From a virus, in the IMG/VR virus record IMGVR_UViG_3300005613_000011, positions 1-64,000 of that record: a stretch of DNA of 64,000 nucleotides, one strand, 5' to 3'. The number at the start of each line of letters is the position of its first letter. Position 1 is the stretch's first letter. A model generated the notes under the pieces. That model was not told where the DNA came from. It did not search any database and worked only from the letters and a program-made list of their open reading frames with translations. The translations under genes were made by a program, and so were the position numbers. Shown piece by piece: positions 1 through 64,000 of the stretch.

Positions 1-510
1 CTCGATACTTACATTTGATTCGTGAACATATACGCAAACATTTTGTATATATGCTTTTCTGAGAATTTCTTCTATGTATGAAGATTTGCTTTCCGGGAAA
101 AATGTTAATACGGCGACATCTGATTGTTTGATTATACACCAAAGAATAGAACTTGCTAGTGCGTTGATAGAAGTCTCTTTTCTTTCGTTTATTGCCTTAA
201 CATACAGGGGTTTACTTTTTTGGGCGAATCCCCTCATCCCTCTTATGTTGTTAGACGCTATAATCCCTGCATGCATGGTAGAAAGGCCAAGAAGATCGTC
301 AGGAACCGATGTTTCTTCCACAAAAACCTCTAAATCCGAAAACTCGTTCAGGTCTTTGTGGCTTGGCAGTCCCGAACCTATTATAGCAAAAGATGTACTG
401 TACCCGCTGCATTTCCCGCTTATCCCAAACCGGGAGGCATCGTAGGTAAACGGTTCAATATTTTTAGTCGTAGTCCTGGGCTTTTTGTATGTTACGTTGA
501 ATTTGCTCAT
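1..510 (-). CDS. Subtilisin (S8)-like protein, apparently catalytically degenerate; runs off window start
   Basis: Not in ORF track. ATG at 510 overlaps the upstream stop (ATGA) and the frame is open to base 1. FAIIGSGLPSHKDL and DDLLGLSTMHAGIIAS align with subtilase VAVIDTG..HPDL and D..GHGTHVAGIIA motifs. Confidence 0.65.
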   Translation of the reverse strand, partial: MSKFNVTYKKPRTTTKNIEPFTYDASRFGISGKCSGYSTSFAIIGSGLPSHKDLNEFSDLEVFVEETSVPDDLLGLSTMHAGIIASNNIRGMRGFAQKSKPLYVKAINERKETSINALASSILWCIIKQSDVAVLTFFPESKSSYIEEILRKAYIQNVCVYVHESNVSIE

Positions 511-1211
511 TTAATCAAACTTAGTGGAACGGGAAATATTTTCCCCTTTCCAAACATTTCTATTTTTGTTGTTTGTGGTAATGTCTTCAAGAATAGTACA
601 AACTTTCTCATGAATATAGACAAGTGCATGACAAAGTGATCGTCGGTAATAATATTGTTGCACCTGTTAATCTCGTCTATTTTCTTGAATATGTTTTCCC
701 TGTAAGGGACTTCCCAAAGATTGCTTTTGTTTAATTGCATCTTTTTTACAATATACCTCTTTAGGTTAATATTAGATAATGCAAGCCCGGTTCTGTGTTT
801 TTTTGCTTTTGTTTTTGGCTTGTAGTTAAGATCGTATGACTCGCCGTGCCACTTCATATTGGCAAGGTCGAAATATACCTGAAACATGTTCTTGTTTATT
901 TTTGTATTGCCGAAAATCGCATCGTAAAACTTCTTGCTGTCCTTATTATAGCCGAAGCCTATCTTTTCCTTCCCTCTTGCGTTTGACAGTTGCTCCGGAT
1001 CGAGATAGATAACCTTGTCATATTCCTTATTTACTTTATTGAATTTTTGTTTTGTGTAAACATTTCTCACTTTTTTGTTATACTTAAAGATGCAGCGTGT
1101 CTTTTCATCACTGACAACGTAATCTATCTTCCCATTGTCGAGAGCCTTTAGAATGCACGTAGACACGAAGCATTCTCTTTGCTTGCCTAGATGTACGATA
1201 AGGGTTTCCAT
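507..1211 (-). CDS. GT9 (heptosyltransferase-like) glycosyltransferase homologue, short and degenerate
   Basis: LIVHLGKQRECFVSTCILKAL resembles LIIKLGAIGDVxxTTPLLRAL; INRCNNIITDDHFVMHLSIFMRKFVLFL resembles GT9 xxxCDxxITxDTxxMHLAxALxKPxxxL. Confidence 0.6.
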   Translation of the reverse strand: METLIVHLGKQRECFVSTCILKALDNGKIDYVVSDEKTRCIFKYNKKVRNVYTKQKFNKVNKEYDKVIYLDPEQLSNARGKEKIGFGYNKDSKKFYDAIFGNTKINKNMFQVYFDLANMKWHGESYDLNYKPKTKAKKHRTGLALSNINLKRYIVKKMQLNKSNLWEVPYRENIFKKIDEINRCNNIITDDHFVMHLSIFMRKFVLFLKTLPQTTKIEMFGKGKIFPVPLSLIK

Positions 1212-1904
1212 TTAAAAATCGTCTGGCAGGAGAGATCCTTCGTTAGATCCTGTTGTTGGTGCTCCTATGAAGTCATCGGGCAGCAGAGATCCTTCGTTTG
1301 ACGTTGAGGTAACTGGTCCTGGTTTTACGTCTATCTCTATATAGTCATCTCCTGTTGAAGATATCTCGTCTTCGTAAGTTCCAATATAATCATCTATTTT
1401 CCTGTCTACTATTATATTATCTAGTGCTTTGTCTTGTTTCGACTGTCTTTTCTTTTGCCCTGCGAAATAATCTTTTCTTATTTTTGCTGCTTGCGATTCG
1501 GTTACTATCTGCAATTGACCGTTTTTAAGCATCTTCTTAAGTACCGGGTGTTCTTGGAACACGTCTTTCCCGTGTCTTTCATATAGTTCTTCAAGAGGGA
1601 CGAAGTGGGAAGGATTATTAAATTTCATGTCTAGTTCCTGTATCAGCATGCATCCCTTTGACGTTGTTCTCAGGTATGTCTTTTCGTCTTTTTGTACCGC
1701 TTCTTTTACTATTGTGCTTGATACTGTCTCTATTACTTCTACCACATCTTGGGCTGTAGCTTCTTGTGCGCTTGTTATATAGATGACCTTTTCGTTACCG
1801 ATTATTTGTTTTATTGCTTCTATGTCTGAAAACAGGCATTGTCTCTTGCCTTCGTTTGTATAGATGTCTAGGCATCCATTTCCCATGTTTAGAAATACAA
1901 TCAT
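1212..1904 (-). CDS. Hypothetical protein with duplicated C-terminal SNEGSLLPDDF motif
   Basis: 230-aa ORF with AGGAG RBS. The central domain resembles the N-terminus of ORF 27428-28009. Confidence 0.8.
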   Translation of the reverse strand: MIVFLNMGNGCLDIYTNEGKRQCLFSDIEAIKQIIGNEKVIYITSAQEATAQDVVEVIETVSSTIVKEAVQKDEKTYLRTTSKGCMLIQELDMKFNNPSHFVPLEELYERHGKDVFQEHPVLKKMLKNGQLQIVTESQAAKIRKDYFAGQKKRQSKQDKALDNIIVDRKIDDYIGTYEDEISSTGDDYIEIDVKPGPVTSTSNEGSLLPDDFIGAPTTGSNEGSLLPDDF

Positions 1905-1988
1905 ATTATTTTCTCCTATTTAATTGTCGGAAAAAAAGAAAACCCCATCTACAATATAGACAGGGTATTAGAAGAAAAATTTTTCCTC

Positions 1989-2423
1989 TTATTTTTTCTT
2001 CTTCTTTAATGTGGTATTTGAATAAAATGATGCCATTCCCCTGACTGAAGCATTGTCGCTTTTCATCGCCTTATCTGCACATGCTTTTGAGGGGCCAGAG
2101 AAACCATTTCTTTTGCACCATTCGGTAAATCTGCCTTTCTTTAGTTTCTTGGGCCAACCGTCTGACTCTTTTTTGCTTGCAGTTACAGTGATTTGAGGTT
2201 GTACTTGTTGATCTTCTTTTTTGACTTCTGCTTTTTTGTTTTGATCACGAATATGCTCGATACACCTATCATACTTCTCTTTGTCATTTTTATTCCATTT
2301 GCTTCTTTCTTGAGTCCCCGCTGTAGAGCCTACGCTTGTAATACAAATTGCGTAAGGATTAGAAGGTTTGTCGTATTTGCTTTTTCTTTTTCCTGAGAAT
2401 TTTTCAGTTTGAATAATTTTCAT
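1989..2423 (-). CDS. Basic hypothetical protein with MKIIQTEKF leader (possible internal head protein)
   Basis: 144-aa Lys-rich ORF with an NPYAIC motif; shares its N-terminus with neighbours. Confidence 0.75.
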   Translation of the reverse strand: MKIIQTEKFSGKRKSKYDKPSNPYAICITSVGSTAGTQERSKWNKNDKEKYDRCIEHIRDQNKKAEVKKEDQQVQPQITVTASKKESDGWPKKLKKGRFTEWCKRNGFSGPSKACADKAMKSDNASVRGMASFYSNTTLKKKKK

Positions 2424-2431
2424 TTTATCCC

Positions 2432-2944
2432 TTACAAATGACCGAACCTTCCTGGTTCGTCCTTTCTTAAATCATATTCATAGTCTACTCTAAGATCTTC
2501 TTCAGAGTCATAATCTAGATCTATCTCGTTAATTATATCTTCGTATTCGCCTTCTATAGTTTTTTTAACTTCGTCAGAAAGTTCTCCAATAGGCTTCCCG
2601 TTCACTATTAGTGTCACATTCGTGACTATTCTTTCGTCGTCTCCTTCTGGAGGCCAACCTAGTTGGTCTGGGCCACCATGCATTGAACCAGGGTCACGAT
2701 ATCCAGTACTTTCAAAATCTATTACTAATTCTATTTGGTCTTCACTGTCCAGTCTTATTGGAATAGTACTTACATCTTTGATAATGGCTGATTGAAGTTG
2801 ACCTGACAAGTCTATGTCATTAGTAATGTCAAAGAGGTTTCCTTCTTCTCCTATATTTATTTCAATAGAAAAACTACCTGGAACTTTATTCCATCTCTCT
2901 ACTGCTTCTTTTCTCAAGTACTTTGCTGTTTTAATTATTTTCAT
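2432..2944 (-). CDS. Acidic hypothetical protein with MKIIKTAKY leader
   Basis: 170-aa ORF in a tightly packed operon. Confidence 0.75.
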   Translation of the reverse strand: MKIIKTAKYLRKEAVERWNKVPGSFSIEINIGEEGNLFDITNDIDLSGQLQSAIIKDVSTIPIRLDSEDQIELVIDFESTGYRDPGSMHGGPDQLGWPPEGDDERIVTNVTLIVNGKPIGELSDEVKKTIEGEYEDIINEIDLDYDSEEDLRVDYEYDLRKDEPGRFGHL

Positions 2945-2983
2945 GTTTACTCTCTCTGTGGTTAAAGTTAGTTACAATCTACA

Positions 2984-2998
2984 CGCCCCTGCGGGGCG
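2984..2998. other. GC-rich hairpin CGCCCC-TGC-GGGGCG (GCA triloop on minus strand)
   Basis: Perfect 6-bp inverted repeat in an AT-rich intergenic gap. Confidence 0.6.
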
Positions 2999-3005
2999 CG
3001 ACCTA

Positions 3006-3389
3006 TTATATAAATCTATTTGTTAATTCTTTTAATAATTTTTGTAATCTTTGTTTATATGCTGCAACAGAGTTAGCAACATCTTCAATATCGCCGTTAT
3101 CTAATTTGATTGACAAGTCATATGTTTCGCCTAGATCCATACCGGCCAAGCGTTGAGCGATATAGTCACCTCCATAATAGTCTTGTCCTTCTGAAACATT
3201 AGATTGTGTTTTTGCTTTATCAATAATTTGCTTTTCTAGTTTGAATATCTCAAAACTATCTTTTCTAATAGATTCTAACTCCTCTGATGGACCTAGTTCC
3301 TTTGATGTCTCTAATAAAAATTTTGTAATCGCATCAAATAAATATACCTCTGCTCGTTTAATGTATTCTGTTGTTTTAATAATTTTCAT
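3006..3389 (-). CDS. Hypothetical protein with MKIIKTTEY leader
   Basis: 127-aa ORF with the shared leader. Confidence 0.75.
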   Translation of the reverse strand: MKIIKTTEYIKRAEVYLFDAITKFLLETSKELGPSEELESIRKDSFEIFKLEKQIIDKAKTQSNVSEGQDYYGGDYIAQRLAGMDLGETYDLSIKLDNGDIEDVANSVAAYKQRLQKLLKELTNRFI

Positions 3390-3393
3390 TTTT

Positions 3394-3798
3394 TTATCCC
3401 ATAGTCACAACCAGGTCATATTTTTCTAATGGTTCACTTATTTGCCCACAACCTGAAGCAATAACAGACCCGTATAACTTGTCGGGCTTACCTCTATTAT
3501 TAGTAAAGTCTATCTCAAATTTCCATTCTTTATAATCGTTTGGAATCTTCCATTTTTCCCTTGTCCATGTCTGTTGAAAACTTGGAGATACACCATATTC
3601 TGTACTTGTAATTGTATAACTTAGACCTAGACTGTCTATAGTCTTGAAAATCTCGTGAACAGGAACCCATGAATCGTCAGAAAAGATCCCTTGAGATATC
3701 GGGTAAAGTATTTTATGTAATTTATTTGACAAACTTTTCTTGGATATATTATCGAATGCGTTTCTTTGTGCGAATTTTTCAGTTTGTATAATTTTCAT
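3394..3798 (-). CDS. Hypothetical protein with MKIIQTEKF leader
   Basis: 134-aa ORF; first 9 aa identical to ORF 1989-2423. Confidence 0.75.
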   Translation of the reverse strand: MKIIQTEKFAQRNAFDNISKKSLSNKLHKILYPISQGIFSDDSWVPVHEIFKTIDSLGLSYTITSTEYGVSPSFQQTWTREKWKIPNDYKEWKFEIDFTNNRGKPDKLYGSVIASGCGQISEPLEKYDLVVTMG

Positions 3799-3999
3799 AA
3801 TTTAAATTTCTAAAAATAAGTATACAAGTCCTTCTATAAATTAATTCGATTTTTTCCATGTTGTACCTCTTATTTTTTTAAAAAATGCCACAAAAAGCGA
3901 GGAGAGAAGCCACAAGGCCGAAATAAAGGAAGGAAACGAACATATATTTAGAAAAGGGTTTTTCAGCTACAAGTTGTATTTAATGATTAAGGAGCAAAT

Positions 4000-5004
4000 A
4001 TGCCAACAATAACAGCAATAGCCGACTTCAAAGGCACGTTTATACAAGGAACAACAGGAACACTCTTCCTGAAAATAACTGATTTCGACGGGAATCCTAC
4101 AGATCCAGAAGAAATCACAATCACAATACGATTCTGGGACGGAACACTGATAACCTCAACAACTCCAGAAAAAGCGACAGAAGGCTTCTACGTGTACGAT
4201 TGGGAAACAGAAGACGATCAAACTGTCGGAGAATACGAAATAACGTGGGAATTCGAAAGAGACGGAGAAACATATACAGAACTGCAATCAGTAATAGTCG
4301 CAGAGAATGCAGACGATACAAACATGTACTCAGGCAAGGCAATAGCCGTAAGAGAATCTCTGGAAAGATATATAACTTGCGCTCAAAATATCCCTGTCTA
4401 CTTCGAACAGTCAAAACCAACTCACAATAGAAGAACGTATAGATTCACCTTCCCAAGATGGAACCAGGTAACAGGAGTTAAAATATACAGAAATAACAAT
4501 CTTATGGATAGCGGTCTAGAAGTGAATTTCTTCAATGGAGAAGTTGTTTTTGATACCACACAAACTCAATACGACATGATACATGCAGACTACAACTTCA
4601 GGTGGTTTACAGACAGCGAATTGGATGAATATTTGAATAATGCAGTAGCAGATTTTAACTCATATCCACCTCATACAGGATATACGTTGGCAGGTAGCGC
4701 GGAACTTCCTGACAGATATCTCCCGAGTATAATAAGAAAAGCTGCTGTAGATGCAATAAGACATCTTATGATGTGCCTGCAATTCCAGCAGCCTCAACAA
4801 GTTTTCGGCGGTGCTGAAGGTGCAGCAAAAGCATTTGCTAATTTCGAAACACTGAAGAAAAACTATGAGGGAGATTGGGATAAGGTTGTTGACGCAAAAA
4901 AATATGGGCCATACCCTCGAACTATGATCATATCTACACCGGAGTATACATTGCCAGGAGGCCGCAGTCGCTGGTTCAGATATTTGTTTTCTAGTGGCCA
5001 GTAG
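4000..5004 (+). CDS. Virion protein: N-terminal Ig-like domain plus putative head-tail adaptor/neck domain
   Basis: AAGGAG RBS; Thr-rich beta-sandwich N-terminus (GFYVYDW..VGEYEITW); helical C-terminus FTDSELDEYLNNAVADFNSYPP resembles large-phage neck proteins. Confidence 0.55.
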   Translation: MPTITAIADFKGTFIQGTTGTLFLKITDFDGNPTDPEEITITIRFWDGTLITSTTPEKATEGFYVYDWETEDDQTVGEYEITWEFERDGETYTELQSVIVAENADDTNMYSGKAIAVRESLERYITCAQNIPVYFEQSKPTHNRRTYRFTFPRWNQVTGVKIYRNNNLMDSGLEVNFFNGEVVFDTTQTQYDMIHADYNFRWFTDSELDEYLNNAVADFNSYPPHTGYTLAGSAELPDRYLPSIIRKAAVDAIRHLMMCLQFQQPQQVFGGAEGAAKAFANFETLKKNYEGDWDKVVDAKKYGPYPRTMIISTPEYTLPGGRSRWFRYLFSSGQ

Positions 5005-5065
5005 TCCTTATTCTACAATAAGTTACAACAATTTAATTATTATCATTTATTAATATATTAATAAT

Positions 5066-5155
5066 TACTTCTTCGTATATTATGTTTTAGTTAGATCTAT
5101 TTCTTAGTATATTATATAAATTTCCTACTTTACTTCTTCATATATCATATCTTAG
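5066..5155. repeat. Imperfect 25-bp direct repeat (5066-5090 and 5131-5155) in an extremely AT-rich intergenic region
   Basis: tacttcttcgtatattatgttttag vs tacttcttcatatatcatatcttag, 21/25 identical. Confidence 0.7.
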
Positions 5156-5197
5156 ATTATGTAAAAACACTTTATTTTAAAATCTTATTATTTTTAT

Positions 5198-5223
5198 TAA
5201 AGGTTTTTATAATTATACCGATA
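5198..5223 (+). promoter_or_regulatory. Putative promoter TAAAGG-N15-CGATA upstream of the homing endonuclease
   Basis: The same bipartite motif recurs upstream of several transcription units. Confidence 0.5.
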
Positions 5224-5273
5224 TATAAAGTGCAAGTAAACGTTATAACTTATATTGTGGAAAGGAAATCAGA

Positions 5274-6380
5274 ATGGCACTTAAAGGTCAAATCGTAAGC
5301 GAAGAAACTAAACAAAAGAAAAAAGAAACACAGAAAAAACGACTAATGGAAAAATATGACTGGACCCTTATAGAACCGTACCAGGACGTTGAACTAAAAA
5401 TGTCTTCACGAGGAAGGCAAAAAAAATATATTACATTAAAACAATTTAAACAAAAACTAGAAGGAGACATGTATATACAGGACTTTCAAAAAGAAACATC
5501 TAAAGCTTTAGTTGGTTTCTTTAGTGCTTTTTGTCAAGGTAAAATTAAATTAGAGAAACAAACGTTTATAGATGAATACGAAAAAGGAAAAAGTTTAGTT
5601 GAAATAGCAGAAAAATATAATATTCCAAAAGACTATATTGGATTTCTAAGACAATTATTTGAGATTAAATCCAAAGGAGCGACTTTTCGACATAGAAAAT
5701 TAACAGAAGTACCATTGACACAAAGACAAAGAGAAATTATATATGGATCTATGATGGGTGATGCAAAGAAGTTTGCTCCTGCTTCTGTTGGTTTTGGGCA
5801 TGGACCAAAACAAAAATCATACTTAGAGTGGAAATATGAGGAGTTAAGACCTTTAGCGACAGAACAAGGGATTAAAGAATATTCGTCATATGATAAAAGA
5901 AGTGGTAATTTGAGTTTTTCGTACAGATTTTATACCTATTCGAATACAGAACTAGAAGAAATTAATAAACTGTTTTATTCGGGTCTAGAACAAAAAAAAG
6001 AAGTATCAACTAAAATATTATCTAATTTAACTCCTCTTTCTATCGCCGTATGGTTTATGGATGATGGCAAGACAGACTGGAATCATCGATCTTTGAAAAA
6101 AAGACCAAATAGGGCAACAGAAACTCACTTTCTTTGTGCTGATTCTTTTTCTTTTGATTCTTGCGAAAATATAAAAGGGTGGTTTTTTAAGAGATATAAT
6201 ATAAAATGCAGAATGAAATCTAATGGTTTTCGTAAAAGAAGCACTATTATAAAATATAGAATAGTTATTGAGCATGAATCAAATGAAAATTTCATTAATT
6301 TAATTCGTCCTTATATTTTACCTTTATTTTATTATAAGACCAATTATCAAGCATACCTAAAATGGAGAAGAAATGATTAG
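5274..6380 (+). CDS. Free-standing LAGLIDADG homing endonuclease with NUMOD3-like N-terminus
   Basis: Two LAGLIDADG helices, QREIIYGSMMGDA and LTPLSIAVWFMDDG; N-terminal GQIVSEETKQK. Confidence 0.9.
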   Translation: MALKGQIVSEETKQKKKETQKKRLMEKYDWTLIEPYQDVELKMSSRGRQKKYITLKQFKQKLEGDMYIQDFQKETSKALVGFFSAFCQGKIKLEKQTFIDEYEKGKSLVEIAEKYNIPKDYIGFLRQLFEIKSKGATFRHRKLTEVPLTQRQREIIYGSMMGDAKKFAPASVGFGHGPKQKSYLEWKYEELRPLATEQGIKEYSSYDKRSGNLSFSYRFYTYSNTELEEINKLFYSGLEQKKEVSTKILSNLTPLSIAVWFMDDGKTDWNHRSLKKRPNRATETHFLCADSFSFDSCENIKGWFFKRYNIKCRMKSNGFRKRSTIIKYRIVIEHESNENFINLIRPYILPLFYYKTNYQAYLKWRRND

Positions 6381-6669
6381 AGCAGACCTAATGACATTCA
6401 CTAAACCAGTTTATTATTTTAATGACGGGAAAGAGCCTGACGCAGAAGAGATAAGAGACGTAGCGGAGCACCTTGAAAAGTCACTAAATAAAGTAGCAGA
6501 CGCTGTTGAAAAACTCAAGATAGACAAAAATTGGGAGATGGAATACAATCATGGTGAAATATCCTTATTTAACGATCAAATAGAAGATGAAAATGAGTTT
6601 AACGAGTATCTTGAAAAAATAAATGTCGATAAAGATCTATTTTATCTGATAGATTTAGATGAAGAATAA
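6373..6669 (+). CDS. Acidic hypothetical protein
   Basis: 98-aa ORF with GGAG RBS, overlapping the upstream stop. Confidence 0.75.
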   Translation: MIRADLMTFTKPVYYFNDGKEPDAEEIRDVAEHLEKSLNKVADAVEKLKIDKNWEMEYNHGEISLFNDQIEDENEFNEYLEKINVDKDLFYLIDLDEE

Positions 6670-6789
6670 TTTTTACGGAAAATAGATTACCAAGAATACT
6701 TAAAATAGCGATGTAAATAAATATTTTTGATATTTGTTATTTTCTGCGTATCTTAATGCTATATATAATAGTGGCAGCAGAAAAAGTGG

Positions 6790-7122
6790 TTGTTGCATAA
6801 GTCTATAACTACCACATATTGGAGACTTGTTATGAGTATATATAAAATTAAGTTAAAGGATCTAGACAACAAGGATATTGGGGAAAATGAAGTTATACAA
6901 AAATTAATAAATGGCAATTCAAATTCGTCTAATACAAACAATATACCACTGAAATATCTCGCCAAATACTTTAAACCAGCAGCAGCAAAATTGGACACTA
7001 TAAAACCAATAATAAGGCAAATTAGTTCTATCCAAAATTTTGATTCTAAAGAAATTGATTTTATGTTGCCAGATTTACCTGAACATAAAGAAGATAAGTT
7101 TTTTTTCAAAAAAAAACCTTAA
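6790..7122 (+). CDS. Hypothetical protein (start probably MSIYK at 6832)
   Basis: ORF track; GGAG precedes the ATG at 6832. Confidence 0.55.
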   Translation: MLHKSITTTYWRLVMSIYKIKLKDLDNKDIGENEVIQKLINGNSNSSNTNNIPLKYLAKYFKPAAAKLDTIKPIIRQISSIQNFDSKEIDFMLPDLPEHKEDKFFFKKKP

Positions 7123-7250
7123 AAACAATTATAATAGGAAGTATATCAGGTATTATATCCGCTGTAATTGCTTTTATATTAATTGATACTTTCTTTAACT
7201 AATGATTTTCACAATAGGCAAAACCAATAATTGCAAATGTGGAGAAATAA

Positions 7251-7502
7251 ATGAGTTATCCTTCAGTACTAACAAAAAAGCAAATGGAAATAATGCATAA
7301 AGCGATGAAATACTCTTTATACAAAAAAGGAGATCTTGTCCATCATGGAAAATACAGGTTGTTAGAAGATGCTGCCGCTCACGGATGCCCTTGGGTTGAG
7401 GACGTTGAGACAGGCGAGAGACGTTGCATGACCATGTACGGTCATATGGAAGTTTTCAAGCAGATGTGCGAAGATGCAGGAATATGTCATCGCACTCATT
7501 AA
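7251..7502 (+). CDS. Hypothetical protein
   Basis: 83-aa ORF with GGAG RBS. Confidence 0.7.
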   Translation: MSYPSVLTKKQMEIMHKAMKYSLYKKGDLVHHGKYRLLEDAAAHGCPWVEDVETGERRCMTMYGHMEVFKQMCEDAGICHRTH

Positions 7503-7541
7503 TTCTATTCGATAATAATTTGTAAAATATGAGGTGAAGAA

Positions 7542-8297
7542 ATGAGTTTTTATATAGCATCAAAATCGCAAGTTGTCGCTCGAAAATGGAAAGAAATTTT
7601 AGAGTCTGAAGGTTACGATATTGTAGCCAGGTGGATTGATGAATACGATTTTGGTTCAGGTCCACCATACGATGACATTAAGCGATCAGAAAATGCTGTT
7701 GCAGATGAAGAAGACATTAGAGCGGCAGATGCTTTGATTTTTAGATCTGAACCTGATGGAGTTAGAGTTGCTGGTGGCAAGCATGTTGAAACTGGGATAG
7801 CAATTGCATTGCACAAACAAGTTTACGTAATTGGTCCTAAAGAAAATATTTTCCATTGGCATCCATTAGTGAAAATATTTGATACTTTTGACGATTTCAC
7901 AAAATATATACTTATTATGGAGAAAAAAATGACAGGAATCAAAAAAGACAAAAACGATCATATTTGGATTAAAAGAAATAAAAGCGTTGCTCCTTTTAGA
8001 TGCAAAAATTGTGGAGCTTTATCTGGATCGGATAAAGCTTTTGAGAAATGCCCTAATAAACGCTCTGATTCAAGCGTTGACTTTCTAGAAGAACAAACAA
8101 AACACTGGTTAGCTTTTAATTTTGAGAAAGCCTCCCAATTCAGTTTCACAAAAGGTATTTCTTATAGAGAGGCCGTTTTTTATTTGGCAGGCATGGAACA
8201 TGGTGCGAATGATTATACAAAAAAACAAATCCAAAAAGAAAGAGATGATTTAATTTCGCAACTAGAAAAAATCAATGAAGAGTTAAGTGACTTATAA
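7542..8297 (+). CDS. Nucleoside 2-deoxyribosyltransferase-like domain fused to a C-terminal CxxC domain
   Basis: FYIAS, DEEDIRAADALIF and GGKHVETGIAIALHKQVYVIG match the NDT-like fold; GAGGTG RBS. Confidence 0.75.
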   Translation: MSFYIASKSQVVARKWKEILESEGYDIVARWIDEYDFGSGPPYDDIKRSENAVADEEDIRAADALIFRSEPDGVRVAGGKHVETGIAIALHKQVYVIGPKENIFHWHPLVKIFDTFDDFTKYILIMEKKMTGIKKDKNDHIWIKRNKSVAPFRCKNCGALSGSDKAFEKCPNKRSDSSVDFLEEQTKHWLAFNFEKASQFSFTKGISYREAVFYLAGMEHGANDYTKKQIQKERDDLISQLEKINEELSDL

Positions 8298-8303
8298 ACA
8301 GAG

Positions 8304-8542
8304 ATGCAAAAGTAAAAATAATTGATGGACCACTACAAGATACAGATACCTTTCTGTGTGGCAGCGAAAATATAGGCGATATTATACTTTGTTCTCCTCA
8401 CTATAATAAGTACGTTGCCTATAAATATCGCATTGATGCGAACATGGATCTCGCATTTACAGGTGAAATTGTTAATTTAAATCCGTTAGAATTAAAAACA
8501 ATTACTCTTGACAAAAATAATAAAGTAATAGGAGTTGAATAA
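8304..8542 (+). pseudogene. Probable small gene frameshifted in an A-run (MQK/VKIIDGPLQD...NKVIGVE)
   Basis: Adding one A after ATG CAA joins the ATG to a long open frame ending TAA at 8540-8542. Confidence 0.45.
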
Positions 8543-8543
8543 T

Positions 8544-9817
8544 GTCAATTACCCCTCCCACAAGGGGAGGGGCTTGTTCAGCCGGATAAACTGGGAACAA
8601 TAGGCTGATTGACAACAGCCCTATCTGGATAGCCTGTAGCGTCCAGATATTTGAGACAAATATTACGACTAGCATTGAGGTCAGCATTAAGTTGAAAACC
8701 ACATTTCTTACAACTAAACAGAGATTGACAAACCCTGTTTGCTCTCTTAATATGACCGCATCTGCTACATCTCTGACTAGTATACCTTGCATCAACATAA
8801 ACAATATTAATGCCTTTGGATTCAGCTTTGTACTTAATTATCCACTCCAACTGGAAGAAGTTCCAACGATTAACTTCTTTACGTTGGGCTTTTCTCCAAT
8901 TGTTAGTACGCTTACGAATACCAGTCAAATCTTCAAACACCAAAGTGTCTCCGCTTTGAAGTTTGCTAACAATCTGCTTAGAGATGCAATGATTGGCATC
9001 TTTCCTAAACCGTCTCTCCTTACCTCTAACTTTGGTAAGGTGTCTTTTAGCAGACCTTGTTTTCTTAGATTGAAGTTGACTTCTCAATCGTTGATATCTA
9101 TCAGAAACTTGTTTAACTTTTCCACCACCAAAGAATCTATTGTCAGAGGTTACAGCAAGTTTTTTAACTCCTCTATCACAGCCAACAAGATTCCCAGTTG
9201 GTTCTATGTCAGAAACTTCTTTTTCAAAAACAACATGGAGAAAAACTCTTCCTTTGCTATCAATAAGCAAATTAGCAGAAGTGTGTTTCCAATCCAAATA
9301 ACGTTCAAAGTACTCAGGAATATTAAGGCTAAACTTCTTTCTACCATCAATAGTAAGAATAGAAACTTTTCTACTTTCAAGCCAAAGTGTATAGGAGTTC
9401 TTATCAAGCCTGACACTACATTGTTTGGATTGAGGGCAAGAAATATGTTGTTTCTTCTTTCTAAGTGCTTTAACAGATTTAAGGGATTCAGTAGCTTTCA
9501 TTCTAGCAGATATAGCCAGTTGAGAAGGCAGGTATTGTCTTGTTGTTTGATAGGTTTTGTGGTGAAGAGACACACCATTAATATCGAATGGATTAAAACC
9601 TATTTGACAGACAAAATTGTAAGCTTTTGTATAGGCTTCAATAGTTGGTTTGATATCTTGTGTTGAGATATCAAGTCTAAGTTTAGCTGTCCGAATGAGT
9701 TTCATATATTACTATTATCGGATAGTTCTAAAGATTCCTTTAATAATTTTTTCAAATAGGAGAAAGTAGCAATTCCTCCTCTACCGCAAGGGTAGAGGTT
9801 TCCTTGCTACAAAGATT
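8544..9817 (-). mobile_element. IS200/IS605-family (IS1341-type, tnpB-only) element; TAM TTCAT
   Basis: Left-end hairpin CCTCTACC..GGTAGAGG near 9777-9798; right-end hairpin CCCCTCCC..GGGAGGGG ending TTGAC on minus. Ends are confirmed by the second copy at 26889-27090. Confidence 0.9.
8578..9705 (-). CDS. tnpB: RNA-guided endonuclease TnpB
   Basis: RuvC motifs VGCDRG, VFEDL and NADLNAS intact; Zn ribbon CSRC..CKKC. Confidence 0.95.
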   Translation of the reverse strand: MKLIRTAKLRLDISTQDIKPTIEAYTKAYNFVCQIGFNPFDINGVSLHHKTYQTTRQYLPSQLAISARMKATESLKSVKALRKKKQHISCPQSKQCSVRLDKNSYTLWLESRKVSILTIDGRKKFSLNIPEYFERYLDWKHTSANLLIDSKGRVFLHVVFEKEVSDIEPTGNLVGCDRGVKKLAVTSDNRFFGGGKVKQVSDRYQRLRSQLQSKKTRSAKRHLTKVRGKERRFRKDANHCISKQIVSKLQSGDTLVFEDLTGIRKRTNNWRKAQRKEVNRWNFFQLEWIIKYKAESKGINIVYVDARYTSQRCSRCGHIKRANRVCQSLFSCKKCGFQLNADLNASRNICLKYLDATGYPDRAVVNQPIVPSLSG

Positions 9818-10039
9818 ATGAACTTTTTATTAAAAAGAACATTACATTGCACAGGTTTGAACCGTTCTCTTTTATGGCGAACTAATTATAGATGGTCACG
9901 CAATTATCACAAAAATCCCACTTCTCGTGATTTTAACTTTTTTAATTTTGGTAAATACTCTGGTCTTTATTGTTGTTGTAATTGCTTTACCTCCCAAATA
10001 AGAAATTCTTTTTGTTTTGAAAGATATAAGAATACCTAA
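9818..10039 (+). CDS. Small Cys/aromatic-rich hypothetical protein, separated from its RBS by the IS
   Basis: The empty site reconstructs AGGAGTTGAATAAT-ATG. Confidence 0.55.
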   Translation: MNFLLKRTLHCTGLNRSLLWRTNYRWSRNYHKNPTSRDFNFFNFGKYSGLYCCCNCFTSQIRNSFCFERYKNT

Positions 10040-10142
10040 AGTGTAGAAATAAATGTCATTAGGACACACATTAACTGAAGAAGACTTAGAGAGCAACAAA
10101 AATTCTTATCTTGTTTTACGGATAAGGGTGCGAAAATTTTAT

Positions 10143-10184
10143 AGGAGAGTCTGAGAACCCCCCATCCTTGTGGTGGAGGTTTAA
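10143..10184 (+). mobile_element. 42-bp single-hairpin IS200/IS605 miniature (PATE-like)
   Basis: Follows TTTAT; GTCTGAGAA..CCATCCTTGTGGTGG matches the left end at 17589; ends GGAGGTTTAA like the right end GGAGGTTCAA. Removal restores the frame KGAKILSIDINLIIFC. Confidence 0.7.
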
Positions 10185-10352
10185 CTATAGACATTAATTT
10201 AATTATTTTTTGCAACAAAGAGGGAGATAGTGATAAAGAATCTTTTTCTTTTGGTATTTAGTGTTATACTGTGAGGGGGGAAAAATTAGAAAACGGTAAA
10301 GAATTATTAATAACTGGGGGTTGTTGCCAACGTTTTTTTTGTGCAAGATTTT

Positions 10353-10379
10353 TAAGGTATACTATAAGGTATACTATAA
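10353..10379 (+). repeat. Tandem 12-bp repeat TAAGGTATACTA x2 immediately upstream of the microprotein array (TATACT -10-like)
   Basis: Directly visible. Confidence 0.7.
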
Positions 10380-10381
10380 AG

Positions 10382-10434
10382 ATGAAAATACTACAGAAAT
10401 AAACTGTTCTGGTTCTAGGTCTTTGTCTAGGTAA
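10382..10434 (+). pseudogene. Ser-X microprotein array unit 1, frameshifted/short
   Basis: MKILQK* then TCTGGTTCTAGGTCTTTGTCTAGG-TAA and the same TAACAAAATG junction. Confidence 0.6.
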
Positions 10435-10438
10435 CAAA

Positions 10439-10651
10439 ATGAAAATAATACAAAAAACAATATGTGTGAGCAAGTCTTGGTCTAGTTCTTGGTCTACGTC
10501 TAGTTTTAGTTCTAGTTCTGGTTTTTGGTCTAGATCTTGGTCTTTGTCTTGGTTTAGTTCTAGTTCTACGTCTAGTTCTAGTTCTTGGCCTTATTCTTGG
10601 TCTTTTTCTTTGTCTTTTTCTAGTTCTTTGCCTAGTTCTAGGTTTAGGTGA
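10439..10651 (+). CDS. Ser-X microprotein, unit 2
   Basis: MKIIQKTI leader plus TCT-NNN core; 70 aa. Confidence 0.7.
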   Translation: MKIIQKTICVSKSWSSSWSTSSFSSSSGFWSRSWSLSWFSSSSTSSSSSWPYSWSFSLSFSSSLPSSRFR

Positions 10652-10655
10652 TAAA

Positions 10656-10838
10656 ATGAAAATGATACAAAAAATAATAAGAATAAATAGGTCTAATTCT
10701 AGGTCTTGGTCTACGTTTAGGTCTTGGTCTAAATCTAGTTCTTTTTCTTGGTCTTTGTCTTGGTCTTTGTCTTTGTCTTATTCTACGTCTAGTTCTTGGT
10801 CTTTGTCTACGTCTAGTTCTAGGGCTTGGTCTAGGTAA
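10656..10838 (+). CDS. Ser-X microprotein, unit 3
   Basis: MKMIQKIIRINRS leader; GGTGA SD overlaps the previous stop. Confidence 0.7.
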   Translation: MKMIQKIIRINRSNSRSWSTFRSWSKSSSFSWSLSWSLSLSYSTSSSWSLSTSSSRAWSR

Positions 10839-10844
10839 CAAATT

Positions 10845-11027
10845 ATGAAAATGATACAAAAAATAATAAGAACAAATAGGTCTTATTTTTACTCTTGGTC
10901 TAGTTCTTGGTCTAGTTCTTGGTCTAGTTCTTGGTCTAGTTCTTGGTCTAGTTCTTGGTCTAGTTCTTATTCTAGTTCTTTGTCTTATTCTAGGGCTTGG
11001 TCTACGTCTACGTCTTGGTCTTGGTAA
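10845..11027 (+). CDS. Ser-X microprotein, unit 4
   Basis: MKMIQKIIRTNRS leader; (SWSS)x6 core; ends TSWSW. Confidence 0.7.
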   Translation: MKMIQKIIRTNRSYFYSWSSSWSSSWSSSWSSSWSSSWSSSYSSSLSYSRAWSTSTSWSW

Positions 11028-11031
11028 CAAA

Positions 11032-11190
11032 ATGAAAATGATACAAAAAATAATATGCGCGAGGAAATCTAGTTCTTTGTCTTGGTCTAGTTCTTTGTCT
11101 TTGTCTAGTTCTTTGTCTTGGCCTTATTCTAGGTCTTATTCTTGGTCTAATTCTTGGTCTTTTTCTTGGTTCAGTTCTAGGTTTTGGTGA
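11032..11190 (+). CDS. Ser-X microprotein, unit 5 (52 aa, missing from ORF track)
   Basis: MKMIQKIICARKSSSLSWSSSLSLSSSLSWPYSRSYSWSNSWSFSWFSSRFW, translated by hand. Confidence 0.7.
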   Translation: MKMIQKIICARKSSSLSWSSSLSLSSSLSWPYSRSYSWSNSWSFSWFSSRFW

Positions 11191-11194
11191 CAAA

Positions 11195-11416
11195 ATGAAA
11201 ATGATACAAAAAATAATAAGAACAAATAGATCTTGGTCTTGGTCTTGGTCTTGGTCTAGGTCTTGGTCTAGTTCTAGTTCTCGTTCTTGGTCTACGTCTT
11301 GGTCTAGGGCTAATTCTGGGTCTTCTAGTTCTTATTCTTGGTCTTGGTTTTTGTCTACGTCTTTTTCTAGTTCTTGGTCTTGGGCTTGGTCTAGTTCTAC
11401 GTCTTGGTCTTGGTAA
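11195..11416 (+). CDS. Ser-X microprotein, unit 6
   Basis: MKMIQKIIRTNRSWSWSWSWSRSW...TSWSW. Confidence 0.7.
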   Translation: MKMIQKIIRTNRSWSWSWSWSRSWSSSSSRSWSTSWSRANSGSSSSYSWSWFLSTSFSSSWSWAWSSSTSWSW

Positions 11417-11420
11417 CAAA

Positions 11421-11642
11421 ATGAAAATAATACAAAAAATAATAAGAATGAACACTAAAGAAGATTTGCAAATTGAATTAGACTTTTTTGTTAAGAAAAT
11501 CAGGGAAACAGGTTTTGATATTCGTGTCAGTTGGACTGACGAATACAGTAAAATGCAGAGCGTGTTTGGACATGTTAATTCCCACGTAGAAAAAAGATAC
11601 AAGTTTAAACTAGACGAAGAAGAAACCGATACAATAGATTAA
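11421..11642 (+). CDS. Hypothetical protein carrying the array leader fused to an ordinary domain (unit 7)
   Basis: MKIIQKIIR fused in frame to MNTKEDLQIELD... Confidence 0.7.
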   Translation: MKIIQKIIRMNTKEDLQIELDFFVKKIRETGFDIRVSWTDEYSKMQSVFGHVNSHVEKRYKFKLDEEETDTID

Positions 11643-11839
11643 CTAGGATAAAAGAATATATTTCTCAATCAAGAGGTTCGTGTTGTTTCGTTATTGCGGC
11701 AACAAACTGTTTGATGTATCAATATCTTACTGTCACTGATCTTGAGGAAGCATACGATATTGCTTATTGTAGAAGCGGATCTACTATTATGTGTGTGGTT
11801 GTTGAAGAGATATAAACAAAAAAGTGAAAGGTAAAAATT

Positions 11840-12046
11840 ATGTTAAAAGTACAGTGCAATCTTTGTAAAACTATTTTATCCGAAGGTATAGGGTTTGTAA
11901 GAGGCAGTTTCGATTCTGTTTTTAATTTTGTAACGGAACTCGTTCCTTCTGGTACAAAAGTAAAATATTTGTTTGGAGAGGACAAAAAAGAGAGAGAAGA
12001 ATGCCCGTATTGCGGTTCTGTAGAGTTATATATCTTAATATTATAG
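11840..12046 (+). CDS. Small zinc-ribbon protein
   Basis: CNLC...CPYCG; AAGG RBS. Confidence 0.7.
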   Translation: MLKVQCNLCKTILSEGIGFVRGSFDSVFNFVTELVPSGTKVKYLFGEDKKEREECPYCGSVELYILIL

Positions 12047-12267
12047 AGTTATGAGCAGTAAAAATATTTCTTTTGTGCATTTTTTTTATTATATAATATA
12101 CCTAACGAAAGGAAAATAAAATTAAATAGAAATGGTTTCTTTTGAAAAGAGACAGGTTTGTTTGATTTAGAAGGTAGTAGTTTACAGTCCCTGCTTCCAA
12201 TAAAAACTTAATTTATCATTTTATTGATTTTAAGTAATTGTTTGGAAAACGGATTTGAGTCTTCAGT

Positions 12268-12471
12268 ATGAAAATATTGTTCAGGATAAAGACACTGATA
12301 GACAGTTGCAGTCATGCGAATTCTAGTCTTTTGAGCTACATGAGTGTTAGGTCTAATACTATAGACGGGGACTTTTCTTGTTTGACTAAGGCATCATTTG
12401 ACGGTTCATTTTCTTTTTGTTGGTCTTATATTAGTTTTAGGACTTGTTCTTTGTGGCAGTGGAATAAATGA
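12268..12471 (+). CDS. Small Ser/Cys/aromatic-rich protein with MKILFR start
   Basis: 67-aa ORF; possibly a diverged relative of the array. Confidence 0.55.
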   Translation: MKILFRIKTLIDSCSHANSSLLSYMSVRSNTIDGDFSCLTKASFDGSFSFCWSYISFRTCSLWQWNK

Positions 12472-12492
12472 AAATAATATACAGGATGTCAA

Positions 12493-12765
12493 ATGATAAA
12501 AGACGGAGATATCATAAGAATAAAAGTTGCTTTGAAAAATTTTCCTTTGTTTATTTTTGCACAAAAACAAAATACCGATCCTATTGAAATAGCTAAATAT
12601 AAGAAAGAAGGGTCTTTCAAGAATATAACTTTTGTCTCCGAACGAACTGAAATAGAGATACCGGATTTGCCAGATGTTTTTTATTACGAAGACGAAGTAC
12701 CAGAATCATTTTTTGTTAAAATAGAAGATATTTACACAAAATACGATTTGCTGAAAATGCTATGA
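12493..12765 (+). CDS. Hypothetical protein
   Basis: 90-aa ORF with AGGA RBS. Confidence 0.65.
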   Translation: MIKDGDIIRIKVALKNFPLFIFAQKQNTDPIEIAKYKKEGSFKNITFVSERTEIEIPDLPDVFYYEDEVPESFFVKIEDIYTKYDLLKML

Positions 12766-12805
12766 AAATACTATTCAAATTCAGTTTACAGGTAACTCTA
12801 TATTC

Positions 12806-13009
12806 ATGTTTATGTTTATAAATCAGAACTCTTCAAGAAGTTTGTGTTGGAAATCTCGCGTTTGTACTTCAACCCATAACATAAGTAAATACGGCTACTC
12901 TTTCTCTTGGGAGTTTTGGATGAGGAGTTCTTATATAAATTCACATGGACCTGTTTTTGATACTTCTTTGTCATGGTCTAGTGTCTCTGTTTCTTCAAAA
13001 CACAATTGA
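12806..13009 (+). CDS. Small Ser/aromatic-rich protein (possibly frameshifted from MKILFK at 12762)
   Basis: ORF track; out-of-frame MKILFK start just upstream. Confidence 0.45.
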   Translation: MFMFINQNSSRSLCWKSRVCTSTHNISKYGYSFSWEFWMRSSYINSHGPVFDTSLSWSSVSVSSKHN

Positions 13010-13021
13010 CGATACATAATT

Positions 13022-13429
13022 ATGGCAGTTATATATTGTAAAAATATAAACGAATTTTGTTTCGAGCTTTTTATCAGATGTGCTAAGTCCTCTCCATCAG
13101 AGATTATTTGCAAAGATGGAAATGTTAATCATATTTTTTATATAGGTTTTACTTTTAGATATGATTATGGGCCTCCTGACGACTGGATATGCATTCCTTT
13201 AGAGAGAGTAAAAGACCATTCTCTTAGTTCCGCCACAAAAAGAATATTTTTATGCTCTGTCATGAACTCGGCCATAAATAAAAAGTCTGATGATAATAAA
13301 CCCGGCCCGAAAGTTCTTGACACTCCACATTTAGATAAAAAAGTTGGAGAACTGGAAGCCCCAACTATGAACGAACATATAGACGACTACGGAGCTTATG
13401 GTTTGATCGATCTGTCCGAAAATAATTAG
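13022..13429 (+). CDS. Hypothetical protein
   Basis: 135-aa ORF in the co-directional cluster. Confidence 0.65.
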   Translation: MAVIYCKNINEFCFELFIRCAKSSPSEIICKDGNVNHIFYIGFTFRYDYGPPDDWICIPLERVKDHSLSSATKRIFLCSVMNSAINKKSDDNKPGPKVLDTPHLDKKVGELEAPTMNEHIDDYGAYGLIDLSENN

Positions 13430-13462
13430 AGGTTTAAACTGCTGTTCTTCGTATGAATATCT

Positions 13463-13717
13463 ATGGCGAAAATAAACAACGGAGACATTATCGACGGGGA
13501 AAAAGTAATAGAAGTTTTATACGAATTCAAAATATTGAGGCACGAATGGGAGATGGACGGTTACGGTTGGATAGTATCGCTTGAAGACCAACCCAACAAA
13601 ATTATATTGTCCGATCACGACAGAAAATATATAGCTTCATGGGATGACCTGGACGATCTCGTTAAAATATATAGAGAAACTATTCAAAACATGAATAATG
13701 CTTTGTTTTTTCTTTAA
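13463..13717 (+). CDS. Hypothetical protein
   Basis: 84-aa ORF. Confidence 0.7.
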   Translation: MAKINNGDIIDGEKVIEVLYEFKILRHEWEMDGYGWIVSLEDQPNKIILSDHDRKYIASWDDLDDLVKIYRETIQNMNNALFFL

Positions 13718-13726
13718 GGAATAATA

Positions 13727-14035
13727 ATGAAAAACAAAAAAACGAATAAAGACATTATGAAAAATGCACAGAAAGCGATATTAAGATTTACTCACGATAA
13801 AGACCAGTTCATGTCTCTCATAAGAGAAACAAAAAATTTTGAGTTGTTGTGTGGCGTAATCGAAAGGATACAGAAAAAAAGTTTTACCGAAAAACCTTAC
13901 GAACCTATAACTCTAGATTTTTATGAGGCCGTATTAGTAGGTGCTGTTCTTTCTATGTTGAGGGATGAATTGTATGCAGCAAAAATAGATGCTGATATAC
14001 AAAAGATCAAAGCACAAACTAAAGAATTTGATTAA
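13727..14035 (+). CDS. Hypothetical protein
   Basis: 102-aa ORF with AAGGA RBS. Confidence 0.7.
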   Translation: MKNKKTNKDIMKNAQKAILRFTHDKDQFMSLIRETKNFELLCGVIERIQKKSFTEKPYEPITLDFYEAVLVGAVLSMLRDELYAAKIDADIQKIKAQTKEFD

Positions 14036-14254
14036 AAGGGGAAACCAGTTTAACATTGAATAAGCAAGTATGAACTGGTATAAGATTATCTTGTCTAAAA
14101 AGAAGAAATTCAAGCCGATTAAGCCATTTTTGAGAAACTTACCATATACGGGAAAGAAAAATACTAAGAATTGACTGGTCAAAAGTAATAGCTAAAAAGG
14201 ATTATTTCTTCTATCGCTTTTCTTAATATTGAAAATTATAGCAAGTTTTGTGAA

Positions 14255-15121
14255 TCACTTTTTTGAAGATTTTAAGATATTTATTCTGTCAGTTAATATT
14301 TTTATCTTTTCTTCAAGTAATATCATATCAAGAGCGGCTTTGTAATAATAATTTGGAGTAGAACATATAAAATTGTCGCTGTGTTTTGTAGATGTAAGAA
14401 ATCTTGAAATCACACCTAGTACTTTATTGTTTCTGTTGAGTATAGCTCCGCCTGACATACCATGAGCACCGCCTCCAGAAAACCAGATTTCAAATTTTGA
14501 GATATTACATATGTGGCCCTTGACTGCAAACTTCCTTATCTTTCCATCTATACTTCCTGGGAAACCCACTATCCAGGCATCTTCCATGAATTTAGTATTT
14601 GCGAAATCATAAACCGGATATTCTCTTTCTGACTTAAATCTTAATATTGAAACGTCTACGTTTTTGAACGACATAACGTGTTCGCCTGGTTGATCGTCTA
14701 TTGTTATCTCTGATGCTTTTTCCATCACGATATGTTTTGCTGTAACAACATAATAATATCCGTTTTGCCTTGCTGCGATAAACCCACTTCCAGATCTGGT
14801 CAATTTATACCTAAATGCTCTTGGTATTATTGTATCTCCAGAATCGTCTTTAATTGGGGCCAAATCTTTGATGTCAATAGGATTTATTGGAGATATAGTT
14901 TTTGGTTTAGTAGCGGGTTGAGTTGTCGATTTTTGGGGATTTACATAATAAATTTGATCTACGTAACCTGCTGTTTTCACAAATAGTATTCCACCTATTT
15001 CTGGAACGTGTGGAGATGTTGGAGGAAGGATAGTAAGATTTTCAGTATATATAGAAATAGGCTTAGTAGAGGAACAACCTATTAATAAAAAAATAATAAA
15101 AATTGATAATTTTTTGCTCAT
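14255..15121 (-). CDS. Trypsin-like (S1) serine protease, probable lipoprotein
   Basis: SGSGF, VVTAKH, DVSIL and HGMSGG give an intact H-D-S triad; MSKKLSIFIIFLLIGC has a lipobox, so the start is placed at 15121. Confidence 0.85.
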   Translation of the reverse strand: MSKKLSIFIIFLLIGCSSTKPISIYTENLTILPPTSPHVPEIGGILFVKTAGYVDQIYYVNPQKSTTQPATKPKTISPINPIDIKDLAPIKDDSGDTIIPRAFRYKLTRSGSGFIAARQNGYYYVVTAKHIVMEKASEITIDDQPGEHVMSFKNVDVSILRFKSEREYPVYDFANTKFMEDAWIVGFPGSIDGKIRKFAVKGHICNISKFEIWFSGGGAHGMSGGAILNRNNKVLGVISRFLTSTKHSDNFICSTPNYYYKAALDMILLEEKIKILTDRINILKSSKK

Positions 15122-15165
15122 TCTTTTTCTCTTTTTATTATCGGCAATTATAGTTAAAAATCTCA

Positions 15166-15861
15166 TTGGGTGTTGAAATTAATTGGTATAAAGAAGCAAT
15201 GGGAATTTGGGAAGATATAGAAGAACACGGAACTGGTGGACCGTCTGAAGTAGAAAAAGAGTACCTGTTAAAATACAAAGACATAGAAAATATGTCTGAA
15301 GAGGAAATAGAGAAGATGTTGCAGGATAGAAGGAACATGAGTTTTCTAAGGGAATTTTACAGGAGAGAGAAGTTTATAGATGAATTTTCCTGGTCTGTCC
15401 CTTCAAAAGAAGCGGTAGAAAAAATAAAAGAGTTTATAGGTAACGACAAAATCTTGGAGGTTGGTTCAGGATATGGACTGTGGGCTAAACTATTGATCGA
15501 TGCCGGAATAAACCTACATGCTACGGATCCACTTAACTGGACTGAATATTACAGATGGCATCCTTCTAAAAAGAAATTCACACCTATAGAACCAATATCT
15601 AACGTTGAGGCTATTAAAAAATATCCTGGCTATAATGTTTTGATGATGAGTTGGCCTACATACGATGATCCAATGGCACTAGATTCATTGAGAGAATTTA
15701 AAGGAGACAAGTTAATTTATATCGGAGAAGGGAGGTGGGGTTGTACTGGATGCGAAAAATTCCACGAATTATTGAGCAAAGAATGGGAAGAAGCAGGATT
15801 CGTAAATATTCCTCAATGGGAGGGAATACACGATTACTTGTCTTTCTTTGTCAGGAAATAG
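15166..15861 (+). CDS. Class I SAM-dependent methyltransferase-like protein with N-terminal NWYK motif
   Basis: ILEVGSGYGLWA glycine loop; VLMMSWP; LIYIGE. Start uncertain. Confidence 0.8.
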   Translation: MGVEINWYKEAMGIWEDIEEHGTGGPSEVEKEYLLKYKDIENMSEEEIEKMLQDRRNMSFLREFYRREKFIDEFSWSVPSKEAVEKIKEFIGNDKILEVGSGYGLWAKLLIDAGINLHATDPLNWTEYYRWHPSKKKFTPIEPISNVEAIKKYPGYNVLMMSWPTYDDPMALDSLREFKGDKLIYIGEGRWGCTGCEKFHELLSKEWEEAGFVNIPQWEGIHDYLSFFVRK

Positions 15862-16476
15862 TTAAGCATCATTATCTGTATATTCTTCAATTTTTGGTTC
15901 GTCTGGGATGTCTTCCTGGCAGATAATTGTTTCTTTCCCTCTTACTCCTAATTTTCTGACGAAGTTCCACCTTTTGTGTACGGGATTGAAATCCGACCAG
16001 TCATGAGATGGATTAATATTATGTTCTGTTACCTTATTTGCTAACACTTCTGCTAGTGCTGCTGACATTCTTCTCGTTCTGTCGCATTCTTCTTCTACTA
16101 CTATTTCTACGGTGAAAAAATGGGAGTTATTTATATACCCGTCCCAAGTTACATTGAAGGGTTGCCATTCTCCTTGGTATTCTGTAGTTACTCCTTCGTG
16201 AACGCCTTGCTCGAATACTGCTCTTTCTGTTGATCTGCCAAGACTATCCCAAATGAAATCTCCGTCATCGTTTTCTACTCTGTAAACGACTCCATTTACA
16301 ATTACACTTGCCCATTCTCCGTCTGCTCCTGTAAATTCAACTTTTTCTGTATCCCATACCGTTATTACAGAGGAAGAGGCAAGTATCTTGGTCTCTCCAG
16401 TAGGCCAATATCCATTATCCCAATATTGATATGACCAATATCCGTTCGCCCAATATCCTAAATATGTAATTGCCAT
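15862..16476 (-). CDS. Hypothetical, probably virion-associated protein with N-terminal (YW..G) repeats
   Basis: MAITYLGYWANGYWSYQYWDNGYWP. Confidence 0.65.
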   Translation of the reverse strand: MAITYLGYWANGYWSYQYWDNGYWPTGETKILASSSVITVWDTEKVEFTGADGEWASVIVNGVVYRVENDDGDFIWDSLGRSTERAVFEQGVHEGVTTEYQGEWQPFNVTWDGYINNSHFFTVEIVVEEECDRTRRMSAALAEVLANKVTEHNINPSHDWSDFNPVHKRWNFVRKLGVRGKETIICQEDIPDEPKIEEYTDNDA

Positions 16477-16478
16477 GA

Positions 16479-17567
16479 TTAAGCCAATGTACTTGCTGTT
16501 CTATTTCCTTCGGTATCGTGTGTGACTGTCACATCTGTCGTAGCCCCGTCTCTTGCCTTAAATGTAACTGTAGATCCTGATACTTCTGCTTCTCCGAAGA
16601 GTGCTGCCATAATTGCTTTTAATGCTCTCGAAACTACGATTCCGTCTGTTGTTACTGTGTCAAGCCCGGTTGCTGATAATGAATATCCTGTTTTGTCAGA
16701 CACTACAGTTACTGATCCAACAGAACCCTCAACATTACCTTCAACATTACCCTCGACATTACCCTCAACATTACCAGATACAGATCCTTGTATATCCGCA
16801 TTGATATCGAAAGTTCCACCAGTAGCATATAAACCCATGTTGGTTGAGCCGTCGAGATATAATCCGTCAGTCGATCCATACACGTAAAAACCGGTAACAC
16901 CTATCGCGTAGATGCCTTCAGTACTCCCTTCGACTCGCAGGCCGGCACCACCTGCTCCATCTATCCGCACGCCATGCGTTGATCCGTCAATATCAATACC
17001 TGGTCCTCCAATATTGTCAATATCAATTGCTCCACCAGCCGCATTCGCGGTTATAACGAGTTCCCCGTCAATATCAATACCCGGTCCTCCGATATTATCA
17101 ATGTCAATTGCTCCACCAGCAGCATTCGCGTTTATAACGAGCTGTCCAAGGCTTAGTGTATTGCCTCCTGTACCATTAAGCATTGTCTCAAAATTATCGG
17201 CAGCAGTTACATCTCCGGAAATTGCCACAATATCAGCAGGAAGATTACTAATAGAAATCCCGTCCCACCAATATATTTCTCTGGTTAAAACCGTATCTGT
17301 TATAGCAACTCCACCACCAACCTGATTAAAATAAGTAACATAGACTAATTGATTTGCTGTAAGCGTAGCTGGAATAGTGGCTATGTATTGATAAGAGTTA
17401 GCTGGTGTTTCAGTAGCGGGTATATCATAATTTGCCCAGTCAGCTACCACCATTGGGTCATCATATGATTCTGTTGTCGTATCCCAATAGTGACCGGAAG
17501 CATTATTTAATGTAACATATAATGTATCTCCAGTAGAGGTATGTCTATATGGAGGAAAATCTGCCAT
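16479..17567 (-). CDS. Virion fibre/decoration-like protein with Gly-rich internal repeats
   Basis: Duplicated LVIxANAAGGAIDIDNIGGPGIDIDG, (GNVE)x4 and a C-terminal ..DTEGNRTAST module. Confidence 0.7.
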   Translation of the reverse strand: MADFPPYRHTSTGDTLYVTLNNASGHYWDTTTESYDDPMVVADWANYDIPATETPANSYQYIATIPATLTANQLVYVTYFNQVGGGVAITDTVLTREIYWWDGISISNLPADIVAISGDVTAADNFETMLNGTGGNTLSLGQLVINANAAGGAIDIDNIGGPGIDIDGELVITANAAGGAIDIDNIGGPGIDIDGSTHGVRIDGAGGAGLRVEGSTEGIYAIGVTGFYVYGSTDGLYLDGSTNMGLYATGGTFDINADIQGSVSGNVEGNVEGNVEGNVEGSVGSVTVVSDKTGYSLSATGLDTVTTDGIVVSRALKAIMAALFGEAEVSGSTVTFKARDGATTDVTVTHDTEGNRTASTLA

Positions 17568-17588
17568 AATTCACCCTTTCTATTTTAT

Positions 17589-17937
17589 AAAGGTGTCTGA
17601 GAAAACCTCCATCCTTGTGGTGGGGGTAATTCTCCTAAAATAATTAAAGGTTTTTCTTTCTTTTGTCGATCTATAATATAGTTAAACAGCTTTTTTATAA
17701 CCAAATAGAGTAGATGGTTTTAAAACATAAATCCTTGTTTTGAGTAAAACTCGTTAAAAGGTTCGAAAATATCTCTGAAAACCAAAGAGATAAATTTTAC
17801 TGCTAAAACTACGGTTGGAACGACCGAAAGTAAAGCCTTTGGAGAGAATATAAGACTAATTTTGTTTAATATTTTTAACATCTTTAGCTATCTCTATGAA
17901 TTAGGAATCCTCTATACTTGTCGTATAGGAGGTTCAA
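17589..17937 (+). mobile_element. Non-autonomous IS200/IS605 element retaining promoter and TnpB omegaRNA scaffold; TAM TTTAT
   Basis: Left-end hairpin at 17605-17627; ACTACGGTTGGAACGACCG..GCCTTTGGAGA..TCTATGAATTAGGAATCC..GGAGGTTCAA is a typical tnpB 3-prime/omegaRNA; no ORF inside. Confidence 0.8.
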
Positions 17938-17957
17938 AAAGGTGTAACATTTAAATC
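17805..17957 (+). ncRNA. Orphan TnpB omegaRNA with predicted guide AAAGGTGTAACATTTAAATC
   Basis: Scaffold motifs end in TTCAA at 17937; the 5-prime boundary is approximate. Confidence 0.65.
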
Positions 17958-18185
17958 ACTTATATCTTCCACTAATGTCTTAAGGCTTGTATATGCTGCA
18001 ACTATGTCGCTGCTTTTATCTCCAACCTTGGAGAGAAAACCGGCTTTCCCGCCACTATTTTTAGCTAAATCTTTTAGTTGGTCAATCGCAAAATTGCATT
18101 GTCTAACTGCTTTTGTTATAATATTGATTGCTTTTCTTGTCGTAATTTCATCTTCCGTTTCTATAAGATTTACTAATTTAGCCAT
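17934..18185 (-). CDS. Small hypothetical virion-cassette protein; stop codon supplied by the element
   Basis: GAAAGG RBS; the empty site would end VTPL* instead of VTPF*. Confidence 0.7.
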   Translation of the reverse strand: MAKLVNLIETEDEITTRKAINIITKAVRQCNFAIDQLKDLAKNSGGKAGFLSKVGDKSSDIVAAYTSLKTLVEDISDLNVTPF

Positions 18186-18203
18186 AATTTAACCTTTCTG
18201 TTT

Positions 18204-18836
18204 TTAAGTGATTGTACTTACTGTTCTATCTCCTTCGTCTGTTACTTTTCCTTGGAATACAGTAGTTGTTCCATCTCTTCCTCTGACTGTCCAAACTCCT
18301 GTTGCCGTATTATAGCTTGAAGTTCCTCCAGTGATTGCTACTATAACCTCTATTGCTTTTTCTAGTGTTAAGCTTCCGCCAGTAGAATCTATATTACTTG
18401 ACATTATGTCTGATGGTAGTCCTGTTATCTGGTCACTGATAGTCTCCAGCGTATCACCGGAAGTCGCGTCGTATAGATATGCAGTTACGTCTACGTCTGT
18501 ATCAGCGGCATTAGGAGATAATATTCTGAGTATTACCTCCTCGTTTGCCGGGACAGGAAATTGGGAAGTCCAGATAGCGGAACGCACTTCTGTGCCAAAT
18601 GTGACTATTTGTGGAGAAGGCTGTATTGTCTGCCCACCTACAGTAATTACTAATTGGAAATCTCCTCCTGATCCATCCAGGTTGTCACTTCCGTCGCCAA
18701 GTTTTATGTAGCCCTGACAGATTGTGGCGTTAGATGCGTCTGGTGTATCTGTCAGTACTGTGACTAGAGTAGTCAGATCCAATGGTGAACCTGGTCCTGC
18801 TCCTGCATTACGTTCTGTGTCAAATTCAGTTATCAT
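18204..18836 (-). CDS. Virion decoration-like protein
   Basis: Thr-rich beta protein; C-terminal module paralogous to that of 16479-17567. Confidence 0.7.
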   Translation of the reverse strand: MITEFDTERNAGAGPGSPLDLTTLVTVLTDTPDASNATICQGYIKLGDGSDNLDGSGGDFQLVITVGGQTIQPSPQIVTFGTEVRSAIWTSQFPVPANEEVILRILSPNAADTDVDVTAYLYDATSGDTLETISDQITGLPSDIMSSNIDSTGGSLTLEKAIEVIVAITGGTSSYNTATGVWTVRGRDGTTTVFQGKVTDEGDRTVSTIT

Positions 18837-20195
18837 TTACGATCTCCAGTTACGTGGCTTATAATCTCTTGCCGGTAATCCTGCTGTTATGTACCCTGGT
18901 ATTGAGTCTGTAATATCGATCTTTTGCTTTCTGCCAGCGGCCAGATCTGTTAAACCATAATTCCTATCTTCGTTGGCCGTCGTGTCAGCGTTGTCTATGT
19001 AGCCAATCACTCCGGAGATGACGCGGGTCGATTTACCCCGAATGGTGTCATCGACGGTCGCCGGATAATGAAAGTCAGTTCCATTATCACTGTAAAAGCA
19101 ATACGGGTCATGGGTTCGAACGTCACCATCTATTCCATAGCTAGAATTATTTGTAATCCGGCATCCAACCAGCATCGCTCCTGTATTGGTATAGACTCCA
19201 ATGGTGTTATTATCCGCAACACAATTGGTCAGACCGCATCCATTGTCAAACGAATAACCCCTGTCGTTTTCAAACGCAACGCAGTTGCTGCCATTTGTCA
19301 TCTTCATCGCAAAGCCGTGCGAGGCATTATTATATGCGACACAACCGAACATCGATGACCCATAAATGTTGCCGAATCCATGACCGCTGCCGTGGTCGTA
19401 GGCCCGGCAGTTTATCATTGACGAATATTGGATCAGTCCCGCACTGTACGGGCGGCCGAAGCCGTGTGCCGCGCCGGCGGACGCGACACAGTTGACCAGC
19501 GAGCAATATCGCAGCGTCTGTCCGGACGCCCACGCCTCGTCAGTCGTCTGCGTGACGTGGATGTTCCGGAACTCTAAAGCATAACGCAATCCTGTTTGGG
19601 CGAATCCCGTTACAGCCTTGTCGTTTCCGTCCAGTACCGCCTCCGTCCCATCTTCCGTCCACGAGGAATTAACGCCGACGAACTCGATGGGATTCGAGTA
19701 GCTGCCGTCGGTCTCTAAATAGACCCCAGGAGTTGACCTGGCCGCCAGTGTATCAACACTGGTAGGATCACCAGCCCCACCCCCCGCATCATCATTTGTC
19801 ACTCCTTCTGCTACCAATATATCATCCTCAGTATAGCCATCGTCCAGCCATACTAAGACCAGATCATCTGCACCAAGACTCCCCGTCATATCATTCGCTT
19901 CTACAACGATTCCCTGCCAAGTTGACCCCGCGTCTTTGTTATGGACAACATCTTCAATTCCCCAGGCACTCACATCCGTCCCATTACAATCTATCAAGAC
20001 AAGGCGAGACAGGTCGCCGGTCCCCTTGATATAAAGCGCGTCGCCTGCGGCCAGTGCGGTGGCGTTTGACGTCCCGCGCATCGCCGCCTGGAGGCCCGCC
20101 GGGCCGGTGTAAACGTCGCCGGAACCGTCGCCGTTCTTGTCGCCCGTTGCGTCACTGTACGCCGCTTCCAGGTCGAGATAATACGTGTCTGTCAT
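18837..20195 (-). CDS. Right-handed beta-helix (pectate lyase-like) tail spike/fibre protein
   Basis: Repeated NC.AY.N..HGF units; paralogous to 57299-58291. Confidence 0.8.
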   Translation of the reverse strand: MTDTYYLDLEAAYSDATGDKNGDGSGDVYTGPAGLQAAMRGTSNATALAAGDALYIKGTGDLSRLVLIDCNGTDVSAWGIEDVVHNKDAGSTWQGIVVEANDMTGSLGADDLVLVWLDDGYTEDDILVAEGVTNDDAGGGAGDPTSVDTLAARSTPGVYLETDGSYSNPIEFVGVNSSWTEDGTEAVLDGNDKAVTGFAQTGLRYALEFRNIHVTQTTDEAWASGQTLRYCSLVNCVASAGAAHGFGRPYSAGLIQYSSMINCRAYDHGSGHGFGNIYGSSMFGCVAYNNASHGFAMKMTNGSNCVAFENDRGYSFDNGCGLTNCVADNNTIGVYTNTGAMLVGCRITNNSSYGIDGDVRTHDPYCFYSDNGTDFHYPATVDDTIRGKSTRVISGVIGYIDNADTTANEDRNYGLTDLAAGRKQKIDITDSIPGYITAGLPARDYKPRNWRS

Positions 20196-20563
20196 TGTCT
20201 AATCTCTGGTGTTAGTGTTTTTAATGTTATCCCGTGTTTCTCACAAAATTTTGTTATGTCGATTACTTTTCCGTCCCTCGCTGCTTTAATGACGGGGATC
20301 AGGTCATTTTTTTCCACAGTAAATATTTCTTGTGGTTCCGGTTCAGTAGGAAGCGGAGTCTGATCGAACCTACATTCGATTAGTTTGGAATCACCAGGAG
20401 GAATACATCTGAAAAACTTACAGTTTATAAAAGTTAAGTTTTTTCTTTCCGAAAAGCAGGGACTGTCAGGTTCTGGCCCAATAAGTACCGAGTTTGTAAT
20501 AGTGTCGCTTGATTTGAGATGTTTCTCTAAACATCTCAAGCTTGTTCCTGTATATTTAGTCAT
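20192..20563 (-). CDS. Hypothetical protein, first gene of the minus-strand virion cassette
   Basis: 123-aa ORF; LTFINCKFFRCIPP; ATGA overlap with the next gene. Confidence 0.7.
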   Translation of the reverse strand: MTKYTGTSLRCLEKHLKSSDTITNSVLIGPEPDSPCFSERKNLTFINCKFFRCIPPGDSKLIECRFDQTPLPTEPEPQEIFTVEKNDLIPVIKAARDGKVIDITKFCEKHGITLKTLTPEIRQ

Positions 20564-20692
20564 AATTTATTTTTCAATTAAGATTAGAAAAATCCTTTGT
20601 TTATGAATATAAAATTCACCTTCTAACTTTTTTTTCGATATTTTTCGTTTTTTTCTATAAATGTGTTTAGCTTTTTTGGTATATTATGCCGA

Positions 20693-21109
20693 AATTGACT
20701 AATAGAAAGTTCCGTAGAGGAAATAAGAAATTGAATAACTGTTGATATTTTGCCGTGCTAGGCCATAATCTTCCAAGTTCCATCGCTGTAACGAACGCTG
20801 AAGGATGTCAGGTTTCATTCAATTCCTCAAGGACTCACAATCAGAGAATGGAGTCTATTTAGTGAAACCAAGTGGTATAAAAGGCCACCGGAATTGCGGA
20901 GTCCTACCAGGATGATTGTAAGGCAAGCTCCTGGATGGCATCTACAGCGCAACAGCTTAGCGGGTTAATAACCGTCAAAGCGAACGTCCCGTAACCTTAC
21001 GATTAGCTAAATAGTCGTTGCAAAAACCGCTCGATCATACACATTCTTCACGTTCCATAGAGGAGCGTGCGCCTCTTCGCCATTATTGGCGATTATCACC
21101 TAGTCAATT
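20693..21109 (+). ncRNA. Large structured non-coding RNA of unknown class (~420 nt)
   Basis: ORF-free and more GC-rich than flanks; 9-bp closing stem 20693-20701/21101-21109; about ten internal helices; G-U pairs favour the plus strand. Confidence 0.7.
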
Positions 21110-21149
21110 AGTTTTCGTCTTTAAAGTTTTTCATGGTTTCGTCAGATAA

Positions 21150-21196
21150 TTGTACCGCCGAAGGCGGTACAAGCGGAGTTTTTGCGAAGCAAAAAC
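21150..21196 (+). other. Two adjacent perfect hairpins with cGAAg triloops
   Basis: TTGTACCGCC-GAA-GGCGGTACAA (21150-21172) and GTTTTTGC-GAA-GCAAAAAC (21178-21196). Confidence 0.8.
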
Positions 21197-21413
21197 GAGC
21201 ATATTTAACAAGGATAATATATTTTTTTATTAGTATATTTATACTATGAACTGGTACAAATTCTCTACATACTACGACTACTTAAGGAAATATCCTGTGA
21301 CTACAGAAAATATCAGACAACTAGTAGAAGAAGGGGAGTTACCAGAAGGTTATTATTTCGTAAAAAATAGTGGTACTTGGTCTGTCTATTCCCCAGAAGG
21401 AACACTAGTTTCA

Positions 21414-22840
21414 ATGAACTACCCAAGTTAAAGCACTGGGGTTTCCTGACTCTTTCTTCTATTACTAGAAGTTTTTTGATAAAAACTTACTCTAATATAT
21501 TTTGATTCTAACGAATCAAATATACTAGTAGCAGAGGTTTTCATCTCCTCAAGCTTAAATTCCCTGCGTTCCACAGGTACATATTTATTTAATCCTTCAG
21601 TTTCTATACATCTAGCAGATTTTAAATCTCTATCTTCTTTAAATCCACAACTACAAGAATAAACTCTTTGACTTAAAGGAATTTTATTTTTCTTGTTACA
21701 ACTAGGACAAAGTTGAGTAGAAGGAAAGAATTTATCTACTAATATAGGTGTATGAGATTTGTTTTTCAAGTCTCTAATTATCCTACCTATACTAGTATTT
21801 TGAATTTTCTTTCCATGATTACTACTCTTCCAACTATGTATGGATTCATCTTGAAAGATTATATTCTTATAATTATTTACTAATTTAGAAACAATCTTGT
21901 TTCTAATATTATTTTTAATATTAGTGAGTCTAATATATTCTCTTTGTCGTTTGATTTGATCTTTCAACTTGTTATTAGATCGTCTTCTGTTTTTCTTCAT
22001 TATCTTTCTATCTAAACGTTTGAGGCGTTTAGATATTGGTACTTCGTATCTTATTTTAGTTCCATTAGAAAGAGTTAGTTGTGTTTCACAACCGAAGTCT
22101 ATTCCTATTGATTCTCCAATAAATTGTTTATCTTCTTTCTCTTGATAAGTAGTGATGTGTATGAAAAAGTCATTAGCTTTTTTAATTAAAGTGGCATTTG
22201 CTATTTCACAATCTTTAGGTATTTGTTGTAGGCCGTAAACTTTAATAGCTCTTTTTATTCCTTGAATCTTTATACTGTTAGAAACCTTAATGATTTTATA
22301 GGTCTTATTATATTGTTTAAGAGGAATAGAACTTAGTTGTGAGATAAACTTTAGTTTACCTACTCGTTGACCTTTCTTCTTCTTTTCTGAAAGAGATAAG
22401 ATATTGAAGTATAGTCTTTCTCTTATCCCTTGTTTCATCTGTGAAGAGATCTTATCTAATCTTCTTATTTTATAATGATCTTTTACTTTTACAGGTACTT
22501 CTTTTAATTTAGTATTATACTCGAAAGGATCGTTTTCTAGTATATCATTGTATAACCATTTACCTTGTATAAATAATGAGTTAAGATGATTGAGAGTAGA
22601 GATAGAAAGTTTAGACTTATCAATTTTAGTTTGATAAACTTTACAAGTTTGAGACTTATGTCTTTTTGTAGTTTCTAGTCGTTTTGTATATCTTCTACTC
22701 ATTACTATTCTATTATTATATAATAATAGAACTGATTCCTTTAAAAAAGTGAATAAAATATTTATATAAATTTTTAAAAAGAAATTATTATTTTGATTTA
22801 TCTTTACGATAAATAATTAAGGTTTTCTTAAAACGTTTCA
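21414..22840 (-). mobile_element. Second tnpB-only IS200/IS605-superfamily element; probable TAM TTTAC
   Basis: Right end GGAAACCCCAG..TTGGGTAGTTCAT; boundaries inferred from restoring the host gene; GTTTCA at both junctions makes them ambiguous by up to 6 bp. Confidence 0.75.
21428..22702 (-). CDS. tnpB: RNA-guided endonuclease TnpB (second, unrelated subtype)
   Basis: IGIDFG, IFQDE, PSTQLCPSC..CSCG and DRDLKSA motifs. Confidence 0.93.
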   Translation of the reverse strand: MSRRYTKRLETTKRHKSQTCKVYQTKIDKSKLSISTLNHLNSLFIQGKWLYNDILENDPFEYNTKLKEVPVKVKDHYKIRRLDKISSQMKQGIRERLYFNILSLSEKKKKGQRVGKLKFISQLSSIPLKQYNKTYKIIKVSNSIKIQGIKRAIKVYGLQQIPKDCEIANATLIKKANDFFIHITTYQEKEDKQFIGESIGIDFGCETQLTLSNGTKIRYEVPISKRLKRLDRKIMKKNRRRSNNKLKDQIKRQREYIRLTNIKNNIRNKIVSKLVNNYKNIIFQDESIHSWKSSNHGKKIQNTSIGRIIRDLKNKSHTPILVDKFFPSTQLCPSCNKKNKIPLSQRVYSCSCGFKEDRDLKSARCIETEGLNKYVPVERREFKLEEMKTSATSIFDSLESKYIRVSFYQKTSSNRRKSQETPVL

Positions 22841-23119
22841 GTAAACGAAAAATCTAAAGATTCCGCCAGAACAAGAGCATTACAATTAATCAAGTATATT
22901 GAAAATATTTCTGCTTAATATTTCTCTTGTTAATAATTTTTCAACTTTCTGACGATATATTTTTCAAATTCACTATATTTTAATTCATATAATAGACAAA
23001 ATAAAAATTACTATTTTTCTAAGCAATTTTAAAGAATTAGTCGATACATAAATGTTAGTCTGCGAGAATCTACATAAATTTATTCATTGTAGAGTGTCAG
23101 TATAATAAAAAGGACTAAT

Positions 23120-23437
23120 ATGCTTACACCAGGTGATAGTAGAGTAAAAGAAAATCTTCCTAAAATAAAAAAGAGATTAGAAGACGTAAACATAAAGATA
23201 TATTTCTTACCTTCACAAAAATTAAAAAAAGAAATATCTTTAAACAATAATCCTTTGGTTCAGGGAATCCCTAAATCATTTGTTGAGATGTTACTATCAG
23301 GAAGAGGAATACTTATTCAAAAAAGAATGTTGTATGATTGGTTAGCCGGTGATCTGGATAAGAAAAATTCATATATTTTGAGCAATGGTGAAATAAATGT
23401 TGTTGGTGGTTTAAAAAATATTAGAGAGTTTTTGTAA
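23120..23437 (+). CDS. Hypothetical protein
   Basis: 105-aa ORF with AAGGA RBS. Confidence 0.7.
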   Translation: MLTPGDSRVKENLPKIKKRLEDVNIKIYFLPSQKLKKEISLNNNPLVQGIPKSFVEMLLSGRGILIQKRMLYDWLAGDLDKKNSYILSNGEINVVGGLKNIREFL

Positions 23438-23439
23438 AT

Positions 23440-23685
23440 ATGGAAAAAGAACAGAAAAAAACACCTAAAAAAACAACGAAGAAAAAAGAAGAAGAATTAA
23501 CAGTCAGAAAGAAAGAATTCAGTATTGAAGGTAGACTTGTTCATATTTGTGTTGGTGATGAACAAAAACCAGCAAATGATGAAGACATTAACAAAATAGA
23601 AGAAAATATAAAAAAAGCAATTCCTGATGATATTGAATGTATTATTTTTGTGACTCATCATGCGGTAAAAGTTACAGTTTTCTAG
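23440..23685 (+). CDS. Hypothetical protein
   Basis: 81-aa ORF in operon. Confidence 0.7.
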   Translation: MEKEQKKTPKKTTKKKEEELTVRKKEFSIEGRLVHICVGDEQKPANDEDINKIEENIKKAIPDDIECIIFVTHHAVKVTVF

Positions 23686-23706
23686 AAGGAGTAAAATATC
23701 TTTCAT

Positions 23707-24114
23707 TTGAATGAAGAAGTAGAGGATTCAGTGAACAAAGTATTTCAAGATTTCAGTGAATTCTGGTTTTACACGAAAAATTTATCTGTAAGCCAGAGAA
23801 ACGTTTTATTTACTTCTCTGCCCTCAAAAGAACAGCACATGCTTCAACATTCTTATAAAAGGGGAGGTTGGGAAGATCTGTTTATAAGAAACAGGATAGA
23901 CAATGTTATTGATGGAATAAAAAAAGAAATGGATATTGATTTACTTGATATAAGAGTAAAAGCGTTGCATGGAAGTTGTACTTACATTAAATTATCTCAA
24001 TGGGAATGGATATATGGAGCTTTGTCCAGGTATACTGACAAACATTTGAATTATGTACTTGGTAATATAAAGATCGAAAAAGAAGGGGATATGGTTTGTT
24101 TAAGTCATAATTAA
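23707..24114 (+). CDS. Hypothetical protein
   Basis: 135-aa ORF, TTG start, AAGGAG upstream. Confidence 0.7.
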   Translation: MNEEVEDSVNKVFQDFSEFWFYTKNLSVSQRNVLFTSLPSKEQHMLQHSYKRGGWEDLFIRNRIDNVIDGIKKEMDIDLLDIRVKALHGSCTYIKLSQWEWIYGALSRYTDKHLNYVLGNIKIEKEGDMVCLSHN

Positions 24115-24216
24115 AAACACATCTTTTTGTCGAATAAATAAAAAGGAAATGCCGTTCTCAAGTCAAATCTATAAGTATATAGAATTGACTTGTCTATACA
24201 CTCTTGGAGCATATTT

Positions 24217-26934
24217 ATGTTTAAGAATTTTAGAGATAGAATAAAAAAATGGGCTAAGAAATATATATTGAGAAGAGCACAAAATGGAGACGTTGAACCT
24301 TCTGTAATATATGATTACGATATTGAGGAACCCGTTGAAATCACTCCTGATTTCGCTCAGAATTTCGTATCGCAGGTTAGACAATATTTTGAAAACATAA
24401 ATCCTGCCGATCCTTTAAATTCTCTTCTTCCTCCTTTTCCTGAAAAATGGAAGTCTTCTCAACTGTCTCGGTCTTTTATTATGGTAGCGAACCAGGTATT
24501 AGATGAAAAAGGTTTAGATGAAAGAAATAAGTATGAAATTATAAATACGCTTCTTGGAACAAGACAATTAATAGAATCTTCTTTCACAGATGAAGTATCT
24601 AATTTTATACGAACATCTATTGACCCTGAAAATCCAGATATTAGTTCACTACCGAATGTTAATAAAGAGTGGCTTGAACCTGATACTATAGGTCAATTTC
24701 AGTCAATAGCAAGAGAAATACTTTCATCTGAACCATATAATATGAACGAGATGGAGGCAGATTCTATTATTACTTCCATGATGGAACCAAGAGTTGAAGG
24801 AAAAGAAAGATTTACTGGTTTACCGGAAGATCTTTTAAGACGTATCGTTATTAAAAATGTTAATGAAAAAACAATACTTGACGGATTAGCCAGTCTTGAC
24901 AGGAGACTTGGCAAAGGCACATATACTCTTGACAGTAAGAATCCTGGAAGCGACAGATATCCTGTAATGTGGGTTTCTCCTCAGTCTCAGCAGTTCTACG
25001 ATACATTTGTTTCGAAAGATCCTCAGAAGAGAGAAGATTTCTTGGCGTATTGTAGAAAAAGTAAGAAAGATGGTGGATCGGGAATGGTTAATAGTATCAT
25101 TAATTATCTTGGTCTAAATAAATCTTTAACGGAGATGCAAAAAGGTGCTGTAGAAAATGACATAGGAAGTTTAATATGGGAATTTCTTGCAACTAAAACT
25201 AGAATTCCTTTTGGTAGAACCGAAAACTTTGATCCGAATACAGGCGAATCAGTTTGCATTAAAGATTACCTAAGTAATTTTTTTGGTAAAAATCCTCAAT
25301 ATCTGCCAAAAGGTATAAAAGTTGAGGTAGTCAAATCAGGAAAAAGAACAGATTATTTATTTAATGGTGTCAACCTTTGTAAATCAGCTGATACACCTCA
25401 AAAATGGGCGATTAGGGACAAGTTATCTCAGTCTGTTTCCTCTTTGATAGCTGCCAAAAACCCAGATATCTTAGATTACGTTCTTAATACTATGGCTGTT
25501 CGTATTGGCAATTATGTTAAAGAAAAGAGAAAAAGGGAAATACCAGAAGCCAGCATTGATGTTCCAGGGAAAGAAGGTAAACCTATGGGAGGAGGTCTGT
25601 CTATAGAGCGAGAAAAAAAACGTAGAGATGTTGCAAAACAAAAAATAGATAAAACACAATTTGGCGAAGAAGATATAGAAAACGCTGTAACTAATAGAAA
25701 GTTAGGAATTGTAATAAAAGAAATTGGTGATGAAAATATATTCCAAAATATATATGACAATTTTGGAAGGGAAACAATTACTTTCTTAAGTTCCGAAATA
25801 GAAAACGGAGTTATAACTAACCCTTCTGCTGTTGTTAAATCCAGTAAAGTTATAGACACATTACAAGCCTTCATGTTATTGTGCTCAAGCCAATTTGATT
25901 CATTTTTATCTAATTCTAATTTCAATAATGATGATGGTAAATTACACTTTGACATGAAAGATGGTAGAGTTAATAAATGGAACGAAACGGTTAATAAAGA
26001 GCGAATGTTTAATACGTTTGCAAATATTGCTGAAGCAAAGAAAATAATTGCCAACATGAATGCAAGATTCAGTAAAGATCCAACTAATGTTGCACAAAAC
26101 ACTGCAAAACAACTTCGAGTAAAAGGTATAACAGAAGAAACTGATCCTATCGTATTTACAATGCTTCAAGACGAAAGCTTTATAAGAAGAAGTATGCTTG
26201 CTGACCCCTCATTAATTGATAATTATTACAAAGTTTCTACTAAAGAAGTGAAAAGAAAGATTAAAGATAAACTTGACAAAAAGAAAATCAGAAAAACTCC
26301 TATAGAAATAAACAAAATGACGTATGAAGCGCTTGGCAAAACTCTCAATGAATCCATGCAGACAATGCCTGGTACTTTTATCCCATATGCAGTAAGTATT
26401 ATTGCACAAAAGGAGAATCAAATAAGACAAGATTTTGCTAACGAACCAGAAATAATGAAATCGGAATTACAGAAATTACGAAAAATGCAGCAAATTTTCG
26501 GATTAGCATTTCCTGTTCACGCTGAGTTTAAATTAGATGACGCAAAATGGGCCGAAAGGATAAGAGATGCCGAGAAAGGAATAAAGAGATATCCTTTCCC
26601 AGGTCATGTTAATAAGACTTTAACACGTATGCTCAATCTTCCAGGAGGAAAAACTATAAGTCACAGAGATGGTTATAGAATGATGGTTGGACTGGAACCT
26701 ATCCCTCAGAATATATTAAGAGAGAGCAGTCAAATGTCTTACTCATTGTATAAGTATGGTAATTCAATTCTAGAAAATATGATTAGATCCTATGATATCC
26801 TTGACAAATTTGGTTTAGGTCAAGAGATAATGGAGACGATAACACAGATAGGAGACGATTATAGAAACAGGATATTATCAGTATCAGTGTCAATTACCCC
26901 TCCCACAAGGGGAGGGGCTTGTTCAACCGGATAA
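24217..26934 (+). CDS. Large hypothetical protein (~905 aa); last 14 aa contributed by an inserted MITE
   Basis: ATG at 24217 has a GGAG RBS; the empty site would end RILSVSV*. Confidence 0.85.
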   Translation: MFKNFRDRIKKWAKKYILRRAQNGDVEPSVIYDYDIEEPVEITPDFAQNFVSQVRQYFENINPADPLNSLLPPFPEKWKSSQLSRSFIMVANQVLDEKGLDERNKYEIINTLLGTRQLIESSFTDEVSNFIRTSIDPENPDISSLPNVNKEWLEPDTIGQFQSIAREILSSEPYNMNEMEADSIITSMMEPRVEGKERFTGLPEDLLRRIVIKNVNEKTILDGLASLDRRLGKGTYTLDSKNPGSDRYPVMWVSPQSQQFYDTFVSKDPQKREDFLAYCRKSKKDGGSGMVNSIINYLGLNKSLTEMQKGAVENDIGSLIWEFLATKTRIPFGRTENFDPNTGESVCIKDYLSNFFGKNPQYLPKGIKVEVVKSGKRTDYLFNGVNLCKSADTPQKWAIRDKLSQSVSSLIAAKNPDILDYVLNTMAVRIGNYVKEKRKREIPEASIDVPGKEGKPMGGGLSIEREKKRRDVAKQKIDKTQFGEEDIENAVTNRKLGIVIKEIGDENIFQNIYDNFGRETITFLSSEIENGVITNPSAVVKSSKVIDTLQAFMLLCSSQFDSFLSNSNFNNDDGKLHFDMKDGRVNKWNETVNKERMFNTFANIAEAKKIIANMNARFSKDPTNVAQNTAKQLRVKGITEETDPIVFTMLQDESFIRRSMLADPSLIDNYYKVSTKEVKRKIKDKLDKKKIRKTPIEINKMTYEALGKTLNESMQTMPGTFIPYAVSIIAQKENQIRQDFANEPEIMKSELQKLRKMQQIFGLAFPVHAEFKLDDAKWAERIRDAEKGIKRYPFPGHVNKTLTRMLNLPGGKTISHRDGYRMMVGLEPIPQNILRESSQMSYSLYKYGNSILENMIRSYDILDKFGLGQEIMETITQIGDDYRNRILSVSVSITPPTRGGACSTG

Positions 26935-27090
26935 ACTGGGAACAATAGGCTGATTGACAACAGCCCTATCTGGATAGCCTGTAGCGTCCAGATATTTGAG
27001 ACATATATTACTATTATCGGATAGTTCTAAAGATTTCTTTAATAATTTTTTCAAATAGGAGAGAGTAGAGGTTTCCTTGCTACAAAGAGT
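26889..27090 (-). mobile_element. 202-bp internally deleted copy of the 8544-9817 element (promoter plus 3-prime omegaRNA retained)
   Basis: Near-identical to 8544-8658 and to 9703-9817, with two deletions; again abuts ATGAA. Confidence 0.95.
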
Positions 27091-27273
27091 ATGAAAATAT
27101 ACTGCGTATGTAAGTGTGGTGAACATTCTAGTGATGAAGCTACGTTAGAAATAAACTTCAGAAGCTCTACTATATATTTTGTTTGCCCAAAGTGCAACAA
27201 AGAGTATCAAATGAAGATGAAGCCAGTGGCTGAGCCGCTTCCTCGCATCAATACTATGAGATCAGCTAACTGA
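27091..27273 (+). CDS. Small zinc-ribbon protein
   Basis: CKCG...CPKC. Confidence 0.75.
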   Translation: MKIYCVCKCGEHSSDEATLEINFRSSTIYFVCPKCNKEYQMKMKPVAEPLPRINTMRSAN

Positions 27274-27414
27274 TACAGTCTTGAATCGTGAGATTCAAGG
27301 CAAGAGTTGGTTAGGGAAATCAACTGAGTAAAGCTATGCAGAAGTCACTATTAGAAAAATTAAAGAACGCACCTGTAAGTGCTTCCCTGGTTTGTATCTC
27401 TATGAATTCTTCAT
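27261..27414 (+). mobile_element. Truncated IscB-type (HEARO/omegaRNA) element remnant
   Basis: CTTGAATCGTGAGATTCAAG hairpin, GAGTTGGTTAGGG and ATGCAGAAGT..TTAAAGAACGCACC..TGCTTCCC resemble 5-prime regions of iscB elements; no iscB ORF. Confidence 0.6.
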
Positions 27415-27427
27415 ATAATGAGGTGAA

Positions 27428-28009
27428 ATGTATTTAATAGCGAATTCATCAGGTAAACAAATGATTATCGGTGATTTGGGACTAGTCTTAAAGCCGAAAC
27501 AGGCCATAGATTTACATAAAGTAAAATTAAAGACAATTCCAGAAAGATCAGGCGATCTTTCTTTGTGCGTTAAAAAAGGTTTAGTAAAGGTATTAAAACA
27601 AGATTCTAAAAAATCCAAAAAAATAATAGAAAACGTATCAAATGTCACAAACGTAAATACGATGGACCAAAAGAAATTATTAGAGTCTATCAGGTCGATA
27701 ATAAAAGAAGAGGTAAAGAGCCAATCTCCACAGATTATACAAGGGCAAGACAATAAAGATGTAATGGCAGCAATACAAGAGTTGATGAAGACTGTAAAAA
27801 CTCAAAAAGGTACTGTTGTTATAAGGGATGGAAAAGTTACCGAAAGCGAAGAAGACTTAGGTCTGGATCATGATACACTAGTGAAAATTCATTCAAAGAC
27901 TGTTGACAAAAGAATGACAGACACGGAAGGCAAAATGGAATATGAGGATCAGGAAATAATTGACATTGGTATGGGAGATGATCTCTCGGAATTAGAAGAT
28001 TTGTTATAA
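27428..28009 (+). CDS. Hypothetical protein upstream of the actin homologue
   Basis: GAGGTG RBS; 193 aa; acidic tail. Confidence 0.8.
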   Translation: MYLIANSSGKQMIIGDLGLVLKPKQAIDLHKVKLKTIPERSGDLSLCVKKGLVKVLKQDSKKSKKIIENVSNVTNVNTMDQKKLLESIRSIIKEEVKSQSPQIIQGQDNKDVMAAIQELMKTVKTQKGTVVIRDGKVTESEEDLGLDHDTLVKIHSKTVDKRMTDTEGKMEYEDQEIIDIGMGDDLSELEDLL

Positions 28010-28030
28010 AAATATTAGGAGACTATTAAT

Positions 28031-29107
28031 ATGAATGAAAATATTAAAAAAGATAAAATAGTTTCAGTTGACTGTGGCACTATGTTTTTCCAAACAGCTA
28101 CAAGAGGTGAAGGGGATAAACTAGTAATTAAAACAACAAGAAATGCGTTTGTAGAAGTTGCTGACATAGACGATATCGAAGAGACCTTGAAACAAAACGG
28201 TTGGCAATATGTAAAAGACGGTGAGCACTATTATGTAATTGGTGAAGATTCTTTAAGAGTGGCCAAGATGTTCCCAGGACAAGTTGAACTTCGAAGACCT
28301 ATGCAAGAAGGTGTCTTGAATAAAGATGAAGATAAAAAGATGCTTGTCATGGCAGAAATTATTGAGTCCTCGATAGGAAAGGCAACGGGTAAAGACGATG
28401 TTGTTTGTACTTGTATATCATCAGAAGCGGTAGATGATTCTACAACCAGCACGTTTCACAAGGCGAGACTTGAGGCCATGTTTTCAAGGCTTGGATATAA
28501 TGTGGTTATTATAGAGGAGGGTTTGGCTGTAGTTTTTGCGGAGAACCCAAAAGTTACCGAGAAAGACGGTAAAACTTTCAATTTTTCAGGATGTGGGATT
28601 AGCTGGGGAGCCGGAAAAATTAACTGTGTGTTAGCATATAAAGGCATGCCTGTTATAGGGCTTAGTTCTAAGAATTCTGGTGACTGGATTGATAAGACGG
28701 TTTCAAGCGAAACTGGAAAACCTCTTTCACAAGTAACTTCTTTAAAGGAAAACGAGTTAGACTTAACGAAAGATAATTATGATGATGAAGTTTTGTTTGC
28801 CTTGACAGCCTGTTACAGGGCGATGATAACTAATGTAATAAAGAAGTTTGCAAAGAAATTTATGGAAGTTAAGAGCGAGTTTGATGCACCTATTAATTTT
28901 GTTGTGGCAGGCGGTACAAGTATGCCTAAAGGATTTTGCAAGATTTTTGAAGAAGTAGTAAAAGGAATAGAGATTCCGTTCGAAATAGGAACTGTAACGA
29001 GATCTCCCGATCCTAGAAATTCGGTAGTAAAAGGTTGTTTGAGAAGGGCCATTATTGCTCACAAGAGGATTAAGGGAGGTATTCCTGACAAAGAAAGTAG
29101 TGAGTAA
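28031..29107 (+). CDS. Actin-like ATPase (MreB/ParM/MamK superfamily)
   Basis: Phosphate-1 VSVDCGT, connect-1 IEEGLAV, phosphate-2 GISWGAGKIN, adenosine VVAGGTS and connect-2 PRNSVVKG. Confidence 0.88.
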   Translation: MNENIKKDKIVSVDCGTMFFQTATRGEGDKLVIKTTRNAFVEVADIDDIEETLKQNGWQYVKDGEHYYVIGEDSLRVAKMFPGQVELRRPMQEGVLNKDEDKKMLVMAEIIESSIGKATGKDDVVCTCISSEAVDDSTTSTFHKARLEAMFSRLGYNVVIIEEGLAVVFAENPKVTEKDGKTFNFSGCGISWGAGKINCVLAYKGMPVIGLSSKNSGDWIDKTVSSETGKPLSQVTSLKENELDLTKDNYDDEVLFALTACYRAMITNVIKKFAKKFMEVKSEFDAPINFVVAGGTSMPKGFCKIFEEVVKGIEIPFEIGTVTRSPDPRNSVVKGCLRRAIIAHKRIKGGIPDKESSE

Positions 29108-29835
29108 TGCCATATTCAACACAATCTTTAGTTGAAAGAATTTTAGCACAGGCTTTAACTAGTGCGACACCGCAAGATCTTACTCAACCTGTAGATTTAT
29201 TGAGGATAGGAAATACATTAGACACAAACCAGGTTCCCGAAGCGACAGTAGATCAATATATTGCGTGGGCGGATAGCGAAATAGACGGTAGCCTGAGTCC
29301 TCTTTACATAACTCCATTGTTGGAATACGCAGATTTTGAGACAACTTTATATTCTGATATCAGTCCTTATAACGACTATATTGTGACGACAGATGCCGCT
29401 CCGTTTTTTGTCGGTGATGTGGTTGTTCTTTTTGACGGGACTCACGAAGAAAGACATATAATTTCTGAAGTTATAGACCCTATTGACAGGAATGTTTTTG
29501 AGACATCTGAAGCGATTGGATATTCGTTTGAGGCTGGAACTCGCGTGATAAGGGTTCAATATCCTGATCCGGTTCCTGTAACTTCCGCTCGTCTTGCTGC
29601 CGCATATATCTATGATAAATACATGATGGCACAGTCTTCCCCTGCAAAATCCGAGTATGGTATAGAGTTGACGAGAATTGCGAATCAAAGCTTAATTGAT
29701 ATATTGAGTGGTTCTATTATTTTGCACGGACAGCACAGAATTGGAAGAGCGTTTTATAATTCCAATCTATTAAGACAGTATGGATTGGAAGGTGTACAAC
29801 CAGGTGGTCGGCGAGGGCTTGAGAGGATTCAATGA
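29107..29835 (+). CDS. Head-tail connector-like protein (Mu gp36/DUF1320-like) with inserted beta domain
   Basis: MPYST, YIAWADSEIDGSLSPLYITPL and ARLAAAYIY motifs; gene position. Confidence 0.65.
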   Translation: MPYSTQSLVERILAQALTSATPQDLTQPVDLLRIGNTLDTNQVPEATVDQYIAWADSEIDGSLSPLYITPLLEYADFETTLYSDISPYNDYIVTTDAAPFFVGDVVVLFDGTHEERHIISEVIDPIDRNVFETSEAIGYSFEAGTRVIRVQYPDPVPVTSARLAAAYIYDKYMMAQSSPAKSEYGIELTRIANQSLIDILSGSIILHGQHRIGRAFYNSNLLRQYGLEGVQPGGRRGLERIQ

Positions 29836-30134
29836 TAAAAGTCAAACTGGAAGGACACAAAGAATTACAGAAGGAGTTGGATCAGATAGATTCAGGATTA
29901 TCTGCCCTTCAAGGGCAAATACTGGAAAAAGAAAGGATGTTGCCTGATACTAAAGTTGCAGACAGTGATTTAAATGCACTTTATGATGCTTTATATATCG
30001 CAAAAAGACAGCAAGACGAAGTGAAGATAAGTTCTATTCTTGACGAGATAAGTAATTTTAATGTACCGGATGAAGAAATAATAAACGCAATAATTAATAG
30101 GGAAGCGGATAATTTTTTAGATAGTATTTTTTAA
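29832..30134 (+). CDS. Hypothetical neck-region protein
   Basis: VKLEGHKELQKEL resembles the HK97 gp10-like start; gene position. Confidence 0.55.
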   Translation: MIKVKLEGHKELQKELDQIDSGLSALQGQILEKERMLPDTKVADSDLNALYDALYIAKRQQDEVKISSILDEISNFNVPDEEIINAIINREADNFLDSIF

Positions 30135-30136
30135 GT

Positions 30137-31033
30137 ATGGAATACATTCTTGATAGTGTCAGAAGAATAATCTCTAGATGGGTCAGCACTCAAACAAGAC
30201 TTACGGAGAATGCTGAGCCAGGCGATACTGTTCTTACAGTTAGTACATCAAATCGTTTCAGGGAGCATGACGAAACAATTATCAGAAATGCTGTTCAGGG
30301 AGAGACTCCTATTATTGTTGATTCTATTATTGATGAGACCCATATACAACTTGAAGATGCTGTTCGTTTCAGGTGGGAAGTAAGCGACAACGCCATACTT
30401 GAGAAGACGTTCAACCAGAATATGGTACAAGGGATTTATCTCGGAGATCCTGATGTAATACCGAGATATCCAGCGGTTACTGTTACTGCACTAAATAGAA
30501 CATCTAAATGGTTGACAATAGACAGTACGCATGAAACATATAACGTACAAATAGCTATTTATGTTAGAGACGCTAATCAAGAAGGGGCATACAGGTTTTT
30601 GTTACAGATGGTAGATACCATACAAAGAGGATTAAAGCAGAATATTTACCCCCTTGTTGGACCATATAACACTACAACGTTATTAGCAGATATTGCCGAA
30701 CAAGATACGTTTATAAAGGTTAATGATATAAGTCTGTTTGAGAAAGGGTCGAGGATCAACATAGAGGATAGATGGAAAGTCGGAGAATATATGGTTCAAA
30801 GTGTTGTTGACGATGAAACTCTGCAACTGAGCCAGCCAACGTGTTATTCGTGGAATATGTCTGATAATACACAGGTTATAAAATTAGACAGGTTCTTCTT
30901 TAATTCATGGCCCGCAACTATTGATTACGGAAAGATTTTCAAAGGAACGATGTTGAAGGCCGCAACTATAGACTGGTTTGCTTGGGAAGAGAGTATCGAG
31001 AATACATTCCCGAGAGAAACAAGTATTTTGTAA
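30137..31033 (+). CDS. Tail completion/terminator-like protein with two inserted beta domains
   Basis: IYLGDPDVIPRYPAVTV..YNVQIAIYV; duplicated L.....GDT...V....F motif. Confidence 0.6.
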   Translation: MEYILDSVRRIISRWVSTQTRLTENAEPGDTVLTVSTSNRFREHDETIIRNAVQGETPIIVDSIIDETHIQLEDAVRFRWEVSDNAILEKTFNQNMVQGIYLGDPDVIPRYPAVTVTALNRTSKWLTIDSTHETYNVQIAIYVRDANQEGAYRFLLQMVDTIQRGLKQNIYPLVGPYNTTTLLADIAEQDTFIKVNDISLFEKGSRINIEDRWKVGEYMVQSVVDDETLQLSQPTCYSWNMSDNTQVIKLDRFFFNSWPATIDYGKIFKGTMLKAATIDWFAWEESIENTFPRETSIL

Positions 31034-31200
31034 ATATTTTTAAAAACAAAAAAGGATAGAAGAAATAATAGTTGTAATTAAGATAGATGATGTATTTTTT
31101 TGAAGGATACATAAAGGAAACAACCTATATTTAAAGAAAATACATGGAAATAACTTATTCCTTCTAAAAAAAGGTATTTGTTAGACAGGAGATAAATAAA

Positions 31201-31620
31201 ATGGCAGTTATTACTAATACAGTTTTTAGCTCGATTGCTGATGAAATAGGACAGGCTCGTATACTTCAACTATCAGTTGATGACCATATATATAACGCAG
31301 TTGTTGATATCGTAAATTTGCAGGAAGCTTATCTTGATGTTGAGGTTGATTTACTTAGCGAGTTCTGGCAATCTTATCAGATCTCTCTTGCAGAGGCATT
31401 AGTCCCAGCTTACATGTTGTCTGATATTAGCGTTCTTCATCAACATGTCATGGACAGGGCTGTTGATGGGGCGGGAGACAAGTATACTGATTTGAATGAT
31501 TGGCTGAGAGATGAAAGTGTGCATGTTTATGAAACATATGCAGACATGTCTGAAGAGGCAGGCTGGCCGATAGACCACGATAGGATCAAGGCCGATCCGA
31601 CTGTTACTATAACAGGATAA
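31201..31620 (+). CDS. Hypothetical virion protein
   Basis: 139 aa, AGGAG RBS, precedes the tail tube gene. Confidence 0.75.
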   Translation: MAVITNTVFSSIADEIGQARILQLSVDDHIYNAVVDIVNLQEAYLDVEVDLLSEFWQSYQISLAEALVPAYMLSDISVLHQHVMDRAVDGAGDKYTDLNDWLRDESVHVYETYADMSEEAGWPIDHDRIKADPTVTITG

Positions 31621-31642
31621 TTAGCATAAACGGAGAAATAAA

Positions 31643-32647
31643 ATGCCTTCAAGTGCAAAATTAGGATTTGTTGGTTGGGTCAGATTTGGCCCAAGCTATT
31701 TTATCAGGGCAACCTCGGCAGATATTAAAGTAACTCAAGCGATTGATAAGCCGGATGTTGTTGACGGTAAAATAGACAAGACGGTTTATCAGCTTGGATC
31801 GTTGGAAGTTGGAGGCAGCGTTAGTTTTCCAGGAGTTTACGAGCTATATACTGCGACTATAGATTCTCCCGTTGCTATATTGTGGAACTGGGCAACTCAA
31901 AGGGCTGTAACGGGGGAATTTATTCCTGCCAATAAAAAAGACATTACAATTAAATATGTTGACGGACTTGCATTTAAGTATACAGAGTGTGTTATAGACT
32001 CATATGAATTTAATATTGCTGCCGAAGAGGTGCTTAATATTACTGTAAACGTAATCGGCAAAGATCGTCAACAAAACACAGAACCAGCTCTCGACCATGA
32101 TTTACCTGATTATTTGCAGAGAAATACAAGAATTATTACTTGGAATGATGTTAATGTCTATATTGGGGGAGACGGGGTAAGTGTTCAATCGAACGAAATA
32201 CGCAGTTTTACCGCAACTGTCGCTAATAATTCTCAGAGAATTTACACATTAAATAACAGTTTGGCACCTCAAATAGTTCTTCCTACGAAGAGGGACATTA
32301 CTGGTACGTTTACACTTCTTGGAAGAAATAGCGACCTTGGTTTAAGGGCATATGGATTCCAAAATGCCGCAAGAACAGGCAATGAAACAAGATGTACTGC
32401 TGATAATACTATTTGTTTCGGATATGACGCATCGTTTGGTGGAAGCACGACATGCGATTCATCTTGGAACGTAAAGTTTGATACTTGTGTAGTATTTGAA
32501 GTAGAAGAAATGGCTATAACCAACAGTTTCTTCGAGACTACTGTTAACTGGCACGCCCTGCCAGGTATTAGATTCGTTGATGGTGGAAACTTAGAAAACA
32601 GCAACTTTGTTGTTAGTACTTGTACCTCTGATGATGTTCGGCCTTAA
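31643..32647 (+). CDS. Major tail tube protein
   Basis: Duplicated tube-fold motifs (LEVGGSVSF; YTECVIDSYEFNI; IRSFTATVANN..KRDITGTFTL); lies before chaperones and TMP. Confidence 0.75.
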   Translation: MPSSAKLGFVGWVRFGPSYFIRATSADIKVTQAIDKPDVVDGKIDKTVYQLGSLEVGGSVSFPGVYELYTATIDSPVAILWNWATQRAVTGEFIPANKKDITIKYVDGLAFKYTECVIDSYEFNIAAEEVLNITVNVIGKDRQQNTEPALDHDLPDYLQRNTRIITWNDVNVYIGGDGVSVQSNEIRSFTATVANNSQRIYTLNNSLAPQIVLPTKRDITGTFTLLGRNSDLGLRAYGFQNAARTGNETRCTADNTICFGYDASFGGSTTCDSSWNVKFDTCVVFEVEEMAITNSFFETTVNWHALPGIRFVDGGNLENSNFVVSTCTSDDVRP

Positions 32648-32730
32648 TATCAAAGATTTAGTTGATTGAAATTCAATTAAGTTCCGATAAAGTCAACAGG
32701 TGTAATGTATGAGCATTAGGAGAACAAGGA

Positions 32731-33216
32731 ATGTCTATTTTAAACTCTGTTAATCAATTAGTTACAGTTAAGTTGTACTATAAGTCTGTTAGGACTAAAA
32801 GTGGTGTAGATAAAATTATTGTTTTGACTGATGAAGAAGGGGAAGAAGGAATGAAGAAACAAGAGGATATTATAAAAGAGAAGCAGGAAAAAGGTGAAAA
32901 GATTACCGAAGAGGACAGGAAAATAGAAGTTCTGACCACTCAATGGAAATCTTTAAATTGGGGAGACCAGACAAAGATAATGAAGAAATCCGAGAGGTTT
33001 AATCCAAAAGGAGAACAGAATATTGATTGGTTGAGTTTTAGAGACCTGAGAATTAAAAACTGTTTAGTTAATTGGGACATTAAAGACGCCAAAGGCAATC
33101 CTGTTCCGCTTAGTTCTGAAACAGTAGATATGTTACCTTCTAATGTTGTTGCTGAATTATTCTCTAAATATATAGATTTGGTAGAAGGGACTGAAGAGGA
33201 GCAGGAAAAAAACTAG
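32731..33216 (+). CDS. Tail assembly chaperone (gpG-like)
   Basis: Follows the tube gene; LVNWDIKDAKGNPVPL; ends at slippery A AAA AAC TAG. Confidence 0.8.
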   Translation: MSILNSVNQLVTVKLYYKSVRTKSGVDKIIVLTDEEGEEGMKKQEDIIKEKQEKGEKITEEDRKIEVLTTQWKSLNWGDQTKIMKKSERFNPKGEQNIDWLSFRDLRIKNCLVNWDIKDAKGNPVPLSSETVDMLPSNVVAELFSKYIDLVEGTEEEQEKN

Positions 33217-33434
33217 CAGAGCTGACAGACTTTCTTAGAGGCAGAAAATCTGTTAGCAATTTATCACCAAAAGTAATTGAATTTTTAATGTTTCATGAAT
33301 TTGGTTGCAGACCCGAAGAAACAAGAAACATGGATGCTAACAATGTTAAAACTTTTATGGAAATGCTTGCATTATATAAGGCAATAACTGAATCTGAACA
33401 ATCTAAAACTATGAAAGGACTATTTACAAGATGA
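33213..33434 (+). CDS. gpT-like extension reached by -1 programmed frameshift
   Basis: The -1 frame is open for 73 codons (LAELTDFLRG..HEFGCRPEETRNMD..GLFTR*); its stop overlaps the next ATG. Confidence 0.8.
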   Translation, partial: LAELTDFLRGRKSVSNLSPKVIEFLMFHEFGCRPEETRNMDANNVKTFMEMLALYKAITESEQSKTMKGLFTR

Positions 33435-33838
33435 CAGGAATATTCATAGATCCAAAAGAGACGGTATCGTTTGAAATTTTTGTAGGAGTTGTTGAAGGTA
33501 AGGTTTTTACTGGAGATAACAAAGAAAAATTAGTTGCAGAAAATAAAGATATAGACAAAGAAAGTGTCATGTCGTTTGAATTTGTTTTTAGAATTCCTTC
33601 TTACAAGGACAATATTGATATGATGAAGAGCAGTGGAGCGGTAACAACCGATGGGGAAACTGTTGAATTTGATGCGGCTTCTTTAAGGTATGAAAGAATG
33701 GTTACTCTTATACAATCATGGACATTGACAGACGAAGAAGGCAAAGAGATATCACCAACGAGAGAAAACATAAACAGGTTACATCCTACGATTGCTGCGG
33801 CGATTTTAGATAAACTTGAAGAAATTATCGTTTTTTGA
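33431..33838 (+). CDS. Second tail chaperone paralogue
   Basis: LIQSWTLTDEEGKEISPTRENINRLHPTIA aligns with CLVNWDIKDAKGNPVPLSSETVDMLPSNVV. Confidence 0.7.
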   Translation: MTGIFIDPKETVSFEIFVGVVEGKVFTGDNKEKLVAENKDIDKESVMSFEFVFRIPSYKDNIDMMKSSGAVTTDGETVEFDAASLRYERMVTLIQSWTLTDEEGKEISPTRENINRLHPTIAAAILDKLEEIIVF

Positions 33839-33862
33839 ATTCATATATAACTAGTTGTTTAG

Positions 33863-33910
33863 AGGAAACCAGTTGTTCTTTTTGAAGAATAAGGTGGTTT
33901 CCTTTTTTTT
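33863..33910 (+). terminator. Intrinsic terminator/attenuator just before the tape measure gene
   Basis: AGGAAACCA/TGGTTTCCT stem with an inner helix, followed by T8. Confidence 0.7.
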
Positions 33911-33921
33911 AGTGAGAAAAT

Positions 33922-36795
33922 ATGCCAGAAAAAAATGCAGAAATTATAAAAAAATTAAAGCTATTTTTTGATGCCGAAGACGCAGAAAGAGCGGCTTCTA
34001 AAGTACATAACTTGAAAAAGGCCGTAGGAGGACTTAAAACTTCTGTCAAGTCCCTGCTTGATCCGATAGGGAAATTTGCTGCATTGGCCGGTGCTGGTTT
34101 TGGTCTTTCTAAATCGATTGGAACTGTACAAGATTATTATAAAACACTTCTAAAATTATCTTCACAGATGTCTAAGTATGGAGTTGGAGCTGTTACTGTA
34201 AAAAAACAAATGGAATCTTTGTCTAGTACTCTTCACTTGACAAGAATAGAATCAGCAGATCTTTTTGCTTCGTTCGAAAAAGGCTTTCCGATGGTGACGA
34301 TTAGGGGATTCGAAAAAATAATGAAGAATATCAAGAACGTTGTTGGATCAAACGCTGCTGCTATGAAGGAAATGGGGTCAAGCCTTGCTAATCTTGCAAC
34401 TCAATATCCTTGGCTTCAGCAATCTATGGAGAACCTTACCAAATTAGATAAGGAAAGATTGGAAAGTCAACTTGAATTGTTGATGTATACTGGCAAGCTT
34501 AGTCTTACACAAGTTAGAGGGATTCAAGATTACATAAGACAAAATAAACAATCTACTGTGGAAGATAAAAAACACATAGAACAATGGATGCAGTTCCAAG
34601 AAAAGATGCAAGACGTGAGATCTTCTTTTGAAAACATAGCTATGGTCCTTGGCGAAGCATTTATTCCACTTGTAAAAGATTTGTCCAGCTGGATGACCAA
34701 AAATAAGGATACGATAGTTTCAATTACTAAATTTATAGGTACCTGGGCTGCTCGTCTTGGGCCTGCTGTTATAGCGTTTAAGGCAATTAGTGGTTTTGGG
34801 AGTGGGATTTCAAGTATGGGCGGTGGTTTGGCGGGGCTAATCCCTGGCAGTAAAAAAGATTGTGACGAAGCAAAAAGATGTGCTGCCGATGCTGCAAAAG
34901 GATTCTGGGCCAAAGGAAAAATGATTGGAGCCGCTAAAATCTTTGGTTCTGCAATGGCGGGTATTGCAGGAGGTTTGATTGGTAAAGAAATTGGTGGTTA
35001 TATTGGCAAAGAATTAGGGCACGAAGGGGCAGGACAGATTATTGGAGGAGCCGCTGGCGGGGCGATAGCTGGTGCTCAAGTAGGGGGTCTCCCTGGAGCG
35101 ATAATTGGTGGAGGTATAGGGTTGTTAACATCTGCTGTTTCTATGATCAACGATAGTTTCAAAGACGCTGGAGAAGAAAAACTTAAAAAGAGATTACAAG
35201 AAATAAATGATTTAGGAGAGAGATATAGAGAGGCCCATGATGCAGGGAAAACTAGTGATCGAACTTATACCGCTCAAATGAAACTTCTAACGATATCTAG
35301 AAGTAATGATCCAAGTATGAAAGAATCAATAATGAAAGATATTCAGGCACATAGTGAAGGGAAAGACAGAGCGCTAAGCGCAGGCGAAAAACAACAAAAA
35401 TTTTGGCTTGGCCCCCTGGCTCCTGGTGGAGCTAAAAATATAGATGTAGAAAATGCAAAAAAAATGATAAAAGCAAAACTGCAAATCTTAATAAACATGG
35501 GCAAAACTAAAAAGGCCGCAGAAGAAGAACTTAAAAAATCTCTGGCAATAGACAAAGCCGAACAAGATAAATTCGCTGCGATACAGAAGCAAATTAGAGG
35601 ATTAGAGATTCAAACAAATTTAAGATCCTCCCTGGTTGGTAAATTAGAATCAGAATTACAACTTCTATTGATATCTAACAATTCGGGGGATAATACGATT
35701 AAACAATCTATGGAAAAGGCTGATATGGCAATTAAAAATGAACAATCTTTAGCTAGAGAAGTAAAATATGCAGCAGAACTTCGTTTGAAAGACGCTCAAA
35801 AAAACAAAAATAAAGAAAAAGAAGCGGAAGAGACACAGCTAATAGCAGACAAAACAAAACAGATATTAGATTTAGAAGCGAAGAGATTGACATTATATAA
35901 ACTCGGTTTTAAAGAATTTGAAACAGAAAAAGAAATACAAGGAGGTATAGCAAACCTTATGGAGACTCAGGTTAATTTGCTTGATCAGATGGGTATGGGA
36001 ATTGGTGCTCCTGCTGAAATGAGGTTCAGATTGATAGAACAAATAGGTAACAAAATCGTTACTGTTGACAAACAACTTGCAGAATTAAGAGAGTCGCAGG
36101 CAAAAGGAGAAGAAAATCAAGGAGAGATTCAAAAAGATATACTTAAATTTGAACAGGAAAGACTCCAACTTATACAGAAACAATTTTCTGTTTCCAAATC
36201 ATTGAGAGAAGGTTGGGTAGGCGCATTAAGTGCCATGACTGTTGCTTCTGGAAGAATTACAAAAATTATGATAACAAGACAAACTCACTTGGCGACGATG
36301 CTGAAAAACGGGGGAGTTGTTTCTAATGTTAGCGGGGCTTTAGGTGGTGGTGCGATGGGATCATCCAGGTTTGCTGTTGGGTTGGGAGGAGGTTTTGGTA
36401 TTACTGGTGGATATAATGCGGGTTATCAAACCGAATATGGTCCGGATGTAAGAGCAGTCAGGGCAATGGAAGAAGGAGTTATGAGAGGAAATCTGGGGCA
36501 ATCGGCATCTCTCGCTATTGGGCAGTTAGGAGCAATACAAAGGAAAACCACAGCAGGGACTTCCGGTGCAGCATATCTTAGTGGCCCAGGAATGCCAGCA
36601 TATAAAGTGCCTGGTGTGGGGGGTATAAGAAAAGCGGGAGGGGCAGTTTCTCCAGCAGGTGGAATCACTACAACAGGTGGAACTGGAGGTTGGACAAGTA
36701 AAGGCGGTTGCGCTATTTTGAACATTCATATAGAAGTCCATTCTAAAGCAGAATTAATTAAAGCATTAATTGGTTTGGCAAATAAATTAAATTAG
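33922..36795 (+). CDS. Tail tape measure protein
   Basis: 957 aa, helical/coiled-coil with Gly-Ala-rich hydrophobic segments; follows the chaperones. Confidence 0.88.
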   Translation: MPEKNAEIIKKLKLFFDAEDAERAASKVHNLKKAVGGLKTSVKSLLDPIGKFAALAGAGFGLSKSIGTVQDYYKTLLKLSSQMSKYGVGAVTVKKQMESLSSTLHLTRIESADLFASFEKGFPMVTIRGFEKIMKNIKNVVGSNAAAMKEMGSSLANLATQYPWLQQSMENLTKLDKERLESQLELLMYTGKLSLTQVRGIQDYIRQNKQSTVEDKKHIEQWMQFQEKMQDVRSSFENIAMVLGEAFIPLVKDLSSWMTKNKDTIVSITKFIGTWAARLGPAVIAFKAISGFGSGISSMGGGLAGLIPGSKKDCDEAKRCAADAAKGFWAKGKMIGAAKIFGSAMAGIAGGLIGKEIGGYIGKELGHEGAGQIIGGAAGGAIAGAQVGGLPGAIIGGGIGLLTSAVSMINDSFKDAGEEKLKKRLQEINDLGERYREAHDAGKTSDRTYTAQMKLLTISRSNDPSMKESIMKDIQAHSEGKDRALSAGEKQQKFWLGPLAPGGAKNIDVENAKKMIKAKLQILINMGKTKKAAEEELKKSLAIDKAEQDKFAAIQKQIRGLEIQTNLRSSLVGKLESELQLLLISNNSGDNTIKQSMEKADMAIKNEQSLAREVKYAAELRLKDAQKNKNKEKEAEETQLIADKTKQILDLEAKRLTLYKLGFKEFETEKEIQGGIANLMETQVNLLDQMGMGIGAPAEMRFRLIEQIGNKIVTVDKQLAELRESQAKGEENQGEIQKDILKFEQERLQLIQKQFSVSKSLREGWVGALSAMTVASGRITKIMITRQTHLATMLKNGGVVSNVSGALGGGAMGSSRFAVGLGGGFGITGGYNAGYQTEYGPDVRAVRAMEEGVMRGNLGQSASLAIGQLGAIQRKTTAGTSGAAYLSGPGMPAYKVPGVGGIRKAGGAVSPAGGITTTGGTGGWTSKGGCAILNIHIEVHSKAELIKALIGLANKLN

Positions 36796-36847
36796 TCTGG
36801 CCATTTAGTGTGATAAATATCAATAATTTTCGAATAATATATAAAGA

Positions 36848-39800
36848 ATGGCAGATTTCGATCCGACAATCAAGAAGGTTCTTCATCCCTCTGCTCATGG
36901 TGCTCGTAGATGCTGTTTAGAAACTGAAGGTAATGCATATAAGGAAGGCGAAGTCGAACCGTGGGGCGTTATACCTTTATCTGCAAAAGCTAAGGGCATA
37001 CGTTATTCTTTCTCTATTACGCCTGTAGTTAATCACAGCGATACTATTCCATATCAAAAAAGACTTGATACAACCTCTTCAAGTGAATCGTCTGAAGATG
37101 GTGGTATTTGGCCTTCTGATGTCCCTACCATACAAACAACTAATGGGTCAAGAGGATACGGTGTAGTTCCTGGTAGTTTTAGTAATGCATTTTTGCCAGC
37201 AATAACATACGAAGAAGAGGGGTCTGGAGTAACTTATACAAAGTTTGACGATCATACCGATGGAGGAGAAATATATAGTATAAGAATGTGGACAACTGAT
37301 GTTGGAGATACTTATATATCAGAGAATAAAAGAAACGAACTAACGGGGGTAGAGTCACCAGCACAAAGATATAAAATTAATTCAGAAGGTAGTCGTGAAT
37401 ATAATTGGGAGGAAAGACCGAGAGACGAAAATAAGACTACATCATATTCTGACGTATATAAAGAACAACCTAACAATATCAGGTGGTGGTTTGGGTTAGA
37501 TGGTATTGAGCCTAACAGTGGTGATAATATACTGTGGGGCGAAGTAGTACAAGGATGTCGTGATTTAGAAGAAGAGATAAATGGAGATGAATTAGAAGAC
37601 GCTACTACCGATCTTTTAATCCAGATCATTGCATCTCCCGATGTTTCTGCTGACGATATTTCAGAAGCTAACACTGAACTAGGCGATAATTTTGAAGAGA
37701 GAAAAGCGGCTATTGACAGATACATGGAGGTTATTGATAATTCTGAGTCTACACTAAAATCAACTGAAACTGTTACTGAATCTACTCCTGCGATTGGAGG
37801 TGTTGATTATTCCAGAGTTGGAATAGCGACTGTGGCCGAACAAGTCGCTACATCATTAGAAAGCTGTTTGAATATTCCCAATGCAATTATTGACAATGAT
37901 ACACAAACGACTGTAAACAATTTTATAAGGAGTATCAGAAATAAAGCCAGCAGTCTTAAAAATTCCAGAATAAAAAATAAAAAGATTTCCATTAAGCAAG
38001 ACAAGAATATTGATGGATTTTTTGTATCATATATAAACGATCATGATTATATTGCTAAAAACGCAGACGAAGACGAAGAATGTGAAGAAACTTTTGATTG
38101 GGGTTTCCGTCATCCGGTTCCTAAAGTCTTTTATGGAGACTCCGACATAGACGATTGTCCTAGACTGCAAATATCCGAGAAGAATACGAAAGGAGGCGTT
38201 CCTGTAGTTGATGAGGGTGTTGAATTGCCCCCTCAAAGGGATTTTTATTCTAAAGATGGGGAAGCAATAGAGATTTATTCTAAAGATGTTCTGGGGAACG
38301 ATTTTCAATCATATGATTTTTTGGAAGGGACCGAATATACAAGTGGTACATGGAAGATAAGAAATTGTCATTTTAAACCTAATAGTGAGAATAAAGGGCT
38401 TGTCGTAACCGAGTGGATTAAAACTACAAAAGAAGGAGATGAGCAAAAACAAGAGACTTATAGGGAAACCACTCTTATTAATAACAATACTGGAGGGGAA
38501 TCTAGAACATTTTATACGTATATAGGGAAAGACGGGAAATCTCAAAACAGTTGGCCTAAAGGAATGACTGTTTCTGACGAAGAATTTGTGGACAAAACGG
38601 CTGATGCGAAGTTCGTAATACAATTAATAAAAAGAAGAAGAGGAATTGGTTCTAGTAGTTCGTCTAGTAGCTCCAGCTCTAGTATTAGTTCTTCTAGCAG
38701 TTCGTCTATTAGTTCTTCTAGCAGTTCGTCTATTAGTTCTTCTAGCAGTTCGTCTATTAGTTCTTCTAGCAGTTCGTCTAGTATTTCTTCTAGCAGTTCG
38801 TCTAGTATTTCTTCTAGCAGTTCGTCTATTATTTCTTCTAGCAGTTCGTCTATTATTTCTTCTAGCAGTTCGTCTATTATTTCTTCTAGCAGTTCGTCTA
38901 TTAGTTCTTCTAGCAGTTCGTCTATTAGTTCTTCTAGTAGTTCGTCTAGTATTTCTTCTAGTAGTTCGTCTATTAGTTCGTCTAGCAGTTCTTCTAGCAG
39001 TTCGTCTATTAGTTCTTCTAGCAGTTCTTCTAGCAGTTTGTCTAGTAGTTCTGCTAGTTCTATGAGTTCTTCTATGAGTTCTTCTATGAGTTCTTCTAGT
39101 TCAGCTAGTCCTCCTACGTTTATTCTTGCTGCGAATAATCCTTTTTTAAGAAAAAAGATATTACATATCGATCCTTGTGATGAAAACCTTCTTATTTTCC
39201 ATACAGAAGTAACCAATCCTTACGATAAAGATTGGTTTAAGAAGTGTATTTATGGTAGAGGAAATATCTTAGATAATGATACTATTTCCAAGATGTTACT
39301 ATTAGATATCAAGGCGATAGATTGTGAAGATGCTGATGATATAAGTTTTGAAAGAGGAAAAGACGATTGTCCTTGTCCTTGTGTTACTGACAATCATGAA
39401 CAAACGGATTGGGTTTTGGATTTATATGTTTATATTGAGTCAGGAAAATATAAGTTGTTGTTTTTCAGGGGTGTTTATGAATATGACGGGATGGAAGACG
39501 TTCCCCTCGTAGAATCTGTTGTTTTTGATGATAATCTTGTTACTGAGGAAATGGCTGGTCAAGCATATGATTTTGGGGATGATTTAGAATATTTAGAAGA
39601 CGCATGTTGGGGCTACAGGTTTTTGGACGATACTTCTAAAATTTTATCGAGCGGCCATTCTGGGACATGCACACTATATCCTTGTCTTGAAAATTTTGAA
39701 GGACTAAACGTAACTAAATTTAAGGAATCTCTCAATAATGACAATCGGGACCATAATGCATTATTTGAAGATAAAAAAAATTATGCTTATTACTATTCTA

Positions 39801-42800
39801 ATGAACAAGATATTTATTATGAAAAAGAGGGGAGCTATATACGGTCAATACATAATGATTATGCAGCGAATTACCACAAAGGCGGTGCGGCTTATAATTT
39901 GTTCACTCCTCACCTGACAACGCATAACACTATGTCCTTTATCTTCTCTGAAGAACAAACAGTTAAACATTATCCGTTTACATTGACCGAAGACACTAAG
40001 AAAGTCGCTGGAGGTTTTGTCGCTAATCTAAATACTATTTACCCGGCCAACATAGAGAGAGTTGCGTTAAATCCAAGACCACCAGTAGGGAAAAAAGACG
40101 AAGCCAATATATATAAAGACACGTACAAAACAGGTCACTTTGACAGTTACTGTGCAGATTATAACGCTAACGAAAACCCTAACAAGAGGAATGGTTCGGG
40201 CATAAGCAAATATTTGTATTACAAATTTAATTATGACGAAGATGCTGTAAAGGAACTTCTAAGGAAAGATGGAGAAGATCCGCGACCAGATCCTATTAAT
40301 GAATTTAAAGGGAGTAACGATCTGACTACGAGTAAAATTCTTCTTAGTAGGGCTTTAAAAAAAGATGACACTATATATATTACTGGTAGAATTGTTAAAA
40401 AGAGGCATTTTAGACAAATAGTTCAACTCCATACCAGATGTACTAATGACAGATTGAGAATGTACAAGTTTTATGATTGGGACTCTCTAGATAACGGAGA
40501 TGAAGGATATGATTTATATAACTGTTTGAAGCCTAAGTCTGTTGTGGAAGCATTTAATTTCACAGTTTGTTGTCACGATTACAAAGACTCTGACGGTAAT
40601 ATCGAGTGGGAGGAACAGTGGAGGATATCCGAACTTTTGACAAACGCCCGCTTAATACACAGGAGATGGCTGAGGCAGCATATAGGAGACGATCCTTTAT
40701 TGAAGAAACCTATTTCTTCCGGCACTTACTATCAGCAAGGGAAAAGTGAGGATATTTGTTGGGCAGCAGACACGCAGGGGATTATTAAACTAACGTTGAA
40801 TTTTGACGGTACATTTTCGTCTACTGTTGTTTTATCTAGAAATAAAATAAAAGATTCAAAATGGTTCCAAGCATATTTGACATCACAGAATTTAGACAAG
40901 ATAAAACTCGAAGACAAGCTGAATGTTGCGATCAAGACGCTTGTCACATCGAGCACATCTGATAAGGATAGGGATTATTTTACTGATATTTTTACGAGTG
41001 GTATGCTGTTTGATATCAGCGATCATGTTAATAAAAACATAAAAGATTATGAAAAACTTCCTTACATAAGATCTTTTGCCTTGGCAATAGGACTATTACA
41101 CGATGGAGCGGAAGTTGGTGTAACGAACCTTGATCTTACGAACAAGTCAGGCTTATCAGCTAGCGTGACTCTTGATTTGTCTACTGCTCATTTTGTTCCT
41201 AGCGGGACTAGTGCTACGTTAAGGAATTCTCCCACGAATGCTGCTATCGCTGGCAGTATCGCAACTGTTCCTGAAAACGAGTCAAGCGTTGAAAAAGCAG
41301 CAAGAGAGAAGAAAGAGTCTGATATTGAGAACGCTTCTGACAGGTATGATTTTCAAAGTTATCAGTCGTATATGAGTGGCTATTTTAGAAATGCTTATGT
41401 GGATTCTATTTCTTCTGACATGGAACAGGAGATGTATAACAAGATGACAGGGACAGAAGATTGGTCTACAACGTTTGGAGCAGATCCTCCATGGTCTTCT
41501 ACTGTAACAGGAGGCAATAGTTTTTTTGGAGGTGCAGATATTCCTCCTGGCAATCATTCTATATCTGGATCTGATGAAGTTATGTATAGAGCAGTTCCTC
41601 CTTGTAGTGGTTCCAGAACTAAAGAATACACTACAATTAGACATTTAAGCGGTAGTATGTATGTCGTGGGAGGAGGGGATCATACTCTTACGATGACATC
41701 TTCTAGTGTTAAACCTTTAATAGTTGGCAATACTTTGCAGGATAATTTTACAGGTATTAAGTGGACTACTGTAAGCAATACAATCTTTTTGCCTAGATCT
41801 TCCAATTTCAGGATATATGTTGAGAGTTTTGCTATAGAAAGGGATTTCGGTCCTAACCAGGACGAGTTTGAATATGGGACAGACGGTGGGGCAGACAACG
41901 ATTCCGAAATGTTGGAATGTTGTAATGTCAGAACTTGGCTTGCTCTTGAAAATTTAAACGTGGAAATTTTATCTCCTTCACCACCATACGATATAGAGGG
42001 TGCCGGTATATATGTGGCGGAATGGCCTTATACGGATGCTATTATTTTAACTTCTCCCGATTTTGTATATAATAGTGTCAGGTATCACTATATCACGGAT
42101 AAGGAGTACCCGTCTTGGGAGACAACAGGAGTAACAAACGATGAAGCAATAAAAATATGGGAAGAGGCGATTACGGACGAATGGAAGGCGAATGAACGAG
42201 AAATAAATACTGTTCCTTTAGAATATTGGGCAATTCATTTTGAAGGAAATATTATAAATTCAGCGTGTCCTGACGTAGAGGTTTCGCAAGCATCATTCTT
42301 TGACCCGGACGATATTGTATCTGTAGAGAGTTCTACAAGTACTTCTACAAGTACTTCTACAAGTACTTCTACAAGTACTTCTACAAGTACTTCAGCAGGC
42401 GAGAAGTTTGATGTTGATAAATATGGGGTTGACACTATTAGAACAGATCAAATAGTAGGAGAAAGTTTTGCATATAAAAGAGGAAGATCTATTTGTTTTG
42501 ACAGTGGTAAGATCCAAAGATATAATTCTAGTGCTATAACATATATGGATATACCAATTATTTTTCAACTGTCATCTCGCAAAGCAGAGTTTTTATTGAA
42601 GAGCAGCAATAGTGTATTGCAGGCTAATACTGATGTGTGCGGAGATTATCCGTATGTTTATATGAAATCTTTGAATCTTAAATTTTCTCTTACTGATGCT
42701 ACTCAGTCCACGGTTATTACTTTATGTACTTTAGGACAAGGAAAAAACAGGATTTTAACTATTGTAGATGTTATAGAACTAAAGAACTATAACGGACAGA

Positions 42801-44662
42801 TTAACATAGATGCCAGGTATGCAGAGTTTGGTAAAATAATGATAATCTCTGACAATCTTCACAATTTAAATATAACGTCCGCGACAGCAAAATGTTTGTC
42901 GGAAATTAATTTTTATAGATATAAAGCATATAATTCTAATGCGTTCCAGACCGTTAAGGTGGATGGAAATACAATTATAGCAGACGATATAAAACTTGTT
43001 TGTGATAAGTTAGCAAACACCGCTGTTCAATATGATACTAAGTCGATTGTTATATATAATGATTTCTGGCCATTTGATCCTTATAAACCGAAATCTGAAT
43101 CTGCTAAAGATGGGGTAGTAACCTTTAGGTTGGCTTATGGTGCATCTGTTGTTGATGCGAAGGCAAGGTTATTTGTATTTTTCCCTGATGCCAGAAGAAA
43201 CATTTCCGCCGCAATGTCTCTTGATGGTGGTTTAACATGGTACTTGTTTGATGGGTTGATTAGACTTTTACAAAGAGAATCTGCCAGAGCACCGTTTGTT
43301 ATTTACAATAAGCGTAATGATTTAATCAGCTTGTTTTTCTTGTATGAGGAGAGATCTGGTAGTGGAGACTTGCTTGCTGTAAAACATATACCAGCATCGT
43401 TATTTAACGCTACTGATGCTTTTACCCCTTATTATCCTCCAGAAACAACCACTGGATTCGATACGGATTTGGATCATTTTAGTGGTAACGGCAAGTCTCT
43501 AAGATGTTTATTCTCGACTATTATTGAAGGTAATGTGTCCGATTCGAGTTCTGTGTATTGTTTGCAAACCAGAGAAAATGAGGAGAACCAAGGGGGGTGG
43601 GGATGGAGCAAAACTGCTTATGCTTCGCTGTCTAGAGGTTGGAACTATTACGAAGAACAACTCAAAGAAGAATATGCCACACTGCCGGAGGATATAAGCA
43701 AAGAAACGAGTTATTTCCCAAGATTCAAATTAGGAAACAGGAAACTAGAAACGAATCTCCAAAATATCAGGTTTGCTGCTTATCATGATCTAAAGGGAGT
43801 GTTAAGACTTATTGGGGTCAGCGATACTTTCGCTTCCGAATCTGAATCTCAATCTGGTGGTAGTCCTGTTATCCAAAAGGCAAATAGCACTATGTTTATA
43901 AGAAGTTGTAGAGACTATATAAACTGGGAAGAAAATATTAGCGAAATAAATTTCCACAAGAAAAAGGAATCTTATGATGTGGGAGACCCTAATTATGAAA
44001 CCGCTTATAGCTCCGAGACATTTAAAAAGTGGTACTTAATGAATGCATTTTTATGTTATGCGACAAATAAGTGGACTAGCGTCAAGGATTGCATACAGGT
44101 CTCGTCAGAAGTTTATGCTTTTTCTGATGTTGTTTGTGATGAATCGTCTCAAGGGAAATCCAATATTGTTGACATAAAAAAGGAAAACACATCTGATTTT
44201 TGTTTCGGTGACAGTAGAGCGGAAACCGATTTGGGGCCGATTGAAGTTGTTTCTAACCCGTTGACTGGAGATGTTGCTGTTTTCTTTTCTTATCAAGATA
44301 ACCTGTTTGTTAGAAGGTTGATAAACAATTTTATAGATTATTATTCGGAAGAAAATAGAGGAAAATTAAGTGCAAATAAAGAAAAGACAATAGGTGAGAC
44401 GTTTAATTTAACCAAAGACTCGCCGAATAAACCTGTATATATAGCCGGTAAAACACCAAAGAGCGTAGATACTGATTACTATACTGTTACAACCAGAGCG
44501 TCTTCAAACGCACCTAATTCTGGTGTTTTAGGTGGCCTTAAACCTGGATCCTATTTTACAAGAAAGGGATTATTAAGAGTGTTTTATTTCGACGAGTTAG
44601 CAAATATCTGGGGAGTGACTTTATCCCTGCCTGAATTCGGTATTGTTCTGGAGGAATCTTAA
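36848..44662 (+). CDS. Giant tail/baseplate-associated protein (2604 aa) with poly-Ser and Ser-Thr linkers
   Basis: Position after TMP; Asp-box-like SLDGGLTW near the C-terminus. Confidence 0.8.
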   Translation: MADFDPTIKKVLHPSAHGARRCCLETEGNAYKEGEVEPWGVIPLSAKAKGIRYSFSITPVVNHSDTIPYQKRLDTTSSSESSEDGGIWPSDVPTIQTTNGSRGYGVVPGSFSNAFLPAITYEEEGSGVTYTKFDDHTDGGEIYSIRMWTTDVGDTYISENKRNELTGVESPAQRYKINSEGSREYNWEERPRDENKTTSYSDVYKEQPNNIRWWFGLDGIEPNSGDNILWGEVVQGCRDLEEEINGDELEDATTDLLIQIIASPDVSADDISEANTELGDNFEERKAAIDRYMEVIDNSESTLKSTETVTESTPAIGGVDYSRVGIATVAEQVATSLESCLNIPNAIIDNDTQTTVNNFIRSIRNKASSLKNSRIKNKKISIKQDKNIDGFFVSYINDHDYIAKNADEDEECEETFDWGFRHPVPKVFYGDSDIDDCPRLQISEKNTKGGVPVVDEGVELPPQRDFYSKDGEAIEIYSKDVLGNDFQSYDFLEGTEYTSGTWKIRNCHFKPNSENKGLVVTEWIKTTKEGDEQKQETYRETTLINNNTGGESRTFYTYIGKDGKSQNSWPKGMTVSDEEFVDKTADAKFVIQLIKRRRGIGSSSSSSSSSSSISSSSSSSISSSSSSSISSSSSSSISSSSSSSSISSSSSSSISSSSSSIISSSSSSIISSSSSSIISSSSSSISSSSSSSISSSSSSSSISSSSSSISSSSSSSSSSSISSSSSSSSSLSSSSASSMSSSMSSSMSSSSSASPPTFILAANNPFLRKKILHIDPCDENLLIFHTEVTNPYDKDWFKKCIYGRGNILDNDTISKMLLLDIKAIDCEDADDISFERGKDDCPCPCVTDNHEQTDWVLDLYVYIESGKYKLLFFRGVYEYDGMEDVPLVESVVFDDNLVTEEMAGQAYDFGDDLEYLEDACWGYRFLDDTSKILSSGHSGTCTLYPCLENFEGLNVTKFKESLNNDNRDHNALFEDKKNYAYYYSNEQDIYYEKEGSYIRSIHNDYAANYHKGGAAYNLFTPHLTTHNTMSFIFSEEQTVKHYPFTLTEDTKKVAGGFVANLNTIYPANIERVALNPRPPVGKKDEANIYKDTYKTGHFDSYCADYNANENPNKRNGSGISKYLYYKFNYDEDAVKELLRKDGEDPRPDPINEFKGSNDLTTSKILLSRALKKDDTIYITGRIVKKRHFRQIVQLHTRCTNDRLRMYKFYDWDSLDNGDEGYDLYNCLKPKSVVEAFNFTVCCHDYKDSDGNIEWEEQWRISELLTNARLIHRRWLRQHIGDDPLLKKPISSGTYYQQGKSEDICWAADTQGIIKLTLNFDGTFSSTVVLSRNKIKDSKWFQAYLTSQNLDKIKLEDKLNVAIKTLVTSSTSDKDRDYFTDIFTSGMLFDISDHVNKNIKDYEKLPYIRSFALAIGLLHDGAEVGVTNLDLTNKSGLSASVTLDLSTAHFVPSGTSATLRNSPTNAAIAGSIATVPENESSVEKAAREKKESDIENASDRYDFQSYQSYMSGYFRNAYVDSISSDMEQEMYNKMTGTEDWSTTFGADPPWSSTVTGGNSFFGGADIPPGNHSISGSDEVMYRAVPPCSGSRTKEYTTIRHLSGSMYVVGGGDHTLTMTSSSVKPLIVGNTLQDNFTGIKWTTVSNTIFLPRSSNFRIYVESFAIERDFGPNQDEFEYGTDGGADNDSEMLECCNVRTWLALENLNVEILSPSPPYDIEGAGIYVAEWPYTDAIILTSPDFVYNSVRYHYITDKEYPSWETTGVTNDEAIKIWEEAITDEWKANEREINTVPLEYWAIHFEGNIINSACPDVEVSQASFFDPDDIVSVESSTSTSTSTSTSTSTSTSTSTSAGEKFDVDKYGVDTIRTDQIVGESFAYKRGRSICFDSGKIQRYNSSAITYMDIPIIFQLSSRKAEFLLKSSNSVLQANTDVCGDYPYVYMKSLNLKFSLTDATQSTVITLCTLGQGKNRILTIVDVIELKNYNGQINIDARYAEFGKIMIISDNLHNLNITSATAKCLSEINFYRYKAYNSNAFQTVKVDGNTIIADDIKLVCDKLANTAVQYDTKSIVIYNDFWPFDPYKPKSESAKDGVVTFRLAYGASVVDAKARLFVFFPDARRNISAAMSLDGGLTWYLFDGLIRLLQRESARAPFVIYNKRNDLISLFFLYEERSGSGDLLAVKHIPASLFNATDAFTPYYPPETTTGFDTDLDHFSGNGKSLRCLFSTIIEGNVSDSSSVYCLQTRENEENQGGWGWSKTAYASLSRGWNYYEEQLKEEYATLPEDISKETSYFPRFKLGNRKLETNLQNIRFAAYHDLKGVLRLIGVSDTFASESESQSGGSPVIQKANSTMFIRSCRDYINWEENISEINFHKKKESYDVGDPNYETAYSSETFKKWYLMNAFLCYATNKWTSVKDCIQVSSEVYAFSDVVCDESSQGKSNIVDIKKENTSDFCFGDSRAETDLGPIEVVSNPLTGDVAVFFSYQDNLFVRRLINNFIDYYSEENRGKLSANKEKTIGETFNLTKDSPNKPVYIAGKTPKSVDTDYYTVTTRASSNAPNSGVLGGLKPGSYFTRKGLLRVFYFDELANIWGVTLSLPEFGIVLEES
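38651..39103 (+). repeat. Coding minisatellite (TCTAGCAGTTCGTCTATTAGTTCT-like units) encoding ~150 aa of poly-Ser
   Basis: Directly visible. Confidence 0.95.
42329..42394 (+). repeat. 12-bp tandem repeat (TCTACAAGTACT)x5 encoding a Ser-Thr linker
   Basis: Directly visible. Confidence 0.95.
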
Positions 44663-47600
44663 TGGCTGACGACAAGTATTTACTTGGTGATGATTATATA
44701 ACTAACGACATTACTCAGATTAAACAGGTTAAGTCTACTTTTACAAAAGATGCCAATGGCAATTTGGAAACGGTAAAAAATTATAATGCTGGTCGTGTGA
44801 GACTTAAGTGTTATATAAACAGGTATTGTCCTGTTACCAAGGGAAGGCACACTAATTACGGTCTGGTTTTTAGTTCTAATACTTTGAGATCGGTCCCTGA
44901 CGAAGTGTTGAAGAACTTTAGTTTTGTACCAGGTCTTGAGGGGCTGTTTTTAAGACCAAGAGTTAATTACAGGTCTAATTTTATTGTGTATCCTGTCAAG
45001 CCTGAAATTACTGAAATCCCTATTAATCAAGCGATAGGAAAAGGGCAGGTAAACTATCAAAAAATACAAACATATACATATAGTCTTTTTCGAAACGGGT
45101 TCCCGGATTACACTGAATACCAGACATGGGTAGCTGTTCCTAGTCCTATTGATGGCAAAAAATCTCCACCTGAGTCTGATTATGTTTGCGATAACGATTG
45201 TCCTTCCGATCAAAGCAGGGCAAGGTGGATGTACACCCCATTGCCCCGCCCGACAGATTCTGACAATAACAATGAAGAGGACAAAGACAAAAGTCAAGAG
45301 CCTGATGATTCGTATGTTCTTTTCCCATCACAGATGGCAAGTGCTCCATTAATACTTGAAGAACTTATAGATCCTCCAACCAAAGAAGAACTAGAAGAAC
45401 AGCAAAAAGAATATGATAAAAAGGCAGATGATTTTTTAAAAAGTAAAGGTGGAGAAGAGTATTCTGACAGATTAGATAAATTAACAGATGAGGAAGAAGC
45501 TGAACTGGTTAAGTTTATTGAAGATAATATGTCTGTTGATCTTTTATACGATTTCTTAAAAAAAAATGGCGAAGATTTATCTACGACTCCTCAACAAATG
45601 GCTTTGTTGGATATGTATAAAGAAGCCATGACAAATAAAGGTGGTCCAATTCCTCTTGAAGCAGAAAGACAAACGAAAGAGCAATACTATAAAGAAAACG
45701 AAAGAATGGCAAAAGAATATGGCAAATGGCTTCGCTCTAACCCGAGAACTAGTTCTATATTTAATAGTGATGGAACTTTTAACCCTAGAACAGCAGAGCA
45801 AGAAAGTCTCATAATTGATTGGATGGCCAATAACTATTCGCCTGCTAATTTAAATTATGAGGTAGATAATGGTTATAATCCCGCCCCCCAGGCTTTAGCT
45901 ATTCAAAAAGCAAGGCATGAAAATAAAATTAAAGAAGCTGGTGGAGTTGCTGGTTATGCTGCGTCTTCTGGTGCTATTAACGATATAAAAAATGCTGCTA
46001 CAATGACACATGAAGATTGGGTAAAGGAACTTAAAGAAGTTAATAATAGATTTGCCAATGGAACTGCTATATTTGATTCTGCTAAACAAAAAGAAGATTA
46101 TGACAACAGGGGATCTTCTGAAGAATTAACACAAGCAGAAAAAGAAACAATCGCAGATGTTTGGGCTAATAATTATTCTAGTGGATTTTTAAACGATCTA
46201 ATAAAAAGTAAAGAAAAAGTATTAAAGGAAACAGGAGATAACAAAGATAGAATTAAACTACAACTGGGTAAAATGGCCTTAGAAAAACAGATGGAAAAAG
46301 CTAGAAAAAAGATCATAGAAGAAAAGCTAAAAAAAAGACAACCAATACACTGGAGACTAAAGAAAAAGACACCTCTGTTTAAAGGACAGGACTTCTTTTT
46401 TGAATTCAGGAAGATTTCTGTAGAAAAAGACATTAAGAACGTTGATTCTAAAGAGTTTGTTGACAAGTCATATAATTTCATGGATGTGAATTTTCAAGGG
46501 GATACTTCTCTCTCTATTACTGAGGGAAAAGTAACTGGTCATCCACCTATTAACCAATCTGTCGTTGAATATAAGAAAAAAGTTACTAAATCTGAAGACT
46601 TTGTTGGCATAGAATACGAAAAAGTGGAAGACTCTATCAAGTTTCTTGATCTTAACAGGCAACCATATCTTATTCTCGAAATGAAAGGGACTGGTGGACA
46701 TTATCTCTTTGTTTTTGCAGAGAAGTATAACCCAATATGTTTCAAGGTTGTTGATATCCCTAATGGAGAGAACGGGTCTGTAAAAGTTAGTTATTTACTT
46801 AGTACCTATAAAGATGTTGTTGGCAAACAGTTGTTCAGCGGTGATGGTTTTACAATGTCTGTAAGAAATCATCTTGGGAGAATTGTTGTTACGTTTGGTA
46901 GCCTGGAAGGCAACCCGTGGATTATAGACAATTTAGAAAAACGAACAGACACTAACGAAGATGTTATTTTCAGGACACCTGCCAATTGCGAATTATATTT
47001 ATGGGGAGGAAGTTACGCAATCGCTTTTTCTTTTGGTCCACTGCAATATAATAAATCGGCTACGATTTCATTACCACCTAACCCTAAAAAATCTACTGGT
47101 TCAGCTGATGAGGTGGATAATGACGAGCCAGGTTTTACCGTAACTGATTTAGGAATAGGTTCTCATCATATTGTTTTAAGCACATCCGATATGATTCCTC
47201 AAAAGTTTAACAAAGGGAGATATAAGAGAGTAACATATTATGTGGGAGGTTCATCAGAAACCGATGTTGGTGACGATATGTATTTACAAACAAGTAAGCA
47301 TTTTTATGGATGTGACGCTCAGGAGATACAAGAAGTTTATTTTACTAAGGGTAACACTGAGCCTCAGATATTCAAAAAAGGATTGTCTAATGCATTGGAG
47401 GGATGTAAATTTACAAACACAGACGATTATATTAAAGACTGGGAAGTTAGTACACTTATAAGTCCAAGTAAGATATATATTAATGCAGCAATAGTACCTA
47501 ACAGTCTTGGAACAACGAATTCAAACTTGGGGTTGTCTTATCAAGATCTTGAAAAAAACAATAAGAATTTAAAGACCTTTGCCACTTCTGTCGAATTATC

Positions 47601-49419
47601 TTCTGGTTCGTATTTGTTTACCGGAGATACAGATGATTTTTCAGTGAACTTAAATGACCCACAACGATCTTTATTTGAAGCAGCAGCCGCAGCCCAAGCC
47701 GCAAATACTAGTGTTGGAGAATCTGTGCCTGAAGGAGGATGGATATTGAGAAATTGTATTACGCCTGTTATCACGCACCTAAGACTCGTTTCTGTTCCTT
47801 TCCACGAAGACGCGTGGAGGCCAAAAGATGATGGCATGGATGTTAGTAAACATGTTTTGAAGTTTGATGATTCGTGGTCAGCTCAAGACTTTATTACGGC
47901 GGAACATTCAGGTTCTATTTCTTTTATTATCAACAACGGTAAAGAAGTAGAAGGAAGCGAAGCAAGTAGTTTACCATATTCGGAAGAACTAGAAGCGATG
48001 AAAGATAAGGCTTTTTATATTGAAGTGTGGGCTGGGTATGATAATTGCAGCTATACGTTTGGAGATATCACAGAGGGTTCTGAACCATTGTATTATAAAC
48101 TATTTACTGGTATCTGTTTTGGCGGGACAATTACACAAGAACCTATGATCAGGAAGATGGAGTGCAAGATAGTTGATTATTCTAGAATATTAAAAGACAC
48201 TCTTTTCTTCAATTCGCCGTTTTTCGACGGGATGAGAGATGCAAATGCTGTTTACGAGATATTGAGAATGGCAGCATTTAAAGAGTTTGGTGTTGGTGCT
48301 GGCGAACAGTCTGGAGATCTAGGGCAGGGACAGGGAACATACGGAGCTACCGATCCCGCATCTTTAGTTAGTTCTTGTTGCAATAATACAGGTGGATATA
48401 TTTCTCCAACATGCGATCATAGAAGTTATGAATACGAAGAATATGCTCTTCCTTTCAGTTATAGCAGATTACAAAATCCTTTCTTCAGATTCAAAGACGG
48501 TTCGAAATTATATGATGCGATTGTTGGATTTGCTAAAAGAGGAGACAAAATGATGTTTTTTGATGCCTTTGGCGGGTTCCACTATCAATCGTCAATAGGT
48601 ATCAAGATGGCATCTCTTACCAACGAAGAATTAGGCAAGTATGCCATATGGAAATTCAGGACGACTGATACAAAAGATATTGATGATGAAACCGGGGAAC
48701 AAACAGCATGGCAATATGTGTTTAACGTTATGACTAAAGAAAGCTCTGTCGAAGATGTATATAACAATATTCACGTAGTGACATCTACTCCTAATTTTGA
48801 AGTTATTTTGGGAGACAGAGTAAATTGGGACTCAATAACAGATCCGTCTATTAAAGGTTTTCTTGGATATACAAAAACTGTATTTCAACAAGAATCTACT
48901 TTTGGTAGAGCAGAAGCTCTGAAAAATATAATGGACAGGTATAAGGCTGTTTGGGTTCCTCCTCTTGTTTACAAATTCGAAACTTATGGTCAACCATTAA
49001 GAATTTTCGATGTTGCCAGCATAGATGACAAAAATATATTGGTAACGAGTATTTCGTCTGAAATAGATCCTAATGCTAATAGGTGGTGGCAAAACATACA
49101 AGGCGAATATTTTGGAGTTAGTCCAACCATCACAGGCAAAGAAGGGACAAAAAGAGATGATGAAAACGGTGTGCAGGAAGATATTTCTGACAATCCTCTT
49201 AGGAGAATAGCAGATGATGCCTATGAAAATGTTTTGTCTGCCGCTTCTGCCGTATCTAATGCCGCTGGTGGGGTATTAGGGACTTTGAGCAACTTGACAA
49301 AGATGACATTGGATGCTCGTAACGCTATTTCGCAAGATGGTGCCATGGTTCGTGTTACTAAGTCAGGATATGGTATTATTGTCATGGAAAACAACACTGG
49401 ATCTAAACCTCTTTTTTAA
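44662..49419 (+). CDS. Large tail-tip/baseplate hub-like protein (1585 aa)
   Basis: C-terminal hub-like motifs YIEVWAGY, KLFTG, MECKIVDYSRILKD, MFFDAFGGFHY and DVYNNIHV. Confidence 0.7.
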   Translation: MADDKYLLGDDYITNDITQIKQVKSTFTKDANGNLETVKNYNAGRVRLKCYINRYCPVTKGRHTNYGLVFSSNTLRSVPDEVLKNFSFVPGLEGLFLRPRVNYRSNFIVYPVKPEITEIPINQAIGKGQVNYQKIQTYTYSLFRNGFPDYTEYQTWVAVPSPIDGKKSPPESDYVCDNDCPSDQSRARWMYTPLPRPTDSDNNNEEDKDKSQEPDDSYVLFPSQMASAPLILEELIDPPTKEELEEQQKEYDKKADDFLKSKGGEEYSDRLDKLTDEEEAELVKFIEDNMSVDLLYDFLKKNGEDLSTTPQQMALLDMYKEAMTNKGGPIPLEAERQTKEQYYKENERMAKEYGKWLRSNPRTSSIFNSDGTFNPRTAEQESLIIDWMANNYSPANLNYEVDNGYNPAPQALAIQKARHENKIKEAGGVAGYAASSGAINDIKNAATMTHEDWVKELKEVNNRFANGTAIFDSAKQKEDYDNRGSSEELTQAEKETIADVWANNYSSGFLNDLIKSKEKVLKETGDNKDRIKLQLGKMALEKQMEKARKKIIEEKLKKRQPIHWRLKKKTPLFKGQDFFFEFRKISVEKDIKNVDSKEFVDKSYNFMDVNFQGDTSLSITEGKVTGHPPINQSVVEYKKKVTKSEDFVGIEYEKVEDSIKFLDLNRQPYLILEMKGTGGHYLFVFAEKYNPICFKVVDIPNGENGSVKVSYLLSTYKDVVGKQLFSGDGFTMSVRNHLGRIVVTFGSLEGNPWIIDNLEKRTDTNEDVIFRTPANCELYLWGGSYAIAFSFGPLQYNKSATISLPPNPKKSTGSADEVDNDEPGFTVTDLGIGSHHIVLSTSDMIPQKFNKGRYKRVTYYVGGSSETDVGDDMYLQTSKHFYGCDAQEIQEVYFTKGNTEPQIFKKGLSNALEGCKFTNTDDYIKDWEVSTLISPSKIYINAAIVPNSLGTTNSNLGLSYQDLEKNNKNLKTFATSVELSSGSYLFTGDTDDFSVNLNDPQRSLFEAAAAAQAANTSVGESVPEGGWILRNCITPVITHLRLVSVPFHEDAWRPKDDGMDVSKHVLKFDDSWSAQDFITAEHSGSISFIINNGKEVEGSEASSLPYSEELEAMKDKAFYIEVWAGYDNCSYTFGDITEGSEPLYYKLFTGICFGGTITQEPMIRKMECKIVDYSRILKDTLFFNSPFFDGMRDANAVYEILRMAAFKEFGVGAGEQSGDLGQGQGTYGATDPASLVSSCCNNTGGYISPTCDHRSYEYEEYALPFSYSRLQNPFFRFKDGSKLYDAIVGFAKRGDKMMFFDAFGGFHYQSSIGIKMASLTNEELGKYAIWKFRTTDTKDIDDETGEQTAWQYVFNVMTKESSVEDVYNNIHVVTSTPNFEVILGDRVNWDSITDPSIKGFLGYTKTVFQQESTFGRAEALKNIMDRYKAVWVPPLVYKFETYGQPLRIFDVASIDDKNILVTSISSEIDPNANRWWQNIQGEYFGVSPTITGKEGTKRDDENGVQEDISDNPLRRIADDAYENVLSAASAVSNAAGGVLGTLSNLTKMTLDARNAISQDGAMVRVTKSGYGIIVMENNTGSKPLF

Positions 49420-49556
49420 AGAGGTGAGCGGGAAATCACTGTAGATTTAGCATAAGGATGAAAGCAAACGAAAATTTAGTCTCGCCTAATGCCGATAAGT
49501 TTCTAAGAAAAACAATTAAAAGGATTTAGTTAGTTAAAAAAGGAAAATTAAATTAA

Positions 49557-49763
49557 ATGTCCATTGAAAACTCACTTGAAATTTTTGCTAGGCGAAATCT
49601 TGAATCTGTTAGAAGTGAAATTAGCAGTAATGATGTTATGGATGATGTTTTGAAAATGGCAGATGGTTGGAGAGAACTGGGTCTTTTTATGACTGGTGGT
49701 TGCACTAATGTTTCCGGTAATTTTGCCAAGATAGGTCAAGGAGGAAAGGTTGTAGGAAGGTAA
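49557..49763 (+). CDS. Small hypothetical tail protein
   Basis: 68 aa, AAGGA RBS. Confidence 0.6.
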   Translation: MSIENSLEIFARRNLESVRSEISSNDVMDDVLKMADGWRELGLFMTGGCTNVSGNFAKIGQGGKVVGR

Positions 49764-49764
49764 T

Positions 49765-49912
49765 GTCAACTATATACTTCTTAAGTGAAGAGGCTTGTAA
49801 GAGTCTAAGTTGACCAGACCACTAACAGGAGAATAAAAGTTGTTAGTAAACGATAAGGAAGAAATTAGAAACGAAAGGATGACAGCCACTCTTTTTTAAA
49901 AAGAGTTTTGTT
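49765..49912 (+). mobile_element. Internally deleted IscB-type (HEARO/omegaRNA) element
   Basis: GTCAACTA..GGCTTG..GTTGACCAGACCACTAAC..GTTAGTAAACGATA is a canonical iscB omegaRNA 5-prime end; followed by ATAAA, a plausible 3-prime TAM. Confidence 0.75.
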
Positions 49913-49922
49913 ATAAAGTAAT

Positions 49923-51563
49923 ATGCCTGGATTCACTCAATGGTACAATCTCGCATACTTTGATTTTGGAGATGAGCTTGATACTACTATCAACGCTCAG
50001 CTAGAAGCGGATCGTTTTGTCACAATAGACAGACAGATGTATGGGTTGTACAGGATCTTTGGAGATGGAGTTATAAGCGGTTGGGAGGTATACAATAATG
50101 GTTATAGCGAGTCTAATGGCATATCTATAGGCATAACAAACGGGGTAGGCGTTATAAGATATACTGCTGTAGAAACAGATGCTCCTTATTTTATCAATTC
50201 GTTAGTTCCTAATTCTGTTATTTATATATACGCTTTACCGCTATCTAGTTCGTCAAGCACTAGAGGCGTTGAATTTATAGCGAGTCTTACGGAACTGTCT
50301 GGTTTTGTTGTCAGAATAGCAACCATTATAACAGAAAATACTGGTATTAGTACTATAGATAATACCGTAAGAGACTATATTGCTTTTGAACGCAATATAT
50401 TAAATGTTATTAACAACCACACTCACAGAAACAGCATCACAAAAATAAATCTATCAACTGAAACGAAAGGCGTTCTGCCTGGTTCTAAGATAGATGGTTT
50501 TGATGTTGATAAACTGGAAACAGGCAGGCTAGATTCTGAAAGAATACCTGTTTTAGACCATAACGATCTGGAAAACGCAGGGAACCTTACCCATGCACAA
50601 ATAGATAGTGTTATAGAGACTATCAGCGACAATAATCTTGGTCTTCTCGGAGAAGTGGCAACAGTTAACTTGTTGAGGCAAATTATATTTTTGCGTTACA
50701 GGTACGACAATGCCGATCAATATTTTGTAAACGAGCTTGTTATCATTCCTGGTTTTTCTACCTCTAGACATATTGATTATAATTCAAGTTCTGCTCTTAT
50801 CGATGAAGATAATAGTTGTATAATAGGCTATCCTGTTGGTAGCTCGTATACTTACTTTTTTACACAAAATTTCACATTGCCTGCCAGAGCTACAAAAGCT
50901 ATAATAACGAGTAATAAGTCTGTTCCTTCTGATTCATCTATCGTGTTTGGTGTCAATACCACAAATTCCATTGATTTTGATAATTATACAACTGTTACAG
51001 AGGATTCGGTTACAGACATTCCTTTAGGGGGAACAAGCATAAGAGTAGGAATACAGTTTTGCTGGACAGGCACTGTTCCTGATTTTAGCGATTCTGAAGA
51101 TACTTTCAGTGATTTTGTTTATTTCTTCTTTGAGAATACGGCAGCAGAACAGGAGTTTCATTTCAGAGTAAGATTTTACGATTCATATGATGGCACGAAT
51201 GTTAGCGGGTTGTTATTGACAGCGGAAAGCAGGACAGATCAGGAAAGGTGGTTTGTAACAGACGAAGACCAGACATTTACTGATGCTATGCCATGTTGCG
51301 GATATGAGGTTGATACAAACCAGGAAATAGTAGTGAATTATTATCCTGATTTATCAAGATTTTTATTTAATAAGAGATATTACGTCATTGTAGACGTGTG
51401 GGACGGAGATTCCTACACGCTTGCTTCGGACGTTTCTACGTTTAGGGTAGCAGGTGGCAGTGTTGTTGATTTATGCACTAAGTATGATTATCTCCCAATA
51501 GTAAAGAATTTTGGTATTATGTTCGAGCTAGAAAACGGTCAACATGTAACGTTGAATATATAG
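49923..51563 (+). CDS. Baseplate/tail fibre-associated protein
   Basis: N-terminus (RF..ID.Q.....GDGVI.GW.V) is paralogous to the next gene; HNDL..LTHAQID motif. Confidence 0.75.
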   Translation: MPGFTQWYNLAYFDFGDELDTTINAQLEADRFVTIDRQMYGLYRIFGDGVISGWEVYNNGYSESNGISIGITNGVGVIRYTAVETDAPYFINSLVPNSVIYIYALPLSSSSSTRGVEFIASLTELSGFVVRIATIITENTGISTIDNTVRDYIAFERNILNVINNHTHRNSITKINLSTETKGVLPGSKIDGFDVDKLETGRLDSERIPVLDHNDLENAGNLTHAQIDSVIETISDNNLGLLGEVATVNLLRQIIFLRYRYDNADQYFVNELVIIPGFSTSRHIDYNSSSALIDEDNSCIIGYPVGSSYTYFFTQNFTLPARATKAIITSNKSVPSDSSIVFGVNTTNSIDFDNYTTVTEDSVTDIPLGGTSIRVGIQFCWTGTVPDFSDSEDTFSDFVYFFFENTAAEQEFHFRVRFYDSYDGTNVSGLLLTAESRTDQERWFVTDEDQTFTDAMPCCGYEVDTNQEIVVNYYPDLSRFLFNKRYYVIVDVWDGDSYTLASDVSTFRVAGGSVVDLCTKYDYLPIVKNFGIMFELENGQHVTLNI

Positions 51564-51566
51564 AAA

Positions 51567-54500
51567 GTGCCAATTAATACAAGATATTATGGTTTGACAG
51601 CATTCTCTTTGAATGATGTTTATAGTGCAAGTGCTGATCTTGTTCGTTTCAATATTATTGATAGTCAATTATCCTCTTTGTCGTCATTTGTTGGAGATGG
51701 GGTTATATATGGTTGGGATGTCAGGGATGTAAGCCCGTCAGGCAGTTTAATCATTGAAGTTACTGCTGGTATTGGCATATCTGACAGGATAGTGTACAGA
51801 ACTTTTGGAGATATACGTTATACTGTTGCTGATAATACTTCTGTCTATGTTTATATGCAGAAAAAATTCAACTATATTGGAGGGTTTAGTCCTTTCTCCA
51901 ATATAGTAACAATTCAATATGAAGACAATTTTCCTCCTCCTCCCCCTTCTTCTATTACTGTTGTGGGTTGGGATTACAATTTTGTAAGCATTAGTTGGGA
52001 TTCTATTCCTTCCGAAGAACCAGATTTCAGCCATTATGCTGTTTATAGGAGTACTGATAATTTTGCAACTGAAGCGCAAATAGATACGTCAACAACTAAC
52101 AGTTATACTGATACTACGGTTGTTGAAAATACCATTTACAGATATAGGGTTACATCTGTTGACTTGACAGGGAACGAGAGTAACCCTTCTCCGTCAACAG
52201 GGGATATCACTACTTTAACCAATATCATCCCGCCACTAGATCCGTATTATATTTTGGCATTTCCAGGCGATGAATTTCTTAACATAATGTGGAAGGCATC
52301 GGAATCTGTCAATACACAAAGATATGAACTTTGGATACAAGAGTTAGATGACGAATATAATCCGGTTGGTGGCGTATCTGTAGAATCGTTAAATCCTGAT
52401 GTTCTTAGTTTTAAAATCGAAAATTTAGTCAATGGTGTTTTCTATCGTGTAACATTGTACACTGTTAATAGCAATAATATATATTCTTCTGGTATAAATG
52501 TTATGGAATCTCCAATATCTAATTTTGGACCAGAAGAAGTTTCGTCTATCACTTTGTCTGATGAACAAAACGTTAAGAACCAGTATGGTATAAGGTTGAA
52601 TATTGGATTTGTACCGGGAGTAGATCCTTATAACGAGTTTGTGACAGAAAGATATGTTATAACAATAATCGAAAATGGAGTGATAACATCTGAGCATATT
52701 TATGTATATAATGAAACCTCGCTTTTTGTAGATTTATTTATTGTTAATGGTGGGTATCGTCCATTTTTATCATCTACAGATTATATAGTAAAAATAGAAG
52801 CTGAAGATGAAGAGGGACATCTCAGTAATCCCGTTGTAAACAGGATAGAAACTTCTGAATATATAACACCTGCCGCTCCAACCGGACTTCAATCCAGTCA
52901 AAATAGTGATGGAGATTTAATCTTCTCTTGGATTAATAGCAATAGCGATTTTGATTATAACGAAGTTTCTTTGATAAGGACAAACTTATCGAACGGACAG
53001 GATGTAACTATTGAAGATAAAACTAATTATTTGAAGCAATCTACATATAGAATAGAAAGAGCAGATTTGGCTCTAAATTCAAGGTACACAATTACATTGA
53101 GATCTATTAGCTCTACTGGTATACGCAGCGAACCTGTTAGGACTGGTTTTGATACGCTTGAATCTATAACCGGGACAGCGGACATTCCGACAGGCTTAAC
53201 AGCATTGAGAGGGAATGGATTTGTGAGGTTACAATGGGACAAAGTAACAAGTACTTTTCCTTCTCAGTATAAAATATGGAGAGCACCATATGTAACGTAT
53301 GGATTATCAGCATCTGATTTTAGTTTGGTAGCTACAATCTCTTCTGATTATACCAGTTATGATGATTACACAATTTCTACTGGTGGAAGGTATTATTATT
53401 TTGTTACAACTGTTGACGTGTATGGCAGGGAATCTTTGAATCCTATAGACGACAACTATTTCTTTTATCCACTGGCTTTTGGTTACTACCGACCTGATGA
53501 GTCGCAATCCCAGGTTTCTGATTTGCAGGCCCAGGCCGATGAACACGATGTTATTGTCTCGTGGGCTGAGACCATTGACGAATTTGACGGTTATGAGATT
53601 TGGAGGTCTGATGGGGATGACGCATCTTGGGAAAAAGTAGGAGACGTTTCAAAAGAGTTTACAGTCTTCATAGACGAAAATGCTTTATTGGTTGGTGGCC
53701 AGTATTATTATATGGTTAGAAGATTTCGTAACGAAGGACATCTATTTGTAACAAATTCTTTTGCAGAACCTGTTAATTCTGTTTTACTTGCTATAGTTAC
53801 TGCTAGAAATGGTTCTATTAGTATAAACACTTCGGTTAAAGAAAATGTTGATGTTTTTTCTACTATGCTTGAAAATTTTATTGAGAACGAAGTTACTAAT
53901 CATTCCCATGATTTGGCATCTGATCGTGATTTAAGAATAGATCTTGACAAAAACGTTACTGTTACCGATTCGGATTGGGAAACAACAGATAATATTGTTT
54001 TTACTACGACAAAAGACATCGTCGGGGCATCGGATTATGTAGTATGGCAGGCTGGGGAGATATTGTCTGTGCCATTTGAGGTAGATGCGAATGCCGGTAC
54101 AATAACATTTTCAGAAGTACTAGGTTCTTCTGCTATAACGCTTGAGTGTGTTGGGCTTGATGAGACAAATAATACATTGCCAGGAACCAAGGTTGGTTAT
54201 CCTAGTGCGACGAAAGCATATTCAGGTCGTTTCCCGAAAGAACAATTGCCAGCGATAGATCACGACGGGAGAAAAGAACAAGAATTGTTACCGTTGCAAC
54301 TTCCAATGGTTACTAGTGATGGATACGGTTTCGGAATAGAAGAAAATCAAATATATGCAACAAGAACAGCGAATCTTATTGCAGCAGATATTGGGGAAGA
54401 ACAGGAGATATCTGGAGAAAGTATTGGAAGCTCAATTACATTTTATGATATTGTCGATTTGTCTGAAAATATTAGTAGTGGTTTAAAGAATTGGTTCCCT

Positions 54501-57284
54501 GTTTTTTGGGTTCCTAAAAAATGGGTTCCTCAACGTTGGTTCCCAGGTTCTGAAGAAGAGATTGTTTTTAGACTTAATGATACATCTTCTGTAGCTGCTG
54601 CTACGAGCAGGGGTTTATTGAGGTGGGGTGGTTCTGATTGGGAGGTCGCTATGGAGACGGATAGTGCTCCTCATAGAATCTATTATGCTTCCTCAATTGA
54701 AAAGTATTTTGCTTTAACAGGAACGTCTGTTTATGTCAGCAATGACGGACTCACATGGGTGCAATGTCTGGGATTTGACGGGATCTCTGTGGTTAGAGAT
54801 ATTACAGAGGATAGCAATAATAATGTTTTTGTTACAACGGACAGGGGTGTATATAAAACTAACGAAACAGATCCATTTGCCGAGTATTTGTTTTGGGAAC
54901 AAACATCACAAGTAGATTCTCTTACTTCCAATACTTATGCGATATGGAACGATATTACTAATAGTAGAATTGTAGTATCTGCTGAAAACGGATTATTCTC
55001 AACAGTAGATGATGGGAGTACCTGGAATGCAATTGTAGAGATAGATTCTGACGAAATGGTACAGTCGTTTCTCAGGGAAGGTGATTTAGTTTATGCTTTA
55101 ACAAATAGTAGTGTTTGGAGGAAGCGTGTTACTGATGGAGAGTTTGAAGCGATAGCCTCTTTAAATTCTGTTGCTGCCAGGAAGATATTAATATTCGAAG
55201 ACAGGCTATGGATTACGACTAATGTTGGATTGTTGGTTTCTGATAGTAGCAGCAACATATATACGGACTCAATTATTAGTTTGCAAGAGAGTATTCCAGG
55301 TATTAATTTTACACATGTGCCAGTTCCTGTTACTTCTTTAAACAGGAACAGTACATCTATAATTATAGGCACTGATTCTAAAATATTTACCGGGACCGAC
55401 ACGGAGAAGGTCTCAGTCCTTTATGACGATACTTCTTCCACTATCCCGACTATATTTGTTAATTATGAGATGTATGATATTGGTTTTACTTATTATACTG
55501 TTACCAATACTGTAAGGTTTGATCATTTTATCCCTCACGATTCTGTTGTCACTGTTGCCAATCAATACCAACACTACAGGGCCAGAAACAAGGGTTGGTT
55601 GGACAAGAGATATGACGCTGATTTAACTGTTTATCGGAACGGGCTTTTGTTGGCAAATGTTTCTGGAGATGATGCTCCTGCCGTTGCTTCGCTTTTGAAT
55701 GTGGAATTTGAAGACTTTACCGAGATCGATTCTTATGTTAGTGGAGCTGAAGAACAGCAGGAACAGTTTAATACTGATGTCGATAATCTTGTTGCTGCTC
55801 AAGAGCAGGGAGTGACAGATCTACAGCCTTATATTTCTGACGCAGTTGATTCTTATAACAAGGTTTATTCCAACGTTCACGGCAGGGTCAGGTTTGTTTC
55901 TGTTGAAGAGATAGATGATGAGAGTTACGTTATTTTTGAATACCAGAAAATACCTTTCGATTTTTATCCTCAAATGTTGTCAGACTATGAAACAGTCCCT
56001 GAGATTCCCGACGTTCTCGCATCTGATGCTGATGGTGTTGTTAGTTGTAATGTGGTTAGCGGTGTTTTTAGTTTTTTGAGTTCTTACAATAAATATGATT
56101 TTTTGACGATTGACTTGAGAAATACAGCGTTTGGAGAGGACTTGGATAACAATCATCGAGAAATAGAAAACGGTTTGCAGTTGATCAACTCAGGCTTGTC
56201 TATGTCTATGGGCGAAGTCCAAGAGTCTAACTTGCTGAAAATGGGATTGTTTTTTGAAAGAGTGTGGACAGGAGATCAATGGGAAGTTGATGAATGTTTC
56301 TTGCCTATGCTTGCTACCTACAATCTCAGGTATAATCTAACTACGAATAATAGCTGGTACGATGTTTTGAATTCAACAGTTGATTATGCGGTACATGTTG
56401 ACTATGACGATGTTGGTTTTGATTTTGATTATCCAACAGCCGTTTATTATGAATCTAATATTGGGAAGGTTTTGGTTGGTTGCAGGACTGGTGTTATAAC
56501 AGTTGATACTACCGATTATTCGTTGGAGGTTTTGGATTTTAACGATTCCAAACAAGAATTTGTTAGAGAAATAAAAACATATGATAATATTTTGTATATT
56601 TTGACTGATGATAATTTGTATAGAAGTTCTGATCACGGTATCAATTGGTCGAGAGAGGAGTTACCTAATTTGAGTGGAAAGTTTTTACAATTTTCTAAGT
56701 TCAGGAACTTCTTTATTATTGCTACTGACAATGGTGTTTATTACAAGAGCCTGGTAGATGATTATTGGTATAGGTCTCTTGTGAATTCTGAGATAACTAA
56801 AATACACAGCGGGACGTATCTAGTCGCTATCAAGGACGGAGACAAGGTTTACTATAGTTCAAATGCTGTTGATTGGGTTTCTGGCGGTACTTTACTGGAT
56901 AATGTCAGGGTAAATGCTATAGAGTCGTATAACGGCTTGTTGCTGCTTGCTACAGATCAAGGATTGAGGTATGATAATTCTACGTTTTATAGTGATGCTG
57001 CCGCTACTTCTTTAATTGATGTAGCTGTCGATTTTGATATATCGGTCGCTCTGGAGTTCAACGATGTGGCTGTAAAGTCTATTGATGGCGATCACGTTGG
57101 TGGAACTAGCGACGGTAATTATTATGTTTGGAACGGGTCTAGTTATAGCAGAACTGTTACGGACTTGGAATCTATACATAAGATAATTTATGTTAACGAT
57201 GAATATTGGGCGTTTGGATATGATAGTGTTTGGATATCATCTATTAGTCATTCGATAAAAATAACACTGGGAGTTCCTTTTTAA
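51567..57284 (+). CDS. Giant tail fibre/adhesin with FN3 repeats and Asp-box beta-propellers (1905 aa)
   Basis: FN3 signatures (YAVYRS..YRYRVTSVD..GNES); SNDGLTW, STVDDGSTW and SSDHGINW boxes. Confidence 0.88.
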   Translation: MPINTRYYGLTAFSLNDVYSASADLVRFNIIDSQLSSLSSFVGDGVIYGWDVRDVSPSGSLIIEVTAGIGISDRIVYRTFGDIRYTVADNTSVYVYMQKKFNYIGGFSPFSNIVTIQYEDNFPPPPPSSITVVGWDYNFVSISWDSIPSEEPDFSHYAVYRSTDNFATEAQIDTSTTNSYTDTTVVENTIYRYRVTSVDLTGNESNPSPSTGDITTLTNIIPPLDPYYILAFPGDEFLNIMWKASESVNTQRYELWIQELDDEYNPVGGVSVESLNPDVLSFKIENLVNGVFYRVTLYTVNSNNIYSSGINVMESPISNFGPEEVSSITLSDEQNVKNQYGIRLNIGFVPGVDPYNEFVTERYVITIIENGVITSEHIYVYNETSLFVDLFIVNGGYRPFLSSTDYIVKIEAEDEEGHLSNPVVNRIETSEYITPAAPTGLQSSQNSDGDLIFSWINSNSDFDYNEVSLIRTNLSNGQDVTIEDKTNYLKQSTYRIERADLALNSRYTITLRSISSTGIRSEPVRTGFDTLESITGTADIPTGLTALRGNGFVRLQWDKVTSTFPSQYKIWRAPYVTYGLSASDFSLVATISSDYTSYDDYTISTGGRYYYFVTTVDVYGRESLNPIDDNYFFYPLAFGYYRPDESQSQVSDLQAQADEHDVIVSWAETIDEFDGYEIWRSDGDDASWEKVGDVSKEFTVFIDENALLVGGQYYYMVRRFRNEGHLFVTNSFAEPVNSVLLAIVTARNGSISINTSVKENVDVFSTMLENFIENEVTNHSHDLASDRDLRIDLDKNVTVTDSDWETTDNIVFTTTKDIVGASDYVVWQAGEILSVPFEVDANAGTITFSEVLGSSAITLECVGLDETNNTLPGTKVGYPSATKAYSGRFPKEQLPAIDHDGRKEQELLPLQLPMVTSDGYGFGIEENQIYATRTANLIAADIGEEQEISGESIGSSITFYDIVDLSENISSGLKNWFPVFWVPKKWVPQRWFPGSEEEIVFRLNDTSSVAAATSRGLLRWGGSDWEVAMETDSAPHRIYYASSIEKYFALTGTSVYVSNDGLTWVQCLGFDGISVVRDITEDSNNNVFVTTDRGVYKTNETDPFAEYLFWEQTSQVDSLTSNTYAIWNDITNSRIVVSAENGLFSTVDDGSTWNAIVEIDSDEMVQSFLREGDLVYALTNSSVWRKRVTDGEFEAIASLNSVAARKILIFEDRLWITTNVGLLVSDSSSNIYTDSIISLQESIPGINFTHVPVPVTSLNRNSTSIIIGTDSKIFTGTDTEKVSVLYDDTSSTIPTIFVNYEMYDIGFTYYTVTNTVRFDHFIPHDSVVTVANQYQHYRARNKGWLDKRYDADLTVYRNGLLLANVSGDDAPAVASLLNVEFEDFTEIDSYVSGAEEQQEQFNTDVDNLVAAQEQGVTDLQPYISDAVDSYNKVYSNVHGRVRFVSVEEIDDESYVIFEYQKIPFDFYPQMLSDYETVPEIPDVLASDADGVVSCNVVSGVFSFLSSYNKYDFLTIDLRNTAFGEDLDNNHREIENGLQLINSGLSMSMGEVQESNLLKMGLFFERVWTGDQWEVDECFLPMLATYNLRYNLTTNNSWYDVLNSTVDYAVHVDYDDVGFDFDYPTAVYYESNIGKVLVGCRTGVITVDTTDYSLEVLDFNDSKQEFVREIKTYDNILYILTDDNLYRSSDHGINWSREELPNLSGKFLQFSKFRNFFIIATDNGVYYKSLVDDYWYRSLVNSEITKIHSGTYLVAIKDGDKVYYSSNAVDWVSGGTLLDNVRVNAIESYNGLLLLATDQGLRYDNSTFYSDAAATSLIDVAVDFDISVALEFNDVAVKSIDGDHVGGTSDGNYYVWNGSSYSRTVTDLESIHKIIYVNDEYWAFGYDSVWISSISHSIKITLGVPF

Positions 57285-57298
57285 GGATAAGAATATAA

Positions 57299-58291
57299 AT
57301 GGCAAGTATGTTAGTGGATGGCAAATTGTCTACTGGTACAAATTCAGGTTTAGTCAATGATGGTTGGGCTAATGCAAAACAGGGTGCAGCTGGTCTACAA
57401 ACGGCAATAAACCAGGCAGATGCTGGAGACACGTTGTATCTTGTTAGAACTTTTGCTCTTACTGCTGCAATAGATATAGATATTAATCAGGGCGACGACG
57501 GTTCGCCTATTAGAGTTATTGGATACAATTATAATGAAGGTTCTCCTGTTTTAGATGGTTCAAGAGCGGTAGTTGATGCTAAAGGAACTGTTGCTAATTG
57601 TATTGTTGTTGATGGAAACAATCATTGGATTTGGGAAAATATAGAATTTAAAAATGCTACAGGTTCTAACCTTATAAACAATGCCGTGGATAATTATGCC
57701 AGAGATTGGTTTTTTATAAATTGTATTTCTCATGGTTCAGTATCTGGCGATGGTTGGGGGCCAGGGGATAGTGATTTTTATGATTGCAGATTTTTCTTTT
57801 GTAAAGCTTACGACAACGGAAATGATGGCATAAATATATATAGAGGTACTATTTTTGGTTGTACTATTAATGATAATGGCAGATATGGGATTTATGGGAG
57901 AAAAACAGATACTACAAATTCAGTTATATATAATAATACGAGTTATGGTATATTTTCTGATCTTGGGAATAATGCTGCTTCTATAGATAATTGTGTTTTA
58001 AATAATAATGGTAATGCTGCTATTTATACGGAGGACATAGCATATGTTATTGGATGTAGGATAACGAATCATGCTGTTGGAATTTTAGGAGATGGAGGAT
58101 CTACTGTTTTTAATTTTTGGAACTTTTTTAAAGATAATACGGTTAATAGTAGTAATATTACTGATATCTATACTTTTCGTGGAGAAGATACAAGAATAAC
58201 TAATGGTGTTACTGGTTATACCAATGTTAATAACGATAATTTTAATTTAATGCCTGATGCTGCTGGAAGGCGTAAAGAAATAGAGATTTAA
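57299..58291 (+). CDS. Right-handed beta-helix protein
   Basis: LQTAINQADAGDTLYL; repeated C...NN...GI; paralogue of 18837-20195. Confidence 0.85.
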   Translation: MASMLVDGKLSTGTNSGLVNDGWANAKQGAAGLQTAINQADAGDTLYLVRTFALTAAIDIDINQGDDGSPIRVIGYNYNEGSPVLDGSRAVVDAKGTVANCIVVDGNNHWIWENIEFKNATGSNLINNAVDNYARDWFFINCISHGSVSGDGWGPGDSDFYDCRFFFCKAYDNGNDGINIYRGTIFGCTINDNGRYGIYGRKTDTTNSVIYNNTSYGIFSDLGNNAASIDNCVLNNNGNAAIYTEDIAYVIGCRITNHAVGILGDGGSTVFNFWNFFKDNTVNSSNITDIYTFRGEDTRITNGVTGYTNVNNDNFNLMPDAAGRRKEIEI

Positions 58292-59253
58292 TGTCTACTT
58301 ATATATATATGACATCTGGTGTACCATGTGGAGATGTTCTTCTAGAGCCTTCTTCTACTCCTGTCGTATATATCACTTCTGGGCTAATCGGTCCTGATGC
58401 TCTTCCCCTTCCGGAACTAACTAGTGTTAAATTAGCACAAGTTTTTGGGGTATATGATCAGTTTGTACCAACTAAAGCATCTGTTTATCTTAAGCAAAAA
58501 GTGTCTGAAAGTATTCCATATATTCTTATAGATGGAGATGTGGCTGTCGATGCTCTCAACTTTTCTAATTTATTGCAAGGGACAAATAAATTATTGCCAT
58601 CTACAACTTTTGCCGATTATTCTGGTCATGGCCATTTGTGTGTAGATGAGTTTGATTCTAGTGGCTCTTATGGAGTTGTTGAGTACCCTATCAAATCTGG
58701 ATCTCCTGGTAATTATAATATCATGTTTCGTTGTAGGAAGGCAGGCAACCCGTTTATAATGAGAGTATATTTTGACGGAGTATTAATCAATACTATTAAT
58801 GAAAATTTAGCCGTTACTGGAGCTTGGAATTGGCTTTTCATAACTGTTAACATACCGGACACACAGATTCATACGCTGGGATTATCTTTAAGACAAGGAA
58901 ATGCTGCTCTTGATAAAATAGTTATAGCTAACGAATGGCTTACACTTGCTACGGTTAATAATTATACCGATTCATATATTACTATACACACAAATCTTTA
59001 TACTGTTGATGCAAACGATAGACCAGAATCAGAAATGTATATTTATGATTTTAAAACTACAATAGGTGAAGTTCAAACTGATGATTGGTACAGTTTTGAT
59101 CTCAGTTTTTTAGATGACTCAAGAGCAGTTAATTTCGAAGATAAGCATGCTCTTGTTTTATATTCGGTTGGTTCAAATCAAAACAAATATGTGATTTGGG
59201 AAATTTCTGATTCTGATGAATACATAGATGGTCCATCTGCCATAAAAGCCTAA
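58291..59253 (+). CDS. Virion protein with carbohydrate-binding-like jelly-roll domain
   Basis: YSGHGHL..VEYPI..PGNYNIMFR..W.W..HTLGL..REG-like..LDKIVI pattern. Confidence 0.65.
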   Translation: MSTYIYMTSGVPCGDVLLEPSSTPVVYITSGLIGPDALPLPELTSVKLAQVFGVYDQFVPTKASVYLKQKVSESIPYILIDGDVAVDALNFSNLLQGTNKLLPSTTFADYSGHGHLCVDEFDSSGSYGVVEYPIKSGSPGNYNIMFRCRKAGNPFIMRVYFDGVLINTINENLAVTGAWNWLFITVNIPDTQIHTLGLSLRQGNAALDKIVIANEWLTLATVNNYTDSYITIHTNLYTVDANDRPESEMYIYDFKTTIGEVQTDDWYSFDLSFLDDSRAVNFEDKHALVLYSVGSNQNKYVIWEISDSDEYIDGPSAIKA

Positions 59254-59324
59254 AGGACTAGATGTAATAAAATCGAAAATATATACGGTATAACTGTTTT
59301 TTTGAAAAATAGGTAAGTCTATAT

Positions 59325-62300
59325 ATGAGTGTTTGTTCATTTAATCCTAGTAATCAGTGGAGTTTGATAAATTATTATTGTCTCTATTATAACATAGGGG
59401 ACAATTGGGCCAGCGGGACGTGGTATATCAACAACGACAAGAAGCATGCTATCAAGATTTTTGGATCTAATGAAAACGGGGGTTTCGGGGACAACAGTAT
59501 TACAGTTTCCCCTCCTTCTCAAGAGTCTTTTATAAGTAGCTATTTTGATAGTAATAATCTTGTATTGAATGGTACAAGATTGCAGGATGATGCATATGGT
59601 TTTAATGATATAGGTCTTGATTTCAATAACAACATAATAACTTTTCTGTTTGATGAAAGTGGGAGCATGCTGTGGAACGATAATGGTGGTTTCAGGTACG
59701 ATCTTGCAAAAAGGTATATTAATCGGGTTGCTGGTGCTTATCCGGCAGAAGTGTTATACAAGATATTTAAGTTTGGAGGACAAAAAGTAAAACTTACCAT
59801 TGGGGCCGATTTAGAGTCATCTAATCAATTGAGTCAATTAAGGACGGAGTTTTTCCAGCAATATTTGTTTGGCGATTCTATAATAAACTTTACTGGCATA
59901 AGAGTTGTAAGAAGAGAAGACGGTTTTCCGTCTAACCCTATTGATGGAGATATAATATTTGACGGCATTTCTAATGGAGTGCAAGATTTAAACGTTTCTG
60001 CCGATTCAACATATTATTATACCGTTTATACTTTCAATAGTAACTATCAGTTTAGTGATGGTGTCAGAATACAAGTGACTTCTCGTGATGGAGATTCTCC
60101 AAGAGGTGTAAAAACCTTTGACTATGAAGTTCTTTCTGGTTCCGGTGTGCCTTTTGATGAGAATATTGTAGGGGTTTGGCATTTTGACGAAGCAGATGGT
60201 CAGGTTGTATATGATTTTGCCACTAATGTCGATTTGTCTGTATCTGAGACTAATGCGATTTGGTTGACCGAGGAAGATGTTCCTGTTGGACAGTCTGGTT
60301 TAAGGTTTAATGGAGAGACAACTTCAGTTTCAACTCAATCTGTCGTTTCTAATTTTGAACTCAGACAAAGTAGTTATATGACACTTAGCGCTTGGATCAA
60401 GCCTTATAATTTTTCTTCGAATAGAGCAATTATTTCCAGGCAGGATGGAACTAATCTAAACTATTTTCTGTATACTAACACATCAGGAGGGTTGACGTTC
60501 GAGACCGCGTTTACGAACGCCTCATCAACGAATGGAATTTTGACGGAAGAACAGTGGAATAAAGTAGACGTTGTTATAGACATGTTTACTGGTATTGTTT
60601 CTTTTTATGTGAACGGGTCTCCTGCTGGATCTCCAGTCCTGTCTAATTTAAACCTGACTTTTGGAAATATGTATTTTGATGTTGGATATAACAGGGGAGC
60701 AATTTCTGGAATTGAGAGATTTTTTGGGGAAATTTGCGAAATCTCGGTACACGATGTAGCAAGAGGTTTTAACTATATCACTGAGCACCATAATATTTTG
60801 AGAAACGATAATGGCGATAGACTCGTTATTCTTAAATATGCCATACCTGAAGTTTATAATTTTAATGGTAATGATGTTGTTATTATAGCGAACGAGATGA
60901 GAGTTCCTTCTTATGTCGGAGACGGTCTAGAGATACATTCTAATACTATAACTTCGTCAGGGGATTTTTATACTACGTTTAGGGATGAGTTTCTACTAGG
61001 TTCGAACTACTATTTTAGAATATTCTCCAAAAATCAAAACCGTCACTACTGTCATATTGATGATGCTATGTCATTATCTGTACTTGTCCCAAACATTGAT
61101 ACAGAAAACAGAGAGATAGTTCCTTCTCTTTCGTCTCTACTTGCCCCGCCTTACAATATCGAGGCTATAGCTGGTGACAGGAAAGTATACATAAGGTGGG
61201 ATTTGGATCCGTCTGATGAGAGGTTAAAAAGAGTGAGGCTGTACAGGTCTGATAGTGCTTTCCCGATATTAGACGAGGAAGGTAATAGTGATAGTATCTT
61301 GATTTTCGATGGTGACACATATGAAACTGGTTATGTTGACGTTCTACTGTCTAATAATGTTCGTTATTATTACACTTTGTGTTCTATTGACAAATATGGG
61401 AGACCGTCTGAGGAGAGTACTGTTGATGTTGTCCCGTCTAGTGGACTTGATGAATCACGAATACCTTTAAGAGATGTGAAAAATGTTCGTTATGAAATTG
61501 TAGATGGAAATCATCTTAATTTGATGTGGGATGAATTTGTGTTAGAAAGAGACATTAGCACATTTTTTAGCGAAAATATAGTTTTCTATATGAAGCTAAC
61601 AGACCAAAGCGGCAATAAGTTAACTAAAGATTATACTATTTCTTGTGATATCATAGATGCGTCTTATACGTATCCAGACGATGTTGCAGAAGATATTTTT
61701 ATCAACGACACAAATATTCCAACTCCTGATATAAACGATTTGTATAGTTTAACTGTTACGTCCGTTGACAAGGGTTTATCAAAAGGGCTGGTCGAACTGA
61801 CAAAAGATAATAGTTTGTTGACTAATATAAAATCTGTCTTGTTAGTTTTAAGATTTAATGTTACTTTTAGTAGCGTTGGTGATAGTGAGTTTGTATACAG
61901 GTCGAGACCGATAGTTGTAGAGTGGAAAAATAACTTATCTGTTGATATCACTAATAAAGATAGTAAATATGTAGAAATCACCAGTAAGCATAAAATCAAT
62001 GCTTTAGATGATCAAGTCCCGTCTTCTGTTGTAAAATATAACGGTATTTATGCCACATCTTCTAATAATTATGTTTGTAGAGTTTATTTATATAATGCTG
62101 GTCAACAGGCTTCAATTGTGAGTTCTACTGTTGATGTTGCTGTATATGATGCAACGATAGATTTTGATGATATAGTCCCGACTCCAGTTAGAGGAAATAT
62201 TAGTTCGACAGTTCGTGTTCTTAATTCTTTGAGTATTGTGTCTGGGACGAGAGAAGTTAGAAATGTTTATGGAGAATTTACGGGGGAGACTGAAAATGTC

Positions 62301-64000
62301 ACCTATGTTGATATTCTTCTTTTTACCCCATCTCAGGAGCATACTGTTCTTTTGTATGTCAAGTCGCGTTTGATTGACGGGTCTACGATTATCAAGAAAA
62401 TATTAGTTGTTTTTAAGAGCCCGTTGATTGTTGATATACTACCAAGTGTTCCGGTTGGTGATGGGAGACAGGTCAGGGAGCAAAGTGCTCTTGTCTATAT
62501 GGTCGATCCAGACGATCCTGACGATTTATCCAAAAGAACATATTTGCCTGATACAACGATGGTCGAATGGAAGTTGGAGAAAAAGTCCGACGCAATTGAT
62601 AGAATATTTTATTCTATGGATAGCACTCCATCGACTGATGGCATTTTTTCATACCTGAACAGAGGATTAGCCAGAAACGTTTTTCTTGGCCCAATTAACA
62701 ATGTAAAAGTTCATGGGTATGATAGTGCCGGGAATCCACAGTATGAAACTCATACTATGAGTGTTTCTGTCTTTTATGACGGAGTATCAGCAACTGATTC
62801 TCAAGATATAGAACTGATTCCATTGAGAGAGAAAGGTCATCGTGTTATGCCTTCTAATTTCTTAATGGAATTTAGTGATCTGAAACAAAAATTCTGGACC
62901 GATGGCATAGGATATGCAACTCTTATAATTTCACACAATGCCGAATCTTCAACTACTAAGTATTCTCAACCATTTAGACAGTGCATGTCTTTGGCCGGTA
63001 AACAAATATATCAGTTGAATAGTGGTATGATGGTTAGGATAGATACAAACGATCCAGATGTTGAGATTATATGGGGCGATGTTGTAGAATATCTTGACCC
63101 GTATCTAGACAGATGGGTTTTGGATACGAGCAATGCTCATATCGCTTATGGAGCAGCATCTGTTAATCTCTCTCAATATAATGATACTTATGTTTATTTC
63201 AGGCAAGATAAAAAATATACAAGTCAAGGAGCAGCCGGGTTTGAGAGGTTGCGAACCGATTGTTCGTCGTTATCTGCTGATAAATATACTTTGTATAATG
63301 ATGAAATAACTGTTACTGGGCATATTGTTTCTGATTTTAATGGAGACCTGTTGACTCTTACTGGAGGTGGTTCTTTTGGAACTGGTCTTGTTCCAACTGT
63401 TTTAATACCTGAAGAACCATTAAGAGTCAGGGCCGTGGACAGAAGGTCTAGAATCGGGAACGCTATTACCAGGCAAGAAGGAATTATACTTGATGGTGTT
63501 AGTATCAACCAGTTTGTTTTGGATGTGTCTTTTGCTGAGACATGTGTTCCTGATGGGACTCCTATAGACATAGAAGTAGTTAATTATTCAGAAAATTCTG
63601 TTGAGCCTGTTAATAGTAGAATAAGAACGGCTACAACAGTTGATAGCGATATTGATCCAGACAGGGAACGAAGCTATGCCGTTTTTGAGCTGCAACCCCT
63701 ACAACCAAAAAAGAACATAGCCGCTAATATCTATTTGACAGCGACATATCATATAGAACAGGAAAATATTGGTGTAATAGACAGGACTGAAACAATTTGT
63801 TTGCTTGTCAGGTATGATGCTGACGATTGGAAGGACCAGTCTTCTGCCAGTAATATCAGAAGTATTTTCAGTGGAAGGGTTGATAGGTATAATACTTCTA
63901 CAAATGCGTGGACTCAACTTGCTTCTATGAATACAGCAAGGGGCCATTTGTGTGTAGAATCAGTAGGAAATATAGTATATGCTATTGGCGGGATAGGAGC
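59325..64000 (+). CDS. Giant multidomain virion protein (vWA, LamG, FN3, Kelch); runs off window end (>1558 aa)
   Basis: Not in ORF track; translated by hand at the start, middle and end with a consistent frame. FLFDESGSM (MIDAS), VGVWHFDE..TLSAWIKP..FYVNG (LamG), WTQLASMNTARGH..VYAIGG (Kelch). Confidence 0.88.
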   Translation, partial: MSVCSFNPSNQWSLINYYCLYYNIGDNWASGTWYINNDKKHAIKIFGSNENGGFGDNSITVSPPSQESFISSYFDSNNLVLNGTRLQDDAYGFNDIGLDFNNNIITFLFDESGSMLWNDNGGFRYDLAKRYINRVAGAYPAEVLYKIFKFGGQKVKLTIGADLESSNQLSQLRTEFFQQYLFGDSIINFTGIRVVRREDGFPSNPIDGDIIFDGISNGVQDLNVSADSTYYYTVYTFNSNYQFSDGVRIQVTSRDGDSPRGVKTFDYEVLSGSGVPFDENIVGVWHFDEADGQVVYDFATNVDLSVSETNAIWLTEEDVPVGQSGLRFNGETTSVSTQSVVSNFELRQSSYMTLSAWIKPYNFSSNRAIISRQDGTNLNYFLYTNTSGGLTFETAFTNASSTNGILTEEQWNKVDVVIDMFTGIVSFYVNGSPAGSPVLSNLNLTFGNMYFDVGYNRGAISGIERFFGEICEISVHDVARGFNYITEHHNILRNDNGDRLVILKYAIPEVYNFNGNDVVIIANEMRVPSYVGDGLEIHSNTITSSGDFYTTFRDEFLLGSNYYFRIFSKNQNRHYCHIDDAMSLSVLVPNIDTENREIVPSLSSLLAPPYNIEAIAGDRKVYIRWDLDPSDERLKRVRLYRSDSAFPILDEEGNSDSILIFDGDTYETGYVDVLLSNNVRYYYTLCSIDKYGRPSEESTVDVVPSSGLDESRIPLRDVKNVRYEIVDGNHLNLMWDEFVLERDISTFFSENIVFYMKLTDQSGNKLTKDYTISCDIIDASYTYPDDVAEDIFINDTNIPTPDINDLYSLTVTSVDKGLSKGLVELTKDNSLLTNIKSVLLVLRFNVTFSSVGDSEFVYRSRPIVVEWKNNLSVDITNKDSKYVEITSKHKINALDDQVPSSVVKYNGIYATSSNNYVCRVYLYNAGQQASIVSSTVDVAVYDATIDFDDIVPTPVRGNISSTVRVLNSLSIVSGTREVRNVYGEFTGETENVTYVDILLFTPSQEHTVLLYVKSRLIDGSTIIKKILVVFKSPLIVDILPSVPVGDGRQVREQSALVYMVDPDDPDDLSKRTYLPDTTMVEWKLEKKSDAIDRIFYSMDSTPSTDGIFSYLNRGLARNVFLGPINNVKVHGYDSAGNPQYETHTMSVSVFYDGVSATDSQDIELIPLREKGHRVMPSNFLMEFSDLKQKFWTDGIGYATLIISHNAESSTTKYSQPFRQCMSLAGKQIYQLNSGMMVRIDTNDPDVEIIWGDVVEYLDPYLDRWVLDTSNAHIAYGAASVNLSQYNDTYVYFRQDKKYTSQGAAGFERLRTDCSSLSADKYTLYNDEITVTGHIVSDFNGDLLTLTGGGSFGTGLVPTVLIPEEPLRVRAVDRRSRIGNAITRQEGIILDGVSINQFVLDVSFAETCVPDGTPIDIEVVNYSENSVEPVNSRIRTATTVDSDIDPDRERSYAVFELQPLQPKKNIAANIYLTATYHIEQENIGVIDRTETICLLVRYDADDWKDQSSASNIRSIFSGRVDRYNTSTNAWTQLASMNTARGHLCVESVGNIVYAIGGIG

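Follow-up and report, generated by a model that had tools for sequence, protein, structure and literature searches.

Low-complexity regions are known from the RS domains of SR proteins and from RGG/RG sequences, such as the tails of SmD1, SmD3, SmB, and LSm4. We have analysed an array of small serine-rich genes in a stretch of 64,000 nucleotides (hereafter the window; positions 1 to 64,000 of IMG/VR virus record IMGVR_UViG_3300005613_000011), whose predicted products, in which Ser is followed by a variable residue X, resemble such regions in that Ser alternates with a sticky or cationic residue, in that they would be disordered, and in that their relatives are associated with an Sm-fold protein. 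On the other hand, the window peptides are free-standing, 50-70 aa in length, dominated by Trp, poor in Arg, and placed outside any kinase or methyltransferase context. The dense alternation of Arg with Ser or Gly that is typical of SR/RGG regions was found in many relatives of the array but not in the window (13 Arg and 2 Gly among 127 X residues).

Prochlorosin-type RiPP arrays combine a constant leader with a hypervariable core. The window array shares with them its tandem paralogues, in which an N-terminal leader is conserved and the rest is hypervariable, and differs from them in its 12-residue leader, in its repeat cores, and in the lack of a co-located maturase. In Gram-positive bacteria, the Ser-rich repeat glycoproteins GspB and Fap1 are huge adhesins that bear a special signal peptide, are anchored to the wall by LPXTG, and come with an accessory Sec system. 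The Ser-X dipeptide repeats, together with GT4 glycosyltransferases encoded in the same phage record, recall these adhesins. On the contrary, the window ORFs stop right after the repeat, their 12-aa leader is non-hydrophobic, the GT4 genes are located at 110-113 kb, 97 kb off, and neither a signal peptide, nor an LPXTG motif, nor adjacent Sec/Gtf genes were found. In T4-type phages, PeSL-type cassettes are mobile regulatory elements flanking hypervariable small ORFs. As in these cassettes, a short conserved piece starts many unrelated small genes in plastic regions, and by this analogy it is plausible that the conserved leader piece serves as a recombination linker. The conserved piece of the window is, however, largely coding (the leader), promoter-like sites numbered 8 vs 7.2 expected, and no terminator-like hairpin was found at the junctions. 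Hexanucleotide repeats also give rise to dipeptide-repeat proteins, namely poly-GR/PR from C9orf72 and the VR/GL proteins encoded by TERRA (PMC9992779). In the window, too, a hexanucleotide is read as a dipeptide and several frames are open, but its genes are ATG-initiated, bounded, leader-bearing, and evolutionarily maintained, unlike pathological ATG-free expansions.

The array also has much in common with a module formed by Ser-(Trp/Arg/Gly) repeats and an Sm-like gene: a short basic leader, a period-2 Ser encoded by one dominant hexamer, richness in Trp, no acidic residues, tandem coupled units with a stop only at the array end, and an Sm-fold gene in the nearest relative contig (L008). 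It departs from this module in that X is mostly Trp, Ser, Leu, Thr, Tyr, or Phe, encoded by TCT-WNK rather than NGG-type hexamers, in that no Sm-like gene was found in the 113-kb record, and in that its leader is also borne by non-repeat proteins. An initial annotation had proposed the array as an undescribed system. We found no published description of a phage family of Ser-X repeat microproteins in the literature, but the array is not a one-off: judging by its sequence, it belongs to the phage Ser-X dipeptide-repeat microproteins, a very large family within which it is diverged and AT-rich.

Anatomy of the array

Reading of the sequence and of the ORF list resolved the array into one decayed unit, five intact ORFs, and the ORF of unit 7, preceded by a short direct repeat:

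10353..10379, + strand: 12-nt direct repeat (TAAGGTATACTA, 2.2 copies) just 5′ of the decayed unit 1, from the tandem repeat finder and the sequence
10383..10434, + strand: unit 1, decayed, with an MKILQK remnant, a stop, five out-of-frame TCT-phase hexamers, and a GGTAA junction, from the sequence and the ORF list
10439..10651, + strand: unit 2, predicted 70-aa Ser-X microprotein with leader subtype MKIIQKTICVSK and 29 hexamers
10656..10838, + strand: unit 3, predicted 60-aa Ser-X microprotein with leader MKMIQKIIRINR and 24 hexamers
10845..11027, + strand: unit 4, predicted 60-aa Ser-X microprotein with leader MKMIQKIIRTNR and 24 hexamers, including a (TCTTGG TCTAGT)x6 run
11032..11190, + strand: unit 5, predicted 52-aa Ser-X microprotein with leader MKMIQKIICARK and 20 hexamers
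11195..11416, + strand: unit 6, predicted 73-aa Ser-X microprotein with leader MKMIQKIIRTNR, 30 hexamers, and 14 Trp
11421..11642, + strand: unit 7, an ordinary acidic protein that begins with an in-frame copy of the leader (MKIIQKIIR), 73 aa in total

The 24-nt leader ATGAAAATRATACAAAAAAYAATA was found in six copies on the + strand, at positions 10439, 10656, 10845, 11032, 11195, and 11421, vs 0 expected from 100 shuffles, and had no further copy elsewhere in the 113-kb record. The five intact ORFs (52-73 aa) carry the leader MKMIQKII... followed by 20-30 TCT-NNN hexamers. The Ser-X array annotated at 10353-11642 is real by both the leader count and the intact ORFs. Of the seven head-to-tail units proposed for it, five (units 2-6) are intact Ser-X units, whereas unit 1 is a remnant and unit 7 is a leader on an ordinary acidic protein. 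Nor does a unit begin at 10353, since positions 10353-10379 belong to the separate 12-nt direct repeat. This repeat is a possible candidate for a promoter or initiation region; a promoter scan revealed no enrichment above shuffles. It has to be noted that the window is a short-read contig, in which mis-assembly affecting the number of units is conceivable.

Each unit starts with ATG and stops directly at the end of the hexamer run. The junctions read GGTAACAAAATG (three times), GGTGATAAAATG, GGTGACAAAATG, and GGTAACAAATTATG, with a spacing of 4 or 6 nt between a stop and the next ATG. The ORFs had been described as translationally coupled; they are closely packed and their coupling is probable. 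The SD-like element is weak, consisting of GGT only, where other genes of the same phage use GGAG. Two leader subtypes were distinguished, ...IIR(T/I)NR in units 3, 4, and 6 (with unit 7 being similar) and ...IC(V/A)(S/R)K in units 2 and 5. The genes downstream of the array are on the same strand.

Composition and diversification of the cores

The Ser position of units 2-6 is occupied by TCT in about nine out of ten hexamers, and the 14 variants observed at this position in the window are all TTT, CCT, or GCT, none of them synonymous. The 127 X residues comprise 39 Ser, 35 Trp, 13 Arg, 12 Leu, 8 Thr, 8 Tyr, 5 Phe, 3 Asn, and 2 Gly, with TGG (35), AGT (26), TTG (12), AGG (11), ACG (8), TAT (7), TTT (5), and AAT (3) as codons, and only about half of them are hydrophobic. 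The third base of X is G in 67 cases and T in 57, i.e., GG is not kept. The absence of acidic residues from units 2-6 was confirmed (0 Asp/Glu), along with 5-9 Lys+Arg in each unit and pI values of 10.3-12.0. As for the Ser-X register, also stated to be kept, the reading frame is preserved throughout, although unit 6 has one internal register shift of 3 nt.

Core identity between units was 0.675, in comparison with 0.661 ± 0.006 for hexamer-shuffled cores; the order of hexamers between units is effectively randomised. Indels with respect to the nearest relative are multiples of 6. Together, these data agree with the proposal that the cores are diversified at the hexamer level and are consistent with slippage and unequal recombination.

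A diverged lineage of a large phage family

Most relatives of the array use the hexamers TCN-NGG or AGC-NGG, read as Ser-Trp/Arg/Gly, whereas the hexamer of the MKMI-leader lineage to which the window belongs is TCT-WNK, read as Ser-Trp/Ser/Leu/Arg/Thr/Tyr/Phe. The family is defined operationally by ORFs of about 40-110 aa in which a short basic leader precedes a core with Ser as every other residue, and the window units agree with this form (52-73 aa, a 12-aa leader, and 20-30 pairs), as they do in having one dominant Ser codon at a 6-nt period and a terminal stop with no internal in-frame stop. The family trait of an X drawn almost solely from the NGG box (Trp, Arg, Gly) is not seen in the window array, where Trp, Ser, Leu, Thr, Tyr, and Phe largely replace Arg and Gly; MKMI-leader contigs grade from the Trp/Arg/Gly composition to the window-like one. 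About 45 independent metagenome contigs contained this lineage, whose arrays reach 9 units.

The best match to the array was L008 (83.6% over 317 nt), the most similar stretch being the 3′ half of unit 3 and its junction to unit 4. The L008 array recurs in identical form in a second assembly, L734, which rules out the assembly artefact that had been considered as an objection. In L008, the array is flanked by NAPRTase and NUDIX/NAD synthase and forms part of an NAD-salvage operon on the + strand, the junctions of which are overlapping or of 6 nt.

Searches of the array units with HMMER, Pfam, and PHROGs gave no match, and none of the 777 candidates sharing words with unit 3 in a word-indexed homology search passed; both outcomes result from the low complexity of the units. 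The phage record collection yielded only a chance match with a cyanophage virion gene, on the opposite strand, and the bacterial genomes scanned for prophage copies yielded one chance match, a simple repeat outside the family in a Desulfobacterales contig. In a generic GG-period-6 scan meant as an unbiased control, the matches were dominated by Gly-X repeats.

An Sm-fold gene adjoins the array in 64 of the 94 related locus-strands. The fold of this neighbour was predicted with a pLDDT of 86.8, and its top Foldseek matches were all Sm/LSm proteins. Within the MKMI lineage, L008/L775, L778, and L791 contain the Sm-fold gene at 0.5-1.4 kb from their arrays, and no Sm-like gene was detected with two neighbour-built profiles and Pfam LSM in the 113-kb record, which is estimated to be 20% complete. 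The predicted complex of the Sm-like protein of L008 with its Ser-X peptide scored 0.00 in a run without controls, and this score carries no weight on binding in either direction.

The leader heads proteins without repeats

The constant-leader, variable-body layout is real and broader than had been claimed, in that the leader also heads non-repeat small proteins in related metagenome contigs: 44 unrelated small ORFs begin with it, in L779 together with a repeated 5′ UTR. For the ordinary protein of unit 7, an exhaustive search retrieved a single small homologue, P0003 (61 aa, 46% identity, E 2.8e-4), which begins where Met10 of unit 7 aligns, i.e., without the leader; the same search also returned a repeat protein that is probably spurious, and the word-indexed homology search with unit 7 returned nothing. 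The AF2 model of unit 7, of low confidence, consisted of two helices and did not resemble an Sm barrel.

That the leader is fused to an ordinary protein and missing from the homologue of that protein, and that it is present on so many unrelated ORFs, fits the view that the array is a regulatory or evolutionary by-product. According to this view, slippage-prone upstream mini-ORFs tune or couple a downstream gene (unit 7 in the window, NUDIX in L008), junction and leader act as a recombination linker, and the peptides have no function. The effectively random order of the cores also speaks for it, as do the recurrence of the junction TAACAAAT-ATGAAAAT of the window array at the NUDIX start in L008 and the fact that the array matches many contigs while its flanks match nothing elsewhere. 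However, many phage lineages keep the family under the same rules (Ser register, Trp richness, no acidic residues), the leader is conserved at the peptide level, and the recurrent Sm-like neighbour is unexpected for junk. We consider it unlikely that the array is a by-product of this kind.

It is likewise improbable that the MKMI leader, of 9-13 residues, is a portable address tag, that is, one N-terminal handle through which a fast-evolving repertoire of small proteins is delivered to one partner or place, with the Ser-X cores acting as a sticky scaffold or cargo. In this lineage, the tagged repertoire would include peptides with Ser-X repeats or with complex cores as well as ordinary proteins, unit 7 among them, and the delivery target might be an Sm-like ring, a condensate, or the capsid. 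If true, the address tag would be the basis of a system by which the phage targets proteins, its cargo being hypervariable.

Evidence for translated genes

Part of the data would suit an element acting at the level of nucleic acid, i.e., a DNA or RNA repeat (e.g., a binding platform for an Sm-like ring protein, or a satellite) in which the ORFs are incidental or a mere carrier. Short RNA repeats are bound by Sm rings, the array is structurally open in several frames and on its reverse strand, and the Ser position makes near-exclusive use of the single codon TCT. The lack of synonymous Ser variants in the window and the near-restriction of X to NGG codons in relatives (synonymous GGA/CGA/AGA amount to a few percent at most) indicate that a constraint at the codon or nucleotide level, or a very recent homogenisation, is also acting.

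The distribution of stop codons argues against such an element. No in-frame stop was observed at X in the window vs 4.4 expected from position-wise base frequencies (P about 0.012). Across the family (237 DNA-defined arrays, 6055 hexamers), 27 were observed vs 146 expected, a depletion of about fivefold. Fifteen of these 27 stops are in one odd locus, and 10 of the 12 others are at the last hexamer. Frequent stops in homologous arrays had been named as an observation that would speak against the array; they were looked for, and stops proved to be depleted and nearly all terminal or confined to the odd locus. In the same 237 arrays, TAG was found 11 times at X (GAG 82, CAG 89, and AAG 64), even though T is the second-commonest first base of X and TGG its commonest codon. 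These data indicate that selection holds the Ser-X frame open in the family.

Further evidence against a role of the nucleic acid alone comes from the conservation of Ser while its codon changes between lineages, which use TCT, TCG, TCA, or AGC. Heterogeneous Trp+Arg/Gly arrays were found in 76 of 120 loci for TCG, 58 of 118 for TCA, 22 of 119 for TCT, and 6 of 120 for AGC, in comparison with 3 of 119 for the Thr (ACG) control. The window itself loses GG and keeps Ser, Trp, and the absence of acidic residues. Stop, SD, and start are each retained in three unrelated junction designs, namely GGTAACAAAATG in the window, TAG-GAGATAAGG-ATG in L052, and GGAGG...(A/G)TGA overlaps with ATG/GTG alternation in L013. 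In the leader, conservation applies to the peptide, the codons of conserved residues varying synonymously (Pro CCA 18/CCT 16, Ala GCT 25/GCA 15, Asn AAT 80/AAC 7, and Arg AGA/CGA/AGG/CGT). Only four register shifts were found across loci, three of them frame-preserving and one not, a number too small to carry weight. The signal for RNA structure was inconsistent (z −0.08 and −2.89), and Rfam gave no match. We regard a purely nucleic-acid element as quite unlikely; the + strand probably carries genuine micro-genes in a row, which are translated and form a diverged member of the Ser-X family.

Other readings of the locus

The initial annotation had likened the layout to RiPP precursors. In that reading, a maturase with its gene elsewhere would recognise the leader, and the cores, rich in Ser, would undergo dehydration, glycosylation, or cross-linking. 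Tandem paralogues with a leader and a variable, Ser-rich core are in line with this analogy, as are one radical SAM gene and three genes for GT4 glycosyltransferases in the same record (at 108-113 kb) and a trypsin-like peptidase gene 2.6 kb downstream, on the opposite strand. The analogy finds no support in the surroundings of the array: no RiPP-modifying enzyme was found with Pfam among 20 flanking proteins, including the ten nearest neighbours, and the reading is unsupported for lack of a maturase within 10 kb on either side. The sole radical SAM gene and the GT4 genes are 97 kb distant, and YcaO is absent from the record; the LanC search carries no information, as its control matched in no genome. 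What recurs beside the arrays of about 90 related loci is a protein of Sm fold rather than an enzyme, and the L008 array is located in an NAD-salvage operon. A leader of only about 12 residues and low-complexity cores of 40-60 residues also argue against RiPP precursors, which we consider very unlikely.

Coding on the reverse strand, as protamine-like (Pro/Thr/Gln)-Arg repeat proteins, is hardly credible: the strand is largely open, and ORFs of 128, 61, and 141 aa that resemble Pro/Arg-rich peptides cross the array, but they have TTG starts with no conserved start or SD, read the leaders as arbitrary sequence, are broken at each +1 junction, run antisense into unit 7, and oppose the strand shared by the Ser-X units, the array neighbours, and the Sm-like genes of relatives, while the openness of the reverse frame is an automatic outcome of TCT-NNN.

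Four further candidates were rejected. A primase-site array (GGTC every 6 nt) and a G-quadruplex were discarded because GG is not kept in the window, a diversity-generating retroelement (A-to-N changes at the first X base) because no reverse transcriptase was found in the proteins scanned, and an RNA structure formed by UCU-NGG pairing because it gave no consistent signal and nothing in Rfam.

Proposed mechanism and implications

Returning to the array as a row of translated micro-genes, we propose that the product of each gene would begin with a basic leader of 12 residues (M-K-M-I-x-K/R-...) and continue as a low-complexity core in which Ser alternates with other residues, and that in the MKMI lineage the hexamer may have drifted from TCN-NGG or AGC-NGG to TCT-WNK. 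The units would be expressed from a single early or accessory transcript through coupled or closely spaced re-initiation, and would arise and turn over by hexamer slippage and by unequal crossing-over at the conserved junction and leader. The resulting peptides may be disordered, sticky cationic-aromatic tails, with Trp, Tyr, Phe, and Arg as "stickers" and Ser as "spacers", which would bind RNA, an Sm-like partner, or one another, the leader serving as a constant handle. This functional step, in which sticky disordered tails bind RNA, the Sm-like partner, or each other, is the weakest part of the explanation and is put forward as a tentative possibility.

The window array adds to the family a drift from Trp/Arg/Gly toward a Trp/Ser/Leu/aromatic composition, arrays of as many as nine units within the MKMI lineage, and a leader shared with non-repeat proteins, and these three features make the idea of the leader as a handle directly testable. 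It also offers a clean natural example of hexamer slippage making protein variants of which selection keeps only frame, register, and charge. If the peptides are real, gene callers, Pfam, and PHROGs all miss a large class of dipeptide-repeat microproteins that evolves fast and is carried by many phage lineages. In eukaryotes, RNA binding and phase separation are driven by the very residues that make up the Ser-X peptides, which are often paired with an Sm-fold protein, and the existence of such peptides would point to an unexplored side of phage RNA handling or of the organisation of the infected cell.

Organization of the Ser-X array

The IMG/VR record has a length of 113 kb and an estimated completeness of 20%, with the window corresponding to its first 64 kb. 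It is identified as a phage by its tail-tube and Mu Gp36-like proteins, by structural ORFs of very large size, and by a pair of TnpB genes and a LAGLIDADG endonuclease. The tandem array of leader and Ser-X units described in the initial annotation was confirmed with small corrections:

10383-11642, + strand: seven-unit array, head-to-tail
Unit 1: remnant (MKILQK, a stop, then hexamers out of frame)
Units 2-6: ORFs of 70, 60, 60, 52 and 73 aa
Unit 7: leader joined to an ordinary, non-repeat acidic protein, 73 aa

The 24-nt leader block is present in 6 copies vs 0 expected and is absent from the rest of the record. The gap between a stop and the next ATG is 4 nt (6 nt once) and lies inside GGT(A/G)A(C/T)AAA(TT)ATG. 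The units show only GGT at the ribosome-binding position, whereas the other phage genes mostly have GGAG about 8-10 nt before ATG. The cores contain 127 hexamers, mostly TCT-NNN and read as Ser-X, with TCT at about nine in ten Ser positions and TGG (35), AGT (26), TTG (12), AGG (11), ACG (8), TAT (7), TTT (5) and AAT (3) among the X codons. As previously claimed, acidic residues are absent from units 2-6, which have 5-9 Lys plus Arg, 6-14 Trp and pI values of 10.3-12. The array is preceded by an AT-rich spacer of about 530 nt and then by a TnpB element on the opposite strand, which may have separated it from an older upstream neighbour. Other features of the record are:

5274-6380, + strand: free-standing LAGLIDADG homing endonuclease (Pfam E 8e-28)
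8578-9705, - strand: IS200/605-type TnpB (OrfB_IS605 + Cas12f-like TNB) directly 5′ of the array, with an inverted repeat resembling a terminal hairpin at 9778-9798
21428-22702, - strand: second TnpB (OrfB_IS605 + Cas12f-like TNB)
28031-29107, + strand: volactin-family actin-like protein (Pfam E 7e-63), an archaeal-type actin homologue within a phage, just 5′ of the tail-tube module
36848-44662: giant structural ORF (2604 aa) with tandem copies of a 24-nt unit (x17.6, 90% matches) at 38683-39099 and a perfect 12-nt repeat (x5.2) at 42331-42393
108-113 kb, far end of the record (L804 1968-7266): peptide deformylase, radical SAM, unknown protein and three GT4 glycosyltransferases

Comparative evidence for translation of the Ser-X frame

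In-frame stops at X numbered 0 in the window vs 4.4 expected from X base frequencies (P about 0.012), and the sole register break, a 3-nt shift in unit 6, leaves the frame intact. Variants at the Ser position are TTT, CCT and GCT; because synonymous Ser codons are lacking, protein- and nucleotide-level constraint are inseparable from the window alone. Heterogeneous arrays with Trp plus Arg/Gly were observed among the matches listed at 76 of 120 loci in a TCG-NGG scan, at 58 of 118 loci in the corresponding TCA-NGG matches listed, and at 6 of 120 in the AGC-NGG matches listed, as well as at 22 of 119 loci in the TCT scan, vs 3 of 119 in the Thr-codon (ACG) control. These data indicate that serine is retained while its codon varies, even across TCN/AGC. 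Thr-X repeat versions (ACG-NGG, Thr-Arg/Trp/Gly) do occur, at L539 (5200-5439, + strand; 48 hexamers) and L596.

Frequent stops in homologous arrays had been named as contrary evidence in the initial annotation; stops at X were instead depleted in 237 arrays defined on DNA only (6055 hexamers), with 27 observed vs 146 expected. Fifteen of these lie in a single odd locus (L206), and 10 of the remaining 12 are at the final hexamer. L206 (- strand) is an AGC-period array unlike all others, which is either defunct or translated in a different frame. Furthermore, three unrelated junction designs were found, with stop, ribosome-binding site and start kept in each: besides the junction of the window array, locus L013 has GGAGG or GGAAG ahead of an (A/G)TGA in which stop and start overlap, ATG alternating with GTG, and locus L052 has TAG-GAGATAAGG-ATG. 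Altogether, the change of Ser codon, the stop depletion and the three junction designs argue strongly, on comparative grounds, for translation of the Ser-X frame.

The L013 array (- strand) has 12 units in a GC-rich phage, and a 1-nt insertion breaks the Ser-X frame of one unit (7045-7185, reverse-complement coordinates), which is likely pseudogenised, like window unit 1. L052 (604-4114, + strand) holds an eight-unit array amid 7-deazaguanine pathway genes, with a PTPS/QueD-like gene upstream (Pfam E 7e-33) and a QueE-like gene, recognized by eye, between units.

Relatives and diversification of the array

Hexamer scans showed that this array type is very common among phage contigs. A leader scan of viral contigs revealed a second array, L008, with 83.6% identity to the window array over 317 nt. 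L008 is part of an operon for NAD salvage on the + strand, where it is flanked by NAPRTase and by NUDIX/NAD synthase and the junctions either overlap or measure 6 nt. Searching metagenomes for the leader with a TCT array behind it gave 72 loci, about 45 of them with MKMI-leader Ser-X ORFs and runs of up to nine units; L777 was the nearest to the window, and L734 was identical to L008. Matches to other contigs are limited to the array, the flanks of the window array being unmatched.

X composition across these MKMI-lineage contigs ranges from Trp/Arg/Gly to the Trp/Ser/Leu/aromatic mix of the window, which therefore represents one end of a continuum, reached by drift towards AT (AGG to AGT, TTG to TTT, etc.). 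The leader consensus is M-K-M-I-x-R/K-x-N-A/S-x-P/S-R/S-S, and the residues that it keeps are written with varying synonymous codons; conservation is thus at the peptide level. Other contigs also contain both window subtypes (..IIRTNR and ..ICVSK-like), which are therefore old.

Identity between cores of different units was 0.675 vs 0.661 ± 0.006 for hexamer-shuffled cores; hexamer order is therefore practically random, whereas the leaders scarcely differ over their first 24 nt. Differences between window and L008 include an 18-nt indel, equal to three hexamers. The proposed combinatorial diversification thus stands as regards scrambling with frame and register kept, and the pattern fits slippage plus unequal recombination, with selection on frame, Ser register and lack of acidic residues.

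Leader-headed proteins without Ser-X repeats

A single small protein, P0003 (61 aa, 46% identity, E 2.8e-4), is homologous to the body of unit 7. Since P0003 begins at Met10 of unit 7, the nine leader residues are an add-on. The structure model of unit 7 gave two helices at low confidence and no Sm barrel. The L008 NUDIX gene shares only the junction and first codons. In metagenome loci the MKMI leader heads 44 further small ORFs, often in tandem, with Ser/Arg/Trp-rich, non-Ser-X bodies that are mostly mutually unrelated. The constant-head/variable-body layout is thus real and extends beyond the repeat peptides. L779 (- strand, 783-2076), L769, L788 and L759 hold tandem ORFs of 45-78 aa with leader MK(M/I)I.R.NA.PMS and complex unrelated bodies; in L779, every small leader-headed ORF is preceded by a copy of a 5′ UTR repeat (about 35 nt).

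Possible role of the Ser-X peptides

In 64 of 94 array-bearing locus-strands, the array directly adjoins one of two related small proteins without Pfam or PHROGs match. A confident model (pLDDT 86.8), built on an alignment with the L008 protein as its first sequence, had only Sm/LSm proteins as top structural matches. Within the MKMI lineage, the Sm-like gene lies 0.5-1.4 kb from the arrays of L008/L775, L778 and L791. It was not found in the 113 kb of the source record (about 20% complete), and may be in the missing genome part or absent.

In these peptides, a basic head is followed by Trp/Tyr/Phe/Arg stickers set among Ser spacers. Such a make-up, together with the Sm-fold neighbour in relatives, resembles the RS/RGG tails of RNA-binding proteins and favours a tentative reading as disordered, sticky peptides that might bind RNA, a partner or one another, with the leader as a constant handle. 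The polar/non-polar alternation required for amphipathic strands is strict in only about half of the pairs.

The main rival explanation is that the array is a by-product or regulator, made of coupled upstream mini-ORFs and recombination linkers. The RiPP-like reading, in which the leader would be recognised by a maturase encoded elsewhere, fared poorly: the array has no RiPP-type enzyme in its vicinity, the record yielded no YcaO gene, and its radical SAM gene and GT4 glycosyltransferases (three) are far off, at 108-113 kb; the LanC search carries no weight, as its control matched in no genome. A role at the nucleic-acid level is disfavoured, as the strict NGG of relatives is lost in the window (third X base G 67/T 57); neither a consistent RNA structure nor an Rfam family was found. 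Reverse-strand Pro/Thr-Arg ORFs are very unlikely to be the coding ones, being without starts and interrupted at every junction, their openness a by-product of TCT-NNN.

No published description of Ser-X arrays was found in full-text literature, in agreement with the proposal of an undescribed system. What is new in the window is an Arg/Gly-poor composition, an array without a nearby Sm-like gene, and a leader common to non-repeat proteins.
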